A stretch of DNA of 64,000 nt from Escherichia coli (GTDB lineage Bacteria > Pseudomonadota > Gammaproteobacteria > Enterobacterales > Enterobacteriaceae). Under the pieces are notes generated by a model, which was given only the letters and a program-made list of their open reading frames with translations, searched no databases and had not been told where the DNA came from. Positions 1 through 64,000 of this stretch are shown here, one piece after another. How positions within the stretch are numbered: position 1 is the first letter of the stretch; the number at the start of each line of letters is the position of its first letter. A program made the translations under genes and the position numbers. The stretch lies in assembly GCF_044324875.1 (NCBI RefSeq), contig NZ_CP172185.1; one strand, written 5' to 3'.

Positions 1-415
1 TTAGCCCCGCTTTATCGTGCGTCAGGAAGCCAATGCCGTCGTAATAAGTGACGCCAGTAAATGCCATTCCCATTCCTGCGTCGCGGGATGAAGTCCACGT
101 CGTATTACGGGAGAGCAAATCCACCTCTCCTGACTGTAAAGCGGTGAAACGTTCTTTTGCTGTGAGCGGGGTATATTTCACTTTCGTATCGTCACCAAAT
201 ACAGCTGCCGCAACACCACGACAAACATCTACATCAATACCTGAAAACTTACCGTCTGCATCGGCATAAGAGAACCCAGGTAATCCATCACTGATCCCGC
301 ATTGCACAAAACCTTTCTTCTGTACGGCATCAAGCGTCGCGCCAGCATGCGCCTGATTTGCAACGGCAAGCAGCACGCTGGCGGCAGCCAGTGTGGCTAT
401 CATCATCTTTTTCAT
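1..415 (-). CDS. yhdW: Amino-acid ABC transporter periplasmic binding protein, 5' portion (gene runs off window start)
   Basis: Minus-strand frame open from ATG at 415-413 to position 1 with no stop (I translated it by hand: MKKMMIATLAAASVLLAVANQAHAGATLDAVQKKGFVQCGISDG...). Signal-peptide-like N-terminus; matches recollection of YhdW downstream of acrEF-yhdV. Not in ORF track because truncated. Confidence 0.8.
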   Translation of the reverse strand, partial: MKKMMIATLAAASVLLAVANQAHAGATLDAVQKKGFVQCGISDGLPGFSYADADGKFSGIDVDVCRGVAAAVFGDDTKVKYTPLTAKERFTALQSGEVDLLSRNTTWTSSRDAGMGMAFTGVTYYDGIGFLTHDKAGL

Positions 416-845
416 AATGCTTCCTGTGAGGCGAAAATTATCGTTATAGGACGTTTGGGAAACGTCTTTTACCTGTCTGTGGCCATCCTCTTATAAGCAA
501 AAGTAGTGCCAGCTTTTGCGCACGATTTCGCGTCGCAATAAGCTGAGTGTAGACAGGAAATAATAAAAACAGCGCCCCGCAATGGTGCTAAAATGAAACA
601 TGCGCCACATTTTGGCGCAAAATATTTACGCGTTTTTTACTAAGCAGAATAATGATTGTTAGCGTGAGTATATTTCTGGTAGGAAGTGTGAAAATTAAAT
701 TGATGCGTTATTTCGAAAGCAGCGAAATAACGCGATATAACATGCTAAATCAGCAGGGAATTACCCAGCAGAATATAGCAATATTTTATCTTATGGAGAG
801 ATACTGTATCGTTAAACAGAGTGCGGTACTCCGCGCCCTGTGCAG

Positions 846-1067
846 TTATTTCGACAGAGCGATGATCCCCATCGTCAGGCCAGCAACAGCTGCTGCCCCG
901 CCAGCAATAGCCCCAGCCGTTTCCCAGTTATCCTGAGTCGTGCCTTTCATACAGGTATTAGTGTGAACCAGTCGACCCTGATCGTCATAAACCGGAACGC
1001 AGGGCGAATCGTGAGCACAGCCCGCCAGCAATGCGGTGAGCAATGCCACAGGAATTAATCTTTTCAT
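846..1067 (-). CDS. yhdV: Small lipoprotein YhdV
   Basis: ORF track 846..1067 (73 aa) MKRLIPVALLTALLAGCAHD...; lipobox LAGC; position downstream of acrF as in K-12. Confidence 0.85.
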   Translation of the reverse strand: MKRLIPVALLTALLAGCAHDSPCVPVYDDQGRLVHTNTCMKGTTQDNWETAGAIAGGAAAVAGLTMGIIALSK

Positions 1068-1280
1068 AGTGTTACCTCAGTAATAAACGCTAACGCTTAA
1101 TAAGTTAACTCTCTTATTAACGAGCTGAATGCCATTTTATCACCGAAGGTTATAAATCTTGCGGAATGAATAATGACAAATTATGTGAATTGTAAAAATA
1201 GTGAAGGGAGCGGGAACTATAGAAAGTTTTTAAAGAGTGAGAAGAAGAATATCTTATTAATTTTTATGGGTTTCACTGAA

Positions 1281-1308
1281 AATAATAAAGGCACCCGAAA
1301 GTGCCTTT
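1281..1308 (-). terminator. Intrinsic terminator downstream of acrF
   Basis: Hairpin aaaggcac-ccgaaa-gtgccttt (1287-1308); on the minus strand the stem is followed by a T-rich run (plus-strand aataataa 1281-1288). Confidence 0.6.
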
Positions 1309-1319
1309 ATGTTTCTGAT

Positions 1320-4300
1320 TTATCCTTTAAAGCAACGGCGGATCACCACAAAGAACACTGGCACGAAGAAGATTGCCAGCAACGTTGCAGAAACCATCCC
1401 GCCCATTACCCCGATACCCACTGCGTTCTGCGCGCCACTGCCGGCACCGTTACTGATAGCTAGCGGTAATACGCCGAGAATAAAGGCGAGAGAGGTCATC
1501 AGGATAGGACGCAGACGCATACGTACTGCCATTAGTGTCGCTTCAACAACACCTTTACCCTCTTTCTCCATGAGATCTTTAGCGAACTCAACAATCAATA
1601 TAGCGTTTTTAGCCGACAAGCCAATTGTCGTTAGCAAGCCCACCATAAAGTAGACGTCATTTTTTTGATTAAAGAGTGTCGCCGCCAGTAGCACGCCGAC
1701 AATCCCTAACGGCACGACCAACATAACCGAGACAGGAATTGACCAGCTTTCATAGAGTGCAGCAAGGCACAGGAAAACAACCACAAAGGAAATTGCTACC
1801 AGAGCGGGAGCCTGGTTTCCCGATAAGCGTTCCTGATATGACATACCCGTCCAGTCATAACCAATGCCAGCTGGTAATTGTGATGCAAGGTTTTCCATCA
1901 ACGCCATGGCATCGCCGGAACTGGTTCCTGGCGCGGCTTCCCCCTGAATCTCCATTGACGGCAGACCGTTGTAGCGCTCCAGTCGCGGAGAGCCATACAC
2001 CCAATGTGCAGTGGTAAAGGCCGAGAATGGTACCATTTCGCCGTTGGCGCTGCGGACATAAAGTTTATGGACATCTTCTGGCAGCATACGGAATTTGGCA
2101 TCCGCCTGAACATACACCTTTTTCACGCGACCACGGTCAATGAAGTCGTTAACGTAAGTCCCACCCAACGCCGTTGAAATGGTCTGATTGATGTCAGAAA
2201 GTGAAACACCTAATGCCTGCGCCTTTTCCTGGTCAACTTCCAGTTTAAACTGCGCGGTGTCTTCCAGACCATTAGGACGCACGCTGACTAAGCTGGCAGG
2301 ATGTTGCGCCGCCATACAAAGCAACTGGTTACGGGCCTGGGTTAGGGCATCGTGACCCAGCCCAGCCTGATCAATTAACTCAAAGTCGAAACCCGTTGCC
2401 GTGCCCAGTTCAACAATGGCTGGCATATTGAATGGAATGACAAAACCGTCGCGGATCTTGCCCAATTCCATTTTGGCACGATGGATTACTGCTTCCGCAC
2501 TGTTTTCGTCACCACTACGCTCTTCCCACGGTTTCAGACTGACGAAGGCCATACCGGCGTTTTGTGCCTGGCCGCTGAAGCTAAAGCCGTTAACCGTAAA
2601 GACACTTTCAACGTTCGCTTTTTCGTTCTTCAGATAGTAATCCGTCACTTGATCCAACACTTTTTGCGTCCGCTCTTGCGTCGCGCCAGCGGGTAACTGA
2701 ATCATGGTCAGAAAGACACCCTGATCCTCTTCAGGTAAGAAGGAAGACGGAAGGCGTAAAAACAACACCACCATTCCTGCAACAATCAGCGCATAGATCA
2801 GTAAATATCGTCCTGTGGAACCGAGGATTTTGCCGACGCTGTTGGTGTAGTGGTTAACGCTATGATCGAAGGTGGTATTAAACCAGCCGAAGAAACCGCC
2901 CTTATTTTCGTGATGCTCAGCAGAGACGGGTTTGAGCAGTGTTGCACATAACGCTGGGGTAAGAATCAATGCCACCAGAACAGAAAGCGCCATTGCCGAA
3001 ACGATGGTGATAGAGAACTGGCGGTAAATTGCCCCAGTAGAACCGCCGAAGAATGCCATTGGAATAAATACCGCTGACAGCACCATCGCGATACCCACCA
3101 GTGCGCCCTGGATTTGCGACATTGATTTTTCCGTCGCTTCTTTTGGCGGGAGCTTATCCTCCATCATCACGCGCTCGACGTTCTCCACCACCACTATCGC
3201 ATCATCGACGAGCAGCCCGATGGCAAGCACCATCCCGAACATCGTTAGTGTATTGATGGAGTAACCAAAAGCGGCGAGGATGGCAAACGTCCCTAACAAC
3301 ACTACGGGTACCGCAATGGTGGGGATCAGCGTTGCTCGCATATTCTGCAAGAACAGATACATCACCAGGAACACCAGCATAATGGCTTCGAACAGCGTTT
3401 TTACCACTTCGTGAATAGAAAGCTGGACGAATGGCGTGGTGTCATAAGGGTAGAGAACCTTCATTCCCTGTGGGAAGAATGGCTGTAATTCCGCCAGTTT
3501 TGCCTTAATGGCTTTCGCGGTATCGAGAGCATTCGCGCCGGTTGCCAGCTTAATACCCAGGCCCGCCGCCGGTTTTCCGTTGATGCGAGCGATAACGTTA
3601 TAGTTTTCACCGCCAAGTTCAACCCGTGCGACATCTTTCAGGCGTACCACCGAGCCGTCACTGTTTACGCGCAGGGTCACTTTGCCGAATTCTTCCGGAT
3701 TTTTTAACCGCGTTTGAGCAATAATCGAGGCATTCAACTGTTGCCCTGGTAACGCTGGCGTTCCGCCCAACTGTCCGGCAGCGATCTGGTCGTTCTGTAC
3801 CCTTAACTGGTTAATCACATCAACCGGCGTCAATTTATATTTGTTTAGCAGATCGGCGTCCAACCAGATACGCATCGCATACTGTGCGCCGAAAAGTTGT
3901 ACGTCACCGACGCCATTCAGACGGCTAAGCGTATCTTTAACGTTAGAGGCCACATAGTCCGAGATATCGTCCTGTGTGGTGCCTGGGTTATCAGAGACAA
4001 AGCCCGCCACCATCAAATAGCTGCTACTGGACTTTTCAACACTGATCCCCTGCTGCTGTACCTCCTGCGGCAGCAACGGCGTGGCGAGCTGGAGTTTGTT
4101 CTGCACCTGCACTTGCGCGATATCTGGATCGGTCCCAGACTGGAAGGTAAGGGTAATTGTCACGCTACCGGCGGAATCGCTGGTGGAGGACATATACATC
4201 AGGTTATCGATACCGTTCATATTCTGTTCGATAACCTGCGTCACCGTATCCTGCACGGTCTGCGCATCAGCGCCCGGATAGTTTGCTGAAACAGAAACCG

Positions 4301-4424
4301 CAGGCGGTGCAATGGTTGGGTATTGGGCGACGGGCAATTGTAGGATCGCCAGTGCGCCCGCCATCATCAGAATAATGGCCAGCACCCATGCAAATATCGG
4401 TCGTCGAATAAAAAAGTTTGCCAT
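1320..4424 (-). CDS. acrF: RND multidrug efflux permease AcrF
   Basis: ORF track 1320..4424 (1034 aa) [23 protein letters not shown]...; AcrB/AcrF family 12-TM transporter; length matches AcrF. Confidence 0.96.
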
Positions 4425-4435
4425 GTCAGATTGCC

Positions 4436-5593
4436 TTACTTCGATGCAGAATCTGCGGGGGTATCGGTAGTGGCTTTAACCTGCTCTCCCGGACGCGCTT
4501 TTTGCAGGCCGCTGACAATGACTTGATCGCCAGATTTCAGACCTTCGCTAATCAACCATTTATCGCCAATCGCCTGACTGGCAACGACAGGGCGCGCTTC
4601 CACCTGACTTTTATCGTTAACAATCAGCACGGTTGCATCACCACGCGGTGTGCGGCTAACGCCTTGTTGCGGGATAAGAATGGCGTCAGGTTGGACGCCT
4701 TCATCAATCCGTGCACGCACAAACATACCCGGCAAAAGCGTATGTTGCGGGTTAGGGAAGACAGCACGTAGGGTTATGGAGCCGGTGCTTTCATCAACGG
4801 TCACATCAGAGAATTGCAGCGTACCTTTCAGGGGATAGGTTTGACCGTTTTCCATGACCAACTCTACGTTGCTGGTGGCGTTTTCCTTATGCAAATTTCC
4901 TTGCTCTACGGATTGCTTCAGCCTCATAAAATCGTTGCTGGATTGGGTCACATCAACGTAGATAGGATCGAGCTGCTGGACAGTCGCCAGTTCAGTCGTT
5001 TGCCCATTAGTGACAAGAGCGCCTTCGGTCACGGTCGATTTGCCGATACGTCCGCTAATTGGCGCAGTCATTTTGGTATAAGCGAGATTGATGAGAGCGC
5101 TTTCGACCGTGGCTTTTGCGGCAATCACGGCGGCATCGGCCTGGCGAGCATCAGCAATGGCCTGGTCGTACTCCTGCTGACTGATGTATTTCGTACCCAC
5201 GAGCGGAACGTAACGTTTTACCGTCAAATGCGCGATGGCGGCGGCGGCTTCACTTTTCGCCAGTTCGCCTTTCGCGCTGTCATAACTTGCCTGATAGGTC
5301 GCGGGATCGATCTGGTACAGGGACTGGCCTGCTTGCACATCGCTGCCTTCAGTGAAATTGCGACTCAGTACGATCCCGCTAACCTGTGGGCGAACTTCGG
5401 CTATACGGTAAGCATTGGTGCGGCCTGGTAATTCAGTCTTAACTTCTAACGGGGCCGTTTTCACAATATGAACGGTAACCTGCGGTTCACCGACGTGAGC
5501 TTTCTCTTCTCCCTTATCGTTACAACCGGCGATTAAAGCCGCGGAGATCAGAATAAAGGAGGGCAGGAGGAAAAACCTGGCATGTTTCGTCAT
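4436..5593 (-). CDS. acrE: Periplasmic adaptor (membrane fusion) lipoprotein AcrE
   Basis: ORF track 4436..5593 (385 aa) [24 protein letters not shown]...; lipobox; 11 bp upstream of acrF. Confidence 0.95.
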
Positions 5594-5991
5594 TACTATT
5601 CCTCAAAAAACCAAAAGCGCGTTATTTACCCAAAAAGGCAACGCGTTAACTCGCAGAAAGAAAAATACAGTTCGCTATCCTACAAATTATCATTCGTCGA
5701 TGTAAGGAATAGTTATGAATACTGGCGTCTCAAGGCACATAAACACAAAAAAAGATTAATATTCTACTGTTTTATTTTGACGCGGGTTGAAAGAGGTAGA
5801 ATCAAATCCTCGTAAATTGAAATATATATTGATAGAGTGAATGTATTTTAGGTAAATAATAAACGTTATTTATTTGACGATTTATAGCAACTCAATATTA
5901 GCCTCTCGTATAAATATACATTAGGTGATAGATTAACCTTCGCTATTTTCTCATCCTGTGTCGAATATATTTATTTCCTGAATAATTAATC

Positions 5992-6654
5992 ATGGCAAAA
6001 AGAACCAAAGCTGAAGCCCTGAAGACCCGGCAAGAACTGATTGAAACTGCCATCGCCCAGTTTGCGCAGCGTGGCGTAAGCAAGACGACGCTCAACGACA
6101 TTGCCGACGCCGCTAACGTTACGCGTGGCGCTATCTACTGGCACTTCGAGAACAAGACCCAACTGTTTAATGAGATGTGGTTGCAACAGCCTTCATTGCG
6201 GGAGTTAATCCAGGAACACTTGACGGCTGGATTAGAGCATGACCCGTTTCAGCAATTGCGTGAAAAATTGATTGTCGGCTTGCAATATATTGCCAAAATT
6301 CCCCGCCAGCAGGCGTTGCTGAAAATCTTATATCATAAATGTGAATTTAATGATGAGATGCTGGCCGAGGGGGTAATACGCGAAAAGATGGGCTTTAATC
6401 CGCAGACTCTACGCGAAGTATTGCAGGCATGTCAGCAACAAGGTTGTGTAGCAAATAATCTCGATTTAGATGTTGTGATGATTATTATTGATGGTGCCTT
6501 CAGCGGAATTGTTCAAAACTGGTTAATGAATATGGCGGGTTATGATCTTTATAAACAAGCACCCGCACTGGTCGATAACGTATTAAGAATGTTCATGCCA
6601 GATGAAAACATAACGAAATTAATTCATCAAACGAATGAATTAAGTGTCATATAA
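5992..6654 (+). CDS. acrS: TetR-family repressor of acrEF/acrAB (AcrS/EnvR)
   Basis: ORF track 5992..6654 (220 aa) MAKRTKAEALKTRQELIETAIAQFAQRGVSKTTLNDIADAANVTRGAIYWHF (TetR HTH); divergent from acrE; ATG confirmed at 5992. Confidence 0.93.
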   Translation: MAKRTKAEALKTRQELIETAIAQFAQRGVSKTTLNDIADAANVTRGAIYWHFENKTQLFNEMWLQQPSLRELIQEHLTAGLEHDPFQQLREKLIVGLQYIAKIPRQQALLKILYHKCEFNDEMLAEGVIREKMGFNPQTLREVLQACQQQGCVANNLDLDVVMIIIDGAFSGIVQNWLMNMAGYDLYKQAPALVDNVLRMFMPDENITKLIHQTNELSVI

Positions 6655-6656
6655 AT

Positions 6657-6836
6657 TCACATTCTGTCCTGAAAATTCAGTTCGTCACAGTTAACCAGTT
6701 TTAGTGGATTAACTGAGTTCATATTGCGGCATTTGTCTGTTTCTGTTGCCAGCAGTTCAATCCACTGCATCAGTAAAGTATCAAACAGAAAAACGAAGAC
6801 AGCGAAAACGACGAGCCACCAATACTTGCGAATCAT
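6657..6836 (-). CDS. yhdU: Small membrane protein YhdU
   Basis: ORF track 6657..6863; internal Met start chosen (MIRKYWWLVVFAVFVFLFDTLLMQ..., 59 aa, hydrophobic helix); position between acrS and yhdJ as in K-12. Confidence 0.65.
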   Translation of the reverse strand: MIRKYWWLVVFAVFVFLFDTLLMQWIELLATETDKCRNMNSVNPLKLVNCDELNFQDRM

Positions 6837-6919
6837 TACCTGAGCCTGTGCATGTTTAACCAAGTCTGGCAGGAAATATACACGAAATGAATAATCTGAA
6901 AACCAGGCTTACACTTCCT

Positions 6920-7804
6920 TTACTTTGCAATGAGATCGGGGTCAACTTCGCTTAACCTGCTTCGTTTTGACAGGTTGCCGGTCTTTCTTTTTTTCACTTT
7001 CGCCAGTTCTTCCGCAGAGTAATGCGACGCGACATCCAGCCGTCGAAGCCCCATTTTGATGTACTCGCTGTTAATCTCAATACCAATGAATTTTCGCCCG
7101 CTGGCGACGGCTACGGCACCGGTAGTAAAGCTACCAGAAAACGGGTCGAGAACGATATCGCCTGGGTTGGAAGAGGCGAGAATAATGCGTTTCAGTAAGG
7201 CTTCCGGTTTTTGCGTCGGGTGATTCTCATATTCATCCATCAAATAACGCACGCGCGGAAAATCCCAGACGTTACCCGGTACTTTTTGATGATTGTAAGG
7301 CTGTGGAGGATTTTTGCGATAATCGATCAACGCGCGCTGCGATCCGGTTTTGGCTTCTACCAGAATAGCATCACCGTTGAACGTGTAGTTCTTTGCGTCT
7401 TTCACCATCATCAGGATGGGTTCGTACATGGAGCCGTAGTGTTTTTTCGCCTGCACTCCAGAACTGTCATATGACCAGACGATGCGACTTTTGATGGTAA
7501 AAAGCTTGCGGCACTGGAGATCGATAAAGGGCATGTTTTCCGTGCTGTTCATGATGTACATGCTGCCCTGCTTTTTCAGAACGCGGTGGCACTCTTCAAT
7601 CACTTCAAACAGCCAGTCGATAAACAGATCTTCTTTCCAGGCTTCGATCAGACCATCAAAATTTTTACCGATGTTATACGGTGGGTCGGCAAAGATCAGA
7701 TCGACACTTTCGGCGGGGATCTTTTTAAGTTCGGTTAATGCATCACCCTGGATGATGGTCTTTGCTTCATTACCAAATCGGGTCGGTTCACATCCTGTTC
7801 TCAT
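6920..7804 (-). CDS. yhdJ: DNA adenine (N6) methyltransferase YhdJ
   Basis: ORF track 6920..7810 (296 aa); contains DPPY motif (FADPPYNIG) and C-terminal FAGSFTTG-like SAM motif; start set at third codon (MRTGCEP...) to give 294 aa; alternative start 7810. Confidence 0.9.
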   Translation of the reverse strand: MRTGCEPTRFGNEAKTIIQGDALTELKKIPAESVDLIFADPPYNIGKNFDGLIEAWKEDLFIDWLFEVIEECHRVLKKQGSMYIMNSTENMPFIDLQCRKLFTIKSRIVWSYDSSGVQAKKHYGSMYEPILMMVKDAKNYTFNGDAILVEAKTGSQRALIDYRKNPPQPYNHQKVPGNVWDFPRVRYLMDEYENHPTQKPEALLKRIILASSNPGDIVLDPFSGSFTTGAVAVASGRKFIGIEINSEYIKMGLRRLDVASHYSAEELAKVKKRKTGNLSKRSRLSEVDPDLIAK

Positions 7805-7828
7805 GGTCACTCCCTTTGTGACACCTAT

Positions 7829-7865
7829 AAAAAAGGCGCTTCCCCATGCCGAGTAGCGCCTTTTT
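7829..7865 (-). terminator. Intrinsic terminator after fis
   Basis: Hairpin ggcgct-(14 nt)-agcgcc at 7835-7860 flanked by A-run (7829-7834) and T-run (7861-7865); bidirectional in form. Confidence 0.7.
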
Positions 7866-7889
7866 AATCAAGCATTTAGCTAACCTGAA

Positions 7890-8186
7890 TTAGTTCATGC
7901 CGTATTTTTTCAATTTTTTACGCAGCGTACCACGGTTGATGCCCATCATCAGCGCAGCACGGGTCTGGTTACCACGGGTGTATTGCATCACCATGTCCAA
8001 CAGGGGCTGTTCTACTTCAGCCAGTACCAGCTCATAGAGGTCATTCACATCCTGACCGTTCAGTTGAGCAAAATAGTTCTTCAGTGCCTGTTTAACCGAG
8101 TCACGCAGGGGTTTTTGGGTTACCTGATCCTGAGAGTTAACGGTAGAAACGGTCAGTACGTCAGAATTTACGCGTTGTTCGAACAT
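7890..8186 (-). CDS. fis: Nucleoid-associated protein Fis
   Basis: ORF track 7890..8186 (98 aa) [98 protein letters not shown], matching Fis as I recall it. Confidence 0.98.
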
Positions 8187-8211
8187 AGTTCTGTCAGCTC
8201 TTTATTTCTGT

Positions 8212-9177
8212 TTACGCAAAATTTTCGAAGTATGCCTCCAACGCCTCCAGCTGTTCGCTGGCATCCTCAATGGCGTTGAATGTGCGCCGAAACTGGTCAT
8301 TTGGAGCGTGTTCCTGGAGATACCAGGAAACGTGTTTACGTGCAATTCGGTACCCTTTTGCCGGACCATAAAAGTCATGCAGTTCCCGAACGTGCGCGCA
8401 AAGCAAGCGCTTAACCTCTGCCAAAGGCAGCGGGGGCAGCAACTCCCCAGTGTCCAGATAATGCTGGATTTCCCGAAAGATCCAGGGTCTTCCCTGAGCT
8501 GCGCGGCCTATCATCAGGGCATCCGCCCCTGTATAGTCGAGCACAGCTCTGGCTTTAAGCGGGTCAGTAATGTCGCCATTCGCGATAACCGGAATGGAAA
8601 CTTTCTGCTTAACTGCCCGAATACTGTCGTACTCAGCTTCTCCATTGAACAAACAGGCGCGTGTACGGCCATGAATGGTCAGAGCCTGAATGCCACAGTC
8701 TTCAGCCAGTTGGGCAATCTCTTCGCAGTTACGGTGTTCCGGTGCCCAGCCGGTGCGAATCTTCAGGGTAACAGGAACGTCCACTGCATTGACGACCTCG
8801 GTAAGGATCGATTTAACGACATCCGGGTACTGCAAGAGGGCTGAACCTGCGAGCTTGCGATTCACTTTTTTAGCCGGGCAACCCATATTGATATCAATAA
8901 TCTGGGCACCGCTTTCCACGTTAATACGTGCTGCATCTGCCATTTCTTTCGGATCGCTACCAGCAATTTGCACGGTGCGAATACCGGGTTCATCAATGTG
9001 CACCATCCGTAAACGAGATTTGTCGCTTTCCCAAACCTGTGGGTTAGAAGACATCATCTCGGATACTGTCAATCCGGCTCCCATCTCGTAGCACAACGTC
9101 CGAAAAGGTCTGTCTGTAATGCCAGCCATGGGCGCTGCGATCAGGCGATTTCTGAGCTGATATTGTCCGATGCGCAT
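8212..9177 (-). CDS. dusB: tRNA-dihydrouridine synthase B
   Basis: ORF track 8212..9177 (321 aa) [26 protein letters not shown]...; co-operonic upstream of fis. Confidence 0.95.
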
Positions 9178-9420
9178 GAGTTAAGAAATGACCATACTGT
9201 GACTGCAAGGCGGCGTATATTACGCATTTTTTGCACGAGATGAAAGGCCAAACTTTGACCAATCCTCTGAGATGGATCAAAGAATTGCATTTAAAATGAG
9301 CGTGGTGCAATAATTACTCATAAAAATCATCATATTAGAAAATGGTGACTAAAATTTACACTCAAAGAAATTTGAGTAAGTTCTCAATTTTTCTTTATGA
9401 ATGAAAATTTTGGCACGCAA
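9178..9420 (-). promoter_or_regulatory. dusB-fis promoter region (approximate)
   Basis: AT-rich 328-bp gap upstream of dusB with repeated A/T tracts; position corresponds to the growth-phase regulated fis promoter. Individual sites not mapped. Confidence 0.45.
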
Positions 9421-9505
9421 ATTTGCGTAAATAATCGGCAAATTTACGTGCCTTTTGTGAGCTTGCTCGCACTTCGCCCCGCGTCACCCTACGGCGATGC
9501 GAAGG

Positions 9506-10387
9506 TTAATTCTTACGACCGGTAATGCGGCACCACTCTTCTTTTTCCACGACCGGGTCCAGAGCGAAGCTGTCGGCATAAGCTTCGCAAACGCTCTCTG
9601 CCTGGCTTGCCAGAATACCGGAAAGGCCCAGCAAACCGCCTGAAACTGGCAGGACGCTGATTAACGGTGCCAGTTCACGTAATGGGCCTGCAAGGATGTT
9701 AGCGACCACCACGTCGGCTTTCATTTCTTCTGGCTGATCTTTCGGTAAGTAGAGTTCCAGGCGGTCAGAGACGCCATTACGTTCAGCGTTGTCGCGGCTG
9801 GCCTGAATCGCCTGCGGATCAATATCAATACCAATGGCTTTTTCTGCACCCAGTTTCAGCGCCGCGATAGCCAGAATGCCGGAACCGCAGCCAAAGTCGA
9901 TGACTGTTTTACCGGTTAAATCGAGGCTGTCGAGCCATTGCAGGCACAGAGAGGTAGTTGGATGGGTACCCGTACCAAACGCCAGCCCTGGGTCTAACAT
10001 CACGTTGACGGCGTTTTCGTCCGGCACATCACGCCAGCTTGGGCAGATCCACAGTCGTTCACCAAAGCGCATCGGGTGGAAATTATCCATCCATTCGCGC
10101 TCCCAGTCTTTATCTTCCAGTTGTTCGATTTTATGCGCGAAGCCTGCGCCGAGCAGCGGATGGTTTTCCAGAATCGCCACCACGTCGTTCATATCGGTTT
10201 CAGCATCGAACAGACCAATCACATCGGTGTCGCCCCACAGGCGCGTTTCGCCCGGCAGCGGCTCAAATACTGGCGTATCGTGGGTATCCTGAAAAGTGAT
10301 AGAAACGGCACCCGCTTCCATCAGCGCATCGCTAAGATCTTCCGCGTTCGCGCCGGTGGTGTTCAGTTTCAGTTGGATCCAAGGCAT
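9506..10387 (-). CDS. prmA: Ribosomal protein L11 methyltransferase
   Basis: ORF track 9506..10387 (293 aa) [34 protein letters not shown]...; SAM-MTase motifs ([13 protein letters not shown]). Confidence 0.95.
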
Positions 10388-10398
10388 GGCAAAACTCT

Positions 10399-11850
10399 TT
10401 ATTTATCAGTAGTCAAAACGGTAGCTTGCGGGACGGATGTACCGAAACGGTTTCCGACCATGAAAGCCAGCAAACTTAGTAGTAACGAGGGCACGATAGG
10501 GTGGAAGCCCAGGTACTGAATATTCAGCGTCGCGAGTACGGCATACAGTACGCCGCCAACAATCATCGCACTTAGCGCGCCTTTGGCGTTGGCGCGTTCC
10601 CAGTAAAGACCCAGTACCAGCGGCCACAGGAAAACGGCTTCCAGCCCACCGAAGGCCAGCAAATTCAGCCAGATGATCATTTCTGGCGGCTTCCAGGCGG
10701 CAAGCAGCAGCAACGCACCGAGAACTAACGTAATTACCGCCGACATCCGCTTCAGACGCGTCTCGTTTTGCATTTGATCCGGACGGATATTCAAATAGAG
10801 ATCTTTAATGATCGTAGCGGAACTTTGCAGCAACTGGGCATTGATCGTCGACATGATCGCAGCCATAGGTGCAGCCAGGAAGATCCCGGCAGCAAACGGT
10901 GGCAACACTTTTACCATTAACGTCGGGATCACCAGGTCCGGTACGGTGAGATCGGGGATCACCGCCCGACCTAACGCTCCGGCCAGGTGCATACCGAACA
11001 TCAGGATTGCGACCACAATCGTACCGATGATGATCCCCCGATGTACGGCTTTGCTGTCTTTATAAGAGATACAGCGCACCGCAGTATGCGGCAGGCCAAT
11101 CACGCCAAAACACACCAGCACCCAGAACGACGTCATAAAGGCAGGCGACAGAATATCGTCAGCGCCTTGTGGCGTAACCAGTTGCGGATCGATGGTTTGC
11201 AGCGTCTCTACCGCATTGCTTAAGCCGCCAGCAGCATGGACCACGCCAATAAGCAGCACAATGGTGCCAATCAGCATCACCAGCCCTTGCATGGTGTCGT
11301 TCAGCACGCTGGCGCGAAAGCCGCCGAAGGCGGTGTAGAGCGCAATGCTGATGCCAAAAATCAGCAAACCTGTTTCATAAGGAATACCCGCCGCGGTTTC
11401 CAGCAGACGCGCACCGCCGATAAACTGCACGGTCATCGCACCAACGAACGCAACCAGCAAACTTAAACTCGCCAGCCACACCAGCAGACGACTCTGGTAG
11501 CGGGCAAATAGCATATCGTTCAGCGTCACCGCATTGTAGCGGCGCGCAAGAATCGCGAACTTCTTGCCGAGAATACCGAGCGAAAGCCAGACCGCAGGAA
11601 GTTGAATCATCGCCAGCAATACCCAACCCAGGCCGTATTTATAAGCAGCTCCAGGCCCGCCGATAAACGAACTGGCACTGATATAGGTCGCGGTGAGCGT
11701 CATCGCCAGCACAATACCGCCCATAGAGCGGCTACCGAGGAAATACTCATTAAGGAAGGTGCCGGTGCTCCGTTTACGCATCGCATAAACAGAGATACCG
11801 AACACCACCACCAGATAGGCGACCAGCGGTAGAATCACTTCAAGCTGCAT
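10399..11850 (-). CDS. panF: Sodium/pantothenate symporter
   Basis: ORF track 10399..11856; start set at [13 protein letters not shown]... (483 aa); SSS-family transporter; 11 bp upstream of prmA. Confidence 0.93.
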
Positions 11851-12082
11851 CGTCATCCTCCAGTGGGATATCGCGATAGATAAATTTCACCATCGCCCAG
11901 CACAGTCCAATAAACAGCAGCGGCGTCAGGATGCAGGCCATCTCAAACCAGCGCGGAAAGCCGGTAAAACCGGGGGCAACGCCAGGTAAGTAAGCGGCTA
12001 CTAACCATACCGCCAGATACAAAAGGGTCAGCCCCAGCGCCCAGCGCGCCTCTTTATGGGCCTGAACAAAACGAGTGTCCAT
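11840..12082 (-). CDS. yhdT: Small inner-membrane protein YhdT (DUF997)
   Basis: ORF track 11840..12082 (80 aa), two hydrophobic segments; 3' end overlaps panF start by 11 nt. Confidence 0.85.
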   Translation of the reverse strand: MDTRFVQAHKEARWALGLTLLYLAVWLVAAYLPGVAPGFTGFPRWFEMACILTPLLFIGLCWAMVKFIYRDIPLEDDDAA

Positions 12083-12144
12083 TTTTTGTCCCTGATGGGT
12101 GAAGAAAGCGGGGATTGTACCTTATGGGGGTTGTCGATCCCCAG

Positions 12145-12172
12145 TAATAAAAAAGGCCGGAAAATCCGGCCT
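12145..12172 (-). terminator. Intrinsic terminator downstream of accC
   Basis: ggccgg-aaaatc-cggcc hairpin (12155-12171); on minus strand followed by T-run (plus aaaaaa 12149-12154). Confidence 0.65.
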
Positions 12173-12190
12173 TTTGACGCTTTTGCAGTC

Positions 12191-13540
12191 TTATTTTTCC
12201 TGAAGACCGAGTTTTTTCTCCAGATAGTGGATATTAGTACCACCATGCTGGAAGTTCTCGTCATTCATGATGCGGATCTGCAGATCAACGTTGGTTTTGA
12301 TACCGTCGATGATCAGCTCCTGCAGCGCATTCTTCATGCGGGCAATCGCCACGTCACGGTTTTCACCGTAGCAAATCAGCTTACCGATCATTGAGTCATA
12401 GTACGGCGGTACGGTGTAGCCCGCGTAGATATGAGACTCCCAACGTACGCCAAAACCGCCAGGTGCGTGGAAACGGGTGATTTTGCCCGGACTTGGCAGG
12501 AAGGTGTTCGGATCTTCGGCGTTGATACGACATTCCACCGCATGGCCGCGAACGTGAACTTCTTCTTGCTTGATCGACAGCGGTTGACCGGCAGCGATAC
12601 GCAGCTGTTCTTTGATCAGGTCAACGCCGGTGATCATTTCGGTAACCGGATGTTCTACCTGAATACGGGTGTTCATTTCGATGAAATAGAACTCGCCGTT
12701 TTCGAACAGGAACTCGAAAGTACCTGCACCGCGATAGCCGATATCAACACACGCTTTAGCGCAACGTTCGCCGATGTAGCGACGCAGTTCCGGGGTAATG
12801 CCCGGTGCTGGTGCTTCTTCGACCACTTTCTGGTGGCGGCGTTGCATGGAGCAGTCACGTTCCGCCAGATAGATAGCGTTGCCCTGACCGTCAGCCAGTA
12901 CCTGAATCTCGACGTGGCGAGGATTTTCCAGGTATTTCTCCATGTAAACCATATCGTTGCTGAAAGCAGCTTTCGCTTCCGCACGGGTCATGGAGATGGA
13001 TTGTGCCAGTTCAGCGTCGCCGCGCACTACGCGCATACCGCGACCACCGCCGCCGCCGGAGGCTTTGATAATCACCGGATAACCAATGCGTTTAGCAATG
13101 GCGCGGTTTTTATCCATATCGTCGCCCAGCGGGCCGTCAGAACCCGGTACGCAAGGAACGCCTGCTTTTTTCATCGCCGCGATTGCGGATACTTTGTCGC
13201 CCATCAGGCGAATGGTTTCTGCTTTCGGGCCGATGAAGATAAAGCCGGAGCGCTCAACCTGCTCGGCAAAGTTGGCGTTCTCGGAGAGGAAGCCGTAACC
13301 CGGATGGATTGCTACTGCGCCGGTGATTTCAGCGGCGCTGATGATTGCCGGGATGTTCAGATAACTTTTTACTGATGGAGCAGGGCCGATACAGACCGTT
13401 TCATCTGCCAGTAATACGTGTTTTAGATCGCGATCCGCGCTGGAGTGCACAGCGACAGTCTTGATGCCCAGTTCTTTACAGGCACGAAGAATACGCAATG
13501 CAATCTCGCCGCGGTTGGCAATAACAATTTTATCCAGCAT
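12191..13540 (-). CDS. accC: Biotin carboxylase subunit of acetyl-CoA carboxylase
   Basis: ORF track 12191..13579; start set at internal Met [33 protein letters not shown] (449 aa), 10 bp after accB stop. Confidence 0.96.
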
Positions 13541-13550
13541 GTTCGCCTCG

Positions 13551-14021
13551 TTACTCGATGACGACCAGCGGCTCGTCAAATTCTACCGGTTGTCCACTTT
13601 CGACCAGAATTGCTTTCACGGTACCGGATTTGTCCGCTTCGATCTGGTTCATCATTTTCATGGCTTCAACGATGCACAGGGTATCGCCCACGTTGACTTT
13701 CTGACCCACTTCGATGAACGCTTTCGCGTCCGGGCTTGGGGTGCGGTAGAAAGTACCAACCATCGGGGAACGTACGATGTGACCACTGATTTCCGCTGCT
13801 GCTGGCGCTTCCATTGAAGGAACGGTCGCCGGAGCGGCTGCGTTAGATTGAGCTGGCTGCTGCATCATTGGTGCAGCGTAAGCTTGTTGCATCACAGGGA
13901 AACTTGCGGCAGGAGCTGCACGGCTAATGCGTACTGACTCTTCGCCTTCAGAAATTTCCAGTTCGGAGATGCCTGATTCTTCAACCAGCTCGATCAGTTT
14001 TTTAATCTTACGAATATCCAT
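13551..14021 (-). CDS. accB: Biotin carboxyl carrier protein
   Basis: ORF track 13551..14021 (156 aa) [34 protein letters not shown]...; biotinylation motif [10 protein letters not shown]; Ala/Pro-rich linker. Confidence 0.97.
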
Positions 14022-14998
14022 GAGTGGGTTCCGTACTCTTTGTTTAGTGTGATTGTGACAGGCGTTTCACCGCCGTCTGTAAAGCGTATGCCCCGACAGC
14101 TGTATGCATAGCGATAAATTCCAGCAGGCCGGGACGCCGGTCTATTTTGCCCCAGAGTGTCAATGTTAGACTTGACGGACATTGTGCAGCGATCTGCTGC
14201 TATCCTCCGGCAAAAAACAAAATATACCTTCGTTGCGCCAATGTCACCTTTTCCGCAGCGCAAAAACTGCGTCAGGGAGGACGAGGTCGCACATTATAAC
14301 GATTTCGTAGCAATTGGCAGCTAAATACTGGTCTTATCAGGGAAGATAATCAACAGCTAACATGTAAATAACCTTCAACACCGTGTAATTTGCAACAAGC
14401 CGCACAATTCACGAAATTAGCGCCATCATCGACGGAACTTCTTATAACGTAAGGTGAAAAGCTGTAAAGCCAGCCCTGCGAAGATGAGGGGCTGCAATGA
14501 GATAATCTTCACAGACCACAAATAATCTAGGGATGCCAGGATCGCGACAAGATAGACGACATTACGCAGCGGTTGCTGAGGATTACGCAATTTTCACTTC
14601 ATCGTCTGGATAGATGTGAATGCTAAAGCACGCAAAATCAACCGTCTGACAATGCTCAGCATCAAATACGTTCGAGTGGTTAATTTGTAGGCAAATAAAA
14701 TCAGATTATTCACCCCATGGTACCAGAAATCAGTAACAGGTTAAGCGTAGCGTCGCCCAGGCAAAGCACCATAAACCTAACAGGCGACGGAGGCGTATCA
14801 ATAATGGCTGTTTAGTGGAGTAACAGTGCGCATCAATTTATGGTCAGTCGAAATCATGACTTTCCAGTTTGGATGATGTTGTACAACTTCATGACCAAGA
14901 TGTTCGACGAAAGCTGTCCGGCTAACCGCTTTTCCCGTTAACCGATTGAATAATGATTTCAAAATGAGTTCCCTCTCTTATTAATCCTTGCTAAATGG

Positions 14999-15973
14999 TT
15001 AGTTAACCTTCACCAGCGTGCGACCCTGGATCTGGTTATTAATGATGGCCTCGGCAAACTTCGGTGCCTCTGCCAGAGATATCTCTTTTGCCGCCTGGGT
15101 ATAGAATGATTCCGGTAAATCGGCGACCAGTCGCTGCCAGGCTTGTGCGCGGCGTGCTGGTGGCGTCATCACTGAATCCACCCCCTGTAAACGGACATTA
15201 CGCAGAATAAATGGCATGACCGTGGTTGGCAGAGTAAAACCACCCGCCAGACCACAGGCCGCCACGCAGCCGCCGTAATTCATTTGCGCCAGCACTTTTG
15301 CAAGCACTTTGTCGCCAACGGTGTCAATTGCCCCAGCCCAGACTTGTTTTTCCAGAGGACGGGATTCGGCAAACTCATCGCGAGGGAGAATACGGCTGGC
15401 TCCTAAACTTTTCAGATATTCATGGGTACTTTCGCGACCAGAAACGGCAACGACCTGATAACCCAACTTATGCAGCAGCGCCACGGCGGTACTGCCGACG
15501 CCACCACTGGCACCCGTCACGACAATCTCCCCATCCTGCGGGCGAACACCGGCATCTTCCAGTGCCATCACACACAGCATGGCGGTAAAACCGGCAGTAC
15601 CGATAATCATTGCTTTACGCGCGTCCAGCCCTTGCGGCATGGCAACCAGCCAGTCACCTTTCACTCGCGCCTGCTCCGCCAGCCCACCCCAGTGGTTTTC
15701 ACCAACGCCCCAGCCAGTGAGTAATACGTCCTGACCGGCATGAAAACGCGGATCTTCGCTGGTGCGTACAGTTCCGGCAAAATCGATCCCAGGAATCATC
15801 GGAAAATTACGGATGATTTTTCCCTTACCGGTAATCGCCAGCGCATCTTTGTAGTTCAGGCTCGACCAGTGAACATCAACCGTGACATCGCCCTCCGGCA
15901 GGCAACTTTCGTCCAGAGTCTTTACCGATGCGAGAGTTTTGCCGTCCTGCTGTTCTAAAAGTAACGCCTGCAT
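14999..15973 (-). CDS. acuI: Acrylyl-CoA reductase / quinone oxidoreductase-like (YhdH)
   Basis: ORF track 14999..15973 (324 aa) MQALLLEQQDGKTLASVKTLDESCLPEGDVTVDVHWSSLNYKD...; MDR-superfamily, nucleotide-binding GASGGVGS. Confidence 0.9.
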   Translation of the reverse strand: MQALLLEQQDGKTLASVKTLDESCLPEGDVTVDVHWSSLNYKDALAITGKGKIIRNFPMIPGIDFAGTVRTSEDPRFHAGQDVLLTGWGVGENHWGGLAEQARVKGDWLVAMPQGLDARKAMIIGTAGFTAMLCVMALEDAGVRPQDGEIVVTGASGGVGSTAVALLHKLGYQVVAVSGRESTHEYLKSLGASRILPRDEFAESRPLEKQVWAGAIDTVGDKVLAKVLAQMNYGGCVAACGLAGGFTLPTTVMPFILRNVRLQGVDSVMTPPARRAQAWQRLVADLPESFYTQAAKEISLAEAPKFAEAIINNQIQGRTLVKVN

Positions 15974-16124
15974 AAGTGGTCCTCATGTGCATGATGGATT
16001 GGAAAATAATTTCTGAAGACTATACTCGCTAATGGAAAAGCAAAGCCGATGAAGCGCAATAAATTGCGAGATAAATCTGATTTGCTAGTATGCCCGCTTC
16101 CTCACTATCGGAGTTAACACAAGG

Positions 16125-18065
16125 ATGAGATTAACGACGAAATTTTCGGCCTTTGTTACGCTGCTCACCGGGTTAACAATTTTTGTGACTTTGCTGGGCT
16201 GTTCGCTAAGTTTCTACAATGCCATTCAGTATAAGTTTAGTCATCGCGTTCAGGCGGTGGCGACGGCAATTGATACCCACCTTGTGTCGAATGACTTCAG
16301 CGCATTAAGGCCACAAATTACCGAATTAATGATGTCGGCAGATATCGTTCGTGTAGACCTGCTGCATGGTGATAAACAGGTATATACCCTGGCCAGAAAT
16401 GGAAGTTATCGTCCGGTTGGCACCAGCGATCTGTTTCGCGAACTGAGCGTTCCGTTGATAAAGCATCCGGGGATGTCGCTGCGTCTGGTTTATCAGGATC
16501 CGATGGGCAACTATTTCCATTCGTTGATGACCACCGCGCCGCTCACGGGGGCGATTGGCTTTATCATTCTTATGCTCTTTCTGGCGGTACGCTGGTTACA
16601 ACGGCAACTTGCCGGGCAAGAATTGCTGGAAACCCGGGCTACTCGTATCTTAAACGGTGAGCGTGGCTCTAATGTTTTGGGAACCATCTATGAATGGCCG
16701 CCCAGAACCAGCAGTGCGCTGGATACGCTGCTTCGTGAAATTCAGAACGCACGCGAACAACACAGCCGTCTTGATACGCTGATCCGCTCTTATGCCGCCC
16801 AGGACATGAAAACCGGCCTCAATAACCGACTCTTCTTCGATAATCAGTTAGCAACGTTACTGGAAGATCAGGAGAAAGTAGGTACCCACGGGATCGTGAT
16901 GATGATTCGTCTTCCGGATTTCAATATGTTGAGCGATACCTGGGGGCACAGCCAGGTTGAAGAACAGTTCTTCACTCTGACGAATCTGCTGTCGACATTT
17001 ATGATGCGCTACCCTGGCGCACTGCTGGCGCGTTACCACCGCAGTGATTTTGCTGTGCTGTTACCGCACCGGACGTTAAAAGAGGCAGAGAGCATCGCCG
17101 GTCAGTTAATCAAAGCCGTCGATACCTTGCCGAACAATAAAATGCTCGATCGCGACGATATGATCCACATTGGTATCTGCGCCTGGCGTAGTGGTCAGGA
17201 TACCGAGCAGGTAATGGAACATGCAGAGTCTGCCACGCGTAATGCGGGATTGCAGGGCGGCAATAGCTGGGCTATTTACGATGACTCGTTGCCTGAAAAA
17301 GGACGCGGTAATGTTCGCTGGCGTACGCTTATCGAGCAAATGCTCAGTCGCGGCGGCCCGCGCCTTTATCAAAAACCGGCGGTTACTCGCGAAGGTCAGG
17401 TTCATCATCGCGAACTCATGTGCCGCATCTTCGATGGTAACGAAGAGGTTAGCTCGGCGGAGTATATGCCGATGGTCTTGCAGTTTGGCTTATCGGAAGA
17501 GTATGACCGCCTGCAAATCAGCCGTCTTATTCCACTATTGCGTTACTGGCCTGAGGAAAATCTGGCGATTCAGGTTACTGTTGAGTCGCTGATTCGCCCG
17601 CGTTTTCAGCGTTGGCTGCGAGATACGTTAATGCAATGTGAAAGATCGCAACGAAAACGCATAATTATTGAACTTGCAGAGGCCGATGTAGGTCAACATA
17701 TCAGTCGCTTACAACCTGTTATTCGTTTAGTGAATGCTTTAGGGGTACGGGTAGCCGTCAACCAGGCTGGTTTGACGCTGGTAAGCACCAGTTGGATCAA
17801 AGAACTTAATGTTGAGTTACTCAAGCTCCATCCGGGGCTGGTCAGAAACATTGAGAAGCGAACGGAGAACCAGCTGCTGGTTCAAAGCCTGGTGGAAGCC
17901 TGCTCCGGGACCAGCACCCAGGTTTACGCCACCGGCGTGCGTTCGCGAAGCGAGTGGCAGACCCTGATTCAGCGCGGTGTTACAGGTGGGCAAGGGGATT
18001 TTTTCGCGTCCTCACAGCCACTTGATACTAACGTGAAAAAATATTCACAAAGATACTCGGTTTAA
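16125..18065 (+). CDS. csrD: CsrB/CsrC sRNA decay regulator (degenerate GGDEF-EAL protein)
   Basis: ORF track 16125..18065 (646 aa); N-terminal TM segments; length and position (divergent from acuI, upstream of mreB) match CsrD; ATG confirmed at 16125. Confidence 0.92.
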   Translation: MRLTTKFSAFVTLLTGLTIFVTLLGCSLSFYNAIQYKFSHRVQAVATAIDTHLVSNDFSALRPQITELMMSADIVRVDLLHGDKQVYTLARNGSYRPVGTSDLFRELSVPLIKHPGMSLRLVYQDPMGNYFHSLMTTAPLTGAIGFIILMLFLAVRWLQRQLAGQELLETRATRILNGERGSNVLGTIYEWPPRTSSALDTLLREIQNAREQHSRLDTLIRSYAAQDMKTGLNNRLFFDNQLATLLEDQEKVGTHGIVMMIRLPDFNMLSDTWGHSQVEEQFFTLTNLLSTFMMRYPGALLARYHRSDFAVLLPHRTLKEAESIAGQLIKAVDTLPNNKMLDRDDMIHIGICAWRSGQDTEQVMEHAESATRNAGLQGGNSWAIYDDSLPEKGRGNVRWRTLIEQMLSRGGPRLYQKPAVTREGQVHHRELMCRIFDGNEEVSSAEYMPMVLQFGLSEEYDRLQISRLIPLLRYWPEENLAIQVTVESLIRPRFQRWLRDTLMQCERSQRKRIIIELAEADVGQHISRLQPVIRLVNALGVRVAVNQAGLTLVSTSWIKELNVELLKLHPGLVRNIEKRTENQLLVQSLVEACSGTSTQVYATGVRSRSEWQTLIQRGVTGGQGDFFASSQPLDTNVKKYSQRYSV

Positions 18066-18243
18066 CCTGCCGTTTAATCCGTTTTCACGTAGAATAACGC
18101 GCGCTGCGTCTCATGGGAGTGTGCTTGTCTGCTCGCCAGATTGTTGCAGCACATATGCAGATGAATGACCTTACGCGGTTGCAAACAGGCGAGGAATGCT
18201 GCTGATGCATTAAGCCTTTCTGGACTCAGGCAGAGATTTGTAA

Positions 18244-19413
<1,170 letters not shown>

Positions 19414-19478
19414 TCGGATGCAGGCAGGGGAAGCGTCTGTTTACCCTGCCTGGTCTGATACGAGAATACGCATAACTT

Positions 19479-21070
<1,592 letters not shown>

Positions 21071-21078
21071 AGGTTTCT

Positions 21079-21672
21079 ATGACTTCTCTGTATTTAGCTT
21101 CCGGTTCTCCGCGTCGTCAGGAGTTACTTGCGCAACTTGGCGTAACCTTTGAACGTATTGTTACGGGCATTGAGGAGCAGCGTCAGCCGCAGGAGAGCGC
21201 GCAGCAGTATGTTGTGCGTCTGGCGCGCGAGAAAGCACAGGCGGGTGTCGCGCAAACGGCGCAGGATCTCCCGGTGTTGGGTGCGGATACTATCGTTATC
21301 CTGAATGGAGAAGTGCTGGAGAAACCGCGCGGCGCAGAGCATGCGGCGCAGATGTTGCGCAAATTATCGGGGCAGACCCATCAGGTGATGACGGCAGTGG
21401 CGTTGGCCGACAGTCAGCACATTCTCGATTGCCTGGTGGTCACCGATGTGACTTTCAGAACGTTAACAGACGAAGACATCGCGGGCTATGTCGCCAGCGG
21501 TGAACCGTTAGATAAAGCAGGTGCATACGGTATTCAGGGGCTGGGTGGCTGTTTTGTCAGGAAGATAAATGGCAGCTATCACGCCGTAGTCGGCTTACCG
21601 CTGGTTGAAACGTATGAATTATTAAGTAATTTTAACGCACTGCGTGAGAAAAGGGATAAACATGACGGCTGA
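21079..21672 (+). CDS. yhdE: Maf-family nucleoside triphosphate pyrophosphatase (YhdE)
   Basis: ORF track 21019..21672; start set at [22 protein letters not shown] (197 aa); Maf signature SGSPRR. Confidence 0.92.
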
Positions 21673-23131
21673 ATTGTTGGTAAACGTAACGCCTTCGGAA
21701 ACGCGAGTGGCGTATATTGATGGCGGTATTCTGCAGGAAATTCATATTGAACGTGAGGCGCGACGCGGAATAGTAGGCAATATCTACAAGGGTCGTGTAA
21801 GTCGTGTACTTCCGGGTATGCAGGCGGCTTTTGTAGATATTGGGCTGGATAAAGCCGCGTTTCTTCATGCATCCGATATCATGCCGCACACTGAATGTGT
21901 GGCGGGTGAAGAACAAAAGCAATTCACGGTACGCGACATCTCGGAACTGGTCCGTCAGGGGCAAGATCTGATGGTGCAGGTGGTGAAAGATCCGCTTGGC
22001 ACTAAAGGTGCGCGCCTGACTACCGATATCACGCTGCCTTCTCGCTATCTGGTGTTTATGCCAGGGGCTTCTCACGTTGGGGTTTCCCAACGTATTGAAA
22101 GCGAATCAGAACGTGAACGCCTGAAAAAAGTGGTCGCAGAGTATTGCGACGAGCAGGGCGGGTTTATCATCCGTACCGCAGCGGAAGGGGTTGGCGAGGC
22201 TGAACTGGCCTCCGATGCCGCTTATCTGAAACGCGTCTGGACCAAAGTTATGGAGCGTAAAAAGCGCCCGCAGACTCGTTATCAGCTGTACGGCGAACTG
22301 GCGCTGGCGCAGCGTGTTCTGCGTGATTTCGCCGACGCCGAACTCGACCGCATTCGCGTTGACTCACGCCTGACTTACGAAGCATTGCTGGAGTTTACCT
22401 CGGAGTACATTCCCGAGATGACCAGCAAGCTGGAGCATTACACCGGACGCCAGCCGATTTTCGATCTCTTTGATGTCGAAAACGAAATTCAGCGAGCGCT
22501 GGAACGCAAAGTAGAACTGAAATCCGGTGGCTATCTGATTATCGACCAGACCGAAGCGATGACCACCGTAGACATCAATACCGGGGCGTTTGTCGGTCAT
22601 CGCAATCTGGACGACACCATTTTCAATACCAATATTGAAGCGACGCAGGCTATCGCTCGCCAGTTACGGTTGCGTAATCTGGGCGGGATTATCATTATTG
22701 ATTTCATCGATATGAATAATGAAGATCACCGCCGCCGCGTGCTGCACTCGCTGGAGCAGGCGTTGAGCAAAGACCGGGTGAAAACCAGCGTTAATGGTTT
22801 TTCGGCGCTGGGGCTGGTGGAGATGACGCGTAAACGCACCCGCGAAAGCATTGAGCACGTACTATGTAACGAATGCCCAACCTGCCACGGTCGCGGAACG
22901 GTGAAAACCGTGGAAACGGTATGCTATGAAATCATGCGCGAGATTGTTCGTGTACACCATGCTTATGATTCCGACCGTTTCCTGGTCTATGCTTCTCCGG
23001 CAGTAGCTGAAGCCTTGAAAGGTGAAGAGTCACACTCGCTGGCGGAAGTGGAAATTTTCGTTGGCAAACAGGTTAAAGTACAAATTGAACCGCTCTATAA
23101 CCAGGAGCAGTTTGACGTCGTAATGATGTAA
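21662..23131 (+). CDS. rng: Ribonuclease G
   Basis: ORF track 21644..23131; start set at [31 protein letters not shown] (489 aa); S1 domain plus RNase E/G catalytic core; overlaps yhdE end. Confidence 0.95.
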
Positions 23132-23198
23132 ACAGATGCTGGGCCGCCATCCGGCAAAGGGTTTTTGAGTCACATTTTTAGCAGACAAGGAGTGACGG

Positions 23199-26100
23199 GT
23201 GAGGCGATTGCCGGGGATATTACTGCTTACTGGAGCCGCGCTCGTTGTGATCGCTGCCCTGCTGGTTAGCGGCCTGCGTATTGCTTTACCGCATCTTGAT
23301 GCCTGGCGTCCGGAAATCCTCAACAAAATAGAATCCGCGACTGGCATGCCGGTAGAAGCCAGTCAGCTCTCAGCCAGCTGGCAGAATTTTGGCCCGACGC
23401 TTGAAGCACACGACATCCGTGCAGAACTAAAGGATGGCGGCGAATTTTCGGTTAAACGCGTTACTCTTGCGCTAGATGTCTGGCAGAGCCTGTTACATAT
23501 GCGCTGGCAGTTTCGCGACCTCACTTTCTGGCAGCTGCGCTTTCGCACCAACACTCCTATCACCAGCGGCGGTGGTAATGATAGCCTGGAAGCCAGTCAC
23601 ATCAGCGATCTGTTTCTTCGTCAGTTCGACCATTTTGATCTCCGCGACAGTGAAGTCAGTTTCCTGACGCCATCCGGTCAGCGCGCCGAGCTGGTGATCC
23701 CACAACTCACCTGGCTGAACGATCCACGTCGACACCGTGCAGAAGGCCTGGTAAGCCTCTCCAGCCTTACCGGACAGCACGGCGTGATGCAGGTGCGCAT
23801 GGATTTGCGCGATGATGAGGGGTTGTTAAGCAATGGTCGCGTCTGGCTCCAGGCGGATGACATCGACCTGAAGCCGTGGCTCGGTAAATGGATGCAGGAC
23901 AATATTGCGCTGGAAACGGCACAGTTCTCCCTTGAAGGCTGGATGACGATCGACAAAGGCGATGTAACCGGCGGTGACGTCTGGCTGAAACAGGGCGGTG
24001 CCAGCTGGTTGGGCGAGAAGCAAACGCATACGCTGTCGGTGGATAATCTGACCGCGCATATTACGCGTGAAAATCCAGGCTGGCAGTTCTCTATTCCCGA
24101 TACACGGATCACGATGGACGGCAAACCCTGGCCGAGCGGAGCATTGACGCTGGCCTGGATACCGGAACAGGACGTTGGCGGCAAAGACAATAAACGCAGT
24201 GACGAACTCCGGATTCGCGCCAGTAATCTGGAGCTGGCAGGCCTGGAGGGCATACGCCCGCTGGCCGCGAAACTTTCACCTGCACTGGGTGATGTTTGGC
24301 GCTCCACACAACCGAGCGGCAAGATTAACACTCTGGCGCTGGATATCCCGCTTCAGGCGGCAGACAAGACCCGTTTTCAGGCATCGTGGAGCGATCTGGC
24401 CTGGAATCAATGGAAATTATTACCGGGTACGGAACACTTCTCCGGGACGCTTTCCGGCAGCGTAGAAAATGGTTTGCTTACCGCGTCGATGAAACAGGCA
24501 AAGATGCCTTACGAAACGGTATTCCGTGCGCCACTGGAAATCGCCGACGGCCAGGCAACGATAAGCTGGCTGAACAATGACAAAGGTTTCCAGCTGGATG
24601 GGCGTAATATTGACGTTAAAGCCAAAGCCGTCCATGCGCGCGGCGGTTTTCGTTACCTGCAACCAGCTAACGATGAACCCTGGCTGGGTATTCTGGCTGG
24701 CATCAGTACCGATGATGGTTCACAAGCCTGGCGCTATTTCCCGGAAAACTTGATGGGTAAAGACCTGGTTGATTACTTAAGTGGCGCGATTCAGGGCGGA
24801 GAAGCGGATAACGCGACGCTGGTTTATGGTGGCAATCCGCAACTCTTCCCCTATAAACACAATGAAGGTCAGTTTGAAGTGCTGGTGCCGCTGCGCAACG
24901 CGAAGTTTGCCTTCCAGCCGGACTGGCCTGCATTAACTAACCTTGATATTGAACTGGACTTTATTAACGACGGTTTATGGATGAAAACCGATGGCGTTAA
25001 TCTGGGCGGCGTGCGTGCGAGTAATCTCACCGCAGTGATCCCTGACTACTCGAAAGAAAAACTGCTGATTGACGCTGACATTAAAGGTCCGGGTAAAGCC
25101 GTCGGCCCTTACTTTGATGAGACACCGCTGAAAGATTCTCTGGGTGCAACCCTGCAAGAACTCCAGCTCGACGGCGATGTGAATGCTCGCTTACATCTCG
25201 ATATTCCGCTGAACGGCGAACTGGTAACCGCGAAAGGTGAAGTGACGCTGCGTAATAACAGTCTGTTTATCAAACCACTCGACAGCACCCTGAAAAATTT
25301 GAGCGGTAAATTCAGCTTTATCAATGGCGATTTGCAAAGTGAACCACTGACAGCAAGCTGGTTTAATCAGCCGTTGAACGTGGATTTTTCCACCAAAGAA
25401 GGGGCAAAAGCCTACCAGGTTGCGGTGAATCTCAACGGTAACTGGCAACCAGCGAAAACCGGCGTTCTGCCTGCAGCGGTGAACGAAGCATTAAGTGGCA
25501 GCGTGGCGTGGGATGGTAAAGTGGGCATTGATCTGCCTTATCATGCTGGCGCGACCTATAACGTAGAGCTAAACGGCGATTTGAAGAATGTGAGCAGTCA
25601 CTTACCTTCACCGTTAGCCAAACCTGCGGGTGAACCACTGCCGGTAAACGTTAAAGTTGATGGCAATCTCAACAGCTTTGAGTTAACCGGACAGGCTGGT
25701 GCAGATAACCATTTCAATAGCCGCTGGTTGCTTGGTCAAAAGCTGACGCTCGACCGTGCTATTTGGGCGGCAGACAGTAAAACGCTCCCGCCGTTGCCGG
25801 AACAAAGTGGCGTTGAACTCAATATGCCGCCGATGAATGGTGCCGAGTGGCTGGCCCTGTTCCAGAAAGGCGCGGCGGAGAGTGTCGGTGGTGCAGCGAG
25901 TTTCCCACAACACATAACGTTACGTACGCCTATGTTGTCGCTGGGAAATCAGCAATGGAATAACCTGAGTATTGTTTCGCAACCGACGGCAAATGGCACC
26001 CTGGTTGAGGCGCAAGGGCGTGAAATCAACGCCACGCTGGCGATGCGTAATAACGCGCCGTGGCTGGCGAATATCAAATATCTTTATTACAACCCGAGCG

Positions 26101-26999
26101 TGGCGAAAACTCGTGGTGATTCAACACAGTCATCACCTTTCCCGACAACGGAGCGCATTAACTTCCGTGGCTGGCCGGACGCCCAAATACGATGCGCAGA
26201 GTGCTGGTTCTGGGGGCAAAAATTCGGGCGCATTGACAGTGATATCACCATTTCTGGCAATACATTAACGCTGACCAATGGACTGATTGATACTGGTTTC
26301 TCGCGGCTTACTGCCGATGGTGAATGGGTTAACAATCCGGGAAATGAACGCACCTCGCTGAAAGGAAAACTGCGTGGGCAGAAAATTGATGCCGCCGCAG
26401 AATTTTTTGGTGTCACGACGCCCATACGCCAGTCGTCATTTAATGTGGATTACGATTTACACTGGCGCAAAGCACCCTGGCAACCAGATGAGGCGACGTT
26501 GAATGGCATCATTCATACTCAACTGGGCAAAGGCGAAATTACCGAAATCAATACCGGACATGCCGGGCAATTGCTGCGCTTATTGAGCGTTGATGCCCTG
26601 ATGCGTAAGCTGCGTTTTGATTTCAGAGACACCTTTGGTGAAGGGTTCTATTTTGACTCCATTCGCAGCACCGCGTGGATTAAAGACGGCGTTATGCACA
26701 CCGACGACACGCTGGTGGATGGCCTGGAAGCGGACATTGCCATGAAAGGGTCGGTAAATCTGGTGCGTCGCGACCTGAATATGGAAGCGGTTGTCGCACC
26801 AGAGATTTCTGCGACGGTGGGCGTGGCTGCGGCTTTTGCGGTTAACCCCATTGTTGGCGCGGCAGTGTTTGCAGCCAGTAAAGTGCTGGGGCCGCTGTGG
26901 AGCAAAGTCTCCATTTTGCGCTATCACATTTCGGGTCCGCTGGACGATCCGCAAATCAACGAAGTGTTGCGCCAACCGCGTAAAGAAAAAGCGCAATGA
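23199..26999 (+). CDS. yhdP: AsmA-like inner-membrane-anchored periplasm-spanning protein YhdP
   Basis: ORF track 23199..26999 (1266 aa), GTG start; N-terminal TM anchor (LLLTGAALVVIAALLVSGL); size and position match YhdP. Confidence 0.93.
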   Translation: MRRLPGILLLTGAALVVIAALLVSGLRIALPHLDAWRPEILNKIESATGMPVEASQLSASWQNFGPTLEAHDIRAELKDGGEFSVKRVTLALDVWQSLLHMRWQFRDLTFWQLRFRTNTPITSGGGNDSLEASHISDLFLRQFDHFDLRDSEVSFLTPSGQRAELVIPQLTWLNDPRRHRAEGLVSLSSLTGQHGVMQVRMDLRDDEGLLSNGRVWLQADDIDLKPWLGKWMQDNIALETAQFSLEGWMTIDKGDVTGGDVWLKQGGASWLGEKQTHTLSVDNLTAHITRENPGWQFSIPDTRITMDGKPWPSGALTLAWIPEQDVGGKDNKRSDELRIRASNLELAGLEGIRPLAAKLSPALGDVWRSTQPSGKINTLALDIPLQAADKTRFQASWSDLAWNQWKLLPGTEHFSGTLSGSVENGLLTASMKQAKMPYETVFRAPLEIADGQATISWLNNDKGFQLDGRNIDVKAKAVHARGGFRYLQPANDEPWLGILAGISTDDGSQAWRYFPENLMGKDLVDYLSGAIQGGEADNATLVYGGNPQLFPYKHNEGQFEVLVPLRNAKFAFQPDWPALTNLDIELDFINDGLWMKTDGVNLGGVRASNLTAVIPDYSKEKLLIDADIKGPGKAVGPYFDETPLKDSLGATLQELQLDGDVNARLHLDIPLNGELVTAKGEVTLRNNSLFIKPLDSTLKNLSGKFSFINGDLQSEPLTASWFNQPLNVDFSTKEGAKAYQVAVNLNGNWQPAKTGVLPAAVNEALSGSVAWDGKVGIDLPYHAGATYNVELNGDLKNVSSHLPSPLAKPAGEPLPVNVKVDGNLNSFELTGQAGADNHFNSRWLLGQKLTLDRAIWAADSKTLPPLPEQSGVELNMPPMNGAEWLALFQKGAAESVGGAASFPQHITLRTPMLSLGNQQWNNLSIVSQPTANGTLVEAQGREINATLAMRNNAPWLANIKYLYYNPSVAKTRGDSTQSSPFPTTERINFRGWPDAQIRCAECWFWGQKFGRIDSDITISGNTLTLTNGLIDTGFSRLTADGEWVNNPGNERTSLKGKLRGQKIDAAAEFFGVTTPIRQSSFNVDYDLHWRKAPWQPDEATLNGIIHTQLGKGEITEINTGHAGQLLRLLSVDALMRKLRFDFRDTFGEGFYFDSIRSTAWIKDGVMHTDDTLVDGLEADIAMKGSVNLVRRDLNMEAVVAPEISATVGVAAAFAVNPIVGAAVFAASKVLGPLWSKVSILRYHISGPLDDPQINEVLRQPRKEKAQ

Positions 27000-27072
27000 T
27001 TTGACGAGGGCGCGTAATTGCCCCAATCTCATATGATAATCGTTGCCAAAGGCCAACGAGCCAGAACATAAC

Positions 27073-27107
27073 CGTAGGCCGGACAGGGCGTTCACGCCGC
27101 ATCCGGC
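27073..27107. repeat. REP (repetitive extragenic palindromic) element
   Basis: cgtaggccggacagggcgttcacgccgcatccggc is the reverse complement of the canonical GCCGGATGCGGCGTGAACGCC...CCGGCCTACG REP motif; lies between yhdP and tldD. Confidence 0.85.
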
Positions 27108-27139
27108 AGCCGTAAAAAATCCTCTACTGCAGTAACTAA

Positions 27140-28600
<1,461 letters not shown>

Positions 28601-28646
28601 TAATTTCACTATTTTCAGAAGGATAATTAATCCTTCTACGTGCACG

Positions 28647-28690
28647 AACGGTCCCCTCGCCCCTCTGGGGTTAGGGTGAGGGGAACCCGT
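28647..28690. repeat. G/C-rich imperfect palindrome (REP-like hairpin) between convergent tldD and aaeR
   Basis: acggtcccctcgcccctctggggttagggtgaggggaacccgt; CCCCTC / GAGGGG arms; a related copy occurs after nanA (47323-47357). Confidence 0.5.
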
Positions 28691-28727
28691 TGGCACAGGT
28701 TTGTACAACGTAACAGTATAATATTAA

Positions 28728-29657
28728 TTACTTCTCTTTCCCGCGCCCGTGCATCTCCTGAAACAATTTACCGACCTCAACAAAATAATCCGTCAGCGAG
28801 TTGATCACGACCTGTACCTTCAGCGGCAGCTTATCTTTTTCGGTATATAACGCATAAACCGGGCGTGGATCTGACTGATAACGCGGCAGCAGGATCTCCA
28901 GCTCCCCACGATTGATCTCGTTGATCACCCACATCAGCGGCACGTAGGCGATCCCGGCACCCGCCGTCAGCCAGCGCACCAGCGTCATCGGATCATTAGT
29001 CACAAATCTTCCTTGTGGGATCAGGCGAGTCGAGATCCCTTCCGGTGCGATCAGTTCAAATTCATTGTCGGGCCGCACGCTGTATTCAAGCCATGAATGA
29101 CTACTCAAATCGGCGGGTTTTTCCGGTATGCCGTATTGTGTGAGATAGCTTTTCGCGGCGCACACCACCATCGGCATCGCGCCCAGACGGCGGGAAAACA
29201 GGCTGGAATCCTGCAACGCGCCGACGCGGATCACCACATCCAGACCGTCGGCAATCAGGTCGGGGGCAGGAATTCCGGTAACCAGATTGACGCTCAAACC
29301 TGGGTATTCTTTCAGCATTTTTGCTGTCAGCCCGGCGAGAACATTTTGTGCCATAGTTGAAGAACAGCCAATGCGCAGCGTCCCGATGGGGGTGTTATTG
29401 AAGGCATACAGTTGCTCATGAACATCCTGCACTTCATGGAGCATCCGACGGCAGCCCTGGTAGTAAATTCTGCCGGCTTCAGTCAGGCCAATGCTGCGTG
29501 TACTACGGTTTAACAGCTTTACCTGCAACTCATCTTCCAGTTTTGACACCGTCTGACTGATGGACGAAACGCTCATCTGTAGCTGTCTGGCGGCGGCGGT
29601 AAAAGAGCCAAATTCAACTACTTTGGCAAACACCGACATGCGTTTTAGTCGTTCCAT
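28728..29657 (-). CDS. aaeR: LysR-family transcriptional activator AaeR
   Basis: ORF track 28728..29657 (309 aa) MERLKRMSVFAKVVEFGSFTAAARQLQMSVSSISQTVSKLE (LysR HTH); divergent from aaeXAB. Confidence 0.93.
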   Translation of the reverse strand: MERLKRMSVFAKVVEFGSFTAAARQLQMSVSSISQTVSKLEDELQVKLLNRSTRSIGLTEAGRIYYQGCRRMLHEVQDVHEQLYAFNNTPIGTLRIGCSSTMAQNVLAGLTAKMLKEYPGLSVNLVTGIPAPDLIADGLDVVIRVGALQDSSLFSRRLGAMPMVVCAAKSYLTQYGIPEKPADLSSHSWLEYSVRPDNEFELIAPEGISTRLIPQGRFVTNDPMTLVRWLTAGAGIAYVPLMWVINEINRGELEILLPRYQSDPRPVYALYTEKDKLPLKVQVVINSLTDYFVEVGKLFQEMHGRGKEK

Positions 29658-29839
29658 TATTCACTCTGACTTAAAAGTGATTTAGATCACATAATATAGA
29701 TAACAGCATAACAGTTACGCTAATATATTAAATATCAATCTACAGCAATGTTGCTCTCGCCCGGCTTTCCATGCCCTTCTCTGCGGCGACAGATGCTGAA
29801 AATAATAACGCCTGCTCTCTCTATACAACCAAGGTCAAC

Positions 29840-30043
29840 ATGAGTCTGTTTCCCGTTATCGTGGTGTTTGGGCTGTCCTTCCCACCGATATTTTTTGAAT
29901 TGCTTTTATCACTGGCGATTTTCTGGCTGGTGCGCCGGGTACTTGTGCCAACAGGTATCTACGACTTTGTCTGGCATCCGGCGTTGTTCAACACCGCGCT
30001 CTATTGCTGCTTGTTTTATTTGATATCGCGACTGTTCGTTTGA
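29840..30043 (+). CDS. aaeX: Small membrane protein AaeX
   Basis: ORF track 29771..30043; start set at [31 protein letters not shown] (67 aa). Confidence 0.85.
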
Positions 30044-30050
30044 GGTTGAA

Positions 30051-30983
30051 GTGAAAACACTAATAAGAAAATTCTCCCGTACGGCCATCACGGTCGTATT
30101 AGTCATTCTGGCCTTCATCGCAATTTTTAATGCCTGGGTCTATTACACCGAATCCCCGTGGACGCGTGACGCGCGCTTTAGCGCTGACGTCGTTGCGATC
30201 GCGCCGGACGTTTCTGGACTTATCACCCAGGTGAATGTTCATGATAACCAGCTGGTGAAAAAAGGACAGGTACTGTTCACCATCGACCAGCCGCGCTATC
30301 AAAAGGCGCTTGAGGAAGCGCAAGCCGATGTTGCTTATTATCAGGTACTGGCACAGGAGAAACGCCAGGAGGCAGGACGTCGTAACCGTCTCGGTGTGCA
30401 GGCGATGTCCCGCGAAGAGATCGACCAGGCCAACAACGTACTACAAACAGTTCTGCATCAGTTAGCGAAAGCGCAGGCGACCCGCGATCTGGCAAAACTG
30501 GATCTTGAACGCACGGTGATCCGCGCGCCAGCAGATGGCTGGGTGACCAACCTCAACGTCTATACCGGTGAGTTTATTACCCGTGGATCAACGGCGGTTG
30601 CGCTGGTGAAACAGAACTCCTTCTATGTACTGGCCTATATGGAAGAAACTAAGCTGGAAGGGGTGCGCCCTGGGTATCGTGCAGAGATCACGCCGCTTGG
30701 CAGTAACAAAGTGCTAAAAGGGACTGTTGATAGTGTTGCCGCAGGGGTCACCAACGCCAGCAGCACGCGTGACGACAAAGGGATGGCGACCATCGACTCT
30801 AACCTTGAATGGGTGCGTTTGGCGCAACGTGTTCCGGTTCGTATTCGTCTCGACAACCAGCAAGAGAACATCTGGCCTGCGGGCACCACTGCTACAGTGG
30901 TGGTCACTGGCAAACAAGATCGCGACGAAAGCCAGGATTCGTTCTTCCGTAAAATGGCCCATCGCCTGCGTGAGTTTGGTTAA
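30051..30983 (+). CDS. aaeA: p-hydroxybenzoic acid efflux pump membrane-fusion subunit AaeA
   Basis: ORF track 30051..30983 (310 aa); HlyD-like adaptor with N-terminal TM. Confidence 0.93.
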
Positions 30984-30988
30984 TCACG

Positions 30989-32956
30989 ATGGGTATTTTC
31001 TCCATTGCTAACCAACATATTCGCTTTGCGGTAAAACTGGCGACCGCCATTGTACTGGCGCTGTTTGTTGGCTTTCACTTCCAGCTGGAAACGCCACGCT
31101 GGGCAGTACTGACAGCGGCGATTGTTGCCGCCGGTCCGGCCTTTGCTGCGGGAGGTGAACCGTATTCTGGCGCTATTCGCTATCGTGGCTTTTTGCGCAT
31201 CATCGGCACATTTATTGGCTGTATTGCCGGACTGGTGATCATTATTGCGATGATCCGTGCACCATTATTGATGATTCTGGTGTGCTGTATCTGGGCCGGT
31301 TTTTGTACCTGGATATCCTCGCTGGTACGAATAGAAAACTCGTATGCGTGGGGGCTGGCCGGTTATACCGCGCTGATCATTGTGATCACCATTCAGCCGG
31401 AACCATTGCTTACGCCGCAGTTTGCCGTCGAACGTTGTAGCGAGATCGTTATCGGTATTGTGTGTGCCATTATGGCGGATTTGCTCTTTTCTCCGCGATC
31501 GATCAAACAAGAAGTGGATCGAGAGCTGGAAAGTTTGCTGGTCGCGCAATATCAATTAATGCAACTCTGTATCAAGCATGGCGATGGTGAAGTTGTCGAT
31601 AAAGCCTGGGGCGATCTGGTGCGACGCACCACGGCGTTACAAGGTATGCGCAGCAACCTGAATATGGAATCTTCCCGCTGGGCGCGGGCCAATCGACGTT
31701 TAAAAGCGATTAATACGCTATCGCTGACGCTGATTACACAATCCTGCGAAACTTATCTTATTCAGAATACGCGCCCGGAATTGATCACTGATACTTTCCG
31801 CGAATTTTTTGACACGCCGGTAGAAACCGCGCAGGACGTCCACAAGCAGCTCAAACGCCTGCGGAGAGTTATCGCCTGGACTGGGGAACGGGAAACGCCT
31901 GTCACCATTTATAGCTGGGTCGCGGCGGCAACGCGTTATCAGCTTCTCAAGCGCGGCGTTATCAGTAACACAAAAATCAACGCCACCGAAGAAGAGATCC
32001 TGCAAGGCGAACCGGAAGTCAAAGTAGAGTCAGCCGAACGTCATCATGCGATGGTTAACTTCTGGCGAACCACACTTTCCTGCATTCTGGGGACGCTTTT
32101 CTGGCTGTGGACGGGCTGGACTTCCGGCAGTGGTGCAATGGTGATGATTGCGGTAGTGACGTCACTGGCAATGCGTTTGCCGAATCCACGCATGGTGGCG
32201 ATCGACTTTATCTACGGGACGCTGGCAGCGCTGCCGTTAGGGCTGCTCTACTTTTTGGTGATTATCCCTAATACTCAACAGAGCATGTTGCTGCTGTGTA
32301 TTAGCCTGGCAGTGCTGGGATTCTTCCTCGGTATAGAAGTACAGAAACGGCGACTGGGCTCGATGGGGGCGCTGGCCAGCACCATAAATATTATCGTGCT
32401 GGATAACCCGATGACTTTCCATTTCAGTCAGTTTCTCGACAGCGCATTAGGGCAAATCGTCGGCTGTGTGCTCGCGTTCACCGTTATTTTGCTGGTGCGG
32501 GATAAATCGCGCGACAGGACTGGACGTGTACTGCTTAATCAGTTCGTTTCTGCTGCTGTTTCCGCGATGACTACCAATGTGGCACGTCGTAAAGAGAACC
32601 ACCTCCCGGCACTTTATCAGCAGCTGTTTTTGCTGATGAATAAGTTCCCAGGGGATTTGCCGAAATTTCGCCTGGCGCTGACGATGATTATCGCGCACCA
32701 GCGCCTGCGTGATGCGCCGATCCCGGTTAACGAGGATTTATCGGCGTTTCACCGACAAATGCGCCGCACAGCAGACCATGTGATATCTGCTCGTAGCGAT
32801 GATAAACGTCGTCGGTACTTTGGCCAGTTGCTGGAAGAACTTGAAATCTATCAGGAAAAGCTACGCATCTGGCAAGCGCCACCGCAGGTGACGGAACCGG
32901 TTCATCGGCTGGCGGGGATGCTCCATAAGTATCAACATGCGTTGACCGATAGTTAA
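30989..32956 (+). CDS. aaeB: p-hydroxybenzoic acid efflux pump subunit AaeB
   Basis: ORF track 30989..32956 (655 aa); polytopic membrane protein; 5 bp after aaeA. Confidence 0.93.
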
Positions 32957-32959
32957 GTC

Positions 32960-32988
32960 AAAACCGACGCCAAAAGCGTCGGTTTTTT
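32960..32988 (+). terminator. Intrinsic terminator after aaeB
   Basis: ccgacgc-caaaa-gcgtcgg hairpin followed by tttttt (32983-32988). Confidence 0.8.
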
Positions 32989-33047
32989 CATGGCTATACT
33001 TAGCGATGAACGGCAGAACTCGCCGCGAAACGTGACGGTGGCAACAG

Positions 33048-33320
33048 ATGAATATTTATACCTTTGATTTTGATGAGATTGAGAGTCAGGAGGATTTTTA
33101 TCGCGACTTCAGCCAAGCCTTTGGTCTGGCGAAAGATAAGGTACGCGATCTCGACTCACTATGGGATGTGTTAATGAACGATGTCCTGCCGCTACCACTT
33201 GAGATTGAATTTGTTCATCTGGGAGAGAAAACGCGTCGCCGTTTTGGCGCGTTAATATTGCTGTTTGATGAGGCAGAGGAAGAGCTGGAAGGGCATTTGC
33301 GTTTTAATGTTCGTCATTAG
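33048..33320 (+). CDS. yhcO: Barstar-like ribonuclease-inhibitor family protein YhcO
   Basis: ORF track 33048..33320 (90 aa) [46 protein letters not shown]...; acidic, barstar-like. Confidence 0.85.
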
Positions 33321-33322
33321 CG

Positions 33323-33348
33323 CAAAAAAAAGCCCCCGAACCGGGGGC
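33323..33348 (-). terminator. Intrinsic terminator after yhcN (shared with yhcO)
   Basis: gcccccg-aac-cgggggc hairpin (33332-33348) preceded on plus strand by aaaaaaaa (T-run on minus strand). Confidence 0.75.
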
Positions 33349-33375
33349 AATATCGTCGGACAAGACGATGAGGGT

Positions 33376-33639
33376 TTATTTGTACAGTTCAGCCGTAGCG
33401 TGCCAGGTGTCACCGCTACGAGCTTCAGTAATCTGGTAGGCCGTTGCGCCTTTCTCTTCCGCTTTTTTGTTCAGCATTTCACGCATATCCATTGGCGAAG
33501 ACGCCACACCACTTACGGATACGGTCCCGATTGCTTCACGATTTTGTGCTTGTGCAGCATCAATGGAGTCGGCAGCGAATGCACCGAAAGAGAGAACAGA
33601 AAGTACGCTTAATGCAGCAACAGTGGTTTTGATTTTCAT
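33376..33639 (-). CDS. yhcN: Stress-induced periplasmic DUF1471 protein YhcN
   Basis: ORF track 33376..33690; start set at MKIKTTVAALSVLSVLSFGAFA (signal peptide, 87 aa). Confidence 0.85.
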   Translation of the reverse strand: MKIKTTVAALSVLSVLSFGAFAADSIDAAQAQNREAIGTVSVSGVASSPMDMREMLNKKAEEKGATAYQITEARSGDTWHATAELYK

Positions 33640-34003
33640 GATTTTTACCTCGACATAATCTTTTAGCTGGGCCTTTGTTTCGTGACCCATATCACAAAAT
33701 CAAGTATACACTAATTATTGAACTAATTAATACCACGCTAACTGTTTCAGTTGATACTAAGTGTTAAAAATGTGAGTTTTAATAACAAAAAAGAATTAAA
33801 AACACGGTTATTTATTATTAATTCTATTGTTTTCAATTAGATAATGAATTTTGCATAATGTGCTTTTTTTACCGTATGTATTCATTGTGTGAATGACATG
33901 TCGCAGTAAAACGCACTATTCGTTAAATTAATCGGAGAGGAAAGCAGGGGGTTGAGAGGGATAAGCAACATTTTCCCCGCCGCCAGAAGCGACGGGGCAG
34001 AGA

Positions 34004-34477
<474 letters not shown>

Positions 34478-34499
34478 TCACCCGATATGGTGGTTGATA

Positions 34500-34540
34500 C
34501 AACATTATTGTGCATACAGATGAATTTTTATGCAAACAGT
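34500..34540 (-). promoter_or_regulatory. Putative ARG boxes (ArgR autoregulation) in argR promoter
   Basis: ttgtgcatacagatgaatttttatgcaaacagt contains two adjacent TGAAT/ATTCA-like half sites (tgaatttttatgca; tgcatacagatgaat) about 30-60 bp upstream of argR. Confidence 0.5.
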
Positions 34541-34833
34541 CAGCCCTGAAGAAGGCTGAAATAATGTTATGAAAGAGCGGGATTTTATCAAATTTCGTTA
34601 TTGAGAAACATGCCTGCGTCACGGCATGCAAATTCTGCTTAAAAGTAAATTAATTGTTATCAAATTGATGTTGTTTTGGCTGAACGGTAGGGTATATTGT
34701 CACCACCTGTTGGAATGTTGCGCTAATGCATAAGCGACTGTTAATTACGTAAGTTAGGTTCCTGATTACGGCAATTAAATGCATAAACGCTAAACTTGCG
34801 TGACTACACATTCTTGAGATGTGGTCATTGTAA

Positions 34834-35847
<1,014 letters not shown>

Positions 35848-35863
35848 TTGATTAGCGGATAAT

Positions 35864-35895
35864 AAAAAACCGGAGCACAGACTCCGGTTTTTTGT
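35864..35895. terminator. Bidirectional intrinsic terminator between convergent mdh and degS
   Basis: aaaaaa-ccggag-cacaga-ctccgg-tttttt (A-run, perfect 6-bp stem, T-run). Confidence 0.85.
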
Positions 35896-35909
35896 TTTGA
35901 GCGCACGAC

Positions 35910-36977
35910 TTAATTGGTTGCCGGATATTCCTGAATGGTGACCTGCAGCGTTAACTGCTTATCATCACGCATCACTACAACCGGGATCACCGAGCCAGGG
36001 CGAATTTCCGCCACCTGATCCATCGTCTCCAGAGCAGAGATGGCCGGTTTGTTATCCACCGAAATAATCAAATCGTTGACCTGAATACCCGCATTCGCCG
36101 CCGGGCCGTCAGGTGACACTTCATTAACCACGATCCCTTGCAGTTGATCTATACCACCGCCCTGCGCGTGCAGTGGTGCGATCTCACGTCCGCCGATACC
36201 AATGTAGCCGCGGATCACGCGACCATCGCGGATCAGCTTATCCATAATTTTGGTTGCTAACTGGAAAGGAATCGCAAAGCCGATGCCTTCCGGCGTTTCG
36301 CCATCGTTACTCTTATCAAACGATAGCGTGTTAATGCCCATCAGTTCGCCCAGCGAGTTCACCAGCGCGCCGCCAGAGTTACCGTGGTTAATGGAAGCAT
36401 CAGTTTGCAGGAAGTTTTGCCGCCCGGTTGGGTTCAGACCAATTCGACCCGTGGCACTAATAATCCCCTGGGTAATGGTCTGCCCGAGGTTGTACGGGTT
36501 ACCGATCGCCAGTACCACGTCGCCAATGTGCGGTACGCGACGTGCATTGATTGGAATAGTAGGTAAACCGCCAGTGGCATTAATTTTAAGTACCGCCAGA
36601 TCGGTTAGAGAGTCAGATCCCACCAGCAATGCTTCAAATACACGTCCATCCTGTAAGGCGACGATGATCTGATCGGCGTCGTTGATGACGTGTTTATTGG
36701 TGATGATATAACCGCGTTGATCCATGATTACACCGGATCCCAGGGTGCGGATCTCAAGCTGGTTGTGAGAGTTGGTGTTCAAACCTCGGTTGTAAACGTT
36801 AACCACCGCTGGCGCGGCGCGGCGAACCGCCAGATTATAGCTGGCAGGCGTCTCATCGGTACTGTCAAATTGCGGAGTGGAAAGCGGGTTAAGGCTGCGC
36901 AGCGAAGGCATGGCAACCAGCAGAATAGCGCCGACAATTAATCCAATCGCAACGGAACGTAAGAGCTTCACAAACAT
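35910..36977 (-). CDS. degS: Periplasmic serine endoprotease DegS
   Basis: ORF track 35910..36977 (355 aa); N-terminal TM anchor, trypsin-like domain (GNSGGAL) and one PDZ domain. Confidence 0.95.
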   Translation of the reverse strand: MFVKLLRSVAIGLIVGAILLVAMPSLRSLNPLSTPQFDSTDETPASYNLAVRRAAPAVVNVYNRGLNTNSHNQLEIRTLGSGVIMDQRGYIITNKHVINDADQIIVALQDGRVFEALLVGSDSLTDLAVLKINATGGLPTIPINARRVPHIGDVVLAIGNPYNLGQTITQGIISATGRIGLNPTGRQNFLQTDASINHGNSGGALVNSLGELMGINTLSFDKSNDGETPEGIGFAIPFQLATKIMDKLIRDGRVIRGYIGIGGREIAPLHAQGGGIDQLQGIVVNEVSPDGPAANAGIQVNDLIISVDNKPAISALETMDQVAEIRPGSVIPVVVMRDDKQLTLQVTIQEYPATN

Positions 36978-37066
36978 GATGGAGGCGTCATTAAAAAAGG
37001 GAACGGCAGCAGCATACCACGAGTTAACCGGACATCACACGTCAGCCTGATGCCCGGTTTACGACA

Positions 37067-38434
37067 TTAACGCATCAGCAGATAGATGCTTTCATTGCCG
37101 CGTACAATTTGCAGGGCGATGATGGCCGGTTTTGCCGCCAGCACTTTACGCATTTCAGCAATCGAGTTCACCCGATCGCGGTTGACGCCAATGATCACAT
37201 CGTCTTTTTGCAAGCCTGCCTGAGCAGCTGGGCTTCCTTTGACAACCTCATCGATCTTAATACCTTTGCCGCCATCTTTTAGCTGACCATCGCTCAACGT
37301 TGCACCTTCAAGCGCTGGCGTGATCATTTCAGCGCTGGCCGACGAAGAGGTGCTGGTATCGAGCGTCACTTCTACTTCCAGTGGTTTGCCGTTACGCAGC
37401 AGGCCAAGCTTCACTTTCGTGCCCGGCTCGGTGGTTGCGATACGAGAGCGCAACTCAGCAAAGCTATTCAGCGGTTTGCCGTTGAGGCTGGTAATAATAT
37501 CGCCCGCTTTGATGCCCGCTTTTGCCGAGCCAGAACCTGGCAACACTTCGCTGACAAACGCGCCACGCTGCACGTCAAGGTTGAAGGCTTTGGCGATATC
37601 GGCACTCATCTCTGTGCCTTTGATGCCTAACAGACCGCGTTTGATTTCACCAAAGTCGATAAGCTGCTGCGCCAGTGTTCGCGCCATATTACTGGGGATG
37701 GCAAATCCAATCCCGACGCTCCCGCCACCAGGCGCAAGGATTGCCGTGTTGATGCCAATTAACTCACCGTTAAGATTTAACAGTGCACCGCCGGAGTTAC
37801 CGCGGTTAATGGAAGCATCTGTCTGGATAAAGTTTTCCAGACCTTCAAGATTCAACCCACTGCGGCCTAATGCTGACACAATGCCAGAGGTGGCGGTTTG
37901 CCCAAGGCCAAATGGGTTACCGACCGCCACGGCAAAATCACCGACGCGCAATTTATCGGAGTCGGCAATAGCGATTTGCGTTAATTTGCTCGGGTTTTGA
38001 ATTTGCAACAGGGCGATATCGCTCTGGTCATCGCTACCAATCAGTTTTGCATCAAACTCGCGCCCATCATTGAGCTGGATACTGATTTTCTGTGCCTGAT
38101 TAATCACATGGTTGTTGGTAAGCACATAGCCTTTACTGGCGTTGATGATGACACCGGAGCCTAAACCTTCGAAGGGTTGTGCAGGTTGATCCGGTAAATC
38201 ATCACCAAAAAACTTTTTGAATTCTTCCGGGATTTTCTGTCCCTGACTGGCCGTTCCTTCCACCCGTACGCTCACCACTGCCGGAAGCACTTTTTCCAGC
38301 ATTGGGGCCAGACTGGGGAGAGGGGCCTGATCGGCAACCTGGCCTGGAATCGACGCAACGGCCTGAAATGACGCCGAGAGAGTTAACCCGACACTTAACG
38401 CTAATGCACTCAACAGCTGGGTTTGTTTTTTCAT
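37067..38434 (-). CDS. degQ: Periplasmic serine endoprotease DegQ
   Basis: ORF track 37067..38476; start set at MKKQTQLLSALALSVGLTLSASFQAVA (signal peptide; 455 aa); GNSGGAL catalytic motif, two PDZ domains. Confidence 0.95.
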   Translation of the reverse strand: MKKQTQLLSALALSVGLTLSASFQAVASIPGQVADQAPLPSLAPMLEKVLPAVVSVRVEGTASQGQKIPEEFKKFFGDDLPDQPAQPFEGLGSGVIINASKGYVLTNNHVINQAQKISIQLNDGREFDAKLIGSDDQSDIALLQIQNPSKLTQIAIADSDKLRVGDFAVAVGNPFGLGQTATSGIVSALGRSGLNLEGLENFIQTDASINRGNSGGALLNLNGELIGINTAILAPGGGSVGIGFAIPSNMARTLAQQLIDFGEIKRGLLGIKGTEMSADIAKAFNLDVQRGAFVSEVLPGSGSAKAGIKAGDIITSLNGKPLNSFAELRSRIATTEPGTKVKLGLLRNGKPLEVEVTLDTSTSSSASAEMITPALEGATLSDGQLKDGGKGIKIDEVVKGSPAAQAGLQKDDVIIGVNRDRVNSIAEMRKVLAAKPAIIALQIVRGNESIYLLMR

Positions 38435-38587
38435 TATTCCTGCTCTCGTACCTGAATGATAAGAAAAGAGATTCAAAACAGTTTGATGTTATTGAATTTT
38501 CAGACGGCTAACAATGAGACACCAGATTAAATGATAGTCGGGGAGGGGGAGAAGAGGAGGGCGCAATGGCTGCGCCCGAAAAATAAA

Positions 38588-38986
38588 TTAGTCGCGCTTC
38601 GCGCCAGTACGCAGCAGGCCGGACGCGCCTTCAGAATAGTCGCGAGGCATCTGCACCGGTGCCTGATCGTTGCTGGCTTCAGACTCTGCCAGACGATTAC
38701 GGAACGGGTTTGCTTCAGCAGACAGTTCCGGCAGCAGGCTGCTGGAGCTTTTCGCCATGTGTTGATACAGCTGGCGATAGTCGTGCGCCATGGTATCCAG
38801 TAATTCCGCGCTGCGGGCAAAGTGGCTGACCAGCTCTTCGCGATACTCGTCCAGTTCAGCTTTATTCTTTTCCAGTTCGTACTGCAACGCCTGTTGCTGG
38901 CGTAGTTTACGATTACCAAAACGCATGGCCACAGCACCAATAATGATGCCGACGACTAACCCAATTAGCGCATATTCCCAGGTCAT
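38588..38986 (-). CDS. zapG: Z-ring associated inner-membrane protein ZapG (YhcB)
   Basis: ORF track 38588..38992; start set at MTWEYALIGLVVGIIIGAVAMRFG (132 aa); N-terminal TM then coiled coil. Confidence 0.9.
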   Translation of the reverse strand: MTWEYALIGLVVGIIIGAVAMRFGNRKLRQQQALQYELEKNKAELDEYREELVSHFARSAELLDTMAHDYRQLYQHMAKSSSSLLPELSAEANPFRNRLAESEASNDQAPVQMPRDYSEGASGLLRTGAKRD

Positions 38987-39178
38987 GAACATCTCCCGTT
39001 GTCTTTTGTTTCCGTAGGGTGTTGGCTTCAGGCTCCATGCCTGCGGCTGATTATGCCACTATAACCGTTAATTCCACAGAAGTGGAATCCCGACTGCATA
39101 TCGCGTAGTGTAGAACGGCCTTTTTTCGTCAACCGTGAACAACGGCGCACCGATTATTCAAGGAATAACAATAAGATC

Positions 39179-40306
39179 ATGCAAAGCGTTACCCCAACAT
39201 CGCAATACCTGAAGGCGCTCAATGAAGGCAGCCATCAACCCGACGACGTTCAAAAAGAGGCCGTCAGCCGCCTGGAAATTATTTATCAGGAACTCATCAA
39301 TAGCACGCCACCAGCCCCCAGGACGAGTGGGCTAATGGCGCGGGTTGGTAAGCTGTGGGGTAAACGTGAAGACACAAAGCATACGCCAGTGCGTGGCTTA
39401 TATATGTGGGGCGGGGTAGGACGCGGGAAAACCTGGCTGATGGACCTTTTCTATCAAAGCCTGCCGGGAGAGCGGAAACAGCGTCTGCACTTTCACCGTT
39501 TTATGCTGCGGGTACATGAAGAGCTAACTGCTTTGCAGGGGCAGACCGATCCGCTGGAAATTATTGCCGATCGCTTTAAAGCAGAAACTGACGTGCTCTG
39601 TTTTGACGAATTTTTTGTTTCTGATATTACCGATGCCATGCTACTTGGCGGTCTGATGAAAGCCCTGTTCGCCCGCGGTATTACCCTGGTAGCGACGTCA
39701 AATATTCCGCCGGACGAACTTTATCGAAATGGCCTACAACGTGCGCGTTTTTTGCCTGCAATCGATGCCATTAAACAGTATTGTGATGTAATGAACGTGG
39801 ACGCTGGTGTTGATTATCGACTGCGTACACTCACTCAGGCGCATCTGTGGCTTTCGCCCCTCAACGATGAAACCCGGGCGCAAATGGATAAACTATGGTT
39901 GGCGCTGGCGGGGGCGAAACGAGAAAATTCACCGACGTTAGAAATCAACCATCGGCCATTGGCGACAATGGGCGTCGAGAACCAGACGCTGGCGGTCTCT
40001 TTTACTACGCTGTGCGTCGACGCCCGCAGTCAGCATGACTATATTGCGCTCTCACGCCTCTTTCACACGGTCATGTTGTTTGATGTACCAGTTATGACGC
40101 GGTTGATGGAGAGCGAAGCGCGGCGCTTTATTGCGCTGGTGGATGAGTTTTACGAGCGCCATGTCAAATTAGTGGTGAGTGCAGAAGTGCCGCTGTATGA
40201 AATTTATCAGGGCGAGCGGCTGAAGTTTGAGTTCCAGCGTTGCCTGTCACGTCTGCAAGAGATGCAAAGCGAAGAGTATTTGAAGCGTGAGCATTTAGCG
40301 GGTTAA
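39179..40306 (+). CDS. zapE: Cell-division ATPase ZapE (YhcM, AFG1-like)
   Basis: ORF track 39179..40306 (375 aa); Walker A GGVGRGKT present; ATG confirmed. Confidence 0.93.
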   Translation: MQSVTPTSQYLKALNEGSHQPDDVQKEAVSRLEIIYQELINSTPPAPRTSGLMARVGKLWGKREDTKHTPVRGLYMWGGVGRGKTWLMDLFYQSLPGERKQRLHFHRFMLRVHEELTALQGQTDPLEIIADRFKAETDVLCFDEFFVSDITDAMLLGGLMKALFARGITLVATSNIPPDELYRNGLQRARFLPAIDAIKQYCDVMNVDAGVDYRLRTLTQAHLWLSPLNDETRAQMDKLWLALAGAKRENSPTLEINHRPLATMGVENQTLAVSFTTLCVDARSQHDYIALSRLFHTVMLFDVPVMTRLMESEARRFIALVDEFYERHVKLVVSAEVPLYEIYQGERLKFEFQRCLSRLQEMQSEEYLKREHLAG

Positions 40307-40437
40307 AACCTGCCACAAATCACAAAAAGGGGTCGATCTTTGACCCCGACTTCTCTATAATCCTGCGACCCCACGTTACAAGAAAGTTTTTTTCCCAAAA
40401 CTTTTTGTGTGCTGGCATAGGCTATTCGAAGGGGTAG

Positions 40438-40953
<516 letters not shown>

Positions 40954-40965
40954 TCGGGATTATAG

Positions 40966-41361
<396 letters not shown>

Positions 41362-41393
41362 TTGGCTTCTGCTCCGGCAGAAAACAATTTGCG

Positions 41394-41421
41394 AAAAAAC
41401 CCGCTTCGGCGGGTTTTTTTA
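41394..41421 (+). terminator. Intrinsic terminator of rplM-rpsI operon
   Basis: aaaaaa-cccgc-ttcg-gcggg-ttttttt. Confidence 0.9.
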
Positions 41422-41515
41422 TGGCCTAAGTCCGAATCCAGCCTCTTTTCCTTCTCACTACAGCATTATTCTCTGTAAACGGTATTTTCCTCGCACTATA
41501 GAAAAGGATATCGCG

Positions 41516-42310
41516 ATGGGATTTTTTAATACATTGTTTAATAAGAAAGAATCATTAACGCTGTCGAATAAATGGGAATTCTTTATTACCACGGTGGAAG
41601 ATAATGTAACGGGCATACGTGTAGATATTGGCGCAATTGAGGACGAAAAATTTGATCGTCTTATCCACACATGGTTTTTACGTGTCCGTTATACTGACTG
41701 TTATGAAAACGGTTTTCCGCAACCTGATGAAACACAGCGTTTAAATCGTATTGAGGACTGGCTTGAGGCGCAGGGTAAAACACTACCGATCTGGCTAGTG
41801 GGTGTGGTTACGCAACAAGGTTCACGCGATTTTGTTTTCCAGTCAGAAAAAGACCTGGACTGGGAAAAGACATTGGATAAATTGTTGGCAGGTGGCCCGG
41901 AGCTCGCTTGCAGCTTTAATGAGAGTAAAAACGACCACGGAAATTACTACCGCCAGTTTTTGTATCCAACCAAATACGACTGGAACTGGATACACGATTC
42001 CCGAGTATGCCGCGGGTTACTGGAGCATGGTGACGATTTGACTCTCCCACGCACCATCGATTATTACGCGACATTGCCGACAGAAACTGCGGCCCACGCC
42101 TTTGTGGAGGACGTGACGAAATTGCCATATGGCATCACGCTGGTGAGCATTCGGATGAACGACCAACAACCGGAGTATATGGCGTCATTGATTAACACTG
42201 ATGCTCCGGAACAATGGCATATGACCGATATCACATGCCAGCTTACCGATTTGGCGGAAAAGCATGGAGGTAGTTTTGATGGCTGGGGCGCACCGATAGC
42301 AACGGCATAA
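41516..42310 (+). CDS. Hypothetical protein, 264 aa; putative DUF695 (N-terminal) + RraB-like (C-terminal) domains; not present at this locus in K-12 as I recall it
   Basis: Long ORF 41285..42310 in track; the upstream part overlaps rpsI and its terminator, so start set at first ATG after the terminator (41516), which has an AAGGA RBS 7 bp upstream. Translation MGFFNTLFNKKESLTLSNKWEFFITTVEDNVTGIRVDIGAIED...LTDLAEKHGGSFDGWGAPIATA. Domain call is from motif resemblance by memory, not from a search. Confidence 0.8.
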   Translation: MGFFNTLFNKKESLTLSNKWEFFITTVEDNVTGIRVDIGAIEDEKFDRLIHTWFLRVRYTDCYENGFPQPDETQRLNRIEDWLEAQGKTLPIWLVGVVTQQGSRDFVFQSEKDLDWEKTLDKLLAGGPELACSFNESKNDHGNYYRQFLYPTKYDWNWIHDSRVCRGLLEHGDDLTLPRTIDYYATLPTETAAHAFVEDVTKLPYGITLVSIRMNDQQPEYMASLINTDAPEQWHMTDITCQLTDLAEKHGGSFDGWGAPIATA

Positions 42311-42578
42311 AGGTTTAAAACAACATTCCCGGTGGGGACTAAGTCAAGCATTTCAGACTAAAGCGCATCTCTTTTTCCCCATTTCCGGCATCGACTCACC
42401 ACAAAGGTCGCAAAATCTGGTAAACTATCATCCAATTTTCTGCCCAAATGTCGGGTATTGCTCATTTTTTGTTTAATTTTCGAACAAAGAGAGTCGTTCC
42501 TTACTGGGTAACACAACTTCTGACTGGCCACCTGGTGGCTGGTAGCAGTAAAAATTCTGACTATACCTGGAGGTTTTC

Positions 42579-43217
42579 ATGGCTGTCGCTGCCAACAAAC
42601 GTTCGGTAATGACGCTGTTTTCCGGTCCTACTGACATCTATAGCCATCAGGTCCGCATTGTGCTGGCTGAGAAAGGTGTAAGTTTCGAGATCGAACACGT
42701 GGAAAAGGACAATCCGCCTCAGGATCTGATTGACCTCAACCCGAATCAGAGCGTTCCGACCCTGGTGGATCGTGAGCTGACCCTGTGGGAATCTCGCATC
42801 ATTATGGAATATCTGGATGAGCGTTTCCCGCATCCGCCACTGATGCCTGTTTACCCGGTAGCTCGCGGTGAAAGCCGTCTGTACATGCATCGCATCGAAA
42901 AAGACTGGTACACGCTGATGAACACCATCATCAACGGTTCAGCTTCTGAAGCAGATGCCGCACGTAAGCAACTGCGCGAAGAACTGCTGGCGATTGCGCC
43001 GGTCTTCGGTCAGAAGCCGTACTTCCTGAGCGATGAGTTCAGCCTGGTCGATTGCTACCTTGCTCCGCTGCTGTGGCGTCTGCCGCAACTGGGTATCGAG
43101 TTCAGCGGCCCGGGTGCGAAAGAGCTGAAAGGCTATATGACCCGCGTCTTTGAGCGTGACTCTTTCCTTGCTTCTTTAACTGAAGCTGAACGTGAAATGC
43201 GTCTGGGCCGGAGTTAA
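42579..43217 (+). CDS. sspA: Stringent starvation protein A
   Basis: ORF track 42579..43217 (212 aa) MAVAANKRSVMTLFSGPTDIYSHQVRIVLAEKGVSFEIEHVEKDNPPQDLIDLNP...; GST-like fold. Confidence 0.97.
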   Translation: MAVAANKRSVMTLFSGPTDIYSHQVRIVLAEKGVSFEIEHVEKDNPPQDLIDLNPNQSVPTLVDRELTLWESRIIMEYLDERFPHPPLMPVYPVARGESRLYMHRIEKDWYTLMNTIINGSASEADAARKQLREELLAIAPVFGQKPYFLSDEFSLVDCYLAPLLWRLPQLGIEFSGPGAKELKGYMTRVFERDSFLASLTEAEREMRLGRS

Positions 43218-43222
43218 TCTGT

Positions 43223-43720
43223 ATGGATTTGTCACAGCTAACACCACGTCGTCCCTATCTGCTGCGTGCATTCTATGAGTGGTTGCTGGATAACCAGCTC
43301 ACGCCGCACCTGGTGGTGGATGTGACGCTCCCTGGCGTGCAGGTTCCTATGGAATATGCGCGTGACGGGCAAATCGTACTCAACATTGCGCCGCGTGCTG
43401 TCGGCAATCTGGAACTGGCGAATGATGAGGTGCGCTTTAACGCGCGCTTTGGTGGCATTCCGCGTCAGGTTTCTGTGCCGCTGGCTGCCGTGCTGGCTAT
43501 CTACGCCCGTGAAAATGGCGCAGGCACGATGTTTGAACCTGAAGCTGCCTATGATGAAGATGCCAACATCATGAATGATGAAGAGGCATCGGCAGACAAC
43601 GAAACCGTTATGTCGGTTATTGATGGCGACAAGCCAGATCACGATGATGACACTCATCCTGACGATGAACCACCGCAGCCACCACGTGGTGGTCGACCAG
43701 CATTACGCGTTGTGAAGTAA
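43223..43720 (+). CDS. sspB: ClpXP adaptor SspB
   Basis: ORF track 43223..43720 (165 aa) MDLSQLTPRRPYLLRAFYEWLLDNQLTPHLVVDV...; C-terminal ...GGRPALRVVK ClpX-binding tail. Confidence 0.97.
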   Translation: MDLSQLTPRRPYLLRAFYEWLLDNQLTPHLVVDVTLPGVQVPMEYARDGQIVLNIAPRAVGNLELANDEVRFNARFGGIPRQVSVPLAAVLAIYARENGAGTMFEPEAAYDEDANIMNDEEASADNETVMSVIDGDKPDHDDDTHPDDEPPQPPRGGRPALRVVK

Positions 43721-43724
43721 TACT

Positions 43725-43757
43725 AAAACAGGCCCTGGCGGCCTGTTTTGTCTTTTT
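43725..43757. terminator. Bidirectional intrinsic terminator between convergent sspB and dcuD
   Basis: aaaa-caggcc-ctggc-ggcctg-tttt(g)tcttttt. Confidence 0.85.
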
Positions 43758-43763
43758 AATCGC

Positions 43764-45131
43764 TTAATAAAATAGCGTGATAGTGGCAATCATATTCACC
43801 ACGAAACCGACTGCCATGGGGATCGCTGTCCGCTTCACTACCGCAAAAGGCGAAACGCCTGCAATTCCTGACGTAACGACCACCACCGCAGTAATCGGCG
43901 AAACAGCGCGCGCTAGCGTCGTGGCAAAATGCATCGGCATAATCATTACAACCGCTGGTACATGTAGTCCGGCTGCGATATTCGGAATAAGACTGGCAAA
44001 TGACATAAACGGCGCATTGCCTGAGCCCATCACAATGGCACAAATGGCAATGACCAGCGCCATAATAATCATCACGCCAATACCGCCCAGGCCAGAATGC
44101 TCCGCACCCCTGATAACCGCATCGACAGTGCCAATCGTCGTTAAGCCTTTCGCAAATATTTCACCCGCGACCACCAGCGTTACCACGTTGGCAAACTGCG
44201 TACCCATGCCGTCAAAAAACGCCTGCACATCGTCCATTGTTTCGCGCAAGTTATGCTTGCGGAAGAACTCAACAAACATCGTCACCGTCAAACTCAGTAA
44301 CATCACCACCACCAGATGCAGTTCTGACTGCATCAGCCCGACGTGGGCAAGGAACAGCGAGCCGAGCATCAGGATTAACGGCATCACAGGTAAAATGGCG
44401 TAATAGAGCGGCGGGACATTATCGAGAGCTTTTTGCTCTGCCTGTTCGTGATTGATATTTTTATCTTTTTTGTCGAAAGCGCGTTGCACGAAAAAGTGGG
44501 AGATCGCCACCGAGATAATGACGCAAGAGGCGACCGGAAGCTGGTAGTGGAAGAAGTAAGTGGCAATTTTCATTCCTGCTACCTGGGCAGCAAAAATGGA
44601 GTTCGTTTCCAGAATCCCCCACTCAATGGACATGGTGGTTGCGATAACCGCCACCGCAGAGAGACGACTTACTCCCAGACTCACCAGCGTCGGAAATAAG
44701 GTGACCATCAGCAACATACCCAGACCGGAGGCGCTGGTAATAAACTGCGCCATGATTTGGCCGATGACGTAAGTTGCCGACAGAATAATATACGGCGAGC
44801 GAATAAGTTTTAACGGGCGGCTTAACAAGCTCACCATCGCACGACTGGCCCCTATGCGCTCCATATAGCGGGCATAACCGCCCACTGCCATAATCGACAG
44901 CCCCAATCCGGCAATGCGGTTGGACAGCATGCGCAGGATTTCATTATAAATATCGACGATCAAGTAGCCGCTGCTTTTGGCGGGATCGAGCACACCACCG
45001 AACCCTAACCAGACACCGCACATCATCAGGAAGATACCTGCGGCAGCCAGCACCACCTGAGGTTTGTAGTTTTTCAGGATCAAATAGCCCATCGTAATTA
45101 ATACGATGACAGATATAATTATGCCGAACAT
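43764..45131 (-). CDS. dcuD: Putative C4-dicarboxylate transporter DcuD (DcuC family)
   Basis: ORF track 43764..45149; start set at [27 protein letters not shown] (455 aa); polytopic membrane protein; divergent from nanR. Confidence 0.9.
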
Positions 45132-45510
45132 TGTTGAACTCCGTGTCAAAAGAAAACGGTCAATCCCATAAACGGCAGATTGAAAACAATGATGTTATAT
45201 TTTTTGCAAGGCTATTTATGGTGCGGATGTCGTGTTTTTAATTGTAGATGAGGTGATTTTTCATTAAAAAATATGCGCTTATGATTATTTTGTAAGAACA
45301 CATTCATAATATTCATAATACTTGTTAATAGTCTTATGAATAATTCAATCGGGATGTTTTTATCTGCGTTACATTAATTTTTCGCAATAGTTAATTATTC
45401 AGTTAATTATAGTAATGATGAGGCACAAAGAGAAAACCCCGCCATTTCCCCCTACTTTCAATCCTGTGATAGGATGTCACTGATGATGTTAATCACACTG
45501 ACCTTACAGA

Positions 45511-46302
45511 ATGGGCCTTATGAACGCATTTGATTCGCAAACCGAAGATTCTTCACCTGCAATTGGCCGCAACTTACGCAGCCGCCCGCTGGCGCGTAAA
45601 AAACTCTCCGAAATGGTGGAAGAAGAGCTGGAACAGATGATCCGCCGTCGTGAATTTGGCGAAGGTGAACAATTACCGTCTGAACGCGAGCTGATGGCGT
45701 TCTTTAACGTCGGGCGTCCTTCGGTGCGTGAAGCGCTGGCAGCGTTAAAACGCAAAGGTCTGGTGCAAATAAACAACGGCGAACGCGCTCGCGTCTCGCG
45801 TCCTTCTGCGGACACCATCATCGGCGAGCTTTCCGGTATGGCGAAAGATTTCCTTTCTCATCCTGGCGGGATTGCCCATTTCGAACAATTACGTCTGTTC
45901 TTTGAATCCAGCCTAGTGCGCTATGCGGCTGAACACGCCACCGATGAGCAAATCGATTTGCTGGCAAAAGCACTGGAAATCAACAGTCAGTCGCTGGATA
46001 ACAACGCGGCATTCATTCGTTCAGACGTTGATTTCCACCGCGTGCTGGCGGAGATCCCCGGTAACCCAATCTTCATGGCGATCCACGTTGCCCTGCTCGA
46101 CTGGCTGATCGCCGCACGTCCAACCGTGGCTGATCAGGCTCTGCACGAGCATAACAACGTTAGCTATCAACAGCATATTGCGATCGTTGATGCGATCCGC
46201 CGCCACGATCCCGATGAAGCCGATCGTGCGTTGCAATCGCATCTCAACAGCGTCTCTGCTACCTGGCACGCCTTCGGTCAGACCACCAACAAAAAGAAAT
46301 AA
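45511..46302 (+). CDS. nanR: GntR/FadR-family repressor of sialic acid catabolism NanR
   Basis: ORF track 45511..46302 (263 aa) [76 protein letters not shown]... Confidence 0.96.
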
Positions 46303-46365
46303 TGCCACTTTAGTGAAGCAGATCGCATTATAAGCTTTCTGTATGGGGTGTTGCTTAATTGATCT

Positions 46366-46388
46366 GGTATAACAGGTATAAAGGTATA
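46366..46388 (+). promoter_or_regulatory. NanR operator: three direct GGTATA repeats in nanA promoter
   Basis: ggtataacaggtataaaggtata (GGTATA at 46366-71, 46375-80, 46383-88), about 36 bp upstream of nanA ATG; matches the known NanR-binding repeat. Confidence 0.85.
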
Positions 46389-46423
46389 TCGTTTATCAGA
46401 CAAGCATCACTTCAGAGGTATTT

Positions 46424-47317
46424 ATGGCAACGAATTTACGTGGCGTAATGGCCGCACTCCTGACTCCTTTTGATCAACAACAAGCACTGGATAAAGCGAG
46501 TCTGCGTCGCCTGGTTCAGTTCAATATTAAGCAGGGCATCGACGGTTTATACGTGGGTGGTTCTACCGGCGAAGCCTTTGTACAAAGCCTTTCCGAGCGT
46601 GAACAGGTACTGGAAATCGTCGCCGAAGAGGCGAAAGGCAAGATTAAACTCATCGCCCACGTCGGTTGCGTCAGCACTGCTGAAAGCCAACAACTTGCGG
46701 CATCGGCTAAACGTTATGGCTTCGATGCCGTCTCCGCCGTCACGCCGTTCTACTATCCTTTCAGCTTTGAAGAACACTGCGATCACTATCGGGCAATTAT
46801 TGATTCGGCGGATGGTTTGCCGATGGTGGTGTACAACATTCCTGCCCTGAGCGGGGTAAAACTAACCCTGGATCAGATCAACACCCTGGTTACGCTGCCT
46901 GGTGTCGGCGTGCTGAAACAAACCTCTGGCGATCTCTATCAGATGGAGCAGATCCGTCGTGAACATCCGGATCTGGTGCTCTATAACGGTTACGACGAAA
47001 TTTTCGCCTCTGGTCTTCTGGCGGGCGCTGATGGTGGTATCGGTAGTACCTACAACATCATGGGCTGGCGTTATCAGGGTATTGTGAAGGCTCTGAAAGA
47101 AGGCGATATCCAGACCGCGCAGAAGCTGCAAACCGAATGTAATAAAGTCATTGATTTACTGATCAAAACGGGCGTATTCCGCGGCCTGAAAACGGTCCTG
47201 CATTATATGGATGTGGTGTCTGTGCCGCTGTGCCGCAAACCGTTTGGTCCGGTAGATGAAAAATATCTGCCAGAACTGAAGGCGCTGGCCCAGCAGTTGA
47301 TGCAAGAGCGCGGGTGA
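46424..47317 (+). CDS. nanA: N-acetylneuraminate lyase
   Basis: ORF track 46424..47317 (297 aa) [52 protein letters not shown]... Confidence 0.97.
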
Positions 47318-47322
47318 GTTGT

Positions 47323-47357
47323 TTCCCCTCGCTCGCCCCTACCGGGTGAGGGGAAAT
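47323..47357. repeat. G/C-rich imperfect palindrome downstream of nanA (same family as 28647-28690)
   Basis: tttcccctcgctcgcccctaccgggtgaggggaaa; shares cccctcgc...cccct...gggtgagggg with the tldD-aaeR element; possible terminator/attenuator between nanA and nanT. Confidence 0.5.
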
Positions 47358-47425
47358 AAACGCATCTGTACCCTACAATTTTCATACCAAAGCGTGTGGG
47401 CATCGCCCACCGCGGGAGACTCACA

Positions 47426-48916
47426 ATGAGTACTACAACCCAGAATATCCCGTGGTATCGCCATCTCAACCGCGCACAATGGCGGGCATTTTCCGCTGCC
47501 TGGTTGGGATATCTGCTTGACGGTTTTGATTTCGTTTTAATCGCCCTGGTACTCACCGAAGTACAAGGTGAATTCGGGCTGACGACGGTACAGGCAGCAA
47601 GCCTGATCTCCGCAGCCTTTATCTCTCGCTGGTTCGGTGGCCTGATGCTCGGCGCTATGGGTGACCGCTACGGGCGTCGGCTGGCAATGGTCACCAGTAT
47701 CGTTCTCTTCTCGGTCGGGACGCTGGCCTGCGGTTTTGCGCCAGGCTACATCACCATGTTTATCGCGCGTCTGGTCATCGGCATGGAGATGGCGGGTGAA
47801 TACGGTTCCAGCGCTACCTATGTCATTGAAAGCTGGCCAAAACATCTGCGTAACAAAGCCAGTGGTTTTCTGATTTCAGGCTTCTCTGTGGGGGCCGTGG
47901 TTGCCGCTCAGGTCTATAGCCTGGTGGTTCCGGTCTGGGGCTGGCGTGCGCTGTTCTTTATCGGCATTTTGCCAATCATCTTTGCTCTCTGGCTGCGTAA
48001 AAACATCCCGGAAGCGGAAGACTGGAAAGAGAAACATGCAGGCAAAGCACCGGTACGCACAATGGTGGACATTCTCTACCGTGGTGAACATCGCATCGCC
48101 AATATCGTGATGACGCTGGCGGCAGCTACTGCGCTGTGGTTCTGCTTCGCCGGTAACCTGCAAAATGCCGCAATCGTCGCTGTACTCGGGCTGTTATGCG
48201 CCGCAATCTTTATCAGCTTTATGGTACAGAGTACGGGCAAACGCTGGCCAACGGGCGTAATGCTGATGGTGGTCGTGTTGTTTGCTTTCCTCTATTCATG
48301 GCCGATTCAGGCACTGCTGCCAACGTATCTTAAAACTGAACTTGCTTATAACCCGCATACTGTCGCCAATGTGCTGTTCTTTAGTGGCTTTGGTGCGGCG
48401 GTGGGGTGCTGCGTCGGTGGCTTCCTCGGTGACTGGCTGGGAACCCGCAAAGCGTACGTTTGCAGTCTGCTGGCCTCACAGCTGCTGATTATTCCGGTAT
48501 TTGCGATTGGTGGCGCAAACGTCTGGGTGCTCGGTCTGTTACTGTTCTTCCAGCAAATGCTTGGTCAGGGCATCTCCGGGATCTTACCGAAACTGATTGG
48601 CGGTTATTTTGATACCGACCAGCGTGCAGCGGGCCTGGGCTTTACCTACAACGTTGGCGCATTGGGCGGCGCACTGGCCCCAATCCTCGGCGCGTTGATC
48701 GCTCAACGTCTGGATCTGGGGACGGCACTGGGCTCGCTCTCGTTCAGTTTGACGTTTGTGGTGATCCTGCTGATTGGTCTGGATATGCCTTCTCGCGTTC
48801 AGCGTTGGCTGCGCCCGGAAGCGTTGCGTACTCATGACGCTATCGACGGCAAACCATTTAGCGGTGCCGTGCCGTTTGGCAGCGCCAAAAACGATTTAGT
48901 CAAAACCAAAAGTTAA
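47426..48916 (+). CDS. nanT: Sialic acid:H+ symporter NanT (MFS)
   Basis: ORF track 47396..48916; start set at [39 protein letters not shown] (496 aa). Confidence 0.95.
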
Positions 48917-48963
48917 TCCTGTTGCCCGGTCTCTGTACCGGGCCTTTCGCTAAGGGAAGATGT

Positions 48964-49649
48964 ATGTCGTTACTTGCACAACTGGATCAAAAAATCGCTG
49001 CTAACGGTGGCCTGATTGTCTCCTGCCAGCCGGTCCCTGACAGCCCGCTCGATAAACCCGAAATCGTCGCCGCCATGGCATTAGCTGCAGAGCAGGCGGG
49101 TGCGGTCGCCATTCGCATTGAAGGTGTGGCAAATCTGCAAGCCACGCGTGCGGTGGTGAGCGTGCCGATTATCGGGATTGTAAAACGCGATCTGGAGGAT
49201 TCTCCGGTACGCATCACGGCCTATATTGAAGATGTTGATGCGCTGGCGCAGGTGGGCGCGGACATTATCGCGATTGACGGCACCGACCGACCGCGTCCGG
49301 TGCCTGTTGAAACGCTACTGGCACGTATCCACCATCACGGTTTACTGGCGATGACCGACTGCTCAACGCCGGAAGACGGTCTGGCATGCCAAAAGCTGGG
49401 AGCCGAAATTATTGGCACCACGCTTTCTGGCTATACCACACCTGAAACGCCAGAAGAGCCGGATCTGGCGCTGGTGAAAACGTTGAGTGACGCCGGATGT
49501 CGGGTGATTGCCGAAGGGCGTTACAACTCGCCTGCTCAGGCGGCAGATGCGATGCGCCACGGCGCGTGGGCGGTGACGGTCGGTTCTGCTATCACACGTC
49601 TTGAACACATTTGCCAGTGGTACAACACAGCGATGAAAAAGACGGTGCT

Positions 49650-49653
<4 letters not shown>
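48964..49653 (+). CDS. nanE: N-acetylmannosamine-6-phosphate 2-epimerase
   Basis: ORF track 48922..49653; start set at ATG 48964 ([30 protein letters not shown]..., 229 aa). Confidence 0.95.
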
Positions 49654-50986
<1,333 letters not shown>

Positions 50987-51004
50987 AACTTAGTTCGTTT
51001 TAAA

Positions 51005-51031
51005 GATTCTCCAGACAGTGTCTGGAGAATT
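51005..51031. repeat. Palindrome gattctccagac-agt-gtctggagaatt in yhcH/yhcG convergent gap
   Basis: Perfect 11-bp arms (attctccagac / gtctggagaat) around a 3-nt spacer; related to the two palindromes inside yhcG (51761-51834). Confidence 0.7.
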
Positions 51032-51045
51032 CGAAACCGCTGAAA

Positions 51046-52134
51046 TTAACGGCGTCTATAGCCTTCCTCTAGCACCGCCTGTGTTCGAACGAGTTCATCT
51101 GCGAGTCGTTTCTCATCAGGTAGTTGCATCTTATATTCGCTTGCCAGAACGGTGTTAGGCAAACCTGCCAGAGCATAATGCGCTTCGCCGGCTCCTTTCT
51201 CTGCACAGAGAATCAGACCGATGGGCGGATTTTCATCCGGTAGCGTCCAGTGATCTTTGGCGTAGTTGAGATACATATTCATCTGTCCGGCATCGCTATA
51301 GCTGAATTTGCCCACTTTTAGATCGACGATTAGCAGGCAGCATAAACGGCGGTGGAAAAACAGCAGATCGACACGAAACCAGTTATCATCAATGCGTAAC
51401 CTTCGCTGCCGACCAACAAAGGCAAAATCATCCCCAAGTTCCAGCATGAAATCCATCAGGTGGTTGATCAGCGCCTCCTCGAAATCAGATTCTGAATATT
51501 CATCTTTCAATTCCAGAAATTCGAGCACAAAGGGATCGCGTATCGCCTGCTGCGGAAGAATATGCGTCTCGGTAGGAGCGTGTTGTTGCAGCATGGCTGA
51601 TTTGTCATGTGACAGTAGTGTTCGCTCATAAAATTGGGTCGCAATTTGCCGCTCTAGCTGGCGAACAGACCAGCCACAGCGGAGCGTCTCTTTTTCATAA
51701 AAGCTACGAGCGTCAGCGTTTTTAACAGAAAGCAAACGGACGTAAGTGGACCAGGGCCGGGGGAAAGATTTGGCAGACAGCGTCTGCCAAATCTTTCCCG
51801 ATGGGAATTCTGCAGACGGTGTCTGCGGAATTTCAACATGTTGAAAAAAGAGGTAAAAAAGTCTCATTTGGCGCAAGTTTTTTGCAGAGAACCCACGCTT
51901 ATACCTTAGACATAAATCCTTTGATAGTCGCTTGATTAGCTGCGCACCATACGCAGCCCTGGCCTCGCCACCTTGTTCAAATTCGACAATTCGTCGGCCA
52001 ATTTCCCAGTATGTCGCGGTCATCAGCGCGTTAACGCTACGTACCGTTTCCGTCCGGGCGCTATCGACCAGGTGAATAATACCGTCGTGGATTTGCTGGT
52101 AGCCTGTTGAGGTTCTCTCTGAGAGCGATTCCAT
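51046..52134 (-). CDS. yhcG: DUF1016-family putative PD-(D/E)xK nuclease YhcG
   Basis: ORF track 51046..52134 (362 aa) MESLSERTSTGYQQIHDGIIHLVDSARTETVRSVNALMTATYWEIGRRIVEFEQ...; ATG confirmed at 52134; convergent with yhcH. Confidence 0.85.
   Translation of the reverse strand: MESLSERTSTGYQQIHDGIIHLVDSARTETVRSVNALMTATYWEIGRRIVEFEQGGEARAAYGAQLIKRLSKDLCLRYKRGFSAKNLRQMRLFYLFFQHVEIPQTPSAEFPSGKIWQTLSAKSFPRPWSTYVRLLSVKNADARSFYEKETLRCGWSVRQLERQIATQFYERTLLSHDKSAMLQQHAPTETHILPQQAIRDPFVLEFLELKDEYSESDFEEALINHLMDFMLELGDDFAFVGRQRRLRIDDNWFRVDLLFFHRRLCCLLIVDLKVGKFSYSDAGQMNMYLNYAKDHWTLPDENPPIGLILCAEKGAGEAHYALAGLPNTVLASEYKMQLPDEKRLADELVRTQAVLEEGYRRR
51761..51834. repeat. Two adjacent palindromes inside the yhcG coding sequence
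   Basis: P1 51761-51799: gggaaagatttggcagac-agc-gtctgccaaatctttccc (perfect 18-bp arms). P2 51803-51834: gggaattctgcagac-ggt-gtctgcggaatttc (14-bp arms, 2 mismatches). Both share the CAGAC-N3-GTCTG core with the intergenic copy at 51005-51031. Confidence 0.8.
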
Positions 52135-52317
52135 TATCTGTCCCTTTATATGGCGCTGCGTTGAATAATGGAATCAGCTATACGCCGGGCATCTACCGGT
52201 AACAATCCAGATGTGCGTATTACATTGGTTTTCTTCAGATTATGCGAGGCGCTTTCCAGTACGAAAGGAGAATTTCAGCGCCGACTCTTTTCTGAGGAGG
52301 CGGCGCTGGGACAGAGT

Positions 52318-53748
<1,431 letters not shown>

Positions 53749-56700
53749 TTACTGCGCCTGCACGCGCAACTCTGCTGCGCTACGACTACGGTGACCCAGC
53801 AGTGCTTTTACATCACTGGACTTCGGTTTAACCAGCGCAAATTTAGTGGCGAAGGTTGACCAGTTCGCCAGAATCTCTTCACCACGCTGGGAACCGGTAT
53901 GCTGCACATGCTCGGTGATAAGTCCACGCAGATGCTCTTCATGGATCGCCAGATCGTCAACGCTTAAGACCTCGACCAGTTCCGGGTTAACGCGTTTGCG
54001 GAAATCGCCGCTTTCATCGAGAACGTAAGCGAAGCCGCCGGTCATGCCCGCGCCGAAGTTAACGCCGGTTTTACCGAGAATACAGACAATACCGCCTGTC
54101 ATATATTCACAGCCGTTGTCGCCAATGCCTTCTACCACGGTGATAGCACCGGAGTTACGCACGCCGAAACGTTCACCCGCGCGGCCTGCGGCATACAGAC
54201 GACCTCCGGTCGCGCCATACAGGCAGGTGTTGCCGATAATGCTTGCTTCATGGCTGCGGAAGGCTGAGCCAACCGGAGGACGAATGGCGATTAAGCCGCC
54301 CGCCATGCCTTTACCAACATAGTCGTTGGCATCACCGGTCAGGTACAGTTCCACGCCGCCCGCGTTCCACACGCCGAAGCTCTGGCCTGCGGTGCCGTTG
54401 AAGTACGCTTTGATCGGATCGGCTGCCAGACCCTGATCGCCGTGCGTCTGGGCGATATAGCCTGAAAGCGACGCGCCGACAGAACGGTCGGTGTTGCGAA
54501 TATCGAACCAGAAGGTTTTGCTCTGACGCTCATCGACAAACGGTTTTGCCTGTTGCAGCAACTGCGCGTTCAGCAGACCGTTATCAAACGGCGGGTTGTT
54601 TTCGGTGCAGTAAAGTGCCTTACCAGCATGCGGCTCGGCAGTCTCCAGCAGCTTCGACAGTGCCAGTTTCTGCTGTTTGGCGGTGAAACCGTCCAGCTCT
54701 TTCAGCAGGTCGGTGCGACCAATCAGATCCACCAGACGCGTTACCCCCAGTTGTGCCATCAGCTCGCGGGTTTCTCGGGCGATAAACTCAAAGTAATTAG
54801 TCACCTTGAACGGCAGGCCGTGATAGTGATTCTTACGCAGTTTGTCATCCTGAGTTGCAACACCCGTAGCGCAGTTGTTCAGATGGCAAATACGCAGATA
54901 TTTACAACCGAGCGCCACCATCGGGCCAGTGCCGAAGCCGAAGCTTTCTGCGCCGAGAATCGCCGCTTTGATGATATCGACACCCGTTTTCAGGCCGCCA
55001 TCAACCTGCAAACGAATTTTATGACGTAAACCGTTGGCAACCAGCGCCTGTTGGGTTTCCACCAGGCCGAGTTCCCACGGACAGCCTGCGTATTTCACCG
55101 ATGAAAGCGGACTTGCGCCGGTGCCGCCGTCATAGCCTGCGATGGTGATCAAGTCCGCATAAGCTTTCGCCACGCCAGTCGCGATGGTGCCGACGCCCGG
55201 TTCGGACACCAGCTTCACGGAGATCATCGCTTTCGGGTTAACCTGCTTGAGGTCGAAAATGAGCTGCGCTAAGTCCTCGATAGAATAGATATCGTGGTGC
55301 GGCGGCGGGGAGATCAGCGTCACGCCCGGCACCGAATAGCGCAGTTTGGCAATGTAAGGAGTGACTTTATCACCCGGCAACTGACCTCCTTCGCCCGGCT
55401 TCGCGCCCTGGGCGACTTTAATCTGAATCACGTCAGCATTGACCAGGTACGCCGGAGTAACGCCGAAGCGACCAGAAGCCACCTGCTTGATGCGCGACAC
55501 TTTGTTAGTGCCGTAGCGCGCCGGATCTTCACCACCTTCACCGGAGTTCGAGTTACCGCCGATGCTATTCATCGCTTCCGCCAGCGCCTCGTGGGCTTCC
55601 GGGCTTAACGCGCCGATAGACATCGCAGCGGTATCGAAGCGTTTAAACAGTTCGCTTGCCGGTTCAACATCGGCAATGTTGACTGCGTTTTCACCCGGCG
55701 TAATTGCCAGCAGATCGCGCAGCGTGGTTGCCGGACGCTCATTAACCAGCTTCGCGTATTCCTGATAGTCGCTGTACTCGCCGCTTTGTACCGCCTGTTG
55801 CAGCGTGCGCACCACGTCCGGGTTGTAGGCGTGGTATTCGCCGCCGTGGACGTATTTCAGCAGGCCGCCCTGGCTGATGGGCTTACGCGCCAGCCAGGCA
55901 CGTTTCGACAGGTTCAGCAGATCCTGCTGGAAGTCTTCAAAGCTTGCCCCACCAATGCGGCTGACCGCTCCCTGGAAGCACAGGCCCACTACATCATCGT
56001 GTAGACCGACCGCTTCAAACAGTTTCGAGCAGCGGTAAGAGGCGATGGTGGAGATGCCCATTTTGGACATGATTTTGTACAAGCCTTTGTTGATGCCGTT
56101 ACGGTAGTTCAGCATCACTGTACGATAATCTTTGGCAATCGCATGGGTGTCTACCAGGCGGCCCAGCGTTTCATAGGCAAGGTATGGATAAATAGCCGTC
56201 GCACCGAAGCCCAGCAACACGGCGAAATGGTGCGGATCGCGGGCGCTGGCGGTTTCGACGATGATGTTGGCATCGCAACGCAGGCTTTGATCGACCAGAC
56301 GGGTCTGGATCGCGCCAACCGCCATCGGGGCTGGAACCGGCAGGCGATCTTTAGCGATATTCCGGTCGGAGAGCACCAGCAGCACGGTGCCGCTACGTAC
56401 CATTTTTTCGGCTTTGTCACACAGCTCTTTGACCGTCGCTTCGAGCGTTGTTTTAGTGACGTCAAAGGTGATATCCAGCGTATCTGCGCGGTAGTGCTCC
56501 TCTTTCATCGTCGTGAGCTGTTTGAAATCGGAGTAGAGCAGAATCGGCGATTTAAAGCTTAAACGGTGCGCCTGGCCTTCTGCTTCACAGAAGACGTTCA
56601 TTTCACGACCGATACTGGTGGCGAGCGACATAACATGCGCTTCACGCAGCGGGTCGATTGGCGGGTTAGTCACCTGGGCAAATTGCTGGCGGAAGTAGTC

Positions 56701-58302
56701 GTAAATGATGCGTGGCTGACTGGAGAGCACGGCGAATGGGGTGTCGTCGCCCATCGAACCGACCGCTTCCTGACCGTTTTCGCCCAGCACGCGAATTACG
56801 GAGTCCAGCTCTTCCGCGCTGTAGTTAAACTGTTTCTGGTAGCTGGCAAGTGTGTCGTCGTCCAGTTCGCGGCTACCTACTTCTTCATCGGGCAGATCTT
56901 CAAACGGTACCAGTCGGCGGACGTTTTTCTCCATCCACTCTTTATATGGATGGCGGCTTTTCAGATCGTCATCGGTTTCTGCCGAGTGCAGAATACGCCC
57001 ACTGCGGGTGTCGATAACCATCAGTTCGCCTGGCCCGACGCGGCCTTTTTCGACCACTTCGTCAGGCTGGTAATCCCAGATACCGACTTCAGAGGCGCAG
57101 GTGATGAGCTTATCTTTGGTAATGACGTAGCGTGCCGGACGCAGACCGTTACGGTCGAGGTTACAGGCGGCAAAACGACCATCGGACATCACGATGCCCG
57201 CCGGGCCATCCCACGGCTCCATATGCATGGAGTTAAAGTCAAAGAAGGCACGCAGTTCCGGGTCCATATCCGGGTTGTTCTGCCAGGCGGGTGGCACTAA
57301 CAGGCGCATGGCACGGATGATATCCATCCCGCCTGCCAGCAGCAGTTCCAGCATGTTATCCATGGAACTGGAGTCAGAACCGGTTTCGTTGACGAACGGC
57401 GCGGCGTCGTGCAGGTCAGGGATCAGCGGCGTCTGGAATTTATAGGTACGTGCACGCGCCCATTGGCGGTTACCGGTGATGGTGTTGATTTCACCGTTAT
57501 GCGCCAGATAGCGGAACGGCTGCGCCAGCGGCCAGCGCGGTACGGTGTTAGTGGAGAAGCGCTGGTGGAACAGGCAGATGGCCGATTCCAGACGCAGGTC
57601 CGCGAGGTCCAGGTAGAAGCGCGGCAGATCCGCCGGCATACACAGACCTTTATAGATGTTCACCAGATTCGACAGGCTACAGACGTAGAAGTCTTTGTCG
57701 GCTTCGAGACGCTTTTCAATGCGGCGGCGGGCGATAAACAGACGGCGCTCCATATCGCGCGGACGCCAGCCTGCCGGGGCGTTCACAAAAATTTGCTCAA
57801 TGCGTGGCAGAGAGGAGAGGGCGATTTCACCCAGCACGCCTTCGTTAGTGGGGACATCACGCCAGCCCACAATCGACAACGTTTCGCGTTGCAGCTCTTC
57901 TTCAACGATGCGGCGTGCGGCAGCGGCGAGTTCAGGATCTTTATTCAGGAAGAGCATCCCGACGGCGTAGTTTTTTGCTAAACGCCAGCCGCGCTCCTGC
58001 GCAACGATGCGAAAAAAGCGATCCGGTTTTTGTAACAGCAAGCCGCAACCGTCACCGGTTTTACCATCGGCGAGAATCGCGCCACGGTGCTGCATGCGGG
58101 CCAGTGCGTGTATTGCAGTACGCACTACCTTGTGGCTAGGTTCGCCTTCTATGTGGGCGATCAGGCCGAAACCACAGTTATCCCTCTCAAGGGATTTATC
58201 GTACAACATATCGTGAACCTCCCCCAGGCTCTGCGGGAACCCCACTTCCGAACCGCTGCGCACGGGCACAGAAAGAGCGTGGCGACGGGGTTTGCGTGTC
58301 AT
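53749..58302 (-). CDS. gltB: Glutamate synthase (NADPH) large subunit
   Basis: ORF track 53749..58317; start set at MTRKPRRHALSVPVRSGSEVGFPQSLGEVHDMLYDKSLERDNCGFGLIAH (1517 aa; Ntn Cys after propeptide). Confidence 0.96.
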   Translation of the reverse strand: MTRKPRRHALSVPVRSGSEVGFPQSLGEVHDMLYDKSLERDNCGFGLIAHIEGEPSHKVVRTAIHALARMQHRGAILADGKTGDGCGLLLQKPDRFFRIVAQERGWRLAKNYAVGMLFLNKDPELAAAARRIVEEELQRETLSIVGWRDVPTNEGVLGEIALSSLPRIEQIFVNAPAGWRPRDMERRLFIARRRIEKRLEADKDFYVCSLSNLVNIYKGLCMPADLPRFYLDLADLRLESAICLFHQRFSTNTVPRWPLAQPFRYLAHNGEINTITGNRQWARARTYKFQTPLIPDLHDAAPFVNETGSDSSSMDNMLELLLAGGMDIIRAMRLLVPPAWQNNPDMDPELRAFFDFNSMHMEPWDGPAGIVMSDGRFAACNLDRNGLRPARYVITKDKLITCASEVGIWDYQPDEVVEKGRVGPGELMVIDTRSGRILHSAETDDDLKSRHPYKEWMEKNVRRLVPFEDLPDEEVGSRELDDDTLASYQKQFNYSAEELDSVIRVLGENGQEAVGSMGDDTPFAVLSSQPRIIYDYFRQQFAQVTNPPIDPLREAHVMSLATSIGREMNVFCEAEGQAHRLSFKSPILLYSDFKQLTTMKEEHYRADTLDITFDVTKTTLEATVKELCDKAEKMVRSGTVLLVLSDRNIAKDRLPVPAPMAVGAIQTRLVDQSLRCDANIIVETASARDPHHFAVLLGFGATAIYPYLAYETLGRLVDTHAIAKDYRTVMLNYRNGINKGLYKIMSKMGISTIASYRCSKLFEAVGLHDDVVGLCFQGAVSRIGGASFEDFQQDLLNLSKRAWLARKPISQGGLLKYVHGGEYHAYNPDVVRTLQQAVQSGEYSDYQEYAKLVNERPATTLRDLLAITPGENAVNIADVEPASELFKRFDTAAMSIGALSPEAHEALAEAMNSIGGNSNSGEGGEDPARYGTNKVSRIKQVASGRFGVTPAYLVNADVIQIKVAQGAKPGEGGQLPGDKVTPYIAKLRYSVPGVTLISPPPHHDIYSIEDLAQLIFDLKQVNPKAMISVKLVSEPGVGTIATGVAKAYADLITIAGYDGGTGASPLSSVKYAGCPWELGLVETQQALVANGLRHKIRLQVDGGLKTGVDIIKAAILGAESFGFGTGPMVALGCKYLRICHLNNCATGVATQDDKLRKNHYHGLPFKVTNYFEFIARETRELMAQLGVTRLVDLIGRTDLLKELDGFTAKQQKLALSKLLETAEPHAGKALYCTENNPPFDNGLLNAQLLQQAKPFVDERQSKTFWFDIRNTDRSVGASLSGYIAQTHGDQGLAADPIKAYFNGTAGQSFGVWNAGGVELYLTGDANDYVGKGMAGGLIAIRPPVGSAFRSHEASIIGNTCLYGATGGRLYAAGRAGERFGVRNSGAITVVEGIGDNGCEYMTGGIVCILGKTGVNFGAGMTGGFAYVLDESGDFRKRVNPELVEVLSVDDLAIHEEHLRGLITEHVQHTGSQRGEEILANWSTFATKFALVKPKSSDVKALLGHRSRSAAELRVQAQ

Positions 58303-58883
58303 ACGCGCGCCTCGCATTCGCCCCCTTGTTGTCCTTTTCGCATCGGTTAATACGGTGAAGAGGGGATCTCAATTACTGCATAAATATGATGAGCAGGCTG
58401 CTCATCCAGAAAGCTTCCAGCGGATTTCCAACTTATCGGGAAAGCTGATACAGGTCAAATGGCAAGCTTATTGGTACAGAAATGTGCTTTAGCGCAAAAT
58501 TCTTTATTAATTGGCTGAAATTAAAATAGATTTTCTATTTAAGGCTAAAAGGGAAGTCGTTAGAGAAACATCCAATTCCTGACTGTCATAAAGGCGTGTT
58601 AACCCTTATCCTGCCTTGAACTGACGAGAAAACCAGCATTTTATACTGCCTTAATTGGTAATGACGTTTCATGCTACTGTTTTTGCCTAAAATCCATAAG
58701 GAGATAAAAAAATCTGACACAAGATAAGCAAAAATGATTTATGTGATCATGCATGAAATTTCGGTAATTTTGATTGATTATGCAGTTGATAAAAGCGGGC
58801 CGGGACGATTGATCCAGGTCATCGCCGAATTGAGCTAAAAATGGCAGGCTTTGGCCTCTTTTCAAGGCGCGGTCTATCAGATT

Positions 58884-59813
58884 ATGCAGTTACAGAAATT
58901 AGTCAATATGTTTGGTGGTGATCTCACCCGTCGTTATGGGCAAAAGGTGCATAAGCTGACGCTGCACGGCGGTTTTAGCTGCCCTAACCGTGACGGTACC
59001 ATCGGGCGTGGTGGCTGCACATTCTGTAATGTTGCCTCGTTTGCCGATGAAGCGCAGCAACATCGTTCCATTGCCGAACAACTGGCGCACCAGGCGAATT
59101 TAGTTAACCGCGCTAAACGCTATCTGGCCTACTTTCAGGCGTATACCAGCACCTTTGCGGAAGTTCAGGTGCTGCGTTCTATGTATCAGCAGGCGGTGAG
59201 CCAGGCCAATATTGTCGGTTTGTGTGTTGGTACCCGCCCGGACTGCGTGCCGGATGCAGTGCTGGATCTGCTTTGTGAATATAAAGACCAGGGCTACGAA
59301 GTGTGGCTGGAGCTGGGGCTACAAACCGCCCACGACAAAACGCTACATCGCATCAACCGCGGCCATGATTTTGCCTGTTATCAGCGTACAACCCAGCTGG
59401 CACGTCAGCGCGGGCTGAAGGTGTGTTCCCACTTAATTGTCGGCCTGCCTGGCGAAGGGCAGGCTGAATGTTTGCAAACGCTGGAGCGAGTGGTTGAAAC
59501 CGGCGTGGACGGCATAAAGCTGCATCCGCTGCATATTGTGAAAGGCAGCATTATGGCGAAAGCCTGGGAAGCGGGGCGTTTGAACGGTATTGAACTGGAG
59601 GATTACACGCTCACTGCCGGAGAAATGATTCGCCATACGCCACCGGAAGTGATCTACCACCGCATTTCCGCCAGCGCCCGTCGCCCGACGTTGCTTGCTC
59701 CGCTGTGGTGCGAAAATCGATGGACGGGAATGGTCGAGCTGGATCGTTATCTGAATGAACATGGCGTACAGGGATCGGCGCTGGGACGTCCGTGGCTACC
59801 TCCAACGGCGTAG
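58884..59813 (+). CDS. yhcC: Radical SAM family protein YhcC
   Basis: ORF track 58851..59813; start set at MQLQKLVNMFGGDLTRRYGQKVHKLTLHGGFSCPNRDGTIGRGGCTFCN (309 aa; Cys-rich radical-SAM-like motif). Confidence 0.88.
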   Translation: MQLQKLVNMFGGDLTRRYGQKVHKLTLHGGFSCPNRDGTIGRGGCTFCNVASFADEAQQHRSIAEQLAHQANLVNRAKRYLAYFQAYTSTFAEVQVLRSMYQQAVSQANIVGLCVGTRPDCVPDAVLDLLCEYKDQGYEVWLELGLQTAHDKTLHRINRGHDFACYQRTTQLARQRGLKVCSHLIVGLPGEGQAECLQTLERVVETGVDGIKLHPLHIVKGSIMAKAWEAGRLNGIELEDYTLTAGEMIRHTPPEVIYHRISASARRPTLLAPLWCENRWTGMVELDRYLNEHGVQGSALGRPWLPPTA

Positions 59814-59908
59814 GCCATTGAGGGGAATTCCGCATTTCTCACACAATTTATAACGTAACTGTCAGAATTGGGTATTATTGGGGCAGGTTGTCGTGAAGGA
59901 ATTCCCTA

Positions 59909-62245
59909 ATGAAGCAAATTCGTCTGCTGGCGCAGTATTATGTTGACCTGATGATGAAGTTAGGTCTGGTGCGCTTCTCAATGTTGCTGGCGCTGGCCCT
60001 CGTCGTTCTTGCCATTGTGGTACAAATGGCGGTAACCATGGTGCTGCATGGTCAGGTCGAAAGCATTGATGTTATTCGTTCTATCTTCTTTGGTTTGCTG
60101 ATTACGCCGTGGGCGGTCTACTTTCTATCGGTGGTCGTCGAGCAACTGGAGGAGTCACGGCAACGTCTGTCACGGCTGGTGCAAAAACTGGAGGAGATGC
60201 GCGAGCGCGATTTGAGCCTCAACGTTCAGTTAAAAGATAATATTGCCCAGCTAAATCAGGAAATCGCCGTTCGTGAAAAAGCGGAAGCAGAACTGCAGGA
60301 AACCTTCGGCCAACTGAAAATTGAAATCAAAGAGCGCGAAGAGACACAAATTCAGCTCGAGCAGCAATCCTCATTCTTACGTTCCTTCCTTGATGCTTCA
60401 CCCGACCTGGTTTTTTATCGTAACGAAGATAAAGAGTTTTCTGGCTGTAACCGCGCGATGGAGCTGCTGACCGGAAAAAGCGAAAAACAACTGGTTCACC
60501 TGAAACCTGCTGATGTTTACTCACCGGAAGCCGCTGCGAAAGTCATTGAAACTGATGAAAAAGTGTTCCGTCATAATGTGTCACTGACCTATGAGCAGTG
60601 GCTGGATTATCCCGACGGACGCAAAGCCTGCTTTGAAATTCGTAAAGTGCCGTACTACGACCGCGTGGGTAAACGTCACGGTTTGATGGGCTTTGGTCGC
60701 GACATTACCGAGCGTAAGCGGTATCAGGATGCGCTTGAACGGGCCAGCCGCGACAAAACGACGTTTATCTCCACCATCAGTCACGAATTGCGTACACCGC
60801 TGAATGGTATCGTCGGCCTGAGCCGCATTCTGCTGGATACCGAACTCACCGCCGAGCAGGAAAAATATCTCAAAACCATCCATGTTTCGGCCGTCACGCT
60901 CGGGAATATCTTCAACGATATTATCGACATGGATAAGATGGAACGGCGTAAGGTCCAGCTTGATAATCAGCCGGTTGATTTCACCAGCTTCCTTGCCGAT
61001 CTGGAAAATCTCTCCGCATTGCAGGCGCAACAAAAAGGATTGCGCTTTAATCTGGAGCCTACGCTGCCATTACCGCATCAGGTCATTACCGACGGGACGC
61101 GTTTGCGGCAGATCCTGTGGAATCTCATCAGTAACGCCGTCAAATTCACCCAGCAAGGCCAGGTTACCGTGCGCGTGCGCTACGATGAAGGCGATATGCT
61201 GCATTTTGAAGTGGAAGACTCTGGTATCGGCATTCCGCAGGATGAGCTGGATAAAATCTTTGCCATGTATTACCAGGTGAAAGACAGTCATGGCGGTAAA
61301 CCTGCCACCGGCACCGGTATTGGTCTGGCCGTTTCTCGTCGTCTGGCGAAAAATATGGGCGGCGATATTACGGTTACCAGCGAACAGGGCAAAGGTTCTA
61401 CCTTTACGTTGACGATCCACGCACCGTCGGTGGCTGAAGAGGTCGATGATGCGTTTGATGAAGACGATATGCCTTTACCGGCGCTGAATGTGCTGCTGGT
61501 GGAAGACATTGAACTGAACGTGATTGTCGCGCGTTCTGTGCTGGAAAAATTAGGTAACAGCGTTGATGTCGCCATGACCGGCAAGGCGGCGCTGGAGATG
61601 TTTAAACCGGGCGAATACGACCTGGTATTGCTGGATATTCAGTTGCCAGATATGACCGGGCTGGATATCTCTCGTGAACTGACGAAGCGTTATCCGCGCG
61701 AGGATTTACCGCCGCTGGTGGCCTTAACCGCTAACGTGCTGAAAGACAAGCAAGAGTACCTCAATGCTGGAATGGATGATGTGCTGAGTAAGCCGCTTTC
61801 TGTTCCGGCGCTAACCGCGATGATCAAGAAATTCTGGGATACCCAGGATGATGAGGAAAGTACGGTGACGACAGAAGAGAACAGTAAATCAGAAGCATTG
61901 CTCGATATTCCCATGCTGGAACAGTATCTCGAACTTGTAGGACCGAAGCTGATCACCGACGGGTTAGCGGTGTTTGAGAAGATGATGCCGGGCTATGTCA
62001 GCGTGCTGGAGTCGAATCTGACGGCGCAGGATAAAAAAGGCATTGTTGAGGAAGGACATAAAATTAAAGGTGCGGCGGGGTCAGTGGGGTTACGCCATCT
62101 GCAACAGCTGGGTCAGCAAATTCAGTCTCCTGACCTTCCCGCCTGGGAAGATAACGTCGGTGAATGGATTGAAGAGATGAAAGAAGAGTGGCGTCACGAC
62201 GTAGAAGTACTGAAAGCGTGGGTGGCAAAAGCCACTAAAAAATGA
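59909..62245 (+). CDS. arcB: Aerobic respiration control sensor kinase ArcB
   Basis: ORF track 59909..62245 (778 aa); two N-terminal TM segments, PAS, HisKA (STISHELRTPLNGI), receiver and HPt domains. Confidence 0.97.
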   Translation: MKQIRLLAQYYVDLMMKLGLVRFSMLLALALVVLAIVVQMAVTMVLHGQVESIDVIRSIFFGLLITPWAVYFLSVVVEQLEESRQRLSRLVQKLEEMRERDLSLNVQLKDNIAQLNQEIAVREKAEAELQETFGQLKIEIKEREETQIQLEQQSSFLRSFLDASPDLVFYRNEDKEFSGCNRAMELLTGKSEKQLVHLKPADVYSPEAAAKVIETDEKVFRHNVSLTYEQWLDYPDGRKACFEIRKVPYYDRVGKRHGLMGFGRDITERKRYQDALERASRDKTTFISTISHELRTPLNGIVGLSRILLDTELTAEQEKYLKTIHVSAVTLGNIFNDIIDMDKMERRKVQLDNQPVDFTSFLADLENLSALQAQQKGLRFNLEPTLPLPHQVITDGTRLRQILWNLISNAVKFTQQGQVTVRVRYDEGDMLHFEVEDSGIGIPQDELDKIFAMYYQVKDSHGGKPATGTGIGLAVSRRLAKNMGGDITVTSEQGKGSTFTLTIHAPSVAEEVDDAFDEDDMPLPALNVLLVEDIELNVIVARSVLEKLGNSVDVAMTGKAALEMFKPGEYDLVLLDIQLPDMTGLDISRELTKRYPREDLPPLVALTANVLKDKQEYLNAGMDDVLSKPLSVPALTAMIKKFWDTQDDEESTVTTEENSKSEALLDIPMLEQYLELVGPKLITDGLAVFEKMMPGYVSVLESNLTAQDKKGIVEEGHKIKGAAGSVGLRHLQQLGQQIQSPDLPAWEDNVGEWIEEMKEEWRHDVEVLKAWVAKATKK

Positions 62246-62357
62246 CCCCGGCTAGACCGGGGTGCGCGAATACTGCGCCAACACCAGGGAAATCTTGGCT
62301 GCGCCGTAAATTATTATGATGAGTTACAAGGGCACAGCACTGTTTTTCAGGCCGCAC
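62237..62357 (-). ncRNA. arcZ: ArcZ (SraH/RyhA) small regulatory RNA
   Basis: Reverse complement of 62237-62357 reads GTGCGGCCTGAAAAACAGTGCTGTGCCCTTGTAACTCATCATAATAATTTACGGCGCAGCCAAGATTTCCCTGGTGTTGGCGCAGTATTCGCGCACCCCGGTCTAGCCGGGGTCATTTTTT, which matches the ArcZ sequence as I recall it, including its terminator; 3' end overlaps the arcB stop codon. Confidence 0.88.
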
Positions 62358-62474
62358 GCAGTTAAGATAGCAAAACTTAAATGATTTGTTACATGAATCA
62401 GTTAAATGTGTGATGCGTAGCATTTTTATTAAAAAAATTAATGTGTTTCAGTCAATTGCGAAAGGATGATCACA

Positions 62475-63128
62475 ATGAAGAAAATTGGCGTAATTCTGAG
62501 CGGATGCGGCGTCTATGACGGTTCTGAAATTCATGAAGCGGTGTTGACGTTGTTAGCTATTTCACGCAGCGGTGCACAGGCGGTCTGCTTTGCACCGGAT
62601 AAACAGCAGGTTGATGTTATCAACCATTTAACGGGCGAAGCGATGACGGAAACGCGCAATGTGCTGATTGAAGCGGCACGAATAACGCGCGGTGAAATCC
62701 GTCCTCTGGCCCAGGCCGATGCCGCTGAACTGGATGCGTTGATTGTGCCGGGGGGGTTTGGCGCGGCGAAGAATTTAAGCAATTTTGCCAGTCTTGGTCG
62801 CGAATGCACCGTTGACCGTGAATTAAAGGCGCTGGCACAAGCGATGCATCAGGCCGGAAAACCGCTTGGTTTTATGTGTATTGCCCCGGCGATGCTGCCG
62901 AAAATTTTCGATTTCCCGCTGCGTTTGACCATCGGTACTGATATCGATACCGCAGAAGTGCTGGAAGAGATGGGTGCGGAGCATGTGCCGTGTCCTGTCG
63001 ATGATATCGTGGTTGATGAAGACAACAAGATTGTCACCACCCCGGCATATATGCTGGCGCAGAACCTTGCAGAAGCGGCGAGCGGCATTGATAAGCTGGT
63101 TTCCCGCGTGCTGGTCCTGGCGGAATGA
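62475..63128 (+). CDS. elbB: Glyoxalase/DJ-1-like protein ElbB (YhbL)
   Basis: ORF track 62466..63128; start set at [23 protein letters not shown] (217 aa). Confidence 0.9.
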
Positions 63129-63853
63129 GTAAAAGCCGCTTAACGGTGTTTAGTTTCATTCGCCGTTTTCTTTTGCGGTTAATGGTTGTCCTCGCCGTTT
63201 TTTGGGGCGGGGGCATCGCGTTGTTTAGCGTTGCGCCTGTTCCTTTCTCAGCGGTAATGGTCGAGCGACAGGTCAGCGCCTGGCTGCATGGCAATTTTCG
63301 TTACGTGGCACATTCTGACTGGGTCAGTATGGATCAAATCTCGCCGTGGATGGGACTGGCGGTGATTGCCGCAGAAGATCAGACATTTCCTGAGCACTGG
63401 GGCTTTGATGTCGCTTCCATTGAGAAAGCCCTGGCGCACAACGAGCGCAATGAAAACCGTATTCGCGGTGCTTCAACGATTTCTCAGCAGACGGCCAAAA
63501 ATCTCTTTTTATGGGATGGGCGTAGCTGGGTTCGAAAAGGGCTGGAAGCTGGATTAACGCTGGGGATAGAAACTGTCTGGAGCAAAAAGCGTATCCTGAC
63601 GGTTTACCTGAATATCGCCGAATTTGGCGACGGTGTGTTTGGCGTCGAAGCTGCGGCACAACGTTATTTCCACAAACCCGCGAGCAAACTTACCCGCTCG
63701 GAAGCTGCATTACTGGCAGCTGTATTACCTAATCCACTTCGTTTCAAAGTCTCCGCGCCATCGGGCTACGTGCGTGGCCGTCAGGCGTGGATTTTACGGC
63801 AGATGTATCAGTTAGGCGGTGAGTCGTTTATGCAACAGCACCAGCTTGATTAA
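63125..63853 (+). CDS. mtgA: Monofunctional biosynthetic peptidoglycan transglycosylase
   Basis: ORF track 63125..63853 (242 aa); N-terminal TM, glycosyltransferase-51 motifs ([23 protein letters not shown]); overlaps elbB stop by 4 nt. Confidence 0.95.
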
Positions 63854-64000
63854 GCTTCGCGCGAAGTGAGGGCCAGCGTTTTGCTCTCACGAGGTTGCAG
63901 ATCTTTCTGCAGGGCAATAGCCAGCGCCGGTTGGGCGATAAATCGTTTCCATAACCGCTCTTGCTTACGCAGACAACACCACTTCGACCAGGTCGCCAGT
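63850..64000 (-). CDS. yrbL: 3' end of a convergent gene, probably yrbL (runs off window end)
   Basis: Minus-strand frame open from window end to TAA at 63852-63850 (hand translation ...[27 protein letters not shown]); K-12 gene order places yrbL convergent to mtgA. I do not recall the YrbL sequence itself. Confidence 0.5.

Follow-up and report, generated by a model that had tools for sequence, protein, structure and literature searches.

The barstar-family protein YhcO of Escherichia coli is probably the surviving inhibitor half of an ancestral RNase–barstar operon

The window analysed here is the whole 64-kb stretch of Escherichia coli chromosome, in which the gene yhcO occupies positions 33048..33320 on the plus strand, with an ATG start, 90 codons and a stop codon. 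Its product is acidic (pI 4.5; 21 aspartate and glutamate vs 10 lysine and arginine residues) and is labelled in RefSeq as “yhcO: barstar family protein”; a profile search of NCBIfam gave no model for it. A query of 801 nt spanning yhcO matches 5425 of the 5426 complete E. coli genomes, and the coding sequence itself is found at an identity of at least 90% in the same number. Upstream on the plus strand lies aaeB (30989..32956), the final gene of the aaeXAB efflux operon (Pfam FUSC, 544 bits), and downstream, on the minus strand, the convergent yhcN (33376..33639), which encodes a peroxide/acid stress periplasmic protein (NCBIfam equivalog NF033776, 149 bits). Both neighbours, which a first-pass annotation of this DNA had named already, are confirmed by these profiles and by RefSeq, according to which argR, mdh and degS are located past them. 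Among the loci with context compared, yhcN flanks yhcO only in the clade that lacks the RNase gene described below. The sole ribonuclease gene of the window is rng (RNase G, 21644-23131), which encodes an unrelated housekeeping enzyme. The gene is known, as are its membership in the barstar family and its status as an orphan, and it was rightly described in the first-pass annotation as functionally unexplained: a paper from 2023 still gives its function as unknown (PMC10272880).

The spacer between aaeB and yhcO comprises 91 nt (32957..33047, plus strand) and corresponds to the site where relatives carry an aldehyde dehydrogenase (ALDH) gene and/or a barnase-family RNase gene. It contains the intrinsic terminator of aaeB with a GC-rich stem of 10 bp and a U run (32961..32988, plus strand). 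The fold has -18.4 kcal/mol (z -5.6) and none of 200 shuffled sequences was as stable; this terminator separates yhcO from the aae operon. A promoter scan found no sigma-70 consensus promoter for yhcO. From the sequence, the motif CTATACT (32994..33000, plus strand) can be read as a -10-like element of the sigma-S type and as the putative yhcO promoter, a C at -13 followed by TATACT being the form typical of sigma-S promoters. The same motif is present 10-115 nt past the aaeB stop codon in 24 of 35 loci from Enterobacteriaceae, Yersiniaceae and Hafniaceae, whichever gene comes next. Judged from this distribution, yhcO is probably driven by the putative CTATACT promoter, inherited from an ancestral (ALDH)-RNase-inhibitor unit. 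A candidate Shine-Dalgarno-like element, GGTGG (33037..33041, plus strand), is situated 6 nt ahead of the ATG. At the other end a terminator scan and folding revealed the GC-rich hairpin GCCCCCGAACCGGGGGC (33332..33348) between the convergent yhcO and yhcN genes; with an A run and a T run at its sides it is likely a bidirectional terminator.

Published expression data agree with the putative sigma-S-type promoter. yhcO is RpoS-dependent in O157:H7 (PMC2907692), it is induced by acid shift as is yhcN (PMC2270276), and it is activated by LldR according to the 2023 paper that lists its function as unknown (PMC10272880). In the literature searched no paper combining “yhcO” and “barstar” was found; the E. 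coli papers naming yhcO give expression data only, and a demonstration of inhibitory activity was not among the literature found.

By profile, fold and signature YhcO is a genuine barstar-family protein. Pfam PF01337 matches residues 1-81 of 90 with 38.6 bits (E 1.1e-9; the curated gathering cut-off is 23.4 bits), and BLASTP aligns 81 aa with barstar from Bacillus amyloliquefaciens at 27% identity (E 3e-6). A crystal structure of YhcO itself (PDB 2CX6, 89 of 90 residues identical) and a structure of its Salmonella orthologue (PDB 5F4C) were both deposited under the title “ribonuclease inhibitor Barstar”. The AF2 model of YhcO (pLDDT 96.4) is matched by Foldseek to 2CX6 with TM 0.99 and to more than 20 barstar chains including 1BRS_D with TM 0.78-0.81 and an rmsd of about 2.0 Å, the next fold class following only at E > 0.02. 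It contains the barstar α/β fold with a three-stranded parallel sheet packed on four helices. The first-pass description of an acidic, barstar-like protein of 90 aa is borne out by the profile score and the BLASTP alignment, and structure prediction, which had been proposed there as a check, leads to the same result. With a TM of 0.80 between model and barstar, and with the YhcO structures deposited as barstar, the objection that structural similarity might be missing falls away. Compared with B. amyloliquefaciens barstar (PF01337, 1BRS chain D), YhcO agrees in length (90 vs 89-90 aa), shares the α/β fold, and is likewise acidic, cytoplasmic and devoid of a signal peptide. In its relatives the RNase gene precedes that of the inhibitor, as in barnase–barstar pairs. 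YhcO differs by an identity of just 20-27% and, in E. coli, by having no RNase gene beside its own.

The DxxxD motif of helix 2, which Zhang et al. 2012 named as the signature of the family, is present, with D36 and D40 of YhcO corresponding to D35 and D39 of barstar and W39 to W38 in the BLASTP alignment. D36 and D40 are the sole invariant columns in an alignment of 47 homologues including barstar, and in the 88 clusters of Enterobacteriaceae sequences position 36 is always aspartate and position 40 is aspartate in 66 and glutamate in 21. The acidic helix 4 (codons 72-82; 33261..33293, plus strand) contributes E75 and E79, which correspond to barstar E76 and E80 according to the BLASTP alignment and are invariant in 88/88 clusters. 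Nine of its 11 positions never vary in these clusters, and F73 and D74 are each variable in at most 2 of the 88. The barstar residues matching D36, W39, D40, E75 and E79 provide the main polar contacts with R59, R83, R87 and H102 of barnase (PMC4207830 Table 1; PMC8837141). The remaining RNase-contact residues (Y29, G31, N33, T42 and G43 in barstar according to PMC4207830 Table 1; F31, G32, N34 and A37 in the proteins paired with an RNase) are missing from YhcO, which has D30, K31, V32, D34, S37, M43 and N44/D45 at these sites. Thus, where barstar has Y29, Y30, G31, N33, T42 and G43, YhcO has D, K, V, D, M and N/D, respectively.

An RNase that could be the partner of this inhibitor was already stated to be lacking nearby in the first-pass annotation, and this is substantiated by the RefSeq annotation of the entire 64 kb, which contains no barnase-type RNase, and by tblastn of the window with barnase, binase, RNase Sa and four enterobacterial barnase homologues, which gave short chance matches only. 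A genome-wide search for barnase-like RNases had also been suggested there. When a Yersinia RNase-yhcO query of 748 nt was used for a DNA search of the 5426 E. coli genomes its RNase part had no match, and 5423 of them are matched over the yhcO part alone (query 530-742, 68% identity). A protein search of phages with the barnase-family RNase returned no match, and no barnase-family gene was found on plasmids of Escherichia, Salmonella or Klebsiella. Plasmid matches of the RNase are confined to Bacillus, Clostridium and two chromosome-sized Proteus records (mislabelled chromosomes), and YhcO is found on those “plasmid” records only that are chromosome-sized or chromosome-derived. The names Escherichia, Salmonella, Klebsiella and Citrobacter do not occur among the 120 best protein relatives of the RNase. 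Neither YhcO nor the RNase has a match in PADLOC or PHROGs.

A gene of the Pfam family PF00545, adjacent and co-oriented, is absent beside E. coli yhcO but present in the orthologous loci of other families. A search over 1.84 billion representative proteins revealed full-length YhcO relatives with 30-57% identity, and on the first two contigs inspected a PF00545 “Ribonuclease” gene is located directly upstream of the YhcO homologue. Here, we surveyed 80 loci with one genome per species, from other Enterobacterales and some Bacteroidota, by marker mapping and inspection of open reading frames. In about 70 of the 80 an intact RNase reading frame precedes the YhcO homologue, with -4 to +32 nt between its end and the start of the latter; the RNase of Regiella is intact as well according to tblastn. 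The order tldD-aaeR-aaeXAB-(ALDH)-RNase-yhcO is found in Yersinia, Serratia, Rahnella, Ewingella, Rouxiella, Edaphovirga and Chimaeribacter and also in most of those Hafnia loci that retain the flank; in Yersinia aleksiciae aaeB is followed by ALDH (6940-8412), RNase (8508-8984) and yhcO (8989-9255), and in Serratia the order is aaeB-RNase-yhcO. A second arrangement, rng-yhdP-tldD-RNase-yhcO, is typical of Xenorhabdus, Photorhabdus, Proteus, Providencia, Arsenophonus, Budvicia, Leminorella and Limnobaculum. Xenorhabdus with yhdP, a CN-hydrolase gene, tldD, RNase and barstar displays the E. coli order minus the aae operon. The paired locus of Yersiniaceae, Hafniaceae, Morganellaceae and Budviciaceae occupies the same chromosomal position (tldD/aaeB), and in Erwiniaceae and several Bacteroidota the RNase–inhibitor pair is present in other contexts.

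The RNases of these relatives score 55-61 bits against PF00545. They possess an N-terminal hydrophobic signal peptide and conserved equivalents of K27, R59, E73, R83, R87 and H102, i.e. of the catalytic and the barstar-contact residues of barnase. The enterobacterial partner enzymes are stand-alone exported proteins of 129-172 aa without a delivery domain. The YhcO orthologues linked with them (such as Yersinia pestis YPO3690 and the “barstar family protein” of Serratia, Hafnia, Xenorhabdus and Proteus) correspond to it in position, following tldD or aaeB. They are 35-57% identical with E. coli YhcO, have a nearly identical C-terminal half, LPVEIEFIH...RRRFGA(I/L)(I/V)LLFEEAEEELxGxLRFN, and exhibit detectable DNA similarity to E. 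coli yhcO (68%). In contrast with E. coli, their translation is closely coupled to that of an intact exported barnase-family RNase and they keep an invariant FGxNLDALWD motif, whereas E. coli YhcO has another sequence at this site and its gene stands alone with its own spacer.

All ten loci of the E. coli clade that were read in context, namely those of E. coli, Salmonella, Citrobacter koseri, Leclercia, an Enterobacter MAG, Klebsiella indica and the contigs L089, L091, L092 and L093, represent an otherwise complete pair locus without the RNase gene. In the Enterobacter MAG, Citrobacter and Leclercia the order is aaeB-ALDH-yhcO with a gap of 30-46 nt (in the Enterobacter MAG, whose comparison with Y. 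aleksiciae is the clearest, the ALDH gene spans 7428-8954 and yhcO starts at 9001), and in E. coli, Salmonella and K. indica the ALDH gene was additionally lost. With four enterobacterial RNases as tblastn queries no RNase remnant was detectable in the orphan spacers of E. coli, Salmonella, K. indica, the Enterobacter MAG, L089 and L092; matches with stops inside, on the wrong strand or obtained in a tiny search space were discounted. In the E. coli clade the RNase gene has thus been excised cleanly, with the inhibitor gene left in place. On the basis of these ten loci a single loss in the ancestor of the clade may be assumed; several independent deletions are possible too.

The orphan gene has been maintained by purifying selection. 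Between the orphan-clade genera compared, synonymous sites are saturated (pS 0.56-0.92) and pN amounts to 0.08-0.33, giving an uncorrected pN/pS of 0.15-0.42; for yhcO of Salmonella and C. koseri pN is 0.083 and pS 0.557. Where a correction was possible, omega is about 0.09-0.2 in the orphans and 0.07-0.25 in RNase-linked clades. This low pN/pS, and the fact that 5425 of 5426 E. coli genomes carry the gene, rule out a drifting relic.

The constraint is however not distributed as in the paired proteins. The contact segment with a loop and helix 2 (codons 26-47; 33123..33188, plus strand) keeps D36, W39 and D40 and has undergone the replacements F31K, G32V, N34D, A37S and T43M and an insertion of one amino acid at position 44 if compared to RNase-linked homologues. 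In 72 RNase-linked proteins Y18, F31, G32, N34, L35, D36, A37, L38, D40, P50 and A76 are invariant. Within the 88 clusters of the orphan clade, lysine or arginine is found at position 31 in 73, valine at 32 in 86 and aspartate at 34 in 78, and A37 is changed to serine or threonine. When orphan and RNase-linked sets of comparable overall divergence are compared, mean pairwise identity is 66% in both for residues 1-25 and 79% vs 76% for residues 48-88, but only 54% vs 80% for the contact zone (residues 26-47). There pN is 0.298 in the orphans vs 0.133 in the RNase-linked proteins and pN/pS is 0.39 vs 0.20, with the other zones being equal. Constraint is relaxed specifically on the RNase-contact segment and the rest of YhcO is still selected; since pN/pS of the contact zone (0.39) stays below 1, this is a relaxation without sign of positive selection. 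In a relative rate comparison the identity of orphan YhcO to the outgroup is 47% vs 61-64%, and that of TldD, encoded in the neighbourhood, is 83% vs 86-88%. With TldD as yardstick the overall acceleration is only modest, and therefore we claim a segment-specific shift in rate and no strong global one.

From these data it appears fairly probable that YhcO is the surviving inhibitor half of an ancestral operon of an exported barnase-family RNase and a cytoplasmic barstar, and that it likely still acts as an acidic plug. In the ancestor YhcO would have blocked the basic cleft at the active site of its own RNase while the enzyme was still in the cytoplasm awaiting export, presumably via helix 2 (D36, W39, D40) and helix 4 (E75, E79) in the way barstar does on barnase. 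As the partner was a small stand-alone Sec-exported RNase without a delivery domain, the ancestral role was self-protection of the producer. For this reason the designation “orphan immunity gene” of the first-pass annotation stands in its first part only, with no RNase being encoded nearby; “immunity” is a loose term for an inhibitor whose ancestral partner was a stand-alone exported RNase and no injected toxin of a competitor. After deletion of the RNase gene yhcO would still be expressed from the sigma-S-type promoter just past aaeB, and present-day YhcO would be a stationary-phase, acid-induced protein, most likely serving as an acidic “plug” that occupies a basic RNA-binding cleft in stoichiometric fashion.

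Today YhcO probably no longer targets the ancestral RNase with full affinity, because residues that are invariant in the paired proteins were replaced. In barstar the side chain of N33 bonds H102 of barnase (PMC4207830); in E. coli YhcO the equivalent of N33 is aspartate and that of G31 is valine, and D40 is glutamate in 21 of the 88 clusters, which counts against binding of the ancestral type. The relaxation on the contact segment likewise predicts a reduced affinity of YhcO. Furthermore, E. coli is killed by Bacillus barnase expressed from a plasmid if barstar is not provided as well (PMC8625414), and therefore YhcO at native levels fails to neutralise the Bacillus enzyme. The RNases of Yersinia, Serratia, Hafnia and Proteus represent the natural cognate enzymes for asking whether YhcO still inhibits. 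yhcO is one of the small core genes of E. coli with a solved structure but no function, and what is new here are its syntenic history and the segment-specific relaxation, by which the vague label “orphan” is converted into testable questions. The importance of these findings is modest, as the understanding of the gene family is unchanged.

Among the other explanations, the one that survives best is recruitment of YhcO to another endogenous partner of cells in stationary phase or under acid stress, with scaffold and helix 4 kept for this purpose. We regard this neofunctionalisation as possible but would advance it tentatively only. Outside the contact zone purifying selection equals that of the paired orthologues, and helix 4, being all but invariant in the 88 clusters, exceeds the conservation in paired proteins. 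Moreover the replacements are themselves conserved (V32 in 86/88 and K/R31 in 73/88 clusters), although they could also descend from one early episode of drift. Co-regulation with stress genes via RpoS, acid shift and LldR as well as the new right-hand neighbour yhcN, exclusive to the orphan clade, point in the same direction. On the other hand, no candidate partner was identified, neither a phenotype nor an interaction was found in the literature, and the DxxxD and glutamate residues of the RNase-binding type persist. Equally tentative is the corresponding mechanism, in which a re-tuned, sigma-S-controlled YhcO would bind a different basic partner with its acidic helix 4 and a remodelled helix-2 loop. 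This partner may be another RNase or an RNA-binding protein of stationary-phase or acid-stressed cells. If true, yhcO would document an inhibitor that has outlived its enzyme and gained a new target.

Alternatively, YhcO could be kept as a stand-by protection against barnase-type RNases of other bacteria that reach the cytoplasm of E. coli. Possible sources may be polymorphic toxins with barnase domains or the RNases of Proteus, Hafnia, Serratia and Yersinia in shared habitats. Zhang et al. 2012 (PMC3482391) described Tox-Barnase domains with Imm-Barstar partners on various delivery systems, among them T6SS, T7SS and Rhs, and neighbours in the gut do encode the RNase. The acidic residues that dominate the affinity of barstar (D36, D40, E75, E79) are retained in YhcO. 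Schreiber, Buckle and Fersht are said to have found in 1994 that such acidic residues cost barstar stability, and therefore their retention would argue for a function. The variable contact segment could reflect the tracking of diverse foreign enzymes; yet its pN/pS of 0.39 indicates relaxation and no positive selection. The enterobacterial RNases of 129-172 aa have no delivery domains, so there is no known route for them into a foreign cytoplasm, and no barnase-family gene was found on plasmids of Escherichia, Salmonella and Klebsiella, in phages or by DNA search in the 5426 E. coli genomes. Bacillus barnase kills E. coli despite yhcO (PMC8625414), and the gene is sigma-S dependent (PMC2907692) and not constitutive. 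Altogether, we consider such a stand-by role unlikely.

Two related classifications were tried and rejected. With the Imm-Barstar proteins of polymorphic toxin systems (PMC3482391) YhcO shares the Pfam family, the DxxxD signature and the concept of an orphan inhibitor. Unlike yhcO, however, Imm-Barstar genes are found directly downstream of toxin cassettes at Rhs, CDI, T6SS and T7SS loci, whereas yhcO resides among housekeeping genes (aaeB, yhcN, argR and mdh), its ancestral partner was a stand-alone protein without a trafficking domain, and no PADLOC or PHROGs match supports an assignment as polymorphic-toxin immunity gene. A type II antitoxin was rejected since the RNase gene comes first and the inhibitor second and since according to Pfam YhcO consists of a single barstar domain without a DNA-binding domain.

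That yhcO is a functionless leftover with decay pending is highly improbable, and the selection data disfavour it. In its favour, E. coli has lost the cognate RNase, no phenotype was found in the literature, one Salmonella allele (L090) is scrambled in its middle part and loss of the RNase with retention of barstar recurs in host-restricted lineages undergoing decay. Against it, the reading frame of 90 aa is intact across genera at saturated synonymous sites (pN 0.08-0.33 vs pS 0.56-0.92), nearly every E. coli genome (5425/5426) has the gene and its transcription is regulated. The recent losses among these relatives are instructive in their own right. In Hafnia psychrotolerans an intact inhibitor gene lies beside an RNase remnant of 14 residues, in Edwardsiella ictaluri the RNase is reduced to its C-terminal 48 residues with the catalytic glutamate replaced, and in an Arsenophonus endosymbiont it is frameshifted, the inhibitor being intact in both. 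These three retain the ancestral FGxNLDALWD motif. Together with Enterobacteriaceae, loss of the nuclease first was counted four times, which illustrates clearly, in a natural setting, the asymmetry expected when a toxin and its inhibitor decay, with the nuclease being lost first and the inhibitor staying.

The gene for the barnase-family RNase has decayed beside an intact barstar gene in three independent cases. Of the RNase gene in Hafnia psychrotolerans only a remnant of 14 aa is found (locus L041, 8921-8962), in Edwardsiella ictaluri the C-terminal 48 aa are left (L058, 8846-8989) with the motif WxEAD changed to WRGAD, and the RNase gene of an Arsenophonus endosymbiont of Aphis carries a frameshift (L034, 8628-8991). 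The barstar gene itself is disrupted in one Salmonella enterica assembly (GCA_024555905.1; L090, 3001-3273), where two compensating frameshifts scramble residues 49-77 of yhcO and the last 13 residues are back in frame. Disrupted alleles like this one are rare; the gene is otherwise conserved.

A gene for an aldehyde dehydrogenase of about 485-508 aa (PF00171) is located between aaeB and the RNase gene or yhcO in Yersinia (L017, 6940-8412), the Hafnia group, an Enterobacter metagenome-assembled genome (L008, 7428-8954), Citrobacter koseri (L094, 1523-2971) and Leclercia (L095, 1501-2955), and it is present also on contig L089 (1506-2960). E. coli, Salmonella and Klebsiella indica are without it at the aaeB-yhcO site. 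The heptamer CTATACT, found at 32994-33000 of the window just downstream of aaeB, is kept shortly 3' of this gene in three families, regardless of whether aldehyde dehydrogenase, RNase or yhcO is the next gene. It lies 10-115 nt past the aaeB stop codon in loci L008, L010-L013, L015, L017-L019, L021, L023-L025, L033, L040, L041, L048, L049, L059 and L088-L091. From its sequence we take it to be a putative sigma-S-type -10 element with C at -13. On the other side of yhcO, the yhcN frame (33376-33690, minus strand) is open as far as an upstream ATG that gives 104 aa; the 87-aa form starting at 33639 is backed by an NCBIfam model and RefSeq.

Six PLSDB records of 4-5 Mb that are filed as plasmids (NZ_OL790811.1, NZ_OL790812.1, NZ_OL790696.1, NZ_CP134663.1, NZ_CP141089.1 and CP125156.1) resemble chromosomes and contain chromosomal genes, e.g., the RNase pair of Proteus or yhcO. 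Two further records are plasmid-sized, namely NZ_MK433207.1 from Klebsiella pneumoniae (180 kb, yhcO copy 71% identical) and NZ_MG591698.1 from E. coli (354 kb, 100% identical), and their yhcO copies may represent chromosomal segments captured by large plasmids. A contig of 422 nt in a Hydrogenophaga intermedia assembly (L009, NZ_JAMBNO010000114.1) contains an enterobacterial aaeB 3' end and a yhcO with 70% identity to that of E. coli; it is probably a contamination of this assembly.

In Chryseobacterium sp. (L086) the intact RNase gene (7936-8397) and the barstar gene (9001-9309) are separated by about 600 nt with another ORF inside, whereas both genes are tightly coupled elsewhere. On a metagenome contig (L007, 629-1396) the called product of 255 aa (P0213) has its barstar domain at residues 173-251 and an N-terminal part resembling the end of an AAA-type ATPase, and may be a gene-call fusion.

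Follow-up and report, generated by a model that had tools for sequence, protein, structure and literature searches.

The window analysed here, a stretch of 64,000 nucleotides of Escherichia coli DNA, carries a gene for a protein with a DUF695 domain and an RraB-type domain between rpsI and sspA (Table 1). The rpsI-sspA spacer measures 1217 nt in the window, compared with 394 nt in K-12 MG1655, with the sspA start at 42579. The terminator hairpin behind the rplM-rpsI operon has the form AAAAAACCCGC-TTCG-GCGGGTTTTTT (41394-41419), with further T residues 3' of it; it folds at -17 kcal/mol (z -3.35), is unchanged in every occupied and empty locus that we aligned, and looks bidirectional, with an A-run on its 5' side. 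Between this terminator and the ATG of the ORF lies a leader of 94 nt, in which the motif AAAAGGA is kept in all orthologs, and the region upstream of sspA (42346-42578) is near-invariant from E. coli to Salmonella. An earlier note on this DNA had described the terminator at this position, a gap longer than that of K-12 and an intact ORF with its own AAGGA, and each of these features lies where it was reported. The note had also delimited a segment at 41422-42345. Its location stands but its exact limits do not: since 41422-41439 and 42319-42345 have homologous counterparts in genomes that lack the gene, the boundaries shift inward, and the part with no counterpart at empty sites is ~41440-42318.

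Table 1. Features of the rpsI-sspA interval, with positions in the window.
Feature	Position	Strand	Remarks
rpsI end	41361	+	rpsI-sspA spacer starts after this position
rplM-rpsI operon intrinsic terminator	41394..41421	+	11-bp perfect stem, TTCG loop, T-run
Left junction block	41422..41439	.	common to occupied and empty alleles; holds the left 'repeat' copy
Allele-specific segment, ~879 bp	41440..42318	+	leader, ORF and 8 nt trailer
Shine-Dalgarno AAGGA	41504..41508	+	7 nt 5' of the ORF ATG
ORF, ATG start, 264 aa	41516..42310	+	RefSeq annotation 'DUF695 domain-containing protein'
DUF695 domain, aa 18-150	41567..41965	+	Pfam PF05117
RraB-type domain, aa 158-258	41987..42289	+	C-terminal DGWG motif of the RraB family
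Right junction block	42319..42345	.	common with empty alleles; holds the right 'repeat' copy
Conserved sspA upstream region	42346..42578	+	intact in occupied and empty alleles

In a consensus scan, the ORF leader showed no sigma-70 promoter and the interval from the ORF to sspA nothing resembling a terminator; since the same scan missed the obvious plus-strand terminator of rpsI, both negatives are weak. The region 42300-42400 folds no better than shuffled sequences (z -0.84). With neither a promoter in the leader nor a terminator behind the ORF detected, transcription of the gene, which lies directly upstream of sspAB, probably relies on read-through past the rpsI terminator or on a weak promoter, and its transcripts probably run on into sspAB. 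On the minus strand, 41388-41453 scored 32.5 bits with the Salmonella sRNA family STnc370, a full-length Rfam match that falls below the gathering score of 54. We consider this match to be an artefact: the Salmonella locus is without it, and the weak matches there overlap the terminator hairpin.

The encoded protein is acidic (pI 4.69) and has no hydrophobic stretch sufficient for a membrane segment. It belongs to the Pfam DUF695 family by a full-length HMM match (PF05117, E 1.7e-32, model positions 1-134 of 134) and to the Pfam RraB family both by a match to the full model (PF06877, E 1.3e-23) and by the RraB/VC0424 fold. The AlphaFold2 model has a pLDDT of 95.7, with the DUF695 domain forming an alpha/beta sandwich at pLDDT >94; the top fold match is 1NXI/VC0424, and the other matches are generic ferredoxin-like folds only. 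As many as 1,331 cluster representatives match the two-domain family end to end, with 33% identity or less to members outside the enterobacterial subfamily. RefSeq already lists this exact protein and its orthologs under the name 'DUF695 domain-containing protein', among them WP_000505558.1 and WP_077906546.1.

In common with RraB (YjgD) of E. coli, the protein matches the RraB model in its C-terminal half, which is acidic (pI 4.57) and has the DGWG ending. In contrast to RraB, which is a single domain of ~138 aa, the 264-aa protein carries an extra N-terminal DUF695 domain, and its gene is no allele of rraB but sits at another locus. The RraB-family structure of PDB entry 1NXI, VC0424 of Vibrio cholerae, corresponds to the C-terminal domain only and is only 16% identical. 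The full-length architecture of ~250 aa is that of the TIGR01619/HI0040-type DUF695 + RraB proteins, to whose model the protein aligned over positions 4-246 of 250; however, at 18 bits and E 0.002 against a curated cut-off of 149.4, it is not an equivalog of hyp_HI0040.

RraB inhibits RNase E, whose scaffold it binds at residues 694-727, and it remodels the degradosome (PMC4435900, PMC10126417). By analogy with RraB, we believe that the protein, which appears to be soluble and without an enzyme-like fold, most likely binds another protein. If RraB is taken as the best available model, the protein would modulate a partner by binding, and its DUF695 domain would serve as a second surface or as a sensor; that the mechanism is of the RNase E type is a tentative and somewhat doubtful suggestion. 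It is a serious possibility that the protein is not an RNase E regulator and that its tandem ferredoxin-like domains bind a small molecule, in the manner of ACT or RAM domains, or some other protein, for example as an inhibitor- or immunity-type factor. However, the only specific match in both sequence and structure is the RraB family, no toxin-like or conserved partner adjoins the gene in the contexts examined, and the defence models of PADLOC returned 0 families at E <= 1. In enterobacteria rpsI and sspA flank the gene, distant homologs lie among unrelated housekeeping genes, and we found no conserved adjacent partner of the kind that defines a toxin-antitoxin or immunity pair.

In the literature searched there was no mention of DUF695 and no tested function for any DUF695 + RraB two-domain protein; STM3343, possibly the locus tag of the Salmonella ortholog, appeared there in one table entry, as 'unknown'. 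The protein is a small lead in its own right, as a conserved, selected and unstudied two-domain RraB-like protein of a minority of E. coli, many Salmonella serovars and cryptic Escherichia. If the gene modulates RNase E or the expression of sspAB, it would make for a lineage-specific difference in post-transcriptional or starvation control.

The segment is found in 48 of 5,426 complete E. coli genomes (0.9%), in each case as a single chromosomal copy in the rpsI-sspA slot. The flanks are present in 5,425 of the 5,426, of which 5,377 are without the segment. That the gene is accessory in E. coli and missing from K-12, as the earlier note had proposed, is borne out by this survey, and the polymorphism is a real but ordinary presence/absence difference. 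All 48 copies align end to end at >=98.9% and are annotated as CDS. The carriers include IAI39 and CE10, both ST62; CE10 is listed as phylogroup F, and IAI39 as 'D' under an older scheme (PMC11537424, PMC4200225). The window comes from none of these 48 genomes: its protein has D at residue 61, compared with H in theirs. It is identical to P0015, a protein named E. coli that occurs on 203 contigs, and in all these proteins turn up on hundreds of draft contigs. Furthermore, a 6.8-kb stretch of the window exactly matches assembly GCA_044083015.1; in this comparison only the exact match of L024 was used, the mismatch counts of L023 and L025-L027 being artefacts of indel offsets that were left out. 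The window ORF is 99.5-99.7% identical to that of ST62-type carriers, and ORF alleles within E. coli differ by 0.1-0.5% only (window against carriers L002 and L029), whereas zapE differs by up to 2.6% between the same strains. The sequences suggest a shallow coalescence of the occupied allele in E. coli, arising either from its rarity or from spread by recombination.

Outside E. coli, orthologous proteins of 81-86% identity occupy the same slot, in the order degQ-zapG-zapE-rplM-rpsI-[gene]-sspA-sspB. An S. enterica contig (L006) and the record of serovar Senftenberg NCTC10384 both read degQ-zapG-zapE-rplM-rpsI-DUF695-sspA-sspB-nanR, and in the latter dcuC is absent between sspB and nanR. The slot is also occupied in E. 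whittamii, Escherichia sp. E1V33 and strain SCPM-O-B-8794, and the protein cluster P0005 has 1,350 members with names from many Salmonella enterica serovars. At greater distance, a homolog of 70% identity is enclosed by rpsI and sspA, and one of 52% directly follows rpsI. The Senftenberg ortholog (WP_077906546.1) shares with the window gene its position between rpsI and sspA, its low GC and 81% amino acid identity, but it has a GTG start at the position of the E. coli ATG (L006 4001-4795, L035 3501-4295), and its RefSeq start is an internal ATG that yields a protein of 250 aa, 14 residues shorter. A scan of species-representative genomes returned three Escherichia loci only and missed Salmonella; the S. 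enterica representative gave no match in it, and either the gene varies in Salmonella or the scan missed it. On a metagenome contig (ERR3179308_29895, L012, 1790-2590) the slot holds an ORF with no more than 70-73% identity to the alleles of Escherichia and Salmonella, with flanks ~92% identical to E. coli sspAB, which would reflect either much faster evolution there or a deeply diverged allele.

The ORF has diverged between species to an extent similar to its flanks. Between the window and Salmonella, the ORF has 80.9% nucleotide identity, compared with 77.8% in zapE and 82.4% in sspB, and its dS of 0.96 is close to the 1.04 of sspB. In the ORF distance matrix the E. coli alleles are followed by the cryptic clades at 85-86% and Salmonella at ~81%; the sspAB matrix, with steps at 95-96% and then 85.5-86.6%, has the same topology, the ORF evolving ~3 times faster than sspAB between species. 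To the cryptic clades the dS of the ORF (0.62) is deeper than that of the flanks (0.08-0.52), so the gene and its flanks may differ in their exact history. As the earlier note had observed, the ORF is richer in A and T than its neighbours, with a GC of 0.459 (0.421 in the 5' half) versus 0.507-0.544 in zapE, rplM, rpsI, sspA and sspB. However, a GC of 0.46-0.47 with a 5' dip is common to all orthologs and is therefore a property of the gene, not the trace of a recent import. Neither a gene history in conflict with the flanks nor a foreign composition, either of which would mark an inserted islet, was found.

We aligned the junctions first with four empty-site genomes and then across eight occupied and four empty loci. 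At the left junction the window reads ATGGCCTAAGTCCGAATC and the K-12 empty site ATAGCTAAAATCTGAATC; elsewhere the block is ATGGCTAAAGTCCGA(A/T)TC in Salmonella and in E1V33/E. whittamii, and ATGGCCTAAGTCCGGATC in the L009/L020 clade. The K-12 sequence ATAGCTAAAATCTGAATC is identical at 15/18 positions to the Salmonella form ATGGCTAAAGTCCGAATC and is nearer to it than to the window's ATGGCCTAAGTCCGAATC. At the right junction, AACAACATTCCCGGT-GGGGACTAAGTC of the window is homologous to AACCACATCGCCAATAAGGGACTAAGTC of K-12. Homology to empty sites reaches 18 nt (left) and ~27 nt (right) inside the nominal ends of the segment, and K-12-type genomes hold ~53 nt of filler in place of the ~879 bp that comprise the gene and most of its leader. 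The earlier note had looked to a clean gap of ~0.9 kb with breakpoints at ctaagtc; what the empty sites have instead is this filler between homologous edges.

The note had further pointed to a direct repeat bracketing the segment. The repeat exists, as cCTAAGTC at 41425-41432 and aCTAAGTC at 42338-42345 (7/8 nt matching), but its significance does not hold: CTAAGTC occurs 3 times in the window against an expected 4.0 +/- 2.2, and a 10-nt version of the repeat, 9/10 matching, is one among 13 comparable short direct repeats in 1.3 kb. Moreover, the empty sites hold both a counterpart of the left copy (gctaaaatc or gctaaattc) and the right copy (actaagtc), and the repeat is therefore not a target-site duplication. 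An origin by target-site duplication or microhomology is ruled out by the structure of the empty sites and the chance-level repeat, and recombination between the two repeat copies would not yield the observed empty alleles either.

Simple deletion alone does not explain the empty allele, given the presence of the filler. Local alignment found no significant similarity between filler and occupied allele (p 0.07-0.53), nor did blastn-short on both strands; semi-global alignment gave z <= 0, with free end gaps that make it a poor test. On the outcome of these three approaches we reject the idea that the filler is what remains of a degraded leader or ORF, and in all the sequences fetched no source for it could be detected. 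Among E. coli empty sites the filler (L001 1740-1799 and its equivalents in L004, L005 and L030) is unusually diverse, and because it is only 91.7-96.7% identical over 60 nt, the sequences suggest that the empty allele is old. A second, shorter empty allele was seen in E. coli SI-NP020 (NZ_AP024130.1; L003 1662-2616), where 315 nt separate rpsI from sspA and the terminator is followed immediately by ATCGCCAAAG...; its sspA is only 90.6% identical to that of the window, with rplM and rpsI at 99.8-100%. This stretch looks like an import from a divergent Escherichia lineage with a further-deleted empty allele.

Given that Salmonella and the cryptic clades carry the gene in the same syntenic position, that its divergence is like that of the flanks, and that its low GC is shared by all orthologs, we believe that the polymorphism arose by loss or replacement in most E. 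coli and not by gain. Specifically, the gene is very probably ancestral to the Escherichia-Salmonella lineage, always between rpsI and sspA, and most E. coli have lost or replaced it. In the derived 'empty' allele of most E. coli, the gene and most of its leader would have been swapped for ~53 nt of unrelated spacer, and a minority of E. coli, including the window lineage and the ST62 strains IAI39 and CE10, would retain the occupied allele. Taken as a whole, the combination of an ancestral gene, its loss and a soluble RraB-like protein is probably the best explanation of the locus. The main value of this reading is one of correction, as a rare, AT-richer, single-gene segment that has a short repeat at its flanks and resembles an insertion is ancestral in it, and the common allele of the K-12 reference is derived; the polarity of a presence/absence difference cannot be inferred from a single genome and a reference.

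The window lineage itself may hold the gene by retention or, the locus being a mosaic, by re-gain through homologous recombination. On the latter account the ancestral gene was lost by the window lineage and regained from an E. coli carrier via the rplM-rpsI and sspA flanks. Since the nearest relatives over the upstream 8.4 kb (99.5-99.6%) are all non-carriers, the strain may have regained the gene in this way. The near-identity of the ORF to that of ST62-type carriers speaks for the same history, as does the small distance between E. coli ORF alleles despite a gene that evolves faster than sspAB between species, and the wider region is a mosaic in which the nan genes are 3-10% diverged. However, over the 4 kb on either side of the gene, carriers and non-carriers lie at much the same distance from the window (~1%), and sliding-window comparisons revealed no discrete import block around the ORF, in a region where rplM, rpsI and sspA are too conserved to carry a recombination signal. 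Nor do ECA64, the nearest non-carrier, and the carrier 2016C-3878 demonstrate a recent allele swap, the two being ~1% apart throughout. On this balance re-gain is possible but rather unlikely.

Over the downstream 8 kb no genome in the collection is >98.2% identical to the window, on account of the nan region, where every genome in the comparison differs by 3-10%. Here, 46500-53000 (nanR/A/T/E/K/Q, a yhcG-like PDDEXK nuclease gene and the gltD edge) shows this divergence from every complete E. coli genome compared, the adjoining 34-46 kb being ~1% or less diverged, and 51500-52000 is ~10% diverged from carriers and ~4% from ECA64. In sequence, it resembles a recombination mosaic or hypervariable DNA.

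A bolder reading, which we consider improbable, is that both alleles are ancient and have long coexisted in Escherichia and perhaps in Salmonella, possibly under selection, and that the gene encodes a second, lineage-restricted RraB-type regulator of RNA decay that is co-transcribed with its neighbours, the ribosomal-protein operon on one side and the stringent-starvation operon sspAB on the other. If this were true, carriers such as ExPEC ST62 would differ from other E. coli in the control of the degradosome.

It is very unlikely that the ORF is a functionless, decaying leftover that is heading for loss everywhere. Its loss from ~99% of E. coli would fit such a fate, as would the lack of a recognisable promoter and a dN/dS of 0.11-0.12 that points to less constraint than the 0.00-0.07 of its neighbours. 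However, this dN/dS is far below 1 over the distance between Escherichia and Salmonella, the protein recurs intact in complete genomes and on draft contigs alike, and the AlphaFold2 model is very confident. Because of its dN/dS and of the 48/48 copies that run end to end and are annotated as CDS, we consider the ORF to be a functional gene under selection.

The claim that the segment is an islet that arrived by insertion fails on the same-slot orthologs, their flank-like divergence, the congruent topology and the non-clean empty sites. Rarity in E. coli, a GC below that of the neighbours and a 7/8-nt direct repeat at the nominal ends notwithstanding, a recently acquired single-gene islet, inserted via a duplicated or used ctaagtc, is extremely unlikely given that empty sites carry both repeat counterparts and ~53 nt of their own sequence, that the repeat is at chance level, that Salmonella and cryptic Escherichia have congruent same-slot orthologs with the same low GC, and that mobility genes, terminal inverted repeats and genuine plasmid or phage copies are lacking. 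The segment resembles insertion-type islets (by IS, by integrase, or by microhomology with a target-site duplication) in consisting of one gene, in being rare in the species and in having a GC below that of its flanks; unlike them, it is without a target-site duplication, a clean empty site, a mobility gene, terminal repeats or phylogenetic incongruence.

The earlier note was right that no integrase, transposase or terminal inverted repeats accompany the gene. The window's ORF list holds no transposase or integrase ORF with the segment, the repeat search found no terminal inverted repeats on it, the only perfect inverted repeat being the rpsI terminator, and the PHROG library of phage proteins gave no match below E 0.1. 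Our search for plasmid or phage copies of the gene found no genuine one. The sole close 'plasmid' match is a 728-kb Salmonella record (NZ_LN868944.1, PLSDB 'plasmid 2' of S. Senftenberg NCTC10384) that holds the core chromosomal genes degQ, zapE, rplM, rpsI, sspAB and nan genes, and the two 'phage' matches (OR851148.1 and OR851009.1, 'Salmonella phage S.Kent 1-2-1') are unannotated fragments of 2.7-3.5 kb that contain parts of the chromosomal DUF695 gene; all three are probably mislabelled records. A transposase gene of the IS4 family was seen in E. coli AR_0013 (L028 5014-6360), where mdh and degS flank it, with no connection to the DUF695 locus; the window, 2016C-3878 and ECA64 lack it, and AR_0013 is the sole carrier with it among those compared.

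Follow-up and report, generated by a model that had tools for sequence, protein, structure and literature searches.

Locus organization and gene model

The window analyzed here is a stretch of 64,000 nt of Escherichia coli DNA. It carries, in this order, degS-degQ-zapG, zapE-rplM-rpsI, the gene under study, sspA-sspB, a gene for a dcuD-type transporter and nanR. The region around the gene is a core E. coli chromosomal block, and over 12 kb the window is 99.0% identical to the best-matching complete E. coli genomes. The gene itself, located between the end of rpsI (position 41361) and the start of sspA (position 42579), encodes a DUF695 domain followed by an RraB-family domain and is referred to as the DUF695-RraB gene in the following. 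For the coordinates of all features see Table 1.

Table 1. Features of the rpsI-sspA interval in window coordinates, with the basis of each assignment.
Feature	Position	Strand	Basis
rplM-rpsI intrinsic terminator, stem AAAAAACCCGC / GCGGGTTTTTT plus U-run	41391..41426	+	inverted repeat, RNA fold
Upstream spacer of the DUF695-RraB gene	41427..41515	+	conserved blocks and Shine-Dalgarno sequence
896-bp segment absent from K-12	41439..42334	.	global alignment of rpsI-sspA spacers; flanks align on both sides
DUF695-RraB CDS, 264 aa, stop codon included	41516..42310	+	ATG start, intact ORF
DUF695 domain, residues 18–150	41567..41965	+	Pfam PF05117
RraB-family domain, residues 158–258	41987..42289	+	Pfam PF06877; ends in G-x-[FY]-D-G-W

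The translation corresponds to a protein of 30.5 kDa with a computed pI of 4.69. A Shine-Dalgarno sequence, AAGGA (41504–41508), is located 7 nt ahead of the start codon. This start is supported by residues 1–17 of the protein, which are kept in the Escherichia and Salmonella orthologues. A longer, GTG-started reading frame (41285–42310) was rejected as the true gene because it overlaps rpsI and crosses the rpsI terminator.

The terminator is built up from a perfect 11-bp inverted repeat (41394–41404 and 41409–41419) with a predicted RNA folding energy of -17.2 kcal/mol (z-score -2.9), and its hairpin is kept in K-12, in other Escherichia and in Salmonella. Since this strong terminator separates rpsI from the gene, their adjacency need not mean co-regulation. 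An Rfam scan of the locus yielded only sub-threshold matches driven by the terminator hairpin (STnc370, 32.5 bits compared to a gathering score of 54), and the same scan of the Salmonella and Escherichia orthologous loci gave nothing at threshold.

In the gene-bearing loci, the stretch from the terminator to the start codon is conserved. A comparison of 160 nt upstream of the gene in the window and in L003, L004, L013 and L018 revealed the blocks …TAAGTCCGAATCCAG.CTCTTTTCC… and AGCATTATTCTC, which are common to the Escherichia and Salmonella orthologous loci. The gene is probably expressed from a weak promoter of its own downstream of the rpsI terminator; a sigma-70 consensus scan of the upstream region found no promoter on the plus strand. 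Transcription may also continue into sspAB, as there is no terminator behind the gene.

The gene for RNase G, rng (21662–23131; NCBIfam NF008689, 1031 bits), is also part of the window. It occupies its normal core-genome position 18.4 kb away, and its nearness is a coincidence, as had been supposed from the sequence alone.

Domain composition and family membership

A Pfam hmmscan identified both domains with high significance over the full length of the models: DUF695 (PF05117) with an E-value of 1.7e-32 and 113 bits (model positions 1–134 of 134) and RraB (PF06877) with an E-value of 1.3e-23 and 83.9 bits (model positions 1–101 of 102). The protein thus belongs to both domain families, in agreement with the sequence-only reading, which had proposed the two domains. 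The pattern W-x-F-[FY]...V-D-[IL]-G on which the assignment of the N-terminal domain was based corresponds to the consensus W.FY.......PASI.VDLG of 131 family members. Both peptide stretches quoted from the protein are present verbatim in the translation, and the strings quoted from E. coli RraB for comparison (IEHHLSADD, LEKAAVEAFKLGYEV and LAEKF..YDGWG) match the aligned K-12 protein. A cytoplasmic location had been predicted as well. The hydropathy scan is in line with this, since the highest Kyte-Doolittle mean over 19 residues is only 0.77, so that the protein has no membrane segment.

In a search of the NCBIfam models the only match was TIGR01619 (hyp_HI0040), with 18 bits and an E-value of 0.002. 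The alignment runs from end to end (residues 18–258 on model positions 4–246 of 250), but the score is far below the curated cut-off of 149.4 bits, so that the protein has to be placed on a distant branch and is not an equivalog of HI0040. The equivalog model of RraB proper, NF008393 (cut-off 82 bits), gave no match at E ≤ 1. The protein is thus not an orthologue of RraB either. It does show the broad DUF695-RraB architecture, with DUF695 ahead of RraB in a single chain of approximately 250 aa and a conserved packing of the two domains. With the TIGR01619/H. influenzae HI0040 type it shares the domain order, the length of approximately 250 aa as well as the predicted fold and packing (TM-scores of 0.8–0.9 to AlphaFold database members named after TIGR01619), whereas its sequence identity to most family members is only 20–30%.

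The family is large. A profile search against 1.84 billion cluster representatives resulted in 1,989 matches at E ≤ 1e-3 and 978 at E ≤ 1e-10. Nearly all of the representatives (approximately 2,000 clusters at 50% identity) are 240–270 aa long and match from end to end. Whole-length matches in the AlphaFold database (TM-scores of 0.8–0.98) came from Pseudomonadota, Bacteroidota, Bacillota, Actinomycetota, Planctomycetota, Verrucomicrobiota and Myxococcota and carry the names 'DUF695 domain-containing protein', 'TIGR01619 family protein' or 'Regulator of ribonuclease activity B'. The top match is an E. coli protein (A0A1M0CU14, 99% identity). In E. coli IAI39 the gene, which is 99.6% identical to the window gene at the DNA level, is annotated in RefSeq as 'DUF695 domain-containing protein' (WP_000505558.1). 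The DUF695 plus RraB-like architecture proposed from the sequence is therefore real, but it is not peculiar to this locus and not a novel fusion, because the two-domain form of approximately 250 aa is the standard form of the family, is already annotated and has been codified as TIGR01619.

Acidity is a family trait (median pI 4.5; pI below 7 in 130 of 131 members). The enteric subfamily, on the other hand, replaces several near-invariant residues (R97V, H183Y, R227N and W142G) and may for this reason lack the core activity of the family.

We also inspected family proteins with additional domains as possible Rosetta-stone clues; none of them gave a lead, and gene-call artefacts may be among them. 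In P0039 (568 aa) the C-terminal extension contains no Pfam domain, and the same holds for P0135 (450 aa). P0132 bears a DUF4299 domain and P0079 a fragmentary DUF1016_N.

Predicted structure

An AlphaFold model calculated with 131 diverse family members reached a pLDDT of 95.8 and a pTM of 0.88, compared to a pLDDT of 77.7 with nine close homologues only. The DUF695 domain is predicted to consist of a β-hairpin followed by a ferredoxin-like β-α-β-β-α-β unit. A short, helical linker bearing the invariant Pro151 connects it in the model to the RraB-family domain, which is modeled as a long N-terminal helix and a second ferredoxin-like β-α-β-β-α-β unit. In the model, the C-terminal domain has the RraB/VC0424 fold, a helix together with a ferredoxin-like sandwich, and the DUF695 domain is predicted to pack rigidly onto it. 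Residues 1–17 lie outside both Pfam domains and have a low pLDDT, yet are conserved in the subfamily. An origin of the two domains by internal duplication was considered and discarded: an hhalign comparison of their sub-alignments resulted in a probability of only 3.4%, and the domains are fold analogues only.

Within the RraB family, a structure has been solved only for Vibrio cholerae VC0424 (PDB-entry 1nxi); it covers residues ~150–262 of our protein with 16% identity. In a PDB profile search this match required the deeper alignment; the close homologues alone returned nothing. No solved structure covering the DUF695 domain was found in this search.

A fold search identified the RraB family as the only specific structural relative, the remaining hits being generic ferredoxin-like, ACT and RAM modules. 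Tandem ACT/RAM modules (PDB-entry 2nyi, the ACT domains of SerB2 and the GcvR-like entry 1u8s) likewise consist of two consecutive ferredoxin-like β-α-β-β-α-β domains. The protein might be pictured as a ligand-sensing regulator that binds a small metabolite at a domain interface and relays the signal to another protein. The Arg, His and Asp residues that the wider family conserves would also be compatible with a small-ligand site, which speaks against a pure binding protein. We regard a ligand sensor as a rather unlikely explanation.

Relationship to RraB

The likeness between E. coli RraB and the C-terminal half of the protein, noted earlier from short sequence motifs, turned out to be remote homology. 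An alignment with hhalign gave a probability of 97.4% and an E-value of 1.4e-11 at 19% identity, whereas BLASTP against K-12 RraB aligned just 17 residues. Both proteins share the homologous C-terminal domain with its terminal LAEK..-[FY]DGWG motif, and both are acidic and cytoplasmic. RraB, however, is a single domain of 138 aa, while the DUF695-RraB protein comprises 264 aa with an additional DUF695 domain of 150 aa. Moreover, where RraB and VC0424 have an acidic hairpin (EAEETEDEDGN), our protein reads MNDQQPEY, as judged from alignments inspected by eye.

According to the statements on RraB in two articles (PMC4435900, PMC10126417; after Gao et al. 2006), RraB (YjgD), an inhibitor of RNase E, binds residues 694–727 of the RNase E scaffold and inhibits or remodels the degradosome. 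Of the 5,426 complete E. coli genomes, 5,425 contain rraB, and the carrier STLIN_13 possesses both genes. We also considered a link between the 48 genomes with a divergent rraB (80–90% identity) and the 48 carriers of the DUF695-RraB gene, and rejected it, because rraB of STLIN_13 is normal (98.6%).

The kinship raises the question of whether the protein serves its carriers as an accessory RraB paralogue, docking onto the C-terminal RNase E scaffold and modulating degradosome composition and RNase E-dependent decay. Its C-terminal domain clearly belongs to the RraB family and retains the terminal motif, its acidity resembles that of RraB, the host contains RNase E as a target, and the action of RraB itself is documented. 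The distance to RraB, with approximately 19% identity, a BLASTP alignment of 17 residues and no report of NF008393, argues against such a role, as does the loss of the acidic hairpin. Furthermore, the same fold and packing occur in Bacillota, Bacteroidota, Planctomycetota and Actinomycetota, and the nearest relatives outside the enterics belong to the Bacillota. To our knowledge, none of these four phyla has an RNase E scaffold of the E. coli type. Since the family is present in phyla without that scaffold, binding of RNase E cannot be its ancestral role. Altogether we consider an RNase E-directed function of the enteric protein unlikely.

Distribution and age of the gene

The DUF695-RraB gene was found in 48 of 5,426 complete E. 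coli genomes (roughly 1%). In all carriers it is chromosomal, single-copy, full-length, intact and annotated as a CDS, with an identity of 98.9–99.6%. The carriers include E. coli IAI39 and CE10, which we take to be members of phylogroup F. The GC content of the gene is 45.9%, compared to 51.5% for the window.

K-12 lacks the 896-bp segment and has 73 bp of unrelated sequence at the same place. This filler was examined as a possible deletion scar of the gene, but none of the gene-bearing loci matches it significantly. It is therefore synteny, not a scar, from which the direction of the event is deduced.

The same position between rpsI and sspA is occupied in Salmonella enterica Senftenberg NCTC10384, in E. 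whittamii, in Escherichia sp. E1V33 and in a third Escherichia species representative, and the same arrangement was observed on metagenomic contigs. The Salmonella enterica orthologues show 81–86% protein identity, and the cluster containing the Salmonella orthologue comprises 1,350 member sequences from many serovars. A scan of the GTDB representatives (alignment A2) returned the three Escherichia species representatives only, and S. enterica was not among them. A comparison with the Salmonella-type orthologue resulted in a DNA identity of 80.9%, a dS of 0.97 and a dN/dS of 0.11; the DNA identities of the flanking genes zapE and sspB are 77% and 81%. A divergence of this size from Salmonella is what vertically inherited orthologues typically show.

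No integrase, transposase or tRNA gene was found beside the gene. Flanking repeats as a signature of insertion were rejected, too: the only candidate is a 10-nt imperfect repeat, GG[C/A]CTAAGTC, at 41423 and 42336, which is compatible with chance. Genuine plasmids and phages essentially lack the gene. The 'plasmid' records that matched are chromosome-sized, and two 'phage' records are unannotated fragments of 2.7–3.5 kb.

The sequence-only reading had described the locus as a horizontally acquired single-gene islet. Of this, the accessory nature and the low GC content hold, i.e. the patchy distribution and atypical composition expected of an islet. The mobility signatures and the empty site in sister taxa that would complete the picture were not observed. 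Because orthologues occupy the same site in Salmonella and Escherichia, because their divergence is of the vertical type and because mobility genes are missing, the gene is best regarded as an old resident that was lost from most E. coli. These sequence comparisons are most economically explained if the gene was acquired long ago, in an ancestor of Escherichia and Salmonella, and was later lost repeatedly.

The donor may have been Bacillota-like. The closest relative outside the enterics (47% identity) is located after tilS-hpt-ftsH, a layout typical of Bacillota, and the next relatives, Breznakia pachnodae among them, show approximately 32% identity. The window allele differs from the Escherichia-clade allele with a dS of 0.63, compared to 0.13–0.32 for the flanks, and on two contigs the clade allele is bordered by flanks of the E. 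coli type. Both observations suggest some exchange of alleles by recombination at the locus.

Selection and retention

Comparison with three orthologues gave dN/dS values of 0.11–0.12 for the whole gene and for each domain separately. By this measure it is a real, working gene under purifying selection. The frame is intact in all 48 carriers.

These results also bear on the idea that the gene is a decaying remnant that has no current function in E. coli and is heading to loss. Its absence from about 99% of the complete E. coli genomes would be expected of a remnant, and neither a recognizable strong promoter nor several of the family-consensus residues are present. Against this stand the intact frame in 48 of 48 carriers, the low dN/dS in both domains over a dS of up to about 1, the conservation of the N-terminal peptide, the Shine-Dalgarno sequence and the upstream spacer, and the confident structure prediction (pLDDT 95.8). 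Decay is barely credible in view of these data.

Gene neighborhoods of the homologues

The enteric gene directly follows rplM-rpsI. In Erysipelotrichia-like Bacillota the homologue ends a co-directional run of rnmV (RNase M5), ksgA and ispE, located 4–18 bp after ispE. This arrangement was observed in four clusters at 50% identity. Since these four clusters represent one clade, the RNA/ribosome theme amounts to two independent contexts at most. Other homologues are found after pta in a tilS-hpt-ftsH-udg-pta neighborhood, between ybeD and dacA, before a gene of the phosphoglucomutase family (PGM_PMM) and after hypA.

A survey of this kind had been proposed in order to discriminate between defence islands and RNA-metabolism neighborhoods. 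Defence islands were not encountered. The contexts are housekeeping throughout, and two of them have an RNA/ribosome flavor. No toxin, defence, integrase or transposase gene adjoins the gene in the window or the homologue in any of 10 contexts. On a Sulfurimonas plasmid a CopG/PIN pair is located approximately 300 bp downstream of the homologue on the opposite strand; it is the only toxin-type gene nearby.

A single-gene phage-defence protein, an antitoxin or an immunity protein against a polymorphic toxin, residing on a horizontally acquired islet, had been put forward as an equally possible role. The patchy occurrence in E. coli (48 of 5,426 genomes), the low GC content and the lone position without operon partners are compatible with it, and many immunity proteins are likewise small and acidic. 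However, a PADLOC search gave 0 matches, with rplM, rpsI, sspA and sspB as neighbors instead of a defence system, and a PHROGs search gave nothing below an E-value of 0.1. A cognate toxin immediately adjacent to the gene, as expected for an immunity protein, was absent from the contexts examined, and so were defence and mobility genes in the window and the 10 homologue contexts. The near-absence from genuine plasmids and phages, the position syntenic across genera and a dN/dS of 0.11, which indicates purifying rather than diversifying selection, do not agree with such a role either. A literature search for RraB-like domains in connection with immunity returned nothing relevant; the one match combining an RNase regulator and an immunity protein concerns RraA. 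A role in defence or immunity is in our view very improbable.

The recurring RNA/ribosome theme can be extended to a more far-reaching proposal. The family as a whole could be a broad class of regulators of RNA-processing or ribosome-maturation enzymes, of which RraB would be a truncated γ-proteobacterial offshoot. The partner in Erysipelotrichia-like Bacillota would be RNase M5 and/or KsgA, with whose genes the homologue appears to share an operon, and the target of the Escherichia and Salmonella copy RNase E/G or a ribosome-associated factor. We give this proposal no more than an outside chance. If it were true, IAI39, CE10 and Salmonella Senftenberg, as carriers, would open the family to genetic work.

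Proposed mechanism

Based on the profile searches, the structural model and the comparative data, we tentatively propose the following joint explanation, to which we attach somewhat less than even confidence. In it, the gene is a selected member of the DUF695-RraB family and an old resident of its site, and its product would be a non-enzymatic binder acting in RNA processing or translation. The link to RNA processing or translation draws on the RNA/ribosome theme of the enteric and Bacillota neighborhoods; the unrelated housekeeping contexts of other homologues speak against it. The identity part of this explanation is near-certain; our confidence in the mechanism part is weak.

By analogy to RraB, the protein would be a stoichiometric, protein-binding regulator and not an enzyme. 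A binder is favored over an enzyme because RraB is the only specific structural relative, the other folds retrieved are regulatory or dimerization modules, and the family is acidic. In the proposed mechanism the acidic surface docks onto a basic, probably RNA-binding partner involved in RNA processing or translation. Docking would alter the activity of this partner or the composition of its complex. The DUF695 domain would provide a further surface for interaction or determine which partner is bound.

Significance for the family

The DUF695-RraB gene has already been annotated and belongs to a catalogued family of domains with unknown function. A literature search over 8 million full texts nevertheless retrieved no paper mentioning DUF695, PF05117, PF06877, TIGR01619 or HI0040, so that a large family distributed over many phyla is without mention in this collection. 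STM3343, a candidate Salmonella counterpart, has one mention, in a gene list and as 'unknown'.

Outside the γ-proteobacteria, the RNase E regulator RraB has its only widespread relative in this family. The family's recurrent place after the RNase M5-KsgA-IspE run in Bacillota is a concrete, testable lead, and natural E. coli and Salmonella carriers beside isogenic-like strains without the gene offer a convenient way to assign a function.

Sequence divergence at the rpsI-sspA locus

Comparison of the window allele of the DUF695-RraB gene with the Escherichia-clade allele (L004 and the metagenome contigs L006 and L007) gave a dS of 0.63. This is 2-5 times higher than the values of 0.13-0.32 for the flanking genes sspA, sspB and zapE. 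In addition, the clade-type allele in L006 and L007 lies inside E. coli-type flanks (sspA 99.5% identical, rplM and rpsI 100%). The raised dS relative to the flanks, together with this combination of clade-type allele and E. coli-type surroundings, suggests that the DUF695-RraB allele at the rpsI-sspA locus was replaced by recombination. For the coordinates of all features see the table.

The canonical rraB gene also has divergent alleles in E. coli. Its DNA identity to K-12 is only 80-90% in 48 of 5,426 complete genomes and at least 90% in all others. These 48 genomes are not identical with the 48 carriers of the DUF695-RraB gene, as STLIN_13 combines the latter with an rraB of 98.6% identity.

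Coordinates of the features in the window and in the compared loci
Feature	Location	Strand	Remarks
DUF695-RraB gene, window allele	window 41516-42310		
STnc370 (Salmonella sRNA family), sub-threshold Rfam match	window 41388-41453	-	32.5 bits vs gathering score 54; full model length
dcuD/dcuC-type anaerobic C4-dicarboxylate transporter gene	window 43764-45149	-	compared with L003, L004, L018
Sharp GC trough	window 45000-45600		34-37% vs about 51%; divergent intergenic region, dcuD-type gene/nanR
Salmonella Senftenberg orthologue	L018 4001-4795		
rraB locus	K-12 4478473-4478889		
rraB locus	L024 4474-4890		
62%-identical homologue	L008 1-920		also L009-L011
hypA and DUF695-RraB gene	L019 4650-5756		Sulfurimonas paralvinellae plasmid
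Stand-alone RraB gene	NZ_CP087125.1 287572-287931		Sulfurovum mangrovi
rnmV-ksgA-ispE-DUF695-RraB run	L016 3737-6783		Bacillota
rnmV-ksgA-ispE-DUF695-RraB run	L022 3799-6786		Bacillota
rnmV-ksgA-ispE-DUF695-RraB run	L025 2784-5801		Bacillota
rnmV-ksgA-ispE-DUF695-RraB run	L026 2789-5810		Bacillota

Gene start and neighbouring features

The start of the Salmonella orthologue is annotated inconsistently. The RefSeq form comprises 250 residues (beginning with MLSNKWEFF), a conserved ATG farther upstream yields 264 residues, and the UniProt models have 296 and 315 residues (AFDB entries Q57JC5 and A0A509BB74). Conservation of residues 1-17 between Escherichia and Salmonella favours the 264-residue form.

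The sub-threshold STnc370 match overlaps the bidirectional rpsI terminator and a conserved spacer block. Since Rfam searches of the Salmonella and Escherichia loci gave no hit at or above threshold, it is probably a chance match driven by the terminator.

A second presence/absence difference in this neighbourhood is the dcuD/dcuC-type gene. In the window, as in IAI39 and K-12, this gene separates sspB from nanR; it is missing from the Salmonella and Escherichia-clade loci (L003, L004 and L018), where nanR directly follows sspB.

Family members in other bacteria

Rare family members are lengthened by additional domains at the N-terminus: P0079 (379 residues) carries a fragmentary DUF1016_N, a domain that forms the N-terminal part of YhcG-type PD-(D/E)XK proteins, and P0132 (539 residues) carries DUF4299. 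These may be true fusions or gene-call artefacts.

Upstream of the 62%-identical bacterial homologue lies a sequence that matches the rpsI terminator region at 88% identity. In place of sspA, the homologue is followed by a LysR regulator gene and by genes encoding a protein of metallo-beta-lactamase fold (anti-Pycsar Apyc1-like), a short-chain dehydrogenase and a catalase. Thus, the downstream neighbours of the DUF695-RraB gene are not fixed outside Escherichia and Salmonella.

Hydrogenase-maturation genes adjoin family members in two Campylobacterota replicons. On the Sulfurimonas plasmid the DUF695-RraB gene follows hypA after 12 bp, and in Sulfurovum mangrovi a stand-alone RraB gene adjoins a HyaD/HybD-type maturation protease gene.

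Four different 50%-identity clusters, all from Erysipelotrichia-like Bacillota and including Breznakia pachnodae, have the DUF695-RraB gene at the end of a tightly packed co-directional run, behind rnmV (encoding RNase M5), ksgA and ispE; its distance from ispE is only 4-18 bp. From this arrangement, a gene with a 'regulator of ribonuclease'-type domain appears to be co-operonic with ribonuclease and rRNA methyltransferase genes in these bacteria.

Follow-up and report, generated by a model that had tools for sequence, protein, structure and literature searches.

A triple GGTATA direct repeat between nanR and nanA of Escherichia coli as the NanR operator of the nanATEK-yhcH operon

The window, a 64,000-nucleotide stretch of Escherichia coli DNA, carries three directly repeated GGTATA hexamers between nanR and nanA, and with a probability of about 0.97 this array is the NanR operator of the nanATEK-yhcH (nanQ) sialic-acid catabolic operon, working by the mechanism proposed below. 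Judged by its bases, the array is this operator base for base and not a mere lookalike. It has the defining features of a NanR operator, namely, two to three GGTATA repeats 2 to 3 nt apart, a promoter position downstream of nanR, identity to the K-12 site, a cognate NanR, and conservation. The operator is already known, and no sequence evidence against this reading was found. Its sequence, position, identity to the reference, and conservation were established in this analysis; binding, stoichiometry, cooperativity, and induction have been published for K-12 NanR and DNA carrying (GGTATA)3 repeats (PMC8012715).

All three hexamers are on the plus strand in the order GGTATA-ACA-GGTATA-AA-GGTATA, with a first spacer of 3 bp (ACA) and a second of 2 bp (AA), and the plus strand around the array is ttgatctGGTATAacaGGTATAaaGGTATAtcg. 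The first-pass annotation had described three GGTATA hexamers spaced 3 and 2 bp apart at 46366-46388, and both the coordinates and the spacing match the DNA exactly. It had also placed the array upstream of nanA, which is borne out: the array is located inside the 121-bp gap between nanR and nanA, 63 bp past the nanR stop codon and 35 bp ahead of the nanA ATG. The regulated operon beyond nanA (nanT, nanE, nanK, and nanQ/yhcH) spans 47426..50986 on the plus strand. Gene names (Table 1) were derived from NCBIfam profiles, all of which scored above the curated cut-offs, and from the RefSeq annotation of identical DNA, and the start and stop codons of the nan genes were checked against the window sequence. 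No terminator was predicted between nanR and nanA.

Table 1. Coordinates of the operator, the predicted promoter elements, and the neighboring genes in the 64-kb window.
Feature	Position	Strand	Basis
dcuD-like	43764-45149	-	NCBIfam
nanR, FadR-subfamily GntR repressor, 263 aa, operator-binding protein	45511-46302	+	NF003011, 408.9 bits vs cut-off 260
CRP-like site AGTGAAGCAGATCGCA, centre 60.5-61.5 bp upstream of the predicted start	46312..46327	+	inferred
27-bp core TTGATCTGGTATAACAGGTATAAAGGT	46359..46385	+	five-promoter alignment
Predicted extended -10 TGgTATAAC of the nanA promoter	46365..46373	+	inferred: sequence, position, conservation
NanR operator, (GGTATA)3 direct-repeat array GGTATAACAGGTATAAAGGTATA	46366..46388	+	sequence, K-12 identity, conservation, PMC8012715, PMC3658417
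GGTATA repeat 1; TATA + spacer = predicted -10 TATAAC	46366..46371	+	sequence; promoter overlap predicted
GGTATA repeat 2, over the predicted transcription start	46375..46380	+	sequence; start position predicted
GGTATA repeat 3, least conserved copy across the sialoregulon (nanC: GGTGCA)	46383..46388	+	promoter comparison
nanA, N-acetylneuraminate lyase, first gene of the regulated operon	46424-47317	+	TIGR00683, 567.9 bits
nanT	47426-48916	+	NCBIfam
nanE	48964-49653	+	NCBIfam
nanK	49650-50525	+	NCBIfam
nanQ/yhcH	50522-50986	+	NCBIfam

The NanR encoded in the window matches the GntR and FCD families and the PDB entries 6ON4, 6WFQ, and 6WG7. It is identical to K-12 NanR at 262 of 263 residues; the sole change, T207A, is in the effector domain, and residues 1 to 206 are unchanged. 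The window as a whole is collinear, in reverse, with positions 3,419,455-3,348,934 of K-12 MG1655 at approximately 98% identity, and the K-12 gene order (nanR followed by nanA-T-E-K-Q) is also found here. The first-pass annotation had proposed comparison with the published operator as a check, and over 161 bp that include the nanR-nanA gap the window proved identical, at 161 of 161 positions, to K-12 MG1655, in which the operator was originally defined; the three repeats, the ACA and AA spacers, and the flanks are the same, and the two operators do not differ. Its suggestion that the repeats fit the known nanATEK-yhcH operator thus agrees with the gene identities, the K-12 identity, and the published binding to (GGTATA)3. 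An operator located elsewhere, which it had named as the finding that would speak against the assignment, is unsupported, as the region is that of the reference strain and a search of the 64-kb window for further GGTATA arrays, with mismatches allowed, returned none beyond the operator.

The site is retained throughout the species. A 231-bp region is present in 5409 of the 5426 complete E. coli genomes, and a 32-bp segment over the array is present in 5377 of them, in 5367 at an identity of at least 99%. The extra places per genome at which this 32-bp query was found most likely correspond, by their sequence, to the operator of nanXY, with which it has 28 nt in common. In two Enterobacter genomes (L013 and L107), the 23-bp array is unchanged, whereas the flanking non-coding DNA diverges; in both, nanR (approximately 83% protein identity) is followed by the array and then by nanA (89% identity). 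Five promoters were aligned, i.e., those of nanA in the window, nanXY and nanC in K-12, and nanA in the two Enterobacter genomes. The array is the sole long invariant block in this alignment, in which the mean column identity is 74%. The 27-bp core is identical in the window nanA promoter, the K-12 nanXY and nanC promoters, and one of the Enterobacter nanA promoters; the second Enterobacter promoter is one base off the core, to the left of the repeats (TTGCTCT). Both the counts for the 32-bp segment and the five-promoter alignment indicate that the array is more conserved than the flanking non-coding DNA.

The two further K-12 sites at which the core recurs, upstream of nanXY (yjhBC) and of nanC (nanCMS), are known NanR targets and complete the published sialoregulon. 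The nanXY operator has three perfect repeats in flanks unlike those of nanA, and the nanC operator has a degenerate third repeat, GGTGCA. Both are farther upstream of their first gene (approximately 0.43 kb) than the nanA operator of the window (35 bp), and both have a CRP-like GTGA...CA element at the same upstream distance as nanA. The E. coli nanA, nanXY, and nanC promoters can be aligned over approximately 75 bp that begin at the CRP-like site and include the operator (window 46303-46365; L002 8544-8624 / 44944-45024), which suggests that a whole promoter module, beyond the repeats alone, is common to the three.

The published properties of NanR fit a site of this design. The operator is described as three GGTATA repeats with 2 or 3 nt between neighbors (PMC3658417), and three NanR dimers bind (GGTATA)3 cooperatively, with N-acetylneuraminate (Neu5Ac) weakening the binding (Horne 2021; Vimr 2013). 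On operator DNA, NanR has a KD of approximately 20-39 nM and a Hill coefficient of approximately 2; one repeat is insufficient for binding and two suffice, lengthening the spacers by 6 nt attenuates binding, and the weaker DNA binding follows from the binding of Neu5Ac to NanR itself (PMC8012715). Cryo-EM structures with one and with three NanR dimers on DNA place the dimers approximately half a helical turn apart (PMC8012715). Genomic SELEX located NanR both ahead of nanATEK and within the spacer between nanC and fimB (PMC4797297), and the nan operon is under positive control by CRP and negative control by NanR (PMC12562284, PMC10334811).

The array overlaps the predicted core promoter. Repeat 1, together with the upstream TG and the following spacer, can be read as an extended -10 element, although the window has about as many such motifs as chance would give (3, compared with 2.7 expected). 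With the -10 at this position, transcription would start near 46380-46381, inside or just past repeat 2, which would in turn put the CRP-like site at -60.5/-61.5, close to the -61.5 of a class I CRP-dependent promoter. This site has two mismatches to the CRP consensus, and matches of this quality are likewise at chance frequency in the window; its GTGA...CA element, approximately 50 bp upstream of the array, keeps its spacing to the operator throughout the five-promoter alignment. The predicted -10 is conserved in position as well; only this positional conservation supports the two motifs, and the exact positions of the -10, the start, and the CRP site are inferred. A scan of 46200-46500 for consensus promoters and terminators gave no match, which is to be expected of an activator-dependent promoter. 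In the work of Kalivoda et al. 2003, NanR reportedly protects approximately 30 bp covering the promoter, and a footprint over the array has been reported for K-12.

Since each repeat contains TATA, the three hexamers could be regarded as overlapping -10-like elements (TATAAC, TATAAA, and TATATC) and nothing else, with no repressor site among them; the reading of repeat 1 as an extended -10 agrees with this, as does the perfect TATAAT formed by the third repeat in arrays from Lachnospiraceae. However, both spacers and the GG at the head of each repeat are unchanged in E. coli, in Enterobacter, and at the paralogous promoters, which a -10 alone does not require, and NanR binds directly to (GGTATA)2-3 oligonucleotides, a binding that is lost with one repeat and attenuated with longer spacers (PMC8012715). 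We therefore consider it very improbable that the hexamers are promoter elements only. The -10 probably lies inside the operator, with the roles of promoter and repressor site coexisting.

Use of the site by another regulator in place of NanR, or a function of the nanA leader as RNA, is highly improbable. With a start near 46380, repeats 2 and 3 might be part of the transcript, and other regulators, e.g., NagC, are active in the related nanC-fimB region. On the other hand, the RNA fold of 46360-46430 is no better than those of shuffled sequences (z = -1.3; 16 of 200 shuffles gave an equal or better fold), and an Rfam search gave no family match in the operator region; a role for RNA structure was rejected on these two results. 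Both Genomic SELEX (PMC4797297) and EMSA (PMC8012715) assign the site to NanR. For K-12, it has been published that deletion of nanR abolishes repression although the operator is intact.

The hexamer GGTATA by itself is unremarkable, as the two strands of the 64-kb window contain 21 copies, compared with 14 +/- 3.4 in shuffles. A tandem triple of any hexamer has an expectation of approximately 0.14-0.23 per window, and at least one was present in 37 of 200 Markov-1 simulations, so that the shape of the repeat alone is only mildly unusual and not compelling. For GGTATA specified in advance, the expectation for same-strand triples with gaps of 0-5 bp is approximately 6e-5 per window. The array is compelling for three reasons: its hexamer is the motif published for NanR, the window contains no other hexamer triple, and the array is conserved. 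A chance repeat without function, for which the any-hexamer expectation might be taken to speak, has a negligible probability in view of the low expectation for the pre-specified triple, the recurrence of the array at two other NanR-regulated promoters, the published NanR binding, and above all the conservation of the array in E. coli and, despite divergent flanks, in Enterobacter, which excludes such an origin.

As the NanR operator, the array would function as follows. Without sialic acid, NanR dimers of the GntR/FadR type, encoded immediately upstream, would load cooperatively on the three closely spaced GGTATA repeats, with a maximum of three dimers on each operator. Repeat 1 supplies the likely -10, and repeats 2 and 3 would cover the likely start and the early transcribed region; because of this overlap with the core promoter, the NanR assembly would block RNA polymerase, with the stack of dimers occluding it over -13 to +8 as counted from the predicted start. 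Upon entering the cell, Neu5Ac would bind NanR and lock it in a conformation of weak DNA affinity, and the release of NanR would allow the CRP-dependent promoter to fire.

FadR-type sites are single palindromes that are each bound by one dimer. FadR has the same fold as NanR and the same winged-helix mode of DNA reading, and the NanR-DNA structure has been superposed on that of FadR-DNA (1HW2) (Horne 2021, PMC8012715). NanR, in contrast, occupies three direct repeats that follow one another at less than half a helical turn, and does so as three dimers through a 32-residue N-terminal extension; this long extension of E. coli NanR is held responsible for the cooperative assembly (Horne 2021, PMC8012715). 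The RpiR-type NanR regulators of Streptococcus and Clostridium perfringens have the same name and control the same pathway, whereas their protein family is unrelated to that of the NanR in the window. The C. perfringens and Vibrio proteins of this name are RpiR-type regulators with different operators, and the Streptococcus pneumoniae NanR is also described as RpiR-type in the abstract of its report. These RpiR-type regulators are not relevant to the nanA operator site.

Genome contigs were also scanned with the pattern GGTATAN{2,3}GGTATAN{2,3}GGTATA. At least 120 loci matched, with 959 kb sampled; the matches are mostly unrelated 8- or 9-bp tandem repeats of Bacteroidota and other MAGs, and those listed leave out E. 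coli, Salmonella, and Citrobacter and do not represent the species distribution. Among the matches listed, the E. coli-type operator is found only in the two Enterobacter genomes described above. At 7 of the 120 loci listed, including these two, the triple GGTATA array is within 229 bp of an FCD-type GntR gene, and elsewhere in the 959 kb sampled there is only one further fragment of such a gene. The locus from a Sphingomonadales MAG (L066) has the array at 1040-1062 and a regulator at 1291-2001 that is 53% identical to NanR, and that from a Synergistales genome (L025) has the array at 8520-8541 and a regulator at 7737-8459 that is 33-35% identical to NanR; both regulators are without the long N-terminal extension of NanR. 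Three loci are from Hungatella/Enterocloster (Lachnospiraceae), with arrays at 6003-6024 (L050; regulator at 5247-5978), 6788-6809 (L058), and 3602-3623 (L009), and their regulators are approximately 20% identical to NanR. In these three, the block TTGACCGGTATACCGGTATACTGGTATAAT is invariant and the flanks are divergent; the block reads as a putative -35 element followed, after a spacer of 18 nt, by a -10 that the repeats form.

It is a tentative proposition, for which we would offer somewhat less than even odds, that GGTATA-triplet arrays in core promoters are a cis-element widely common to FCD-type GntR regulators, far outside Enterobacterales and not confined to sialic-acid genes. The matches hint, in a small and motif-selected sample, that more FCD-GntR regulators have repeat-array operators than the literature, centred on E. 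coli, implies. A separate array of approximately 10 tandem copies of TGGTATAAC, which matches the 9-mer made up of NanR repeat 1 and the spacer after it, was observed in an intergenic position in Pseudoalteromonas sp. TB64 (L003:9135-9221), in a stretch of approximately 1.4 kb that has no ORF of at least 80 aa; a search of this 12.9-kb locus for NanR or Nan homologues found none.

Apart from NanR T207A and the approximately 98% background identity, the window strain differs from K-12 at several positions away from the operator. An insertion of approximately 0.9 kb at 41442-42335, between rpsI and sspA, contains an ORF for a DUF695 protein (approximately 41516-42310, plus strand); this gene is rare, as only 48 of the 5426 complete E. 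coli genomes, e.g., IAI39 and CE10, have the insertion in full length. Approximately 7.1 kb of K-12 (gltF, yhcA, yhcD, yhcE::IS5, and yhcF) is absent between yhcG and gltD, where approximately 130 bp is found instead at 52189-52318. Approximately 210 bp of the K-12 tldD-yhdP interval is missing at window 27050-27113; our guess is that this gap is a REP-type intergenic difference. The ArcZ sRNA is located at 62250-62357 on the minus strand (Rfam RF00081, 120.8 bits), beside arcB as in K-12.

Within the window, the value of the assignment is a correct annotation and not new biology. If the proposed wider occurrence of GGTATA-triplet arrays is true, binding of multiple dimers to direct repeats, a mode now deemed peculiar to E. 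coli NanR, may extend to distant FCD-GntR regulators of other phyla, although this is preliminary. The nanA NanR operator underlies NanR biosensors, and it is the control point for the use of host sialic acid by E. coli, a trait that is tied to colonisation of the gut.

Follow-up and report, generated by a model that had tools for sequence, protein, structure and literature searches.

A BoxC-derived RNA hairpin in the nanA-nanT spacer of Escherichia coli

The spacer between nanA and nanT of Escherichia coli gives rise to a real, BoxC-derived hairpin in the sense transcript (hairpin 1), which is fairly ordinary. The underlying element is most likely a decayed BoxC copy; judging from the arrangement of its blocks, the C-rich block and one G-rich block were kept and the third was lost. 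As matters stand, a conspicuous sequence is explained chiefly as a decayed known repeat, and attention shifts to a second hairpin (hairpin 2) at the nanT ribosome-binding site, where a published RNA 3' end and a Rho-dependent step map. The BoxC family, its type of decay and, from REPs, intercistronic hairpins that shape operon expression are already known. New are the identification of this copy as a probable BoxC remnant at a site common to full copies of other genera, the apparent filling of the same slot by three unrelated repeat types, and the attribution to hairpin 2, the conserved neighbour, of the 3' end and the Rho signal found in published data.

Anatomy, fold and family of the element

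The DNA analysed is a stretch of 64,000 nucleotides of the E. coli chromosome (the window), and sequence positions are window coordinates. The element reads TTTCCCCTCGCTCG-CCCCTAC-CGGGTGAGGGGAAA (47322-47356), and its inverted repeat has the arms 47319-47335 and 47343-47359. Gene coordinates and motif confirm the position in the 108-nt gap between nanA and nanT that had been given in an earlier, sequence-only reading of the window. The features of the locus are compiled in Table 1. In K-12 the element is identical, as is the whole spacer. A 251-nt probe spanning the site matched 5409 of 5426 complete E. coli genomes, with nanA and nanT as the annotated genes, and the element was found in 5408 of the 5426. 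One copy of the nanA-nanT junction is plasmid-borne, and 17-18 complete E. coli genomes are without the junction.

Table 1. Coordinates of the features of the nanA-nanT junction and of the related BoxC copy
Feature	Position	Strand	Remarks
nanA	46424-47317	+	gene call
nanA stop codon TGA	47315-47317	+	hairpin stem begins 5 nt downstream (4 bases intervene)
nanA-nanT gap	47318-47425		108 nt
5' (C-rich) arm TTTCCCCTCGCTCG	47322-47335	+	like BoxC block 1 (CCCTCGCCC) plus 3 extra bases
Loop CCCCTAC	47336-47342	+	from folding
3' (G-rich) arm CGGGTGAGGGGAAA	47343-47356	+	corresponds to BoxC loop 2 + block 3 (CCG-GGGTGAGGGG, type B) less one G
Extended hairpin with flanking A/U pairs	47319-47361	+	from RNA folding
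Upstream CGGGTGAG copy	47311-47318	+	takes in the nanA stop codon
Linker between hairpins	47357-47391	+	unstructured, C-rich, G-poor
Hairpin 2, GCG-U-GUGGGC-AUC-GCCCAC-CGC	47392-47413	+	-14.2 kcal/mol; directly 5' of nanT Shine-Dalgarno
Published steady-state RNA 3' terminus	47411-47421	+	peak 47418 = K-12 3372582
nanT Shine-Dalgarno GGGAGA	47414-47419	+	
nanT start codon ATG	47426-47428	+	
C>G region at nanT start	47420-47480	+	C/G ratio ~2; candidate Rho loading (rut) site
tldD-aaeR BoxC copy	28653-28683	+	K-12 TMECO #14 orthologue

Hairpin 1 comprises 14 bp, including two G.U pairs, and folds with -22.8 to -26.8 kcal/mol. For the sense RNA of a 45-nt stretch a value of -26.8 kcal/mol was obtained (z-score -5.9), none of 200 shuffled sequences was as stable, and the pair probabilities were approximately 1.0 when the whole spacer was folded. 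The sequence-only reading had suggested that the element could form an intra-operon hairpin and had named the folding energy as a check; these values bear it out. The antisense RNA of the same stretch reached only -17.6 kcal/mol (z-score -2.0). The sense RNA owes its much higher stability to the two G.U pairs among the 14. Single-stranded DNA of the element folds weakly (-12.2 kcal/mol for the plus strand and -9.6 kcal/mol for the minus strand).

The octamer CGGGTGAG occurs at 47311-47318 and again at 47343-47350, so the repetition of the nanA stop-codon context within the element, which had been noticed from the letters alone, is genuine. The upstream copy can alternatively pair with the C-rich arm, at about -13.5 kcal/mol. 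In the whole window the octamer is not over-represented (4 found versus 1.55 expected), and its first copy rests on an Escherichia-specific codon choice for the conserved ...ERG* end of NanA. Duplication of a target site, or a scar left by a deletion, was weighed as the origin of the direct repeat, a possibility neither favoured nor contradicted by the first copy, which codes for this conserved end.

Like an intrinsic terminator, hairpin 1 is GC-rich and situated downstream of a gene. Unlike one, its stem is followed by the tail AAAUAAACGC, which contains no U-run, and the operon continues. Because the U-tract is missing, hairpin 1 is not an intrinsic terminator, and this candidate was ruled out by the tail and by the lack of a terminator call: a scan of the gap for promoters and terminators, the latter on both strands, yielded no site. 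A search of positions 46000-49000 against Rfam at E<=10 found nothing relevant. A G-quadruplex was rejected by inspection, as there are just three G-runs including one in the nanA stop context.

The original BoxC consensus is a 56-bp imperfect palindrome. To our knowledge, BoxC elements have been without an accepted function since the 1990s. The BoxC/PIT repeats were reportedly treated earlier by Bachellier et al. in the 1990s and by Hoyne et al. in 2000. BoxC is the same as PIT and TMECO, which has the consensus CCCTCNCCC-N3-6-GGGNGAGGG-N3-GGGNGAGGG and is represented by 23 copies in K-12 (Holder et al. 2015, PMC4666352). When the nanA-nanT element is aligned with type-B copies, one arm corresponds to block 1 and the other to loop 2 plus block 3; the middle block is missing. 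In common with the family are the block sequences (CCCTCGC.. and GGGTGAGGGG, with the type-B CCG spacer), the intergenic location and a site that is shared with full copies in relatives. In contrast, only two of the three blocks are present, the C-block has three extra bases, and there is one G fewer ahead of the last block. Measured against the three-block architecture, the element is therefore no TMECO: a single GGGNGAGGG block is found at 47344-47352, whereas the consensus needs two. The pattern of the first two TMECO blocks has no match in the window, and the element is absent from the 23 K-12 copies in Table 1 of PMC4666352. It does share with TMECO/PIT the intergenic, multi-copy character (the nanA-nanT gap, the related copy at 28653 and the 23 K-12 copies of PMC4666352), and it is homologous by position to BoxC: full copies with shared flanks occur in Pseudocitrobacter and in Enterobacter sp. 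kpr-6, and a copy with a shortened third block in Kluyvera. Because two of three blocks are present, an intrastrand triplex is impossible. Two derivations would fit the sequence equally well, namely a single sense copy from which block 2 was lost, or an inverted pair whose outer arms persist.

The sequence-only reading had further placed the element in the same family as one at 28.6 kb, and it was right to do so, both being of BoxC/TMECO type. The second element (28653-28683) lies between the convergent genes tldD and aaeR and aligns base for base with K-12 TMECO #14, save two differences: loop 1 shows a T/C exchange, and 6 nt of the middle block are deleted in this strain. As a consequence of the deletion, this copy no longer fits the triplex consensus. 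In the 64 kb, CCCCTC...GGGTGAGGGG matches at 47325-47353 and 28653-28683 only (shuffled sequences give an expectation of 0), and GGGTGAGGG is confined to the same two loci of the window (0.29 expected). The sequence GGGAGAGGG at 38316 has no partner blocks nearby. A BLAST search of 5,426 E. coli genomes with the 49-nt element returned essentially the nanA-nanT locus alone; this query is too short and too diverged for counting copies of the BoxC family.

REP/BIME sequences within operons, for example in malE-malF, offer a further comparison. They likewise form a stable hairpin without a U-tract a few nucleotides past the stop codon of the upstream cistron, and REP-type sequences occupy the same spacer in Salmonella, Citrobacter, Enterobacter and Lelliottia. 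The nanA-nanT element differs in that its sequence is unrelated to REP, with no GCCGGATG-type motif, and the likeness is one of fold and position. The REP consensus (a palindrome of GCCGGATG... and ...CATCCGGC) is absent from every Escherichia spacer, and a loose version of the motif is present in 46 of 79 spacers overall. Literature searches yielded no earlier description of the nanA-nanT stem-loop.

Orthologous spacers and conservation of the two hairpins

A scan for NanA with one genome per species led to 80 loci, 79 of which gave a nanA-nanT spacer. All seven Escherichia loci, including E. coli, E. albertii and E. whittamii, contain the same two-block hairpin. Two complete three-block BoxC copies, inverted relative to each other, come immediately after the nanA stop codon in Pseudocitrobacter faecalis and Enterobacter sp. 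kpr-6. The spacer of P. vendiensis contains five BoxC copies, of which three to four are repeated in tandem with a period of 73 nt, and those of Kluyvera intermedia and K. cryocrescens contain a single copy whose third block is shortened. The flanks common to E. coli and the BoxC-bearing spacers are tgagtt on the left and aaacgcatc and ttcataccaaagcg on the right. In total, 36 BoxC blocks were found in 8.8 kb of nanA-nanT spacers versus 3 in 452 kb of flanking sequence, which corresponds to an approximately 580-fold enrichment per kb. Given BoxC copies and common flanks at orthologous sites, the Escherichia element is therefore most plausibly what is left of a BoxC already resident at this site. 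The P. vendiensis spacer has 403 nt (3458-3742 of locus L009), its 73-nt units consist of BoxC plus a 37-nt linker with 94% matches, and the mosaic resembles a BIME.

By content, the 79 spacers are divided into those with BoxC (11), those with REP-like sequences according to the loose motif (46), and others (22). The REP-type palindromes are those of Salmonella, Citrobacter, Enterobacter and Lelliottia; the other 22 loci have different hairpins or nothing, as in the 32-nt spacer of Trabulsiella. A structure of -8 kcal/mol or better was predicted in 76 of 79 distinct spacers from approximately 25 genera. Its median start is 7 nt past the nanA stop codon, in 61 of the 76 structured spacers the first structure begins at most 15 nt past it, and the median z-score of the spacers against shuffled sequences is -2.6. 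One locus (L053), titled Chryseobacterium sp. 18061, has an enterobacterial nanA-nanT region that is nearly identical to that of Citrobacter sp. 18056 (L051) from the same study; this record is probably mislabelled or contaminated.

Among eight Escherichia sequences, all 112 of 112 pair cells of hairpin 1 are paired. Four stem positions vary; all changes are transitions in the 5' arm by which G.U pairs turn into Watson-Crick pairs or vice versa, and the 3' arm is invariant. This pattern would be expected from selection on the sense-strand RNA, for which it is a weak indication. On a coding strand rich in C, mutations from C to T are the most frequent. Furthermore, one G.U pair is already present in the BoxC consensus (CCCTCGCCC versus GGGTGAGGG), so that part of the strand asymmetry is inherited and not selected. 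Double compensatory changes do not occur in the eight sequences, and the stem is no more conserved than the spacer, with 4 of 28 stem positions varying compared to about 11 of 80 elsewhere. Of the 5408 E. coli genomes, 4419 share an identical sequence over the 49 nt. The variants sampled in this species (one T more in the T-run, G>T at 47321 and A>T at 47356) affect the stem base or the flank only, and none is informative for the core stem.

The conservation of hairpin 2 is of a different kind. Among 21 distinct sequences from approximately 10 genera, the six inner pairs of this hairpin are kept practically without exception. The full helix has nine pairs; in four of these, which all belong to the inner six, both sides are changed (GC/AU/GU, UA/CG, GC/AU and CG/UA/GC). 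The covariation score is 0.366 versus 0.224 in shuffled alignments (reached by 0 of 500), and it drops to 0.03-0.13 with slid partners. An Rfam family was not found for hairpin 2.

Transcript data across the junction

In published data for K-12, a Rho termination region on the minus strand peaks at 3372577 (Adams et al. 2021, PMC7815308, Supplementary file 2), with a Rho score of 2.10 and p = 6e-5 at the junction. As the nanT ATG is at K-12 3372574 and the spacer is identical, the peak corresponds to window position 47423. The reads upstream and downstream were 164 and 58 without bicyclomycin and 205 and 152 with bicyclomycin (PMC7815308). The coverage step from nanA to nanT, which the sequence-only reading had proposed to look for in RNA-seq data, is hence present in this data set; it is 2.8-fold and partly relieved by bicyclomycin. 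Because it is bicyclomycin-sensitive, the step is at least partly due to Rho. A protective stem-loop would be expected to show this dependence, which is found at the junction, and with the 800-nt windows of Adams et al. the signal is assignable to neither hairpin individually.

The 3' terminus of nanA has been mapped to K-12 3372582, with a range of 3372579-3372589 (TRS re-analysis, PMC10687069, Supplementary Data 2). This corresponds to window position 47418 (47411-47421), which is 5 nt past hairpin 2 and 62 nt downstream of the BoxC hairpin. Among the termini listed in PMC10687069 it is the sole mapped steady-state 3' terminus in the gap. None of those listed falls into K-12 3372600-3372699, the interval to be expected for an end that the BoxC hairpin protects, and none lies at window positions 47357-47370. 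The curated Term-seq list of Adams et al. (PMC7815308) contains no end in the gap, and the nanA-nanT locus is not among the entries of the TERMITe supplements. The 3'-end and coverage data are from LB cultures, in which the nan operon is repressed. Among the termini listed for these cultures, the BoxC hairpin thus lacks the 3' end immediately downstream that is characteristic of a protective stem-loop.

Rho-dependent transcripts can carry a stable stem-loop without a U-tract, with a rut site just downstream (Dar and Sorek, PMC6061677). The junction resembles this architecture in having a stem-loop without following U's, a C-rich region downstream and bicyclomycin-sensitive read-through. It differs in that the mapped 3' end lies behind hairpin 2 and not behind the BoxC hairpin, which would provide a second protection at most. 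In the first 60 nt of nanT, C is twice as frequent as G, and by base composition this stretch fits a candidate Rho loading site. Hairpin 2 may be the real determinant of the nanA/nanT step.

A comparable arrangement was observed at the next junction. The nanT-nanE gap contains the hairpin GCCCGGU/ACCGGGC (48924-48943), which is followed by CUUUCGCU, and the published terminus at K-12 3371052 corresponds to window position 48948, again 5 nt past the hairpin. The nan operon seems to be punctuated by hairpin-protected ends.

Possible roles of hairpin 1

If the BoxC hairpin acts at all, it may do so as a REP-like inner exonuclease barrier that protects nanA. This is the reading we favour; it is a tentative one, and we put it somewhat below an even chance. 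Hairpin 1 would be transcribed within the nanATEK-nanQ mRNA and would form a stem of 14-17 bp starting 5 nt after the nanA stop codon. Lacking a U-tract, it would not terminate transcription, and the difference between nanA and nanT would arise mainly downstream of it. There, a fraction of the transcripts would be ended by Rho where nanT begins and would then be trimmed by 3'-to-5' exonucleases to hairpin 2 (47392-47413), the site of the mapped 3' end. Hairpin 1 would be a passive but stronger inner barrier that shields the nanA cistron once hairpin 2 is breached. An exonuclease arriving from downstream meets hairpin 2 first, which would account for the lack of an end at the BoxC hairpin; on the other hand, this lack among the LB termini listed speaks against the inner barrier.

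It is nearly as likely that hairpin 1 is a neutral remnant. A BoxC would then have landed in a tolerant spacer, would fold because BoxC is palindromic and would have no effect on nan, its near-invariance in E. coli reflecting shallow divergence. Repeats accumulate in tolerant intergenic spacers anyway, which counts against a protective role. The variation of the stem, which equals that of the rest of the spacer and includes no double compensatory change, agrees with neutrality, and so does the free turnover of the spacer among genera, which ranges from 0 to 5 BoxC copies and REPs to nothing in the 32-nt spacer of Trabulsiella. BoxC loci are known to be unstable, and partial deletions that leave hairpins were described by Holder et al. 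(PMC4666352). In the earlier tests of PIT/BoxC, as far as they are summarised in PMC4666352, neither terminator or promoter activity nor an effect in vivo was found, and no 3' end lies at the element among the termini listed. However, all four stem substitutions in Escherichia keep the pairing of the sense RNA, and they are on the arm where transitions give G.U pairs; the chance of this is 0.01-0.2 depending on polarity, according to our own rough estimate. Moreover, nearly every genus keeps a stable structure within approximately 15 nt of the nanA stop codon.

The sequence-only reading had suggested that the hairpin might set the expression of nanA versus nanTEK, which it could do either as an attenuator or as a stabiliser of the nanA 3' end. 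Both a stable hairpin and the 2.8-fold coverage step (164 versus 58 reads) exist, and REP hairpins act in this way in operons such as malEFG, according to what PMC12306157 reports of Newbury et al. 1987. This part of the proposal stands, but the data do not favour hairpin 1 as the cause: the mapped terminus at 47418 is located behind hairpin 2, none is listed at 47357-47370, U-tract and terminator prediction are lacking, and the step is bicyclomycin-sensitive. We consider it unlikely that the BoxC hairpin itself determines the ratio. A roadblock close to the stop codon has an equally low probability. A ribosome terminating at nanA would have to melt the stem, with stalling, mRNA cleavage, tmRNA tagging and less NanA as the result. 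Such effects are attributed to REPs less than 16 nt from a stop codon in the account that PMC12306157 gives of Liang, Rudd and Deutscher 2015, and with the stop codon ending at 47317 and the stem starting at 47322, the element is within this distance, as is the first structure (at most 15 nt from the nanA stop) in 61 of 76 structured spacers. Yet the rule comes from REPs and not from BoxC, REPs are near stop codons genome-wide, so that proximity alone is a weak argument, and less NanA is the opposite of the observed excess of nanA transcript.

The proposal for TMECO of an element that operates at the level of DNA, by an intrastrand triplex or other non-B DNA driving local rearrangement, is highly improbable for the nanA-nanT copy. 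The locus is indeed highly rearranged between genera, and the copy at 28653 carries the strain-specific 6-nt deletion. But a triplex needs three blocks where two are present, by which this variant is largely refuted; in addition, the single-stranded DNA folds with only -12.2 (+) and -9.6 (-) kcal/mol, the element is almost invariant in E. coli, and Holder et al. found no stable triplex in vivo (PMC4666352). A broader and rather doubtful idea would give BoxC elements a function as RNA hairpin modules that can be exchanged for REPs, with selection for some hairpin within approximately 15 nt of the nanA stop codon. Different lineages would then have filled the slot with BoxC, REP or unrelated palindromes, and the two-block remnant of Escherichia would be the minimal functional form. 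Its pairing would be kept by G.U-preserving changes, and it would tune the output of NanA or the lifetime of nanA mRNA relative to nanTEK.

If hairpin 1 does have an effect, a function would be assigned to a BoxC-derived sequence for the first time, and unrelated repeat families would be substitutable as intercistronic RNA hairpins. The nanA:nanT ratio matters in sialic-acid engineering, where the nan operon is used.

Some further observations concern the surroundings of the element. The sequence CGCGGGTGA at the nanA stop codon (47309-47317) resembles CGCGGGAGA at the nanT Shine-Dalgarno sequence (47411-47419), and UUUCCC at the base of hairpin 1 (47322-47327) is complementary to GGGAGA of nanT. 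In principle, the nanT ribosome-binding site could be covered by hairpin 1 once the latter is open, although the complementarity is perhaps due to chance in GC-rich sequence. At the other end of nanA, Adams et al. mapped a strong ORF-internal Term-seq 3' end 45 nt into the gene, at window position 46469 (K-12 3373531), which suggests that transcripts are terminated early or processed right where the operon begins. Elsewhere in the window, the ArcZ sRNA gene (62250-62357, minus strand) is the sole match to Rfam at the gathering score, with 120.8 bits.

Follow-up and report, generated by a model that had tools for sequence, protein, structure and literature searches.

A perfect palindrome between nanQ and yhcG of Escherichia coli is very probably an extragenic copy of a dyad element carried by DUF1016/YhcG genes

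Evaluating the gap between the convergent genes nanQ (yhcH) and yhcG in a 64,000-nt stretch of Escherichia coli DNA (contig NZ_CP172185.1, hereafter the window), we found that the perfect palindrome lying there, which we call P3, is very probably an extragenic member of a family of dyad elements carried by DUF1016/YhcG genes, and that such an element is a hallmark of these genes across bacterial phyla, archaea and viral contigs. This family-level context changes what P3 is; an intergenic hairpin is modest alone, but this one exposes a family-wide, strongly covarying element together with a direct experimental handle on yhcG. Functionally, the reading that we favour, in which P3 is a copy of the yhcG-family element that works as duplex DNA bound by a YhcG dimer, comes close to being probable as a whole and stops a little short of it. 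The genes of the window run in the order nanK, nanQ, yhcG and gltD (the last on the minus strand, from 52318), and the features needed here are as follows.

50522–50986, plus strand: nanQ (yhcH), last gene of the nanATEK-yhcH operon, convergent with yhcG
50987–51045, no strand: nanQ/yhcG convergent gap, 59 bp from stop to stop, like the yhcG units only in its palindrome
51005–51031, no strand: P3, in all likelihood an extragenic copy of the yhcG dyad element (perfect palindrome 51006–51030, centre 51018)
51046–52134, minus strand: yhcG, with DUF1016_N and a YhcG_C PD-(D/E)XK nuclease domain, match to PADLOC PDC-S02
51761–51799, minus strand: P1, unit inside yhcG, perfect 18-bp arms GGGAAAGATTTGGCAGAC-AGC-GTCTGCCAAATCTTTCCC, encoding ..KIWQTLSAKSF..
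about 51803–51831, minus strand: P2, second unit inside yhcG, encoding ..EIPQTPSAEF..

Read around a single central G at 51018, P3 is the perfect inverted repeat ATTCTCCAGACA-G-TGTCTGGAGAAT with 12-bp arms (51006–51017 and 51019–51030), and read with a 3-nt loop it is gattctccagac-agt-gtctggagaatt with 11-bp arms, the latter being the form and position already given by the first-pass annotation, both of which were borne out. With nanQ ending at 50986 and the yhcG stop codon at 51046–51048, the palindrome sits 19 nt past the nanQ stop codon and 14 nt past that of yhcG. A hairpin was predicted on both strands (86-nt context, z −3.7 and −5.6), its stem of 11–12 bp being perfect on each, with 6 G-C pairs and no bulges. 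The core belongs to the CAGAC-N3-GTCTG class within ATT...AAT flanks, as do those of the units inside the adjacent yhcG, and this sequence (CAGACNNNGTCTG) occurs exactly three times in the window, at 51012, 51774 and 51813, where 0.03 copies were expected and none of 100 shuffles of the window reached three, such that the suspicion that three copies would hardly arise by chance holds. The reported resemblance of P3 to P2 was likewise upheld, with 81% identity over 27 nt (51805–51831 of P2), and local alignment of P3 with the units inside yhcG gave 85–90% identity over 26–29 nt with no flanking homology. Because the similarity is confined to those 26–29 nt, P3 appears to be a discrete unit rather than a piece of a pseudogene; an in-frame read-on of 20 residues past the yhcG stop had raised the candidate that the gap is the remnant of a second yhcG, which we rejected on the same grounds.

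Inside yhcG, P1 and P2 are spaced by 39 bp (13 codons), and the peptide of the region that they occupy reads ..EIPQTPSAEFPSG KIWQTLSAKSF... Regular spacing of the tandem units in helical phase was considered and dropped, the spacing being irregular. Candidate catalytic residues of the K-12 protein lie in its invariant D256, E-x-K273 region. The protein encoded in the window matches the PADLOC candidate defence family PDC-S02 with E = 3e-133, while neither an NCBIfam match nor, by sequence search, a solved structure was found for it. Its palindrome-encoded residues (about 98–125) form the sole low-confidence (low-pLDDT) loop of the N-domain, which fits the DNA symmetry, and not the peptide, being what is conserved. 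The best structural matches of that N-domain were weak (Z <= 6) and fell on the DNA-binding domains of ParB, Spo0J and KorB. In Rfam 15, P3 had no match and P1 only chance-level ones (E >= 0.4, far under gathering scores), and we found the palindrome described neither in Rfam nor in the searchable literature on yhcG, DUF1016 and PDC-S02, which portrays the YhcG/DUF1016 family only as a predicted nuclease neighbouring R-M systems and mobile elements.

The wider distribution of the element came from a scan of one genome per species in 100,044 species with the pattern ATTNNNCAGACNNNGTCTGNNNAAT, which gave at least 120 loci, the matches listed spanning Legionellales, Bacteroidia, Clostridia, Acidobacteria, Myxococcales, Verrucomicrobia, Gemmatimonadetes, cyanobacteria and archaea. 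Among the matches listed, about 85 of 120 loci had the site inside a YhcG homologue (23–65% identity), and these in-gene sites always lay just before an (L/F)SW(S/T)H motif, within the region coding for DUF1016_N, and in a constant reading phase (ATT nnn CAG ACn nnG TCT Gnn nAA). The triplets left unconstrained by the pattern were perfectly complementary, with all three pairs formed, at 81 of the 133 sites among the matches listed, as compared with a chance of 1/64. In homologues devoid of the Q-T-x-S motif this place is still taken by a perfect palindrome, but one built on another core, for example aattgtcgtgacaCtgtcacgacaatt (encoding IVVTLSRQL) and aattgtgcaacgGGGcgttgcacaatt (IVQRGVAQL). 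The search for additional copies genome-wide that the first-pass annotation had put forward as a check therefore came out differently at its two scales, as within E. coli only the gltD-nanQ locus carries the element, whereas across prokaryotes well over a hundred copies exist, nearly all of them with DUF1016 genes.

To what extent this symmetry is a property of the gene family was also evaluated in genes gathered blind to the palindrome, namely 80 viral-contig loci fetched by the C-terminal nuclease domain alone and yielding 68 unique genes. In these 68, the best perfect arm within a 35-codon window at the motif averaged 8.15 bp, against 4.24 bp in other windows and 4.33 bp in synonymous-codon shuffles, and arms of at least 8 bp were present in 57% of motif windows versus 3.2% elsewhere in the same genes. 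Fixing the centre by protein alignment instead, at the first base of the codon that lies six positions ahead of the invariant Trp, gave at least 9 of 12 Watson-Crick pairs in 42 of 91 genes (control mean 3.0), with an inserted F-x-L-P segment displacing the unit in the other genes of the 91. Covariation was assessed on 47 distinct elements, and revealed compensatory double changes at 13 of 13 pairs, 89.7% paired cells, a share that fell to 61% for shuffles and to about 35% once partners were slid, and a covariation score of 0.733 versus 0.199, these elements having been chosen as the best centre in their region, which inflates pairing, so that the C-domain set and the fixed-centre test stand as the unbiased controls. 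Across the family the symmetry reaches 13 positions on each side of one central base, making a 27-bp element, and some DUF1016 genes hold 2–4 tandem units while most family members have the internal copy only.

Beyond these internal copies, seven independent genes (loci L009, L045, L049, L064, L112, L159 and L188) carry a cognate copy between a −10-like box and the Shine-Dalgarno sequence, and in two lineages, E. coli with P3 and L049, a copy lies 14–17 nt past the stop codon. The 3' copy of L049, with arms of 19 bp, shares its core with the internal unit of that gene, whereas the upstream copy of L049 differs from the internal one in core type. Orphan palindromes were found too, either within decayed DUF1016 genes or between genes, frequently with type I R-M genes as neighbours.

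Within Escherichia, P3 belongs with yhcG and not with the nan operon, because its distribution follows an adjacent yhcG across Escherichia and Salmonella. It is present in E. coli, E. fergusonii (in the order nanQ-P3-yhcG-gltD) and E. albertii, together with yhcG or its remnant, while E. marmotae and Salmonella Typhi have neither yhcG next to nanQ nor the palindrome, and show ordinary terminators, a G+C hairpin with a T-run, 3' of nanQ. The strain comparison that had been suggested at the outset agreed with this, P3 tracking the adjacent yhcG and all P3 alleles of other E. coli strains being perfectly symmetric (ATTCTC..GAGAAT, ATTCTG..CAGAAT and ATTCGC..GCGAAT). In 5,121 E. coli genomes the element was confined to the gltD-nanQ locus at 1–2.5 sites per genome, and a dispersed repeat in E. 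coli is ruled out by this confinement. Most complete E. coli genomes are 39 bp longer than the window at yhcG, the gene holding three tandem units in K-12 and one, two or three in other alleles, and the LSPA-6 scheme for typing O157 lineages uses this variation in length as its yhcG marker (PMC3514354, PMC8733641).

Copies of the element recombine with each other, and crossovers and breakpoints fall on them. A fourth copy, P0 (AATTCGCCAGACTGTGTCTGGCGAAT, K-12 3,360,631–656), is present in K-12 14 nt past the gltD stop codon, such that the 8.3-kb gltF-yhcADEF-yhcG segment of this strain is bracketed by P0 and P3 (3,368,970–994), with the internal units at 3,368,136–226, and E. coli strains that lack yhcG have a 67-bp nanQ/gltD gap with a single palindrome combining a P3-type left flank and a P0-type right flank. 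One yhcG-internal unit of strain 19KM1831 is identical at 27 of 27 positions to this intergenic palindrome of the yhcG-less strains. In strains of the window type, yhcG adjoins gltD and P0 is absent. The yhcG of E. albertii is cut to 125 codons and ends in a hybrid palindrome with the left arm and flank of P3 and the right arm of an internal unit, implying that the crossover of a P1xP3 deletion fell inside the core. E. coli of the BE2-5 type carry other sequence in place of the yhcG C-terminus and P3, the replacement starting exactly at the right edge of P1, and strain 203740 has an IS1 inserted in the right arm of P1. Targeting of the palindrome by IS30-family elements was entertained and set aside, as the ISApl1 of strain 19AR1321 sits in the nanQ end, ~35 nt from the palindrome. 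The MLVA locus CVN001, which we take to be a 39-bp repeat, was likewise discarded as the yhcG repeat locus, since it has 4–8 copies and occurs in all isolates.

That P3 might be a transcription terminator shared by the two genes, as the first-pass annotation had proposed, was not supported, although its remark that no T-run follows on either strand was correct. The tails read TCGAAACC / UCGAAACC on the plus strand and CTTTAAAAC / CUUUAAAAC on the minus strand, and a terminator scan (>= 5 T in 8 nt) left P3 unflagged on both. The Term-seq tables of Adams et al. 2021 (PMC7815308 supplement 2) list no 3' end at K-12 3,368,9xx–3,369,0xx, both units being poorly expressed in those conditions, and the same study places a Rho-termination region at 3,368,581 (minus strand), on the nan strand and ~430 nt past the nanQ stop, again at low expression. 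The lack of a 3' end in the gap together with a Rho region beyond it suggests read-through of P3, weakly so given the poor expression of the units in those conditions, and the SMRT-Cappable-seq supplements contain no entry for the nanQ/yhcG genes. An ordinary terminator was rejected on the missing U-tract, the negative scan and the presence of the same element in homologues at places, within ORFs and 5' UTRs, where ending transcription would do harm.

Given these patterns, we propose that the element would act as duplex DNA and as the cognate site of a YhcG dimer, which would bind through its predicted ParB/KorB-like helical N-domain, and that copies inside or beside the gene may provide autogenous control and/or cis-targeting of the nuclease, with any RNA-hairpin effect of P3 on yhcG or nan 3' ends being secondary. 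As a mechanism, recognition of this candidate duplex-DNA site by a YhcG dimer is put forward tentatively. The earlier suggestion of a site for a dimeric regulator stays the best-fitting idea, with the correction that the likeliest protein to bind P3 is YhcG and not a regulator of nan. A broader and rather unlikely version would have DUF1016/YhcG (PDC-S02) genes carrying, within their coding sequence, the putative recognition, loading or cleavage site of their own nuclease, a self-marking cis-element whose dyad symmetry would have been preserved in bacteria, archaea and phages and which would turn the gene into an autoregulated or selfish unit, with P3 and P0 directing YhcG to the borders of the locus and driving insertion and deletion of the gene and its islands.

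Several observations sit uneasily with a protein-bound site. The ParB/KorB resemblance, weak as it is, may be a generic helical match; symmetry at all 13 half-site positions is not obviously required of a simple protein site; and the upstream and internal copies of L049 differ in core. That the covariation is complete is the main argument against a simple protein site, since base pairing in a hairpin or cruciform, or template switching that corrects itself, more typically leaves such a pattern; this keeps hairpin, cruciform and template-switch readings alive, and a model of paired operators cannot be general because most family members have the internal copy only. All known placements (5' UTR, ORF and just past the stop) fall within the yhcG transcript and would suit an RNA-level role too, and this, with the good folding, leaves such a role some room.

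The RNA-level alternative, which we consider unlikely, holds that P3, lying in the 3' UTRs of both yhcG and nanATEK-nanQ, is a barrier to 3' exonucleases or a weak bidirectional terminator, and that the copies in homologues are hairpins for mRNA stability, processing or translation, possibly bound by YhcG. It would account for the stable fold predicted on both strands, the strong covariation of both arms, the position of P3, P0 and the L049 3' copy at 14–19 nt past stop codons, the confinement of all copies to the transcribed unit with the 5' copies abutting the Shine-Dalgarno, and for the E. coli gap having no other terminator-like structure after nanQ when relatives have canonical ones. Against this stand the absent U-tract and negative scan, the Term-seq tables with no 3' end at the gap and the Rho region further on (a weak point, expression being low), and a perfect stem of 12–18 bp inside an ORF, which would impede translation. 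The pairing itself also points towards DNA, as the position next to the centre of the element is Watson-Crick in 69% of cases, nearly all exceptions being transition mismatches, and complementarity running up to the bases that flank a single central nucleotide could not be used by an RNA loop. Sense-strand mismatches further comprise 58 G:T and 95 A:C, so that the mRNA strand has no wobble signature and no excess of G:U-compatible mismatches, and the long perfect stems are without the bulges typical of regulatory RNA hairpins, both of which argue for DNA. Codon constraints, rather than selection, may underlie the excess of A:C over G:T.

A different possibility, which we consider equally unlikely, is that the palindromes are functionless by-products that maintain and copy themselves by intra-strand template switching and short-homology recombination, with P3 and P0 as rearrangement footprints tolerated in non-coding gaps. 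The recombinogenic behaviour of the copies (the E. albertii P1xP3 deletion, the P0/P3 junction and unit numbers from 1 to 3), the breakpoints at the edge of P1 in BE2-5-type strains and the IS1 inside it, the orphans that persist near R-M genes with no DUF1016 gene left, and the perfect symmetry of P3 alleles, as template-switch correction would yield, all agree with it, whereas neutrality fails to explain why a palindrome, whatever its core, has been kept at a single codon position in so many phyla, in archaea and in phages, or why extragenic copies recur at the same functional positions (Shine-Dalgarno, just past the stop) in unrelated lineages, and it sits badly with the retention of P3 in E. 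coli, E. fergusonii and E. albertii. Much the same rearrangements could be read as those of an att-like or cassette site, a crossover point for a site-specific recombinase or for YhcG itself that moves yhcG or the gltF-yhcG island in the way of attC hairpins, and the P0/P3-flanked K-12 segment, the empty site with its single hybrid copy, the cassette-like layout of an ORF followed by a palindrome and the E. albertii crossover inside the core would be in keeping with that. We judge it decidedly improbable, however, as none of the examined versions of the locus has a recombinase gene, attC-type R/L boxes and extrahelical bases are absent, window-type strains have yhcG beside gltD with no P0, the hypothetical junction of a programmed P3xP1 inversion was found in 0 of 5,426 complete genomes, and short-homology recombination explains the events equally well. 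Scarcely credible is an operator through which a sialic-acid or glutamate regulator (NanR, NagC or another dimeric regulator) would act on the nan or glt operons, a reading with nothing more in its favour than dyad symmetry and a location flanked by nanQ and yhcG/gltD. P3 lies where the operons end, on their 3' side, nanQ is not followed by it in Salmonella and E. marmotae, the element occurs in unrelated genomes only with DUF1016 genes, and the GGTATA repeats that NanR recognises are not present at P3.

A YhcG-bound duplex site would have counterparts among known systems. The parS, sopC and KorB operator sites are perfect palindromes bound by dimers of ParB/KorB-type domains, and the yhcG element is likewise palindromic; parS moreover lies inside spo0J, the gene of its binding protein, and the F-plasmid sopC consists of 12 units of 43 bp, a tandem array whose unit length, near 40 bp, resembles the 39-bp spacing in yhcG. 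In sequence, P3 matches neither the parS consensus (TGTTNCACGTGAAACA) nor the KorB operator (TTTAGCSGCTAAA). Genes that enclose a site acting in cis are also known, gene O of lambda holding the ori iterons, repC of pT181 the origin hairpin and lacZ the operator lac O2, and these share with the yhcG units a dyad site, sometimes in tandem, in coding DNA for a flexible inter-domain stretch where the symmetry dictates the peptide; on the side of the differences, most yhcG-type genes have a single unit, YhcG is not known to initiate replication, and the yhcG locus is not known to be a replicon.

Likenesses to other palindromes are more superficial. P3 resembles an intrinsic terminator in being a stable stem-loop a few nt past two converging stops, but differs in its missing U-tract and in the identical elements found inside ORFs and 5' UTRs. 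REP/BIME sequences are palindromes, imperfect to perfect, found 3' of genes, where they can protect the mRNA upstream of them from decay and join in rearrangements, and P3 is similarly a short palindrome in 3' intergenic DNA, yet REPs have hundreds of dispersed copies and a different consensus, while the yhcG element is found at one E. coli locus and in one gene family across taxa. Rickettsia palindromic elements, reportedly inserted in frame and translated in tolerated regions of proteins, offer a parallel in palindromic DNA that is translated as part of a protein, although they are mobile, 100–150 bp long and spread over many unrelated genes of one genus, unlike an element of 27 bp at one homologous position prokaryote-wide. 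With integron attC sites the element has in common a palindrome directly after an ORF and empty and occupied states with one copy per junction, but it lacks R''/L''-L'/R' boxes, extrahelical bases and an integrase, and its main copy is inside the ORF.

YhcG/DUF1016 is among the most widespread uncharacterised nuclease families, occurring in type I R-M and BREX-like loci, ICEs and phages, and the in-gene dyad element offers a concrete, testable candidate for what YhcG recognises. It also shows with unusual clarity how, within a gene, a constraint on the nucleic acid can prevail over the protein sequence, and even a palindrome that did no more than perpetuate itself would be a notable example of a protein family moulded for very long periods by a mutational mechanism. 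Within Escherichia, the element explains the length polymorphism of yhcG and several structural variants of the gltD-nanQ region.

Escherichia genomes differed around the palindromes in both gene content and yhcG structure, and the features concerned are as follows, with L numbers denoting comparison loci fetched from other genomes and H numbers genome matches.

L208 332-357 (K-12 MG1655 3,360,631-3,360,656): P0, the fourth palindrome copy, 14 nt past the gltD stop codon
Window 52276-52308: G+C-rich inverted repeat, CAGCGCCGACTC / GAGGCGGCGCTG, directly downstream of the gltD stop codon
Window 51761-51838, L001 2456-2580 and L003 2225-2300: palindrome-bearing units in yhcG
L211/L212 3480-3550: yhcG deletion junction in E. 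albertii
L217 1605-2076 (E. coli BE2-5; also H21-H23, H50, H52 and others): replacement segment

In E. albertii, a deletion shortens yhcG to 125 codons, with a junction that is a hybrid of P3 (the palindrome of the nanQ(yhcH)/yhcG gap) and a yhcG-internal unit, a natural record of palindrome copies recombining. Many E. coli genomes possess a segment of ~470 bp in place of the yhcG C-terminal nuclease domain and P3; it encodes a 101-aa ORF annotated as a ‘transposase’, and its left breakpoint is the exact edge of P1, one of the units inside yhcG. The number of 39-bp palindrome-bearing units in yhcG also varied among strains, with two in the window versus three in K-12, and one or two, differing in sequence, in further alleles. 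The ‘yhcG’ marker used in LSPA-6 typing of O157:H7 is a length polymorphism in the number of these units.

On the gltD side, P0 is present in K-12-type strains, where it and P3 flank the entire gltF-yhcADEF-yhcG segment. The window strain possesses neither P0 nor this segment, and its inverted repeat, at whose position K-12 carries other sequence (P0), is probably the gltD terminator of this strain type.

In the K-12 MG1655 data of Adams et al. 2021 (PMC7815308, supplement 2), two Rho-termination regions fall in yhcG, one at 3,367,906 (+), 79 nt inside the gene on the sense strand, and one at 3,368,581 (-), within the gene on the antisense (nan) strand. A divergent ncRNA, G0-10703, is reported to overlap the yhcG 5' end (PMC7967276).

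Beyond Escherichia, palindromes were located at the following positions.

L102 707, L103 1254 and L185 (aa 63-71 of the gene): second palindrome position within the gene
L087, 2256 nt (Myxococcales-type MAG): ORF with serial units
L007 4089-4136 (Legionellales MAG): two overlapping palindromes
L049 570 and 1670-1694: palindromes of a Clostridia gene

Some homologues carry a same-type palindrome at a second position in the DUF1016_N domain (IVQTLSAQL / IVSTVSTQL), in the helix matching E. coli residues ~66-74, upstream of the G-x-G-F-S motif. The L087 ORF (>480 codons) includes several serial I-x-Q-T-x-S units (SQTVSAES, IIQLPSAQS, IGQTVSGQS) and could represent an enlarged array of the palindrome element. 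The L007 palindromes, offset by 23 nt, which is not divisible by 3, lie in non-coding DNA past an ORF of 175 aa and have no DUF1016 gene closer than 4 kb. Loci L022, L086 and L101 hold similar orphan palindromes next to type I R-M genes.

One Clostridia gene (L049) possesses three palindromes, upstream, internal and downstream. The upstream one is a CAGAC-type palindrome within a 5'-UTR module that L009 and L045 also carry, whereas the internal and downstream copies have another core, CTCGACA, a difference that suggests 5' UTR modules have been swapped between subfamilies.
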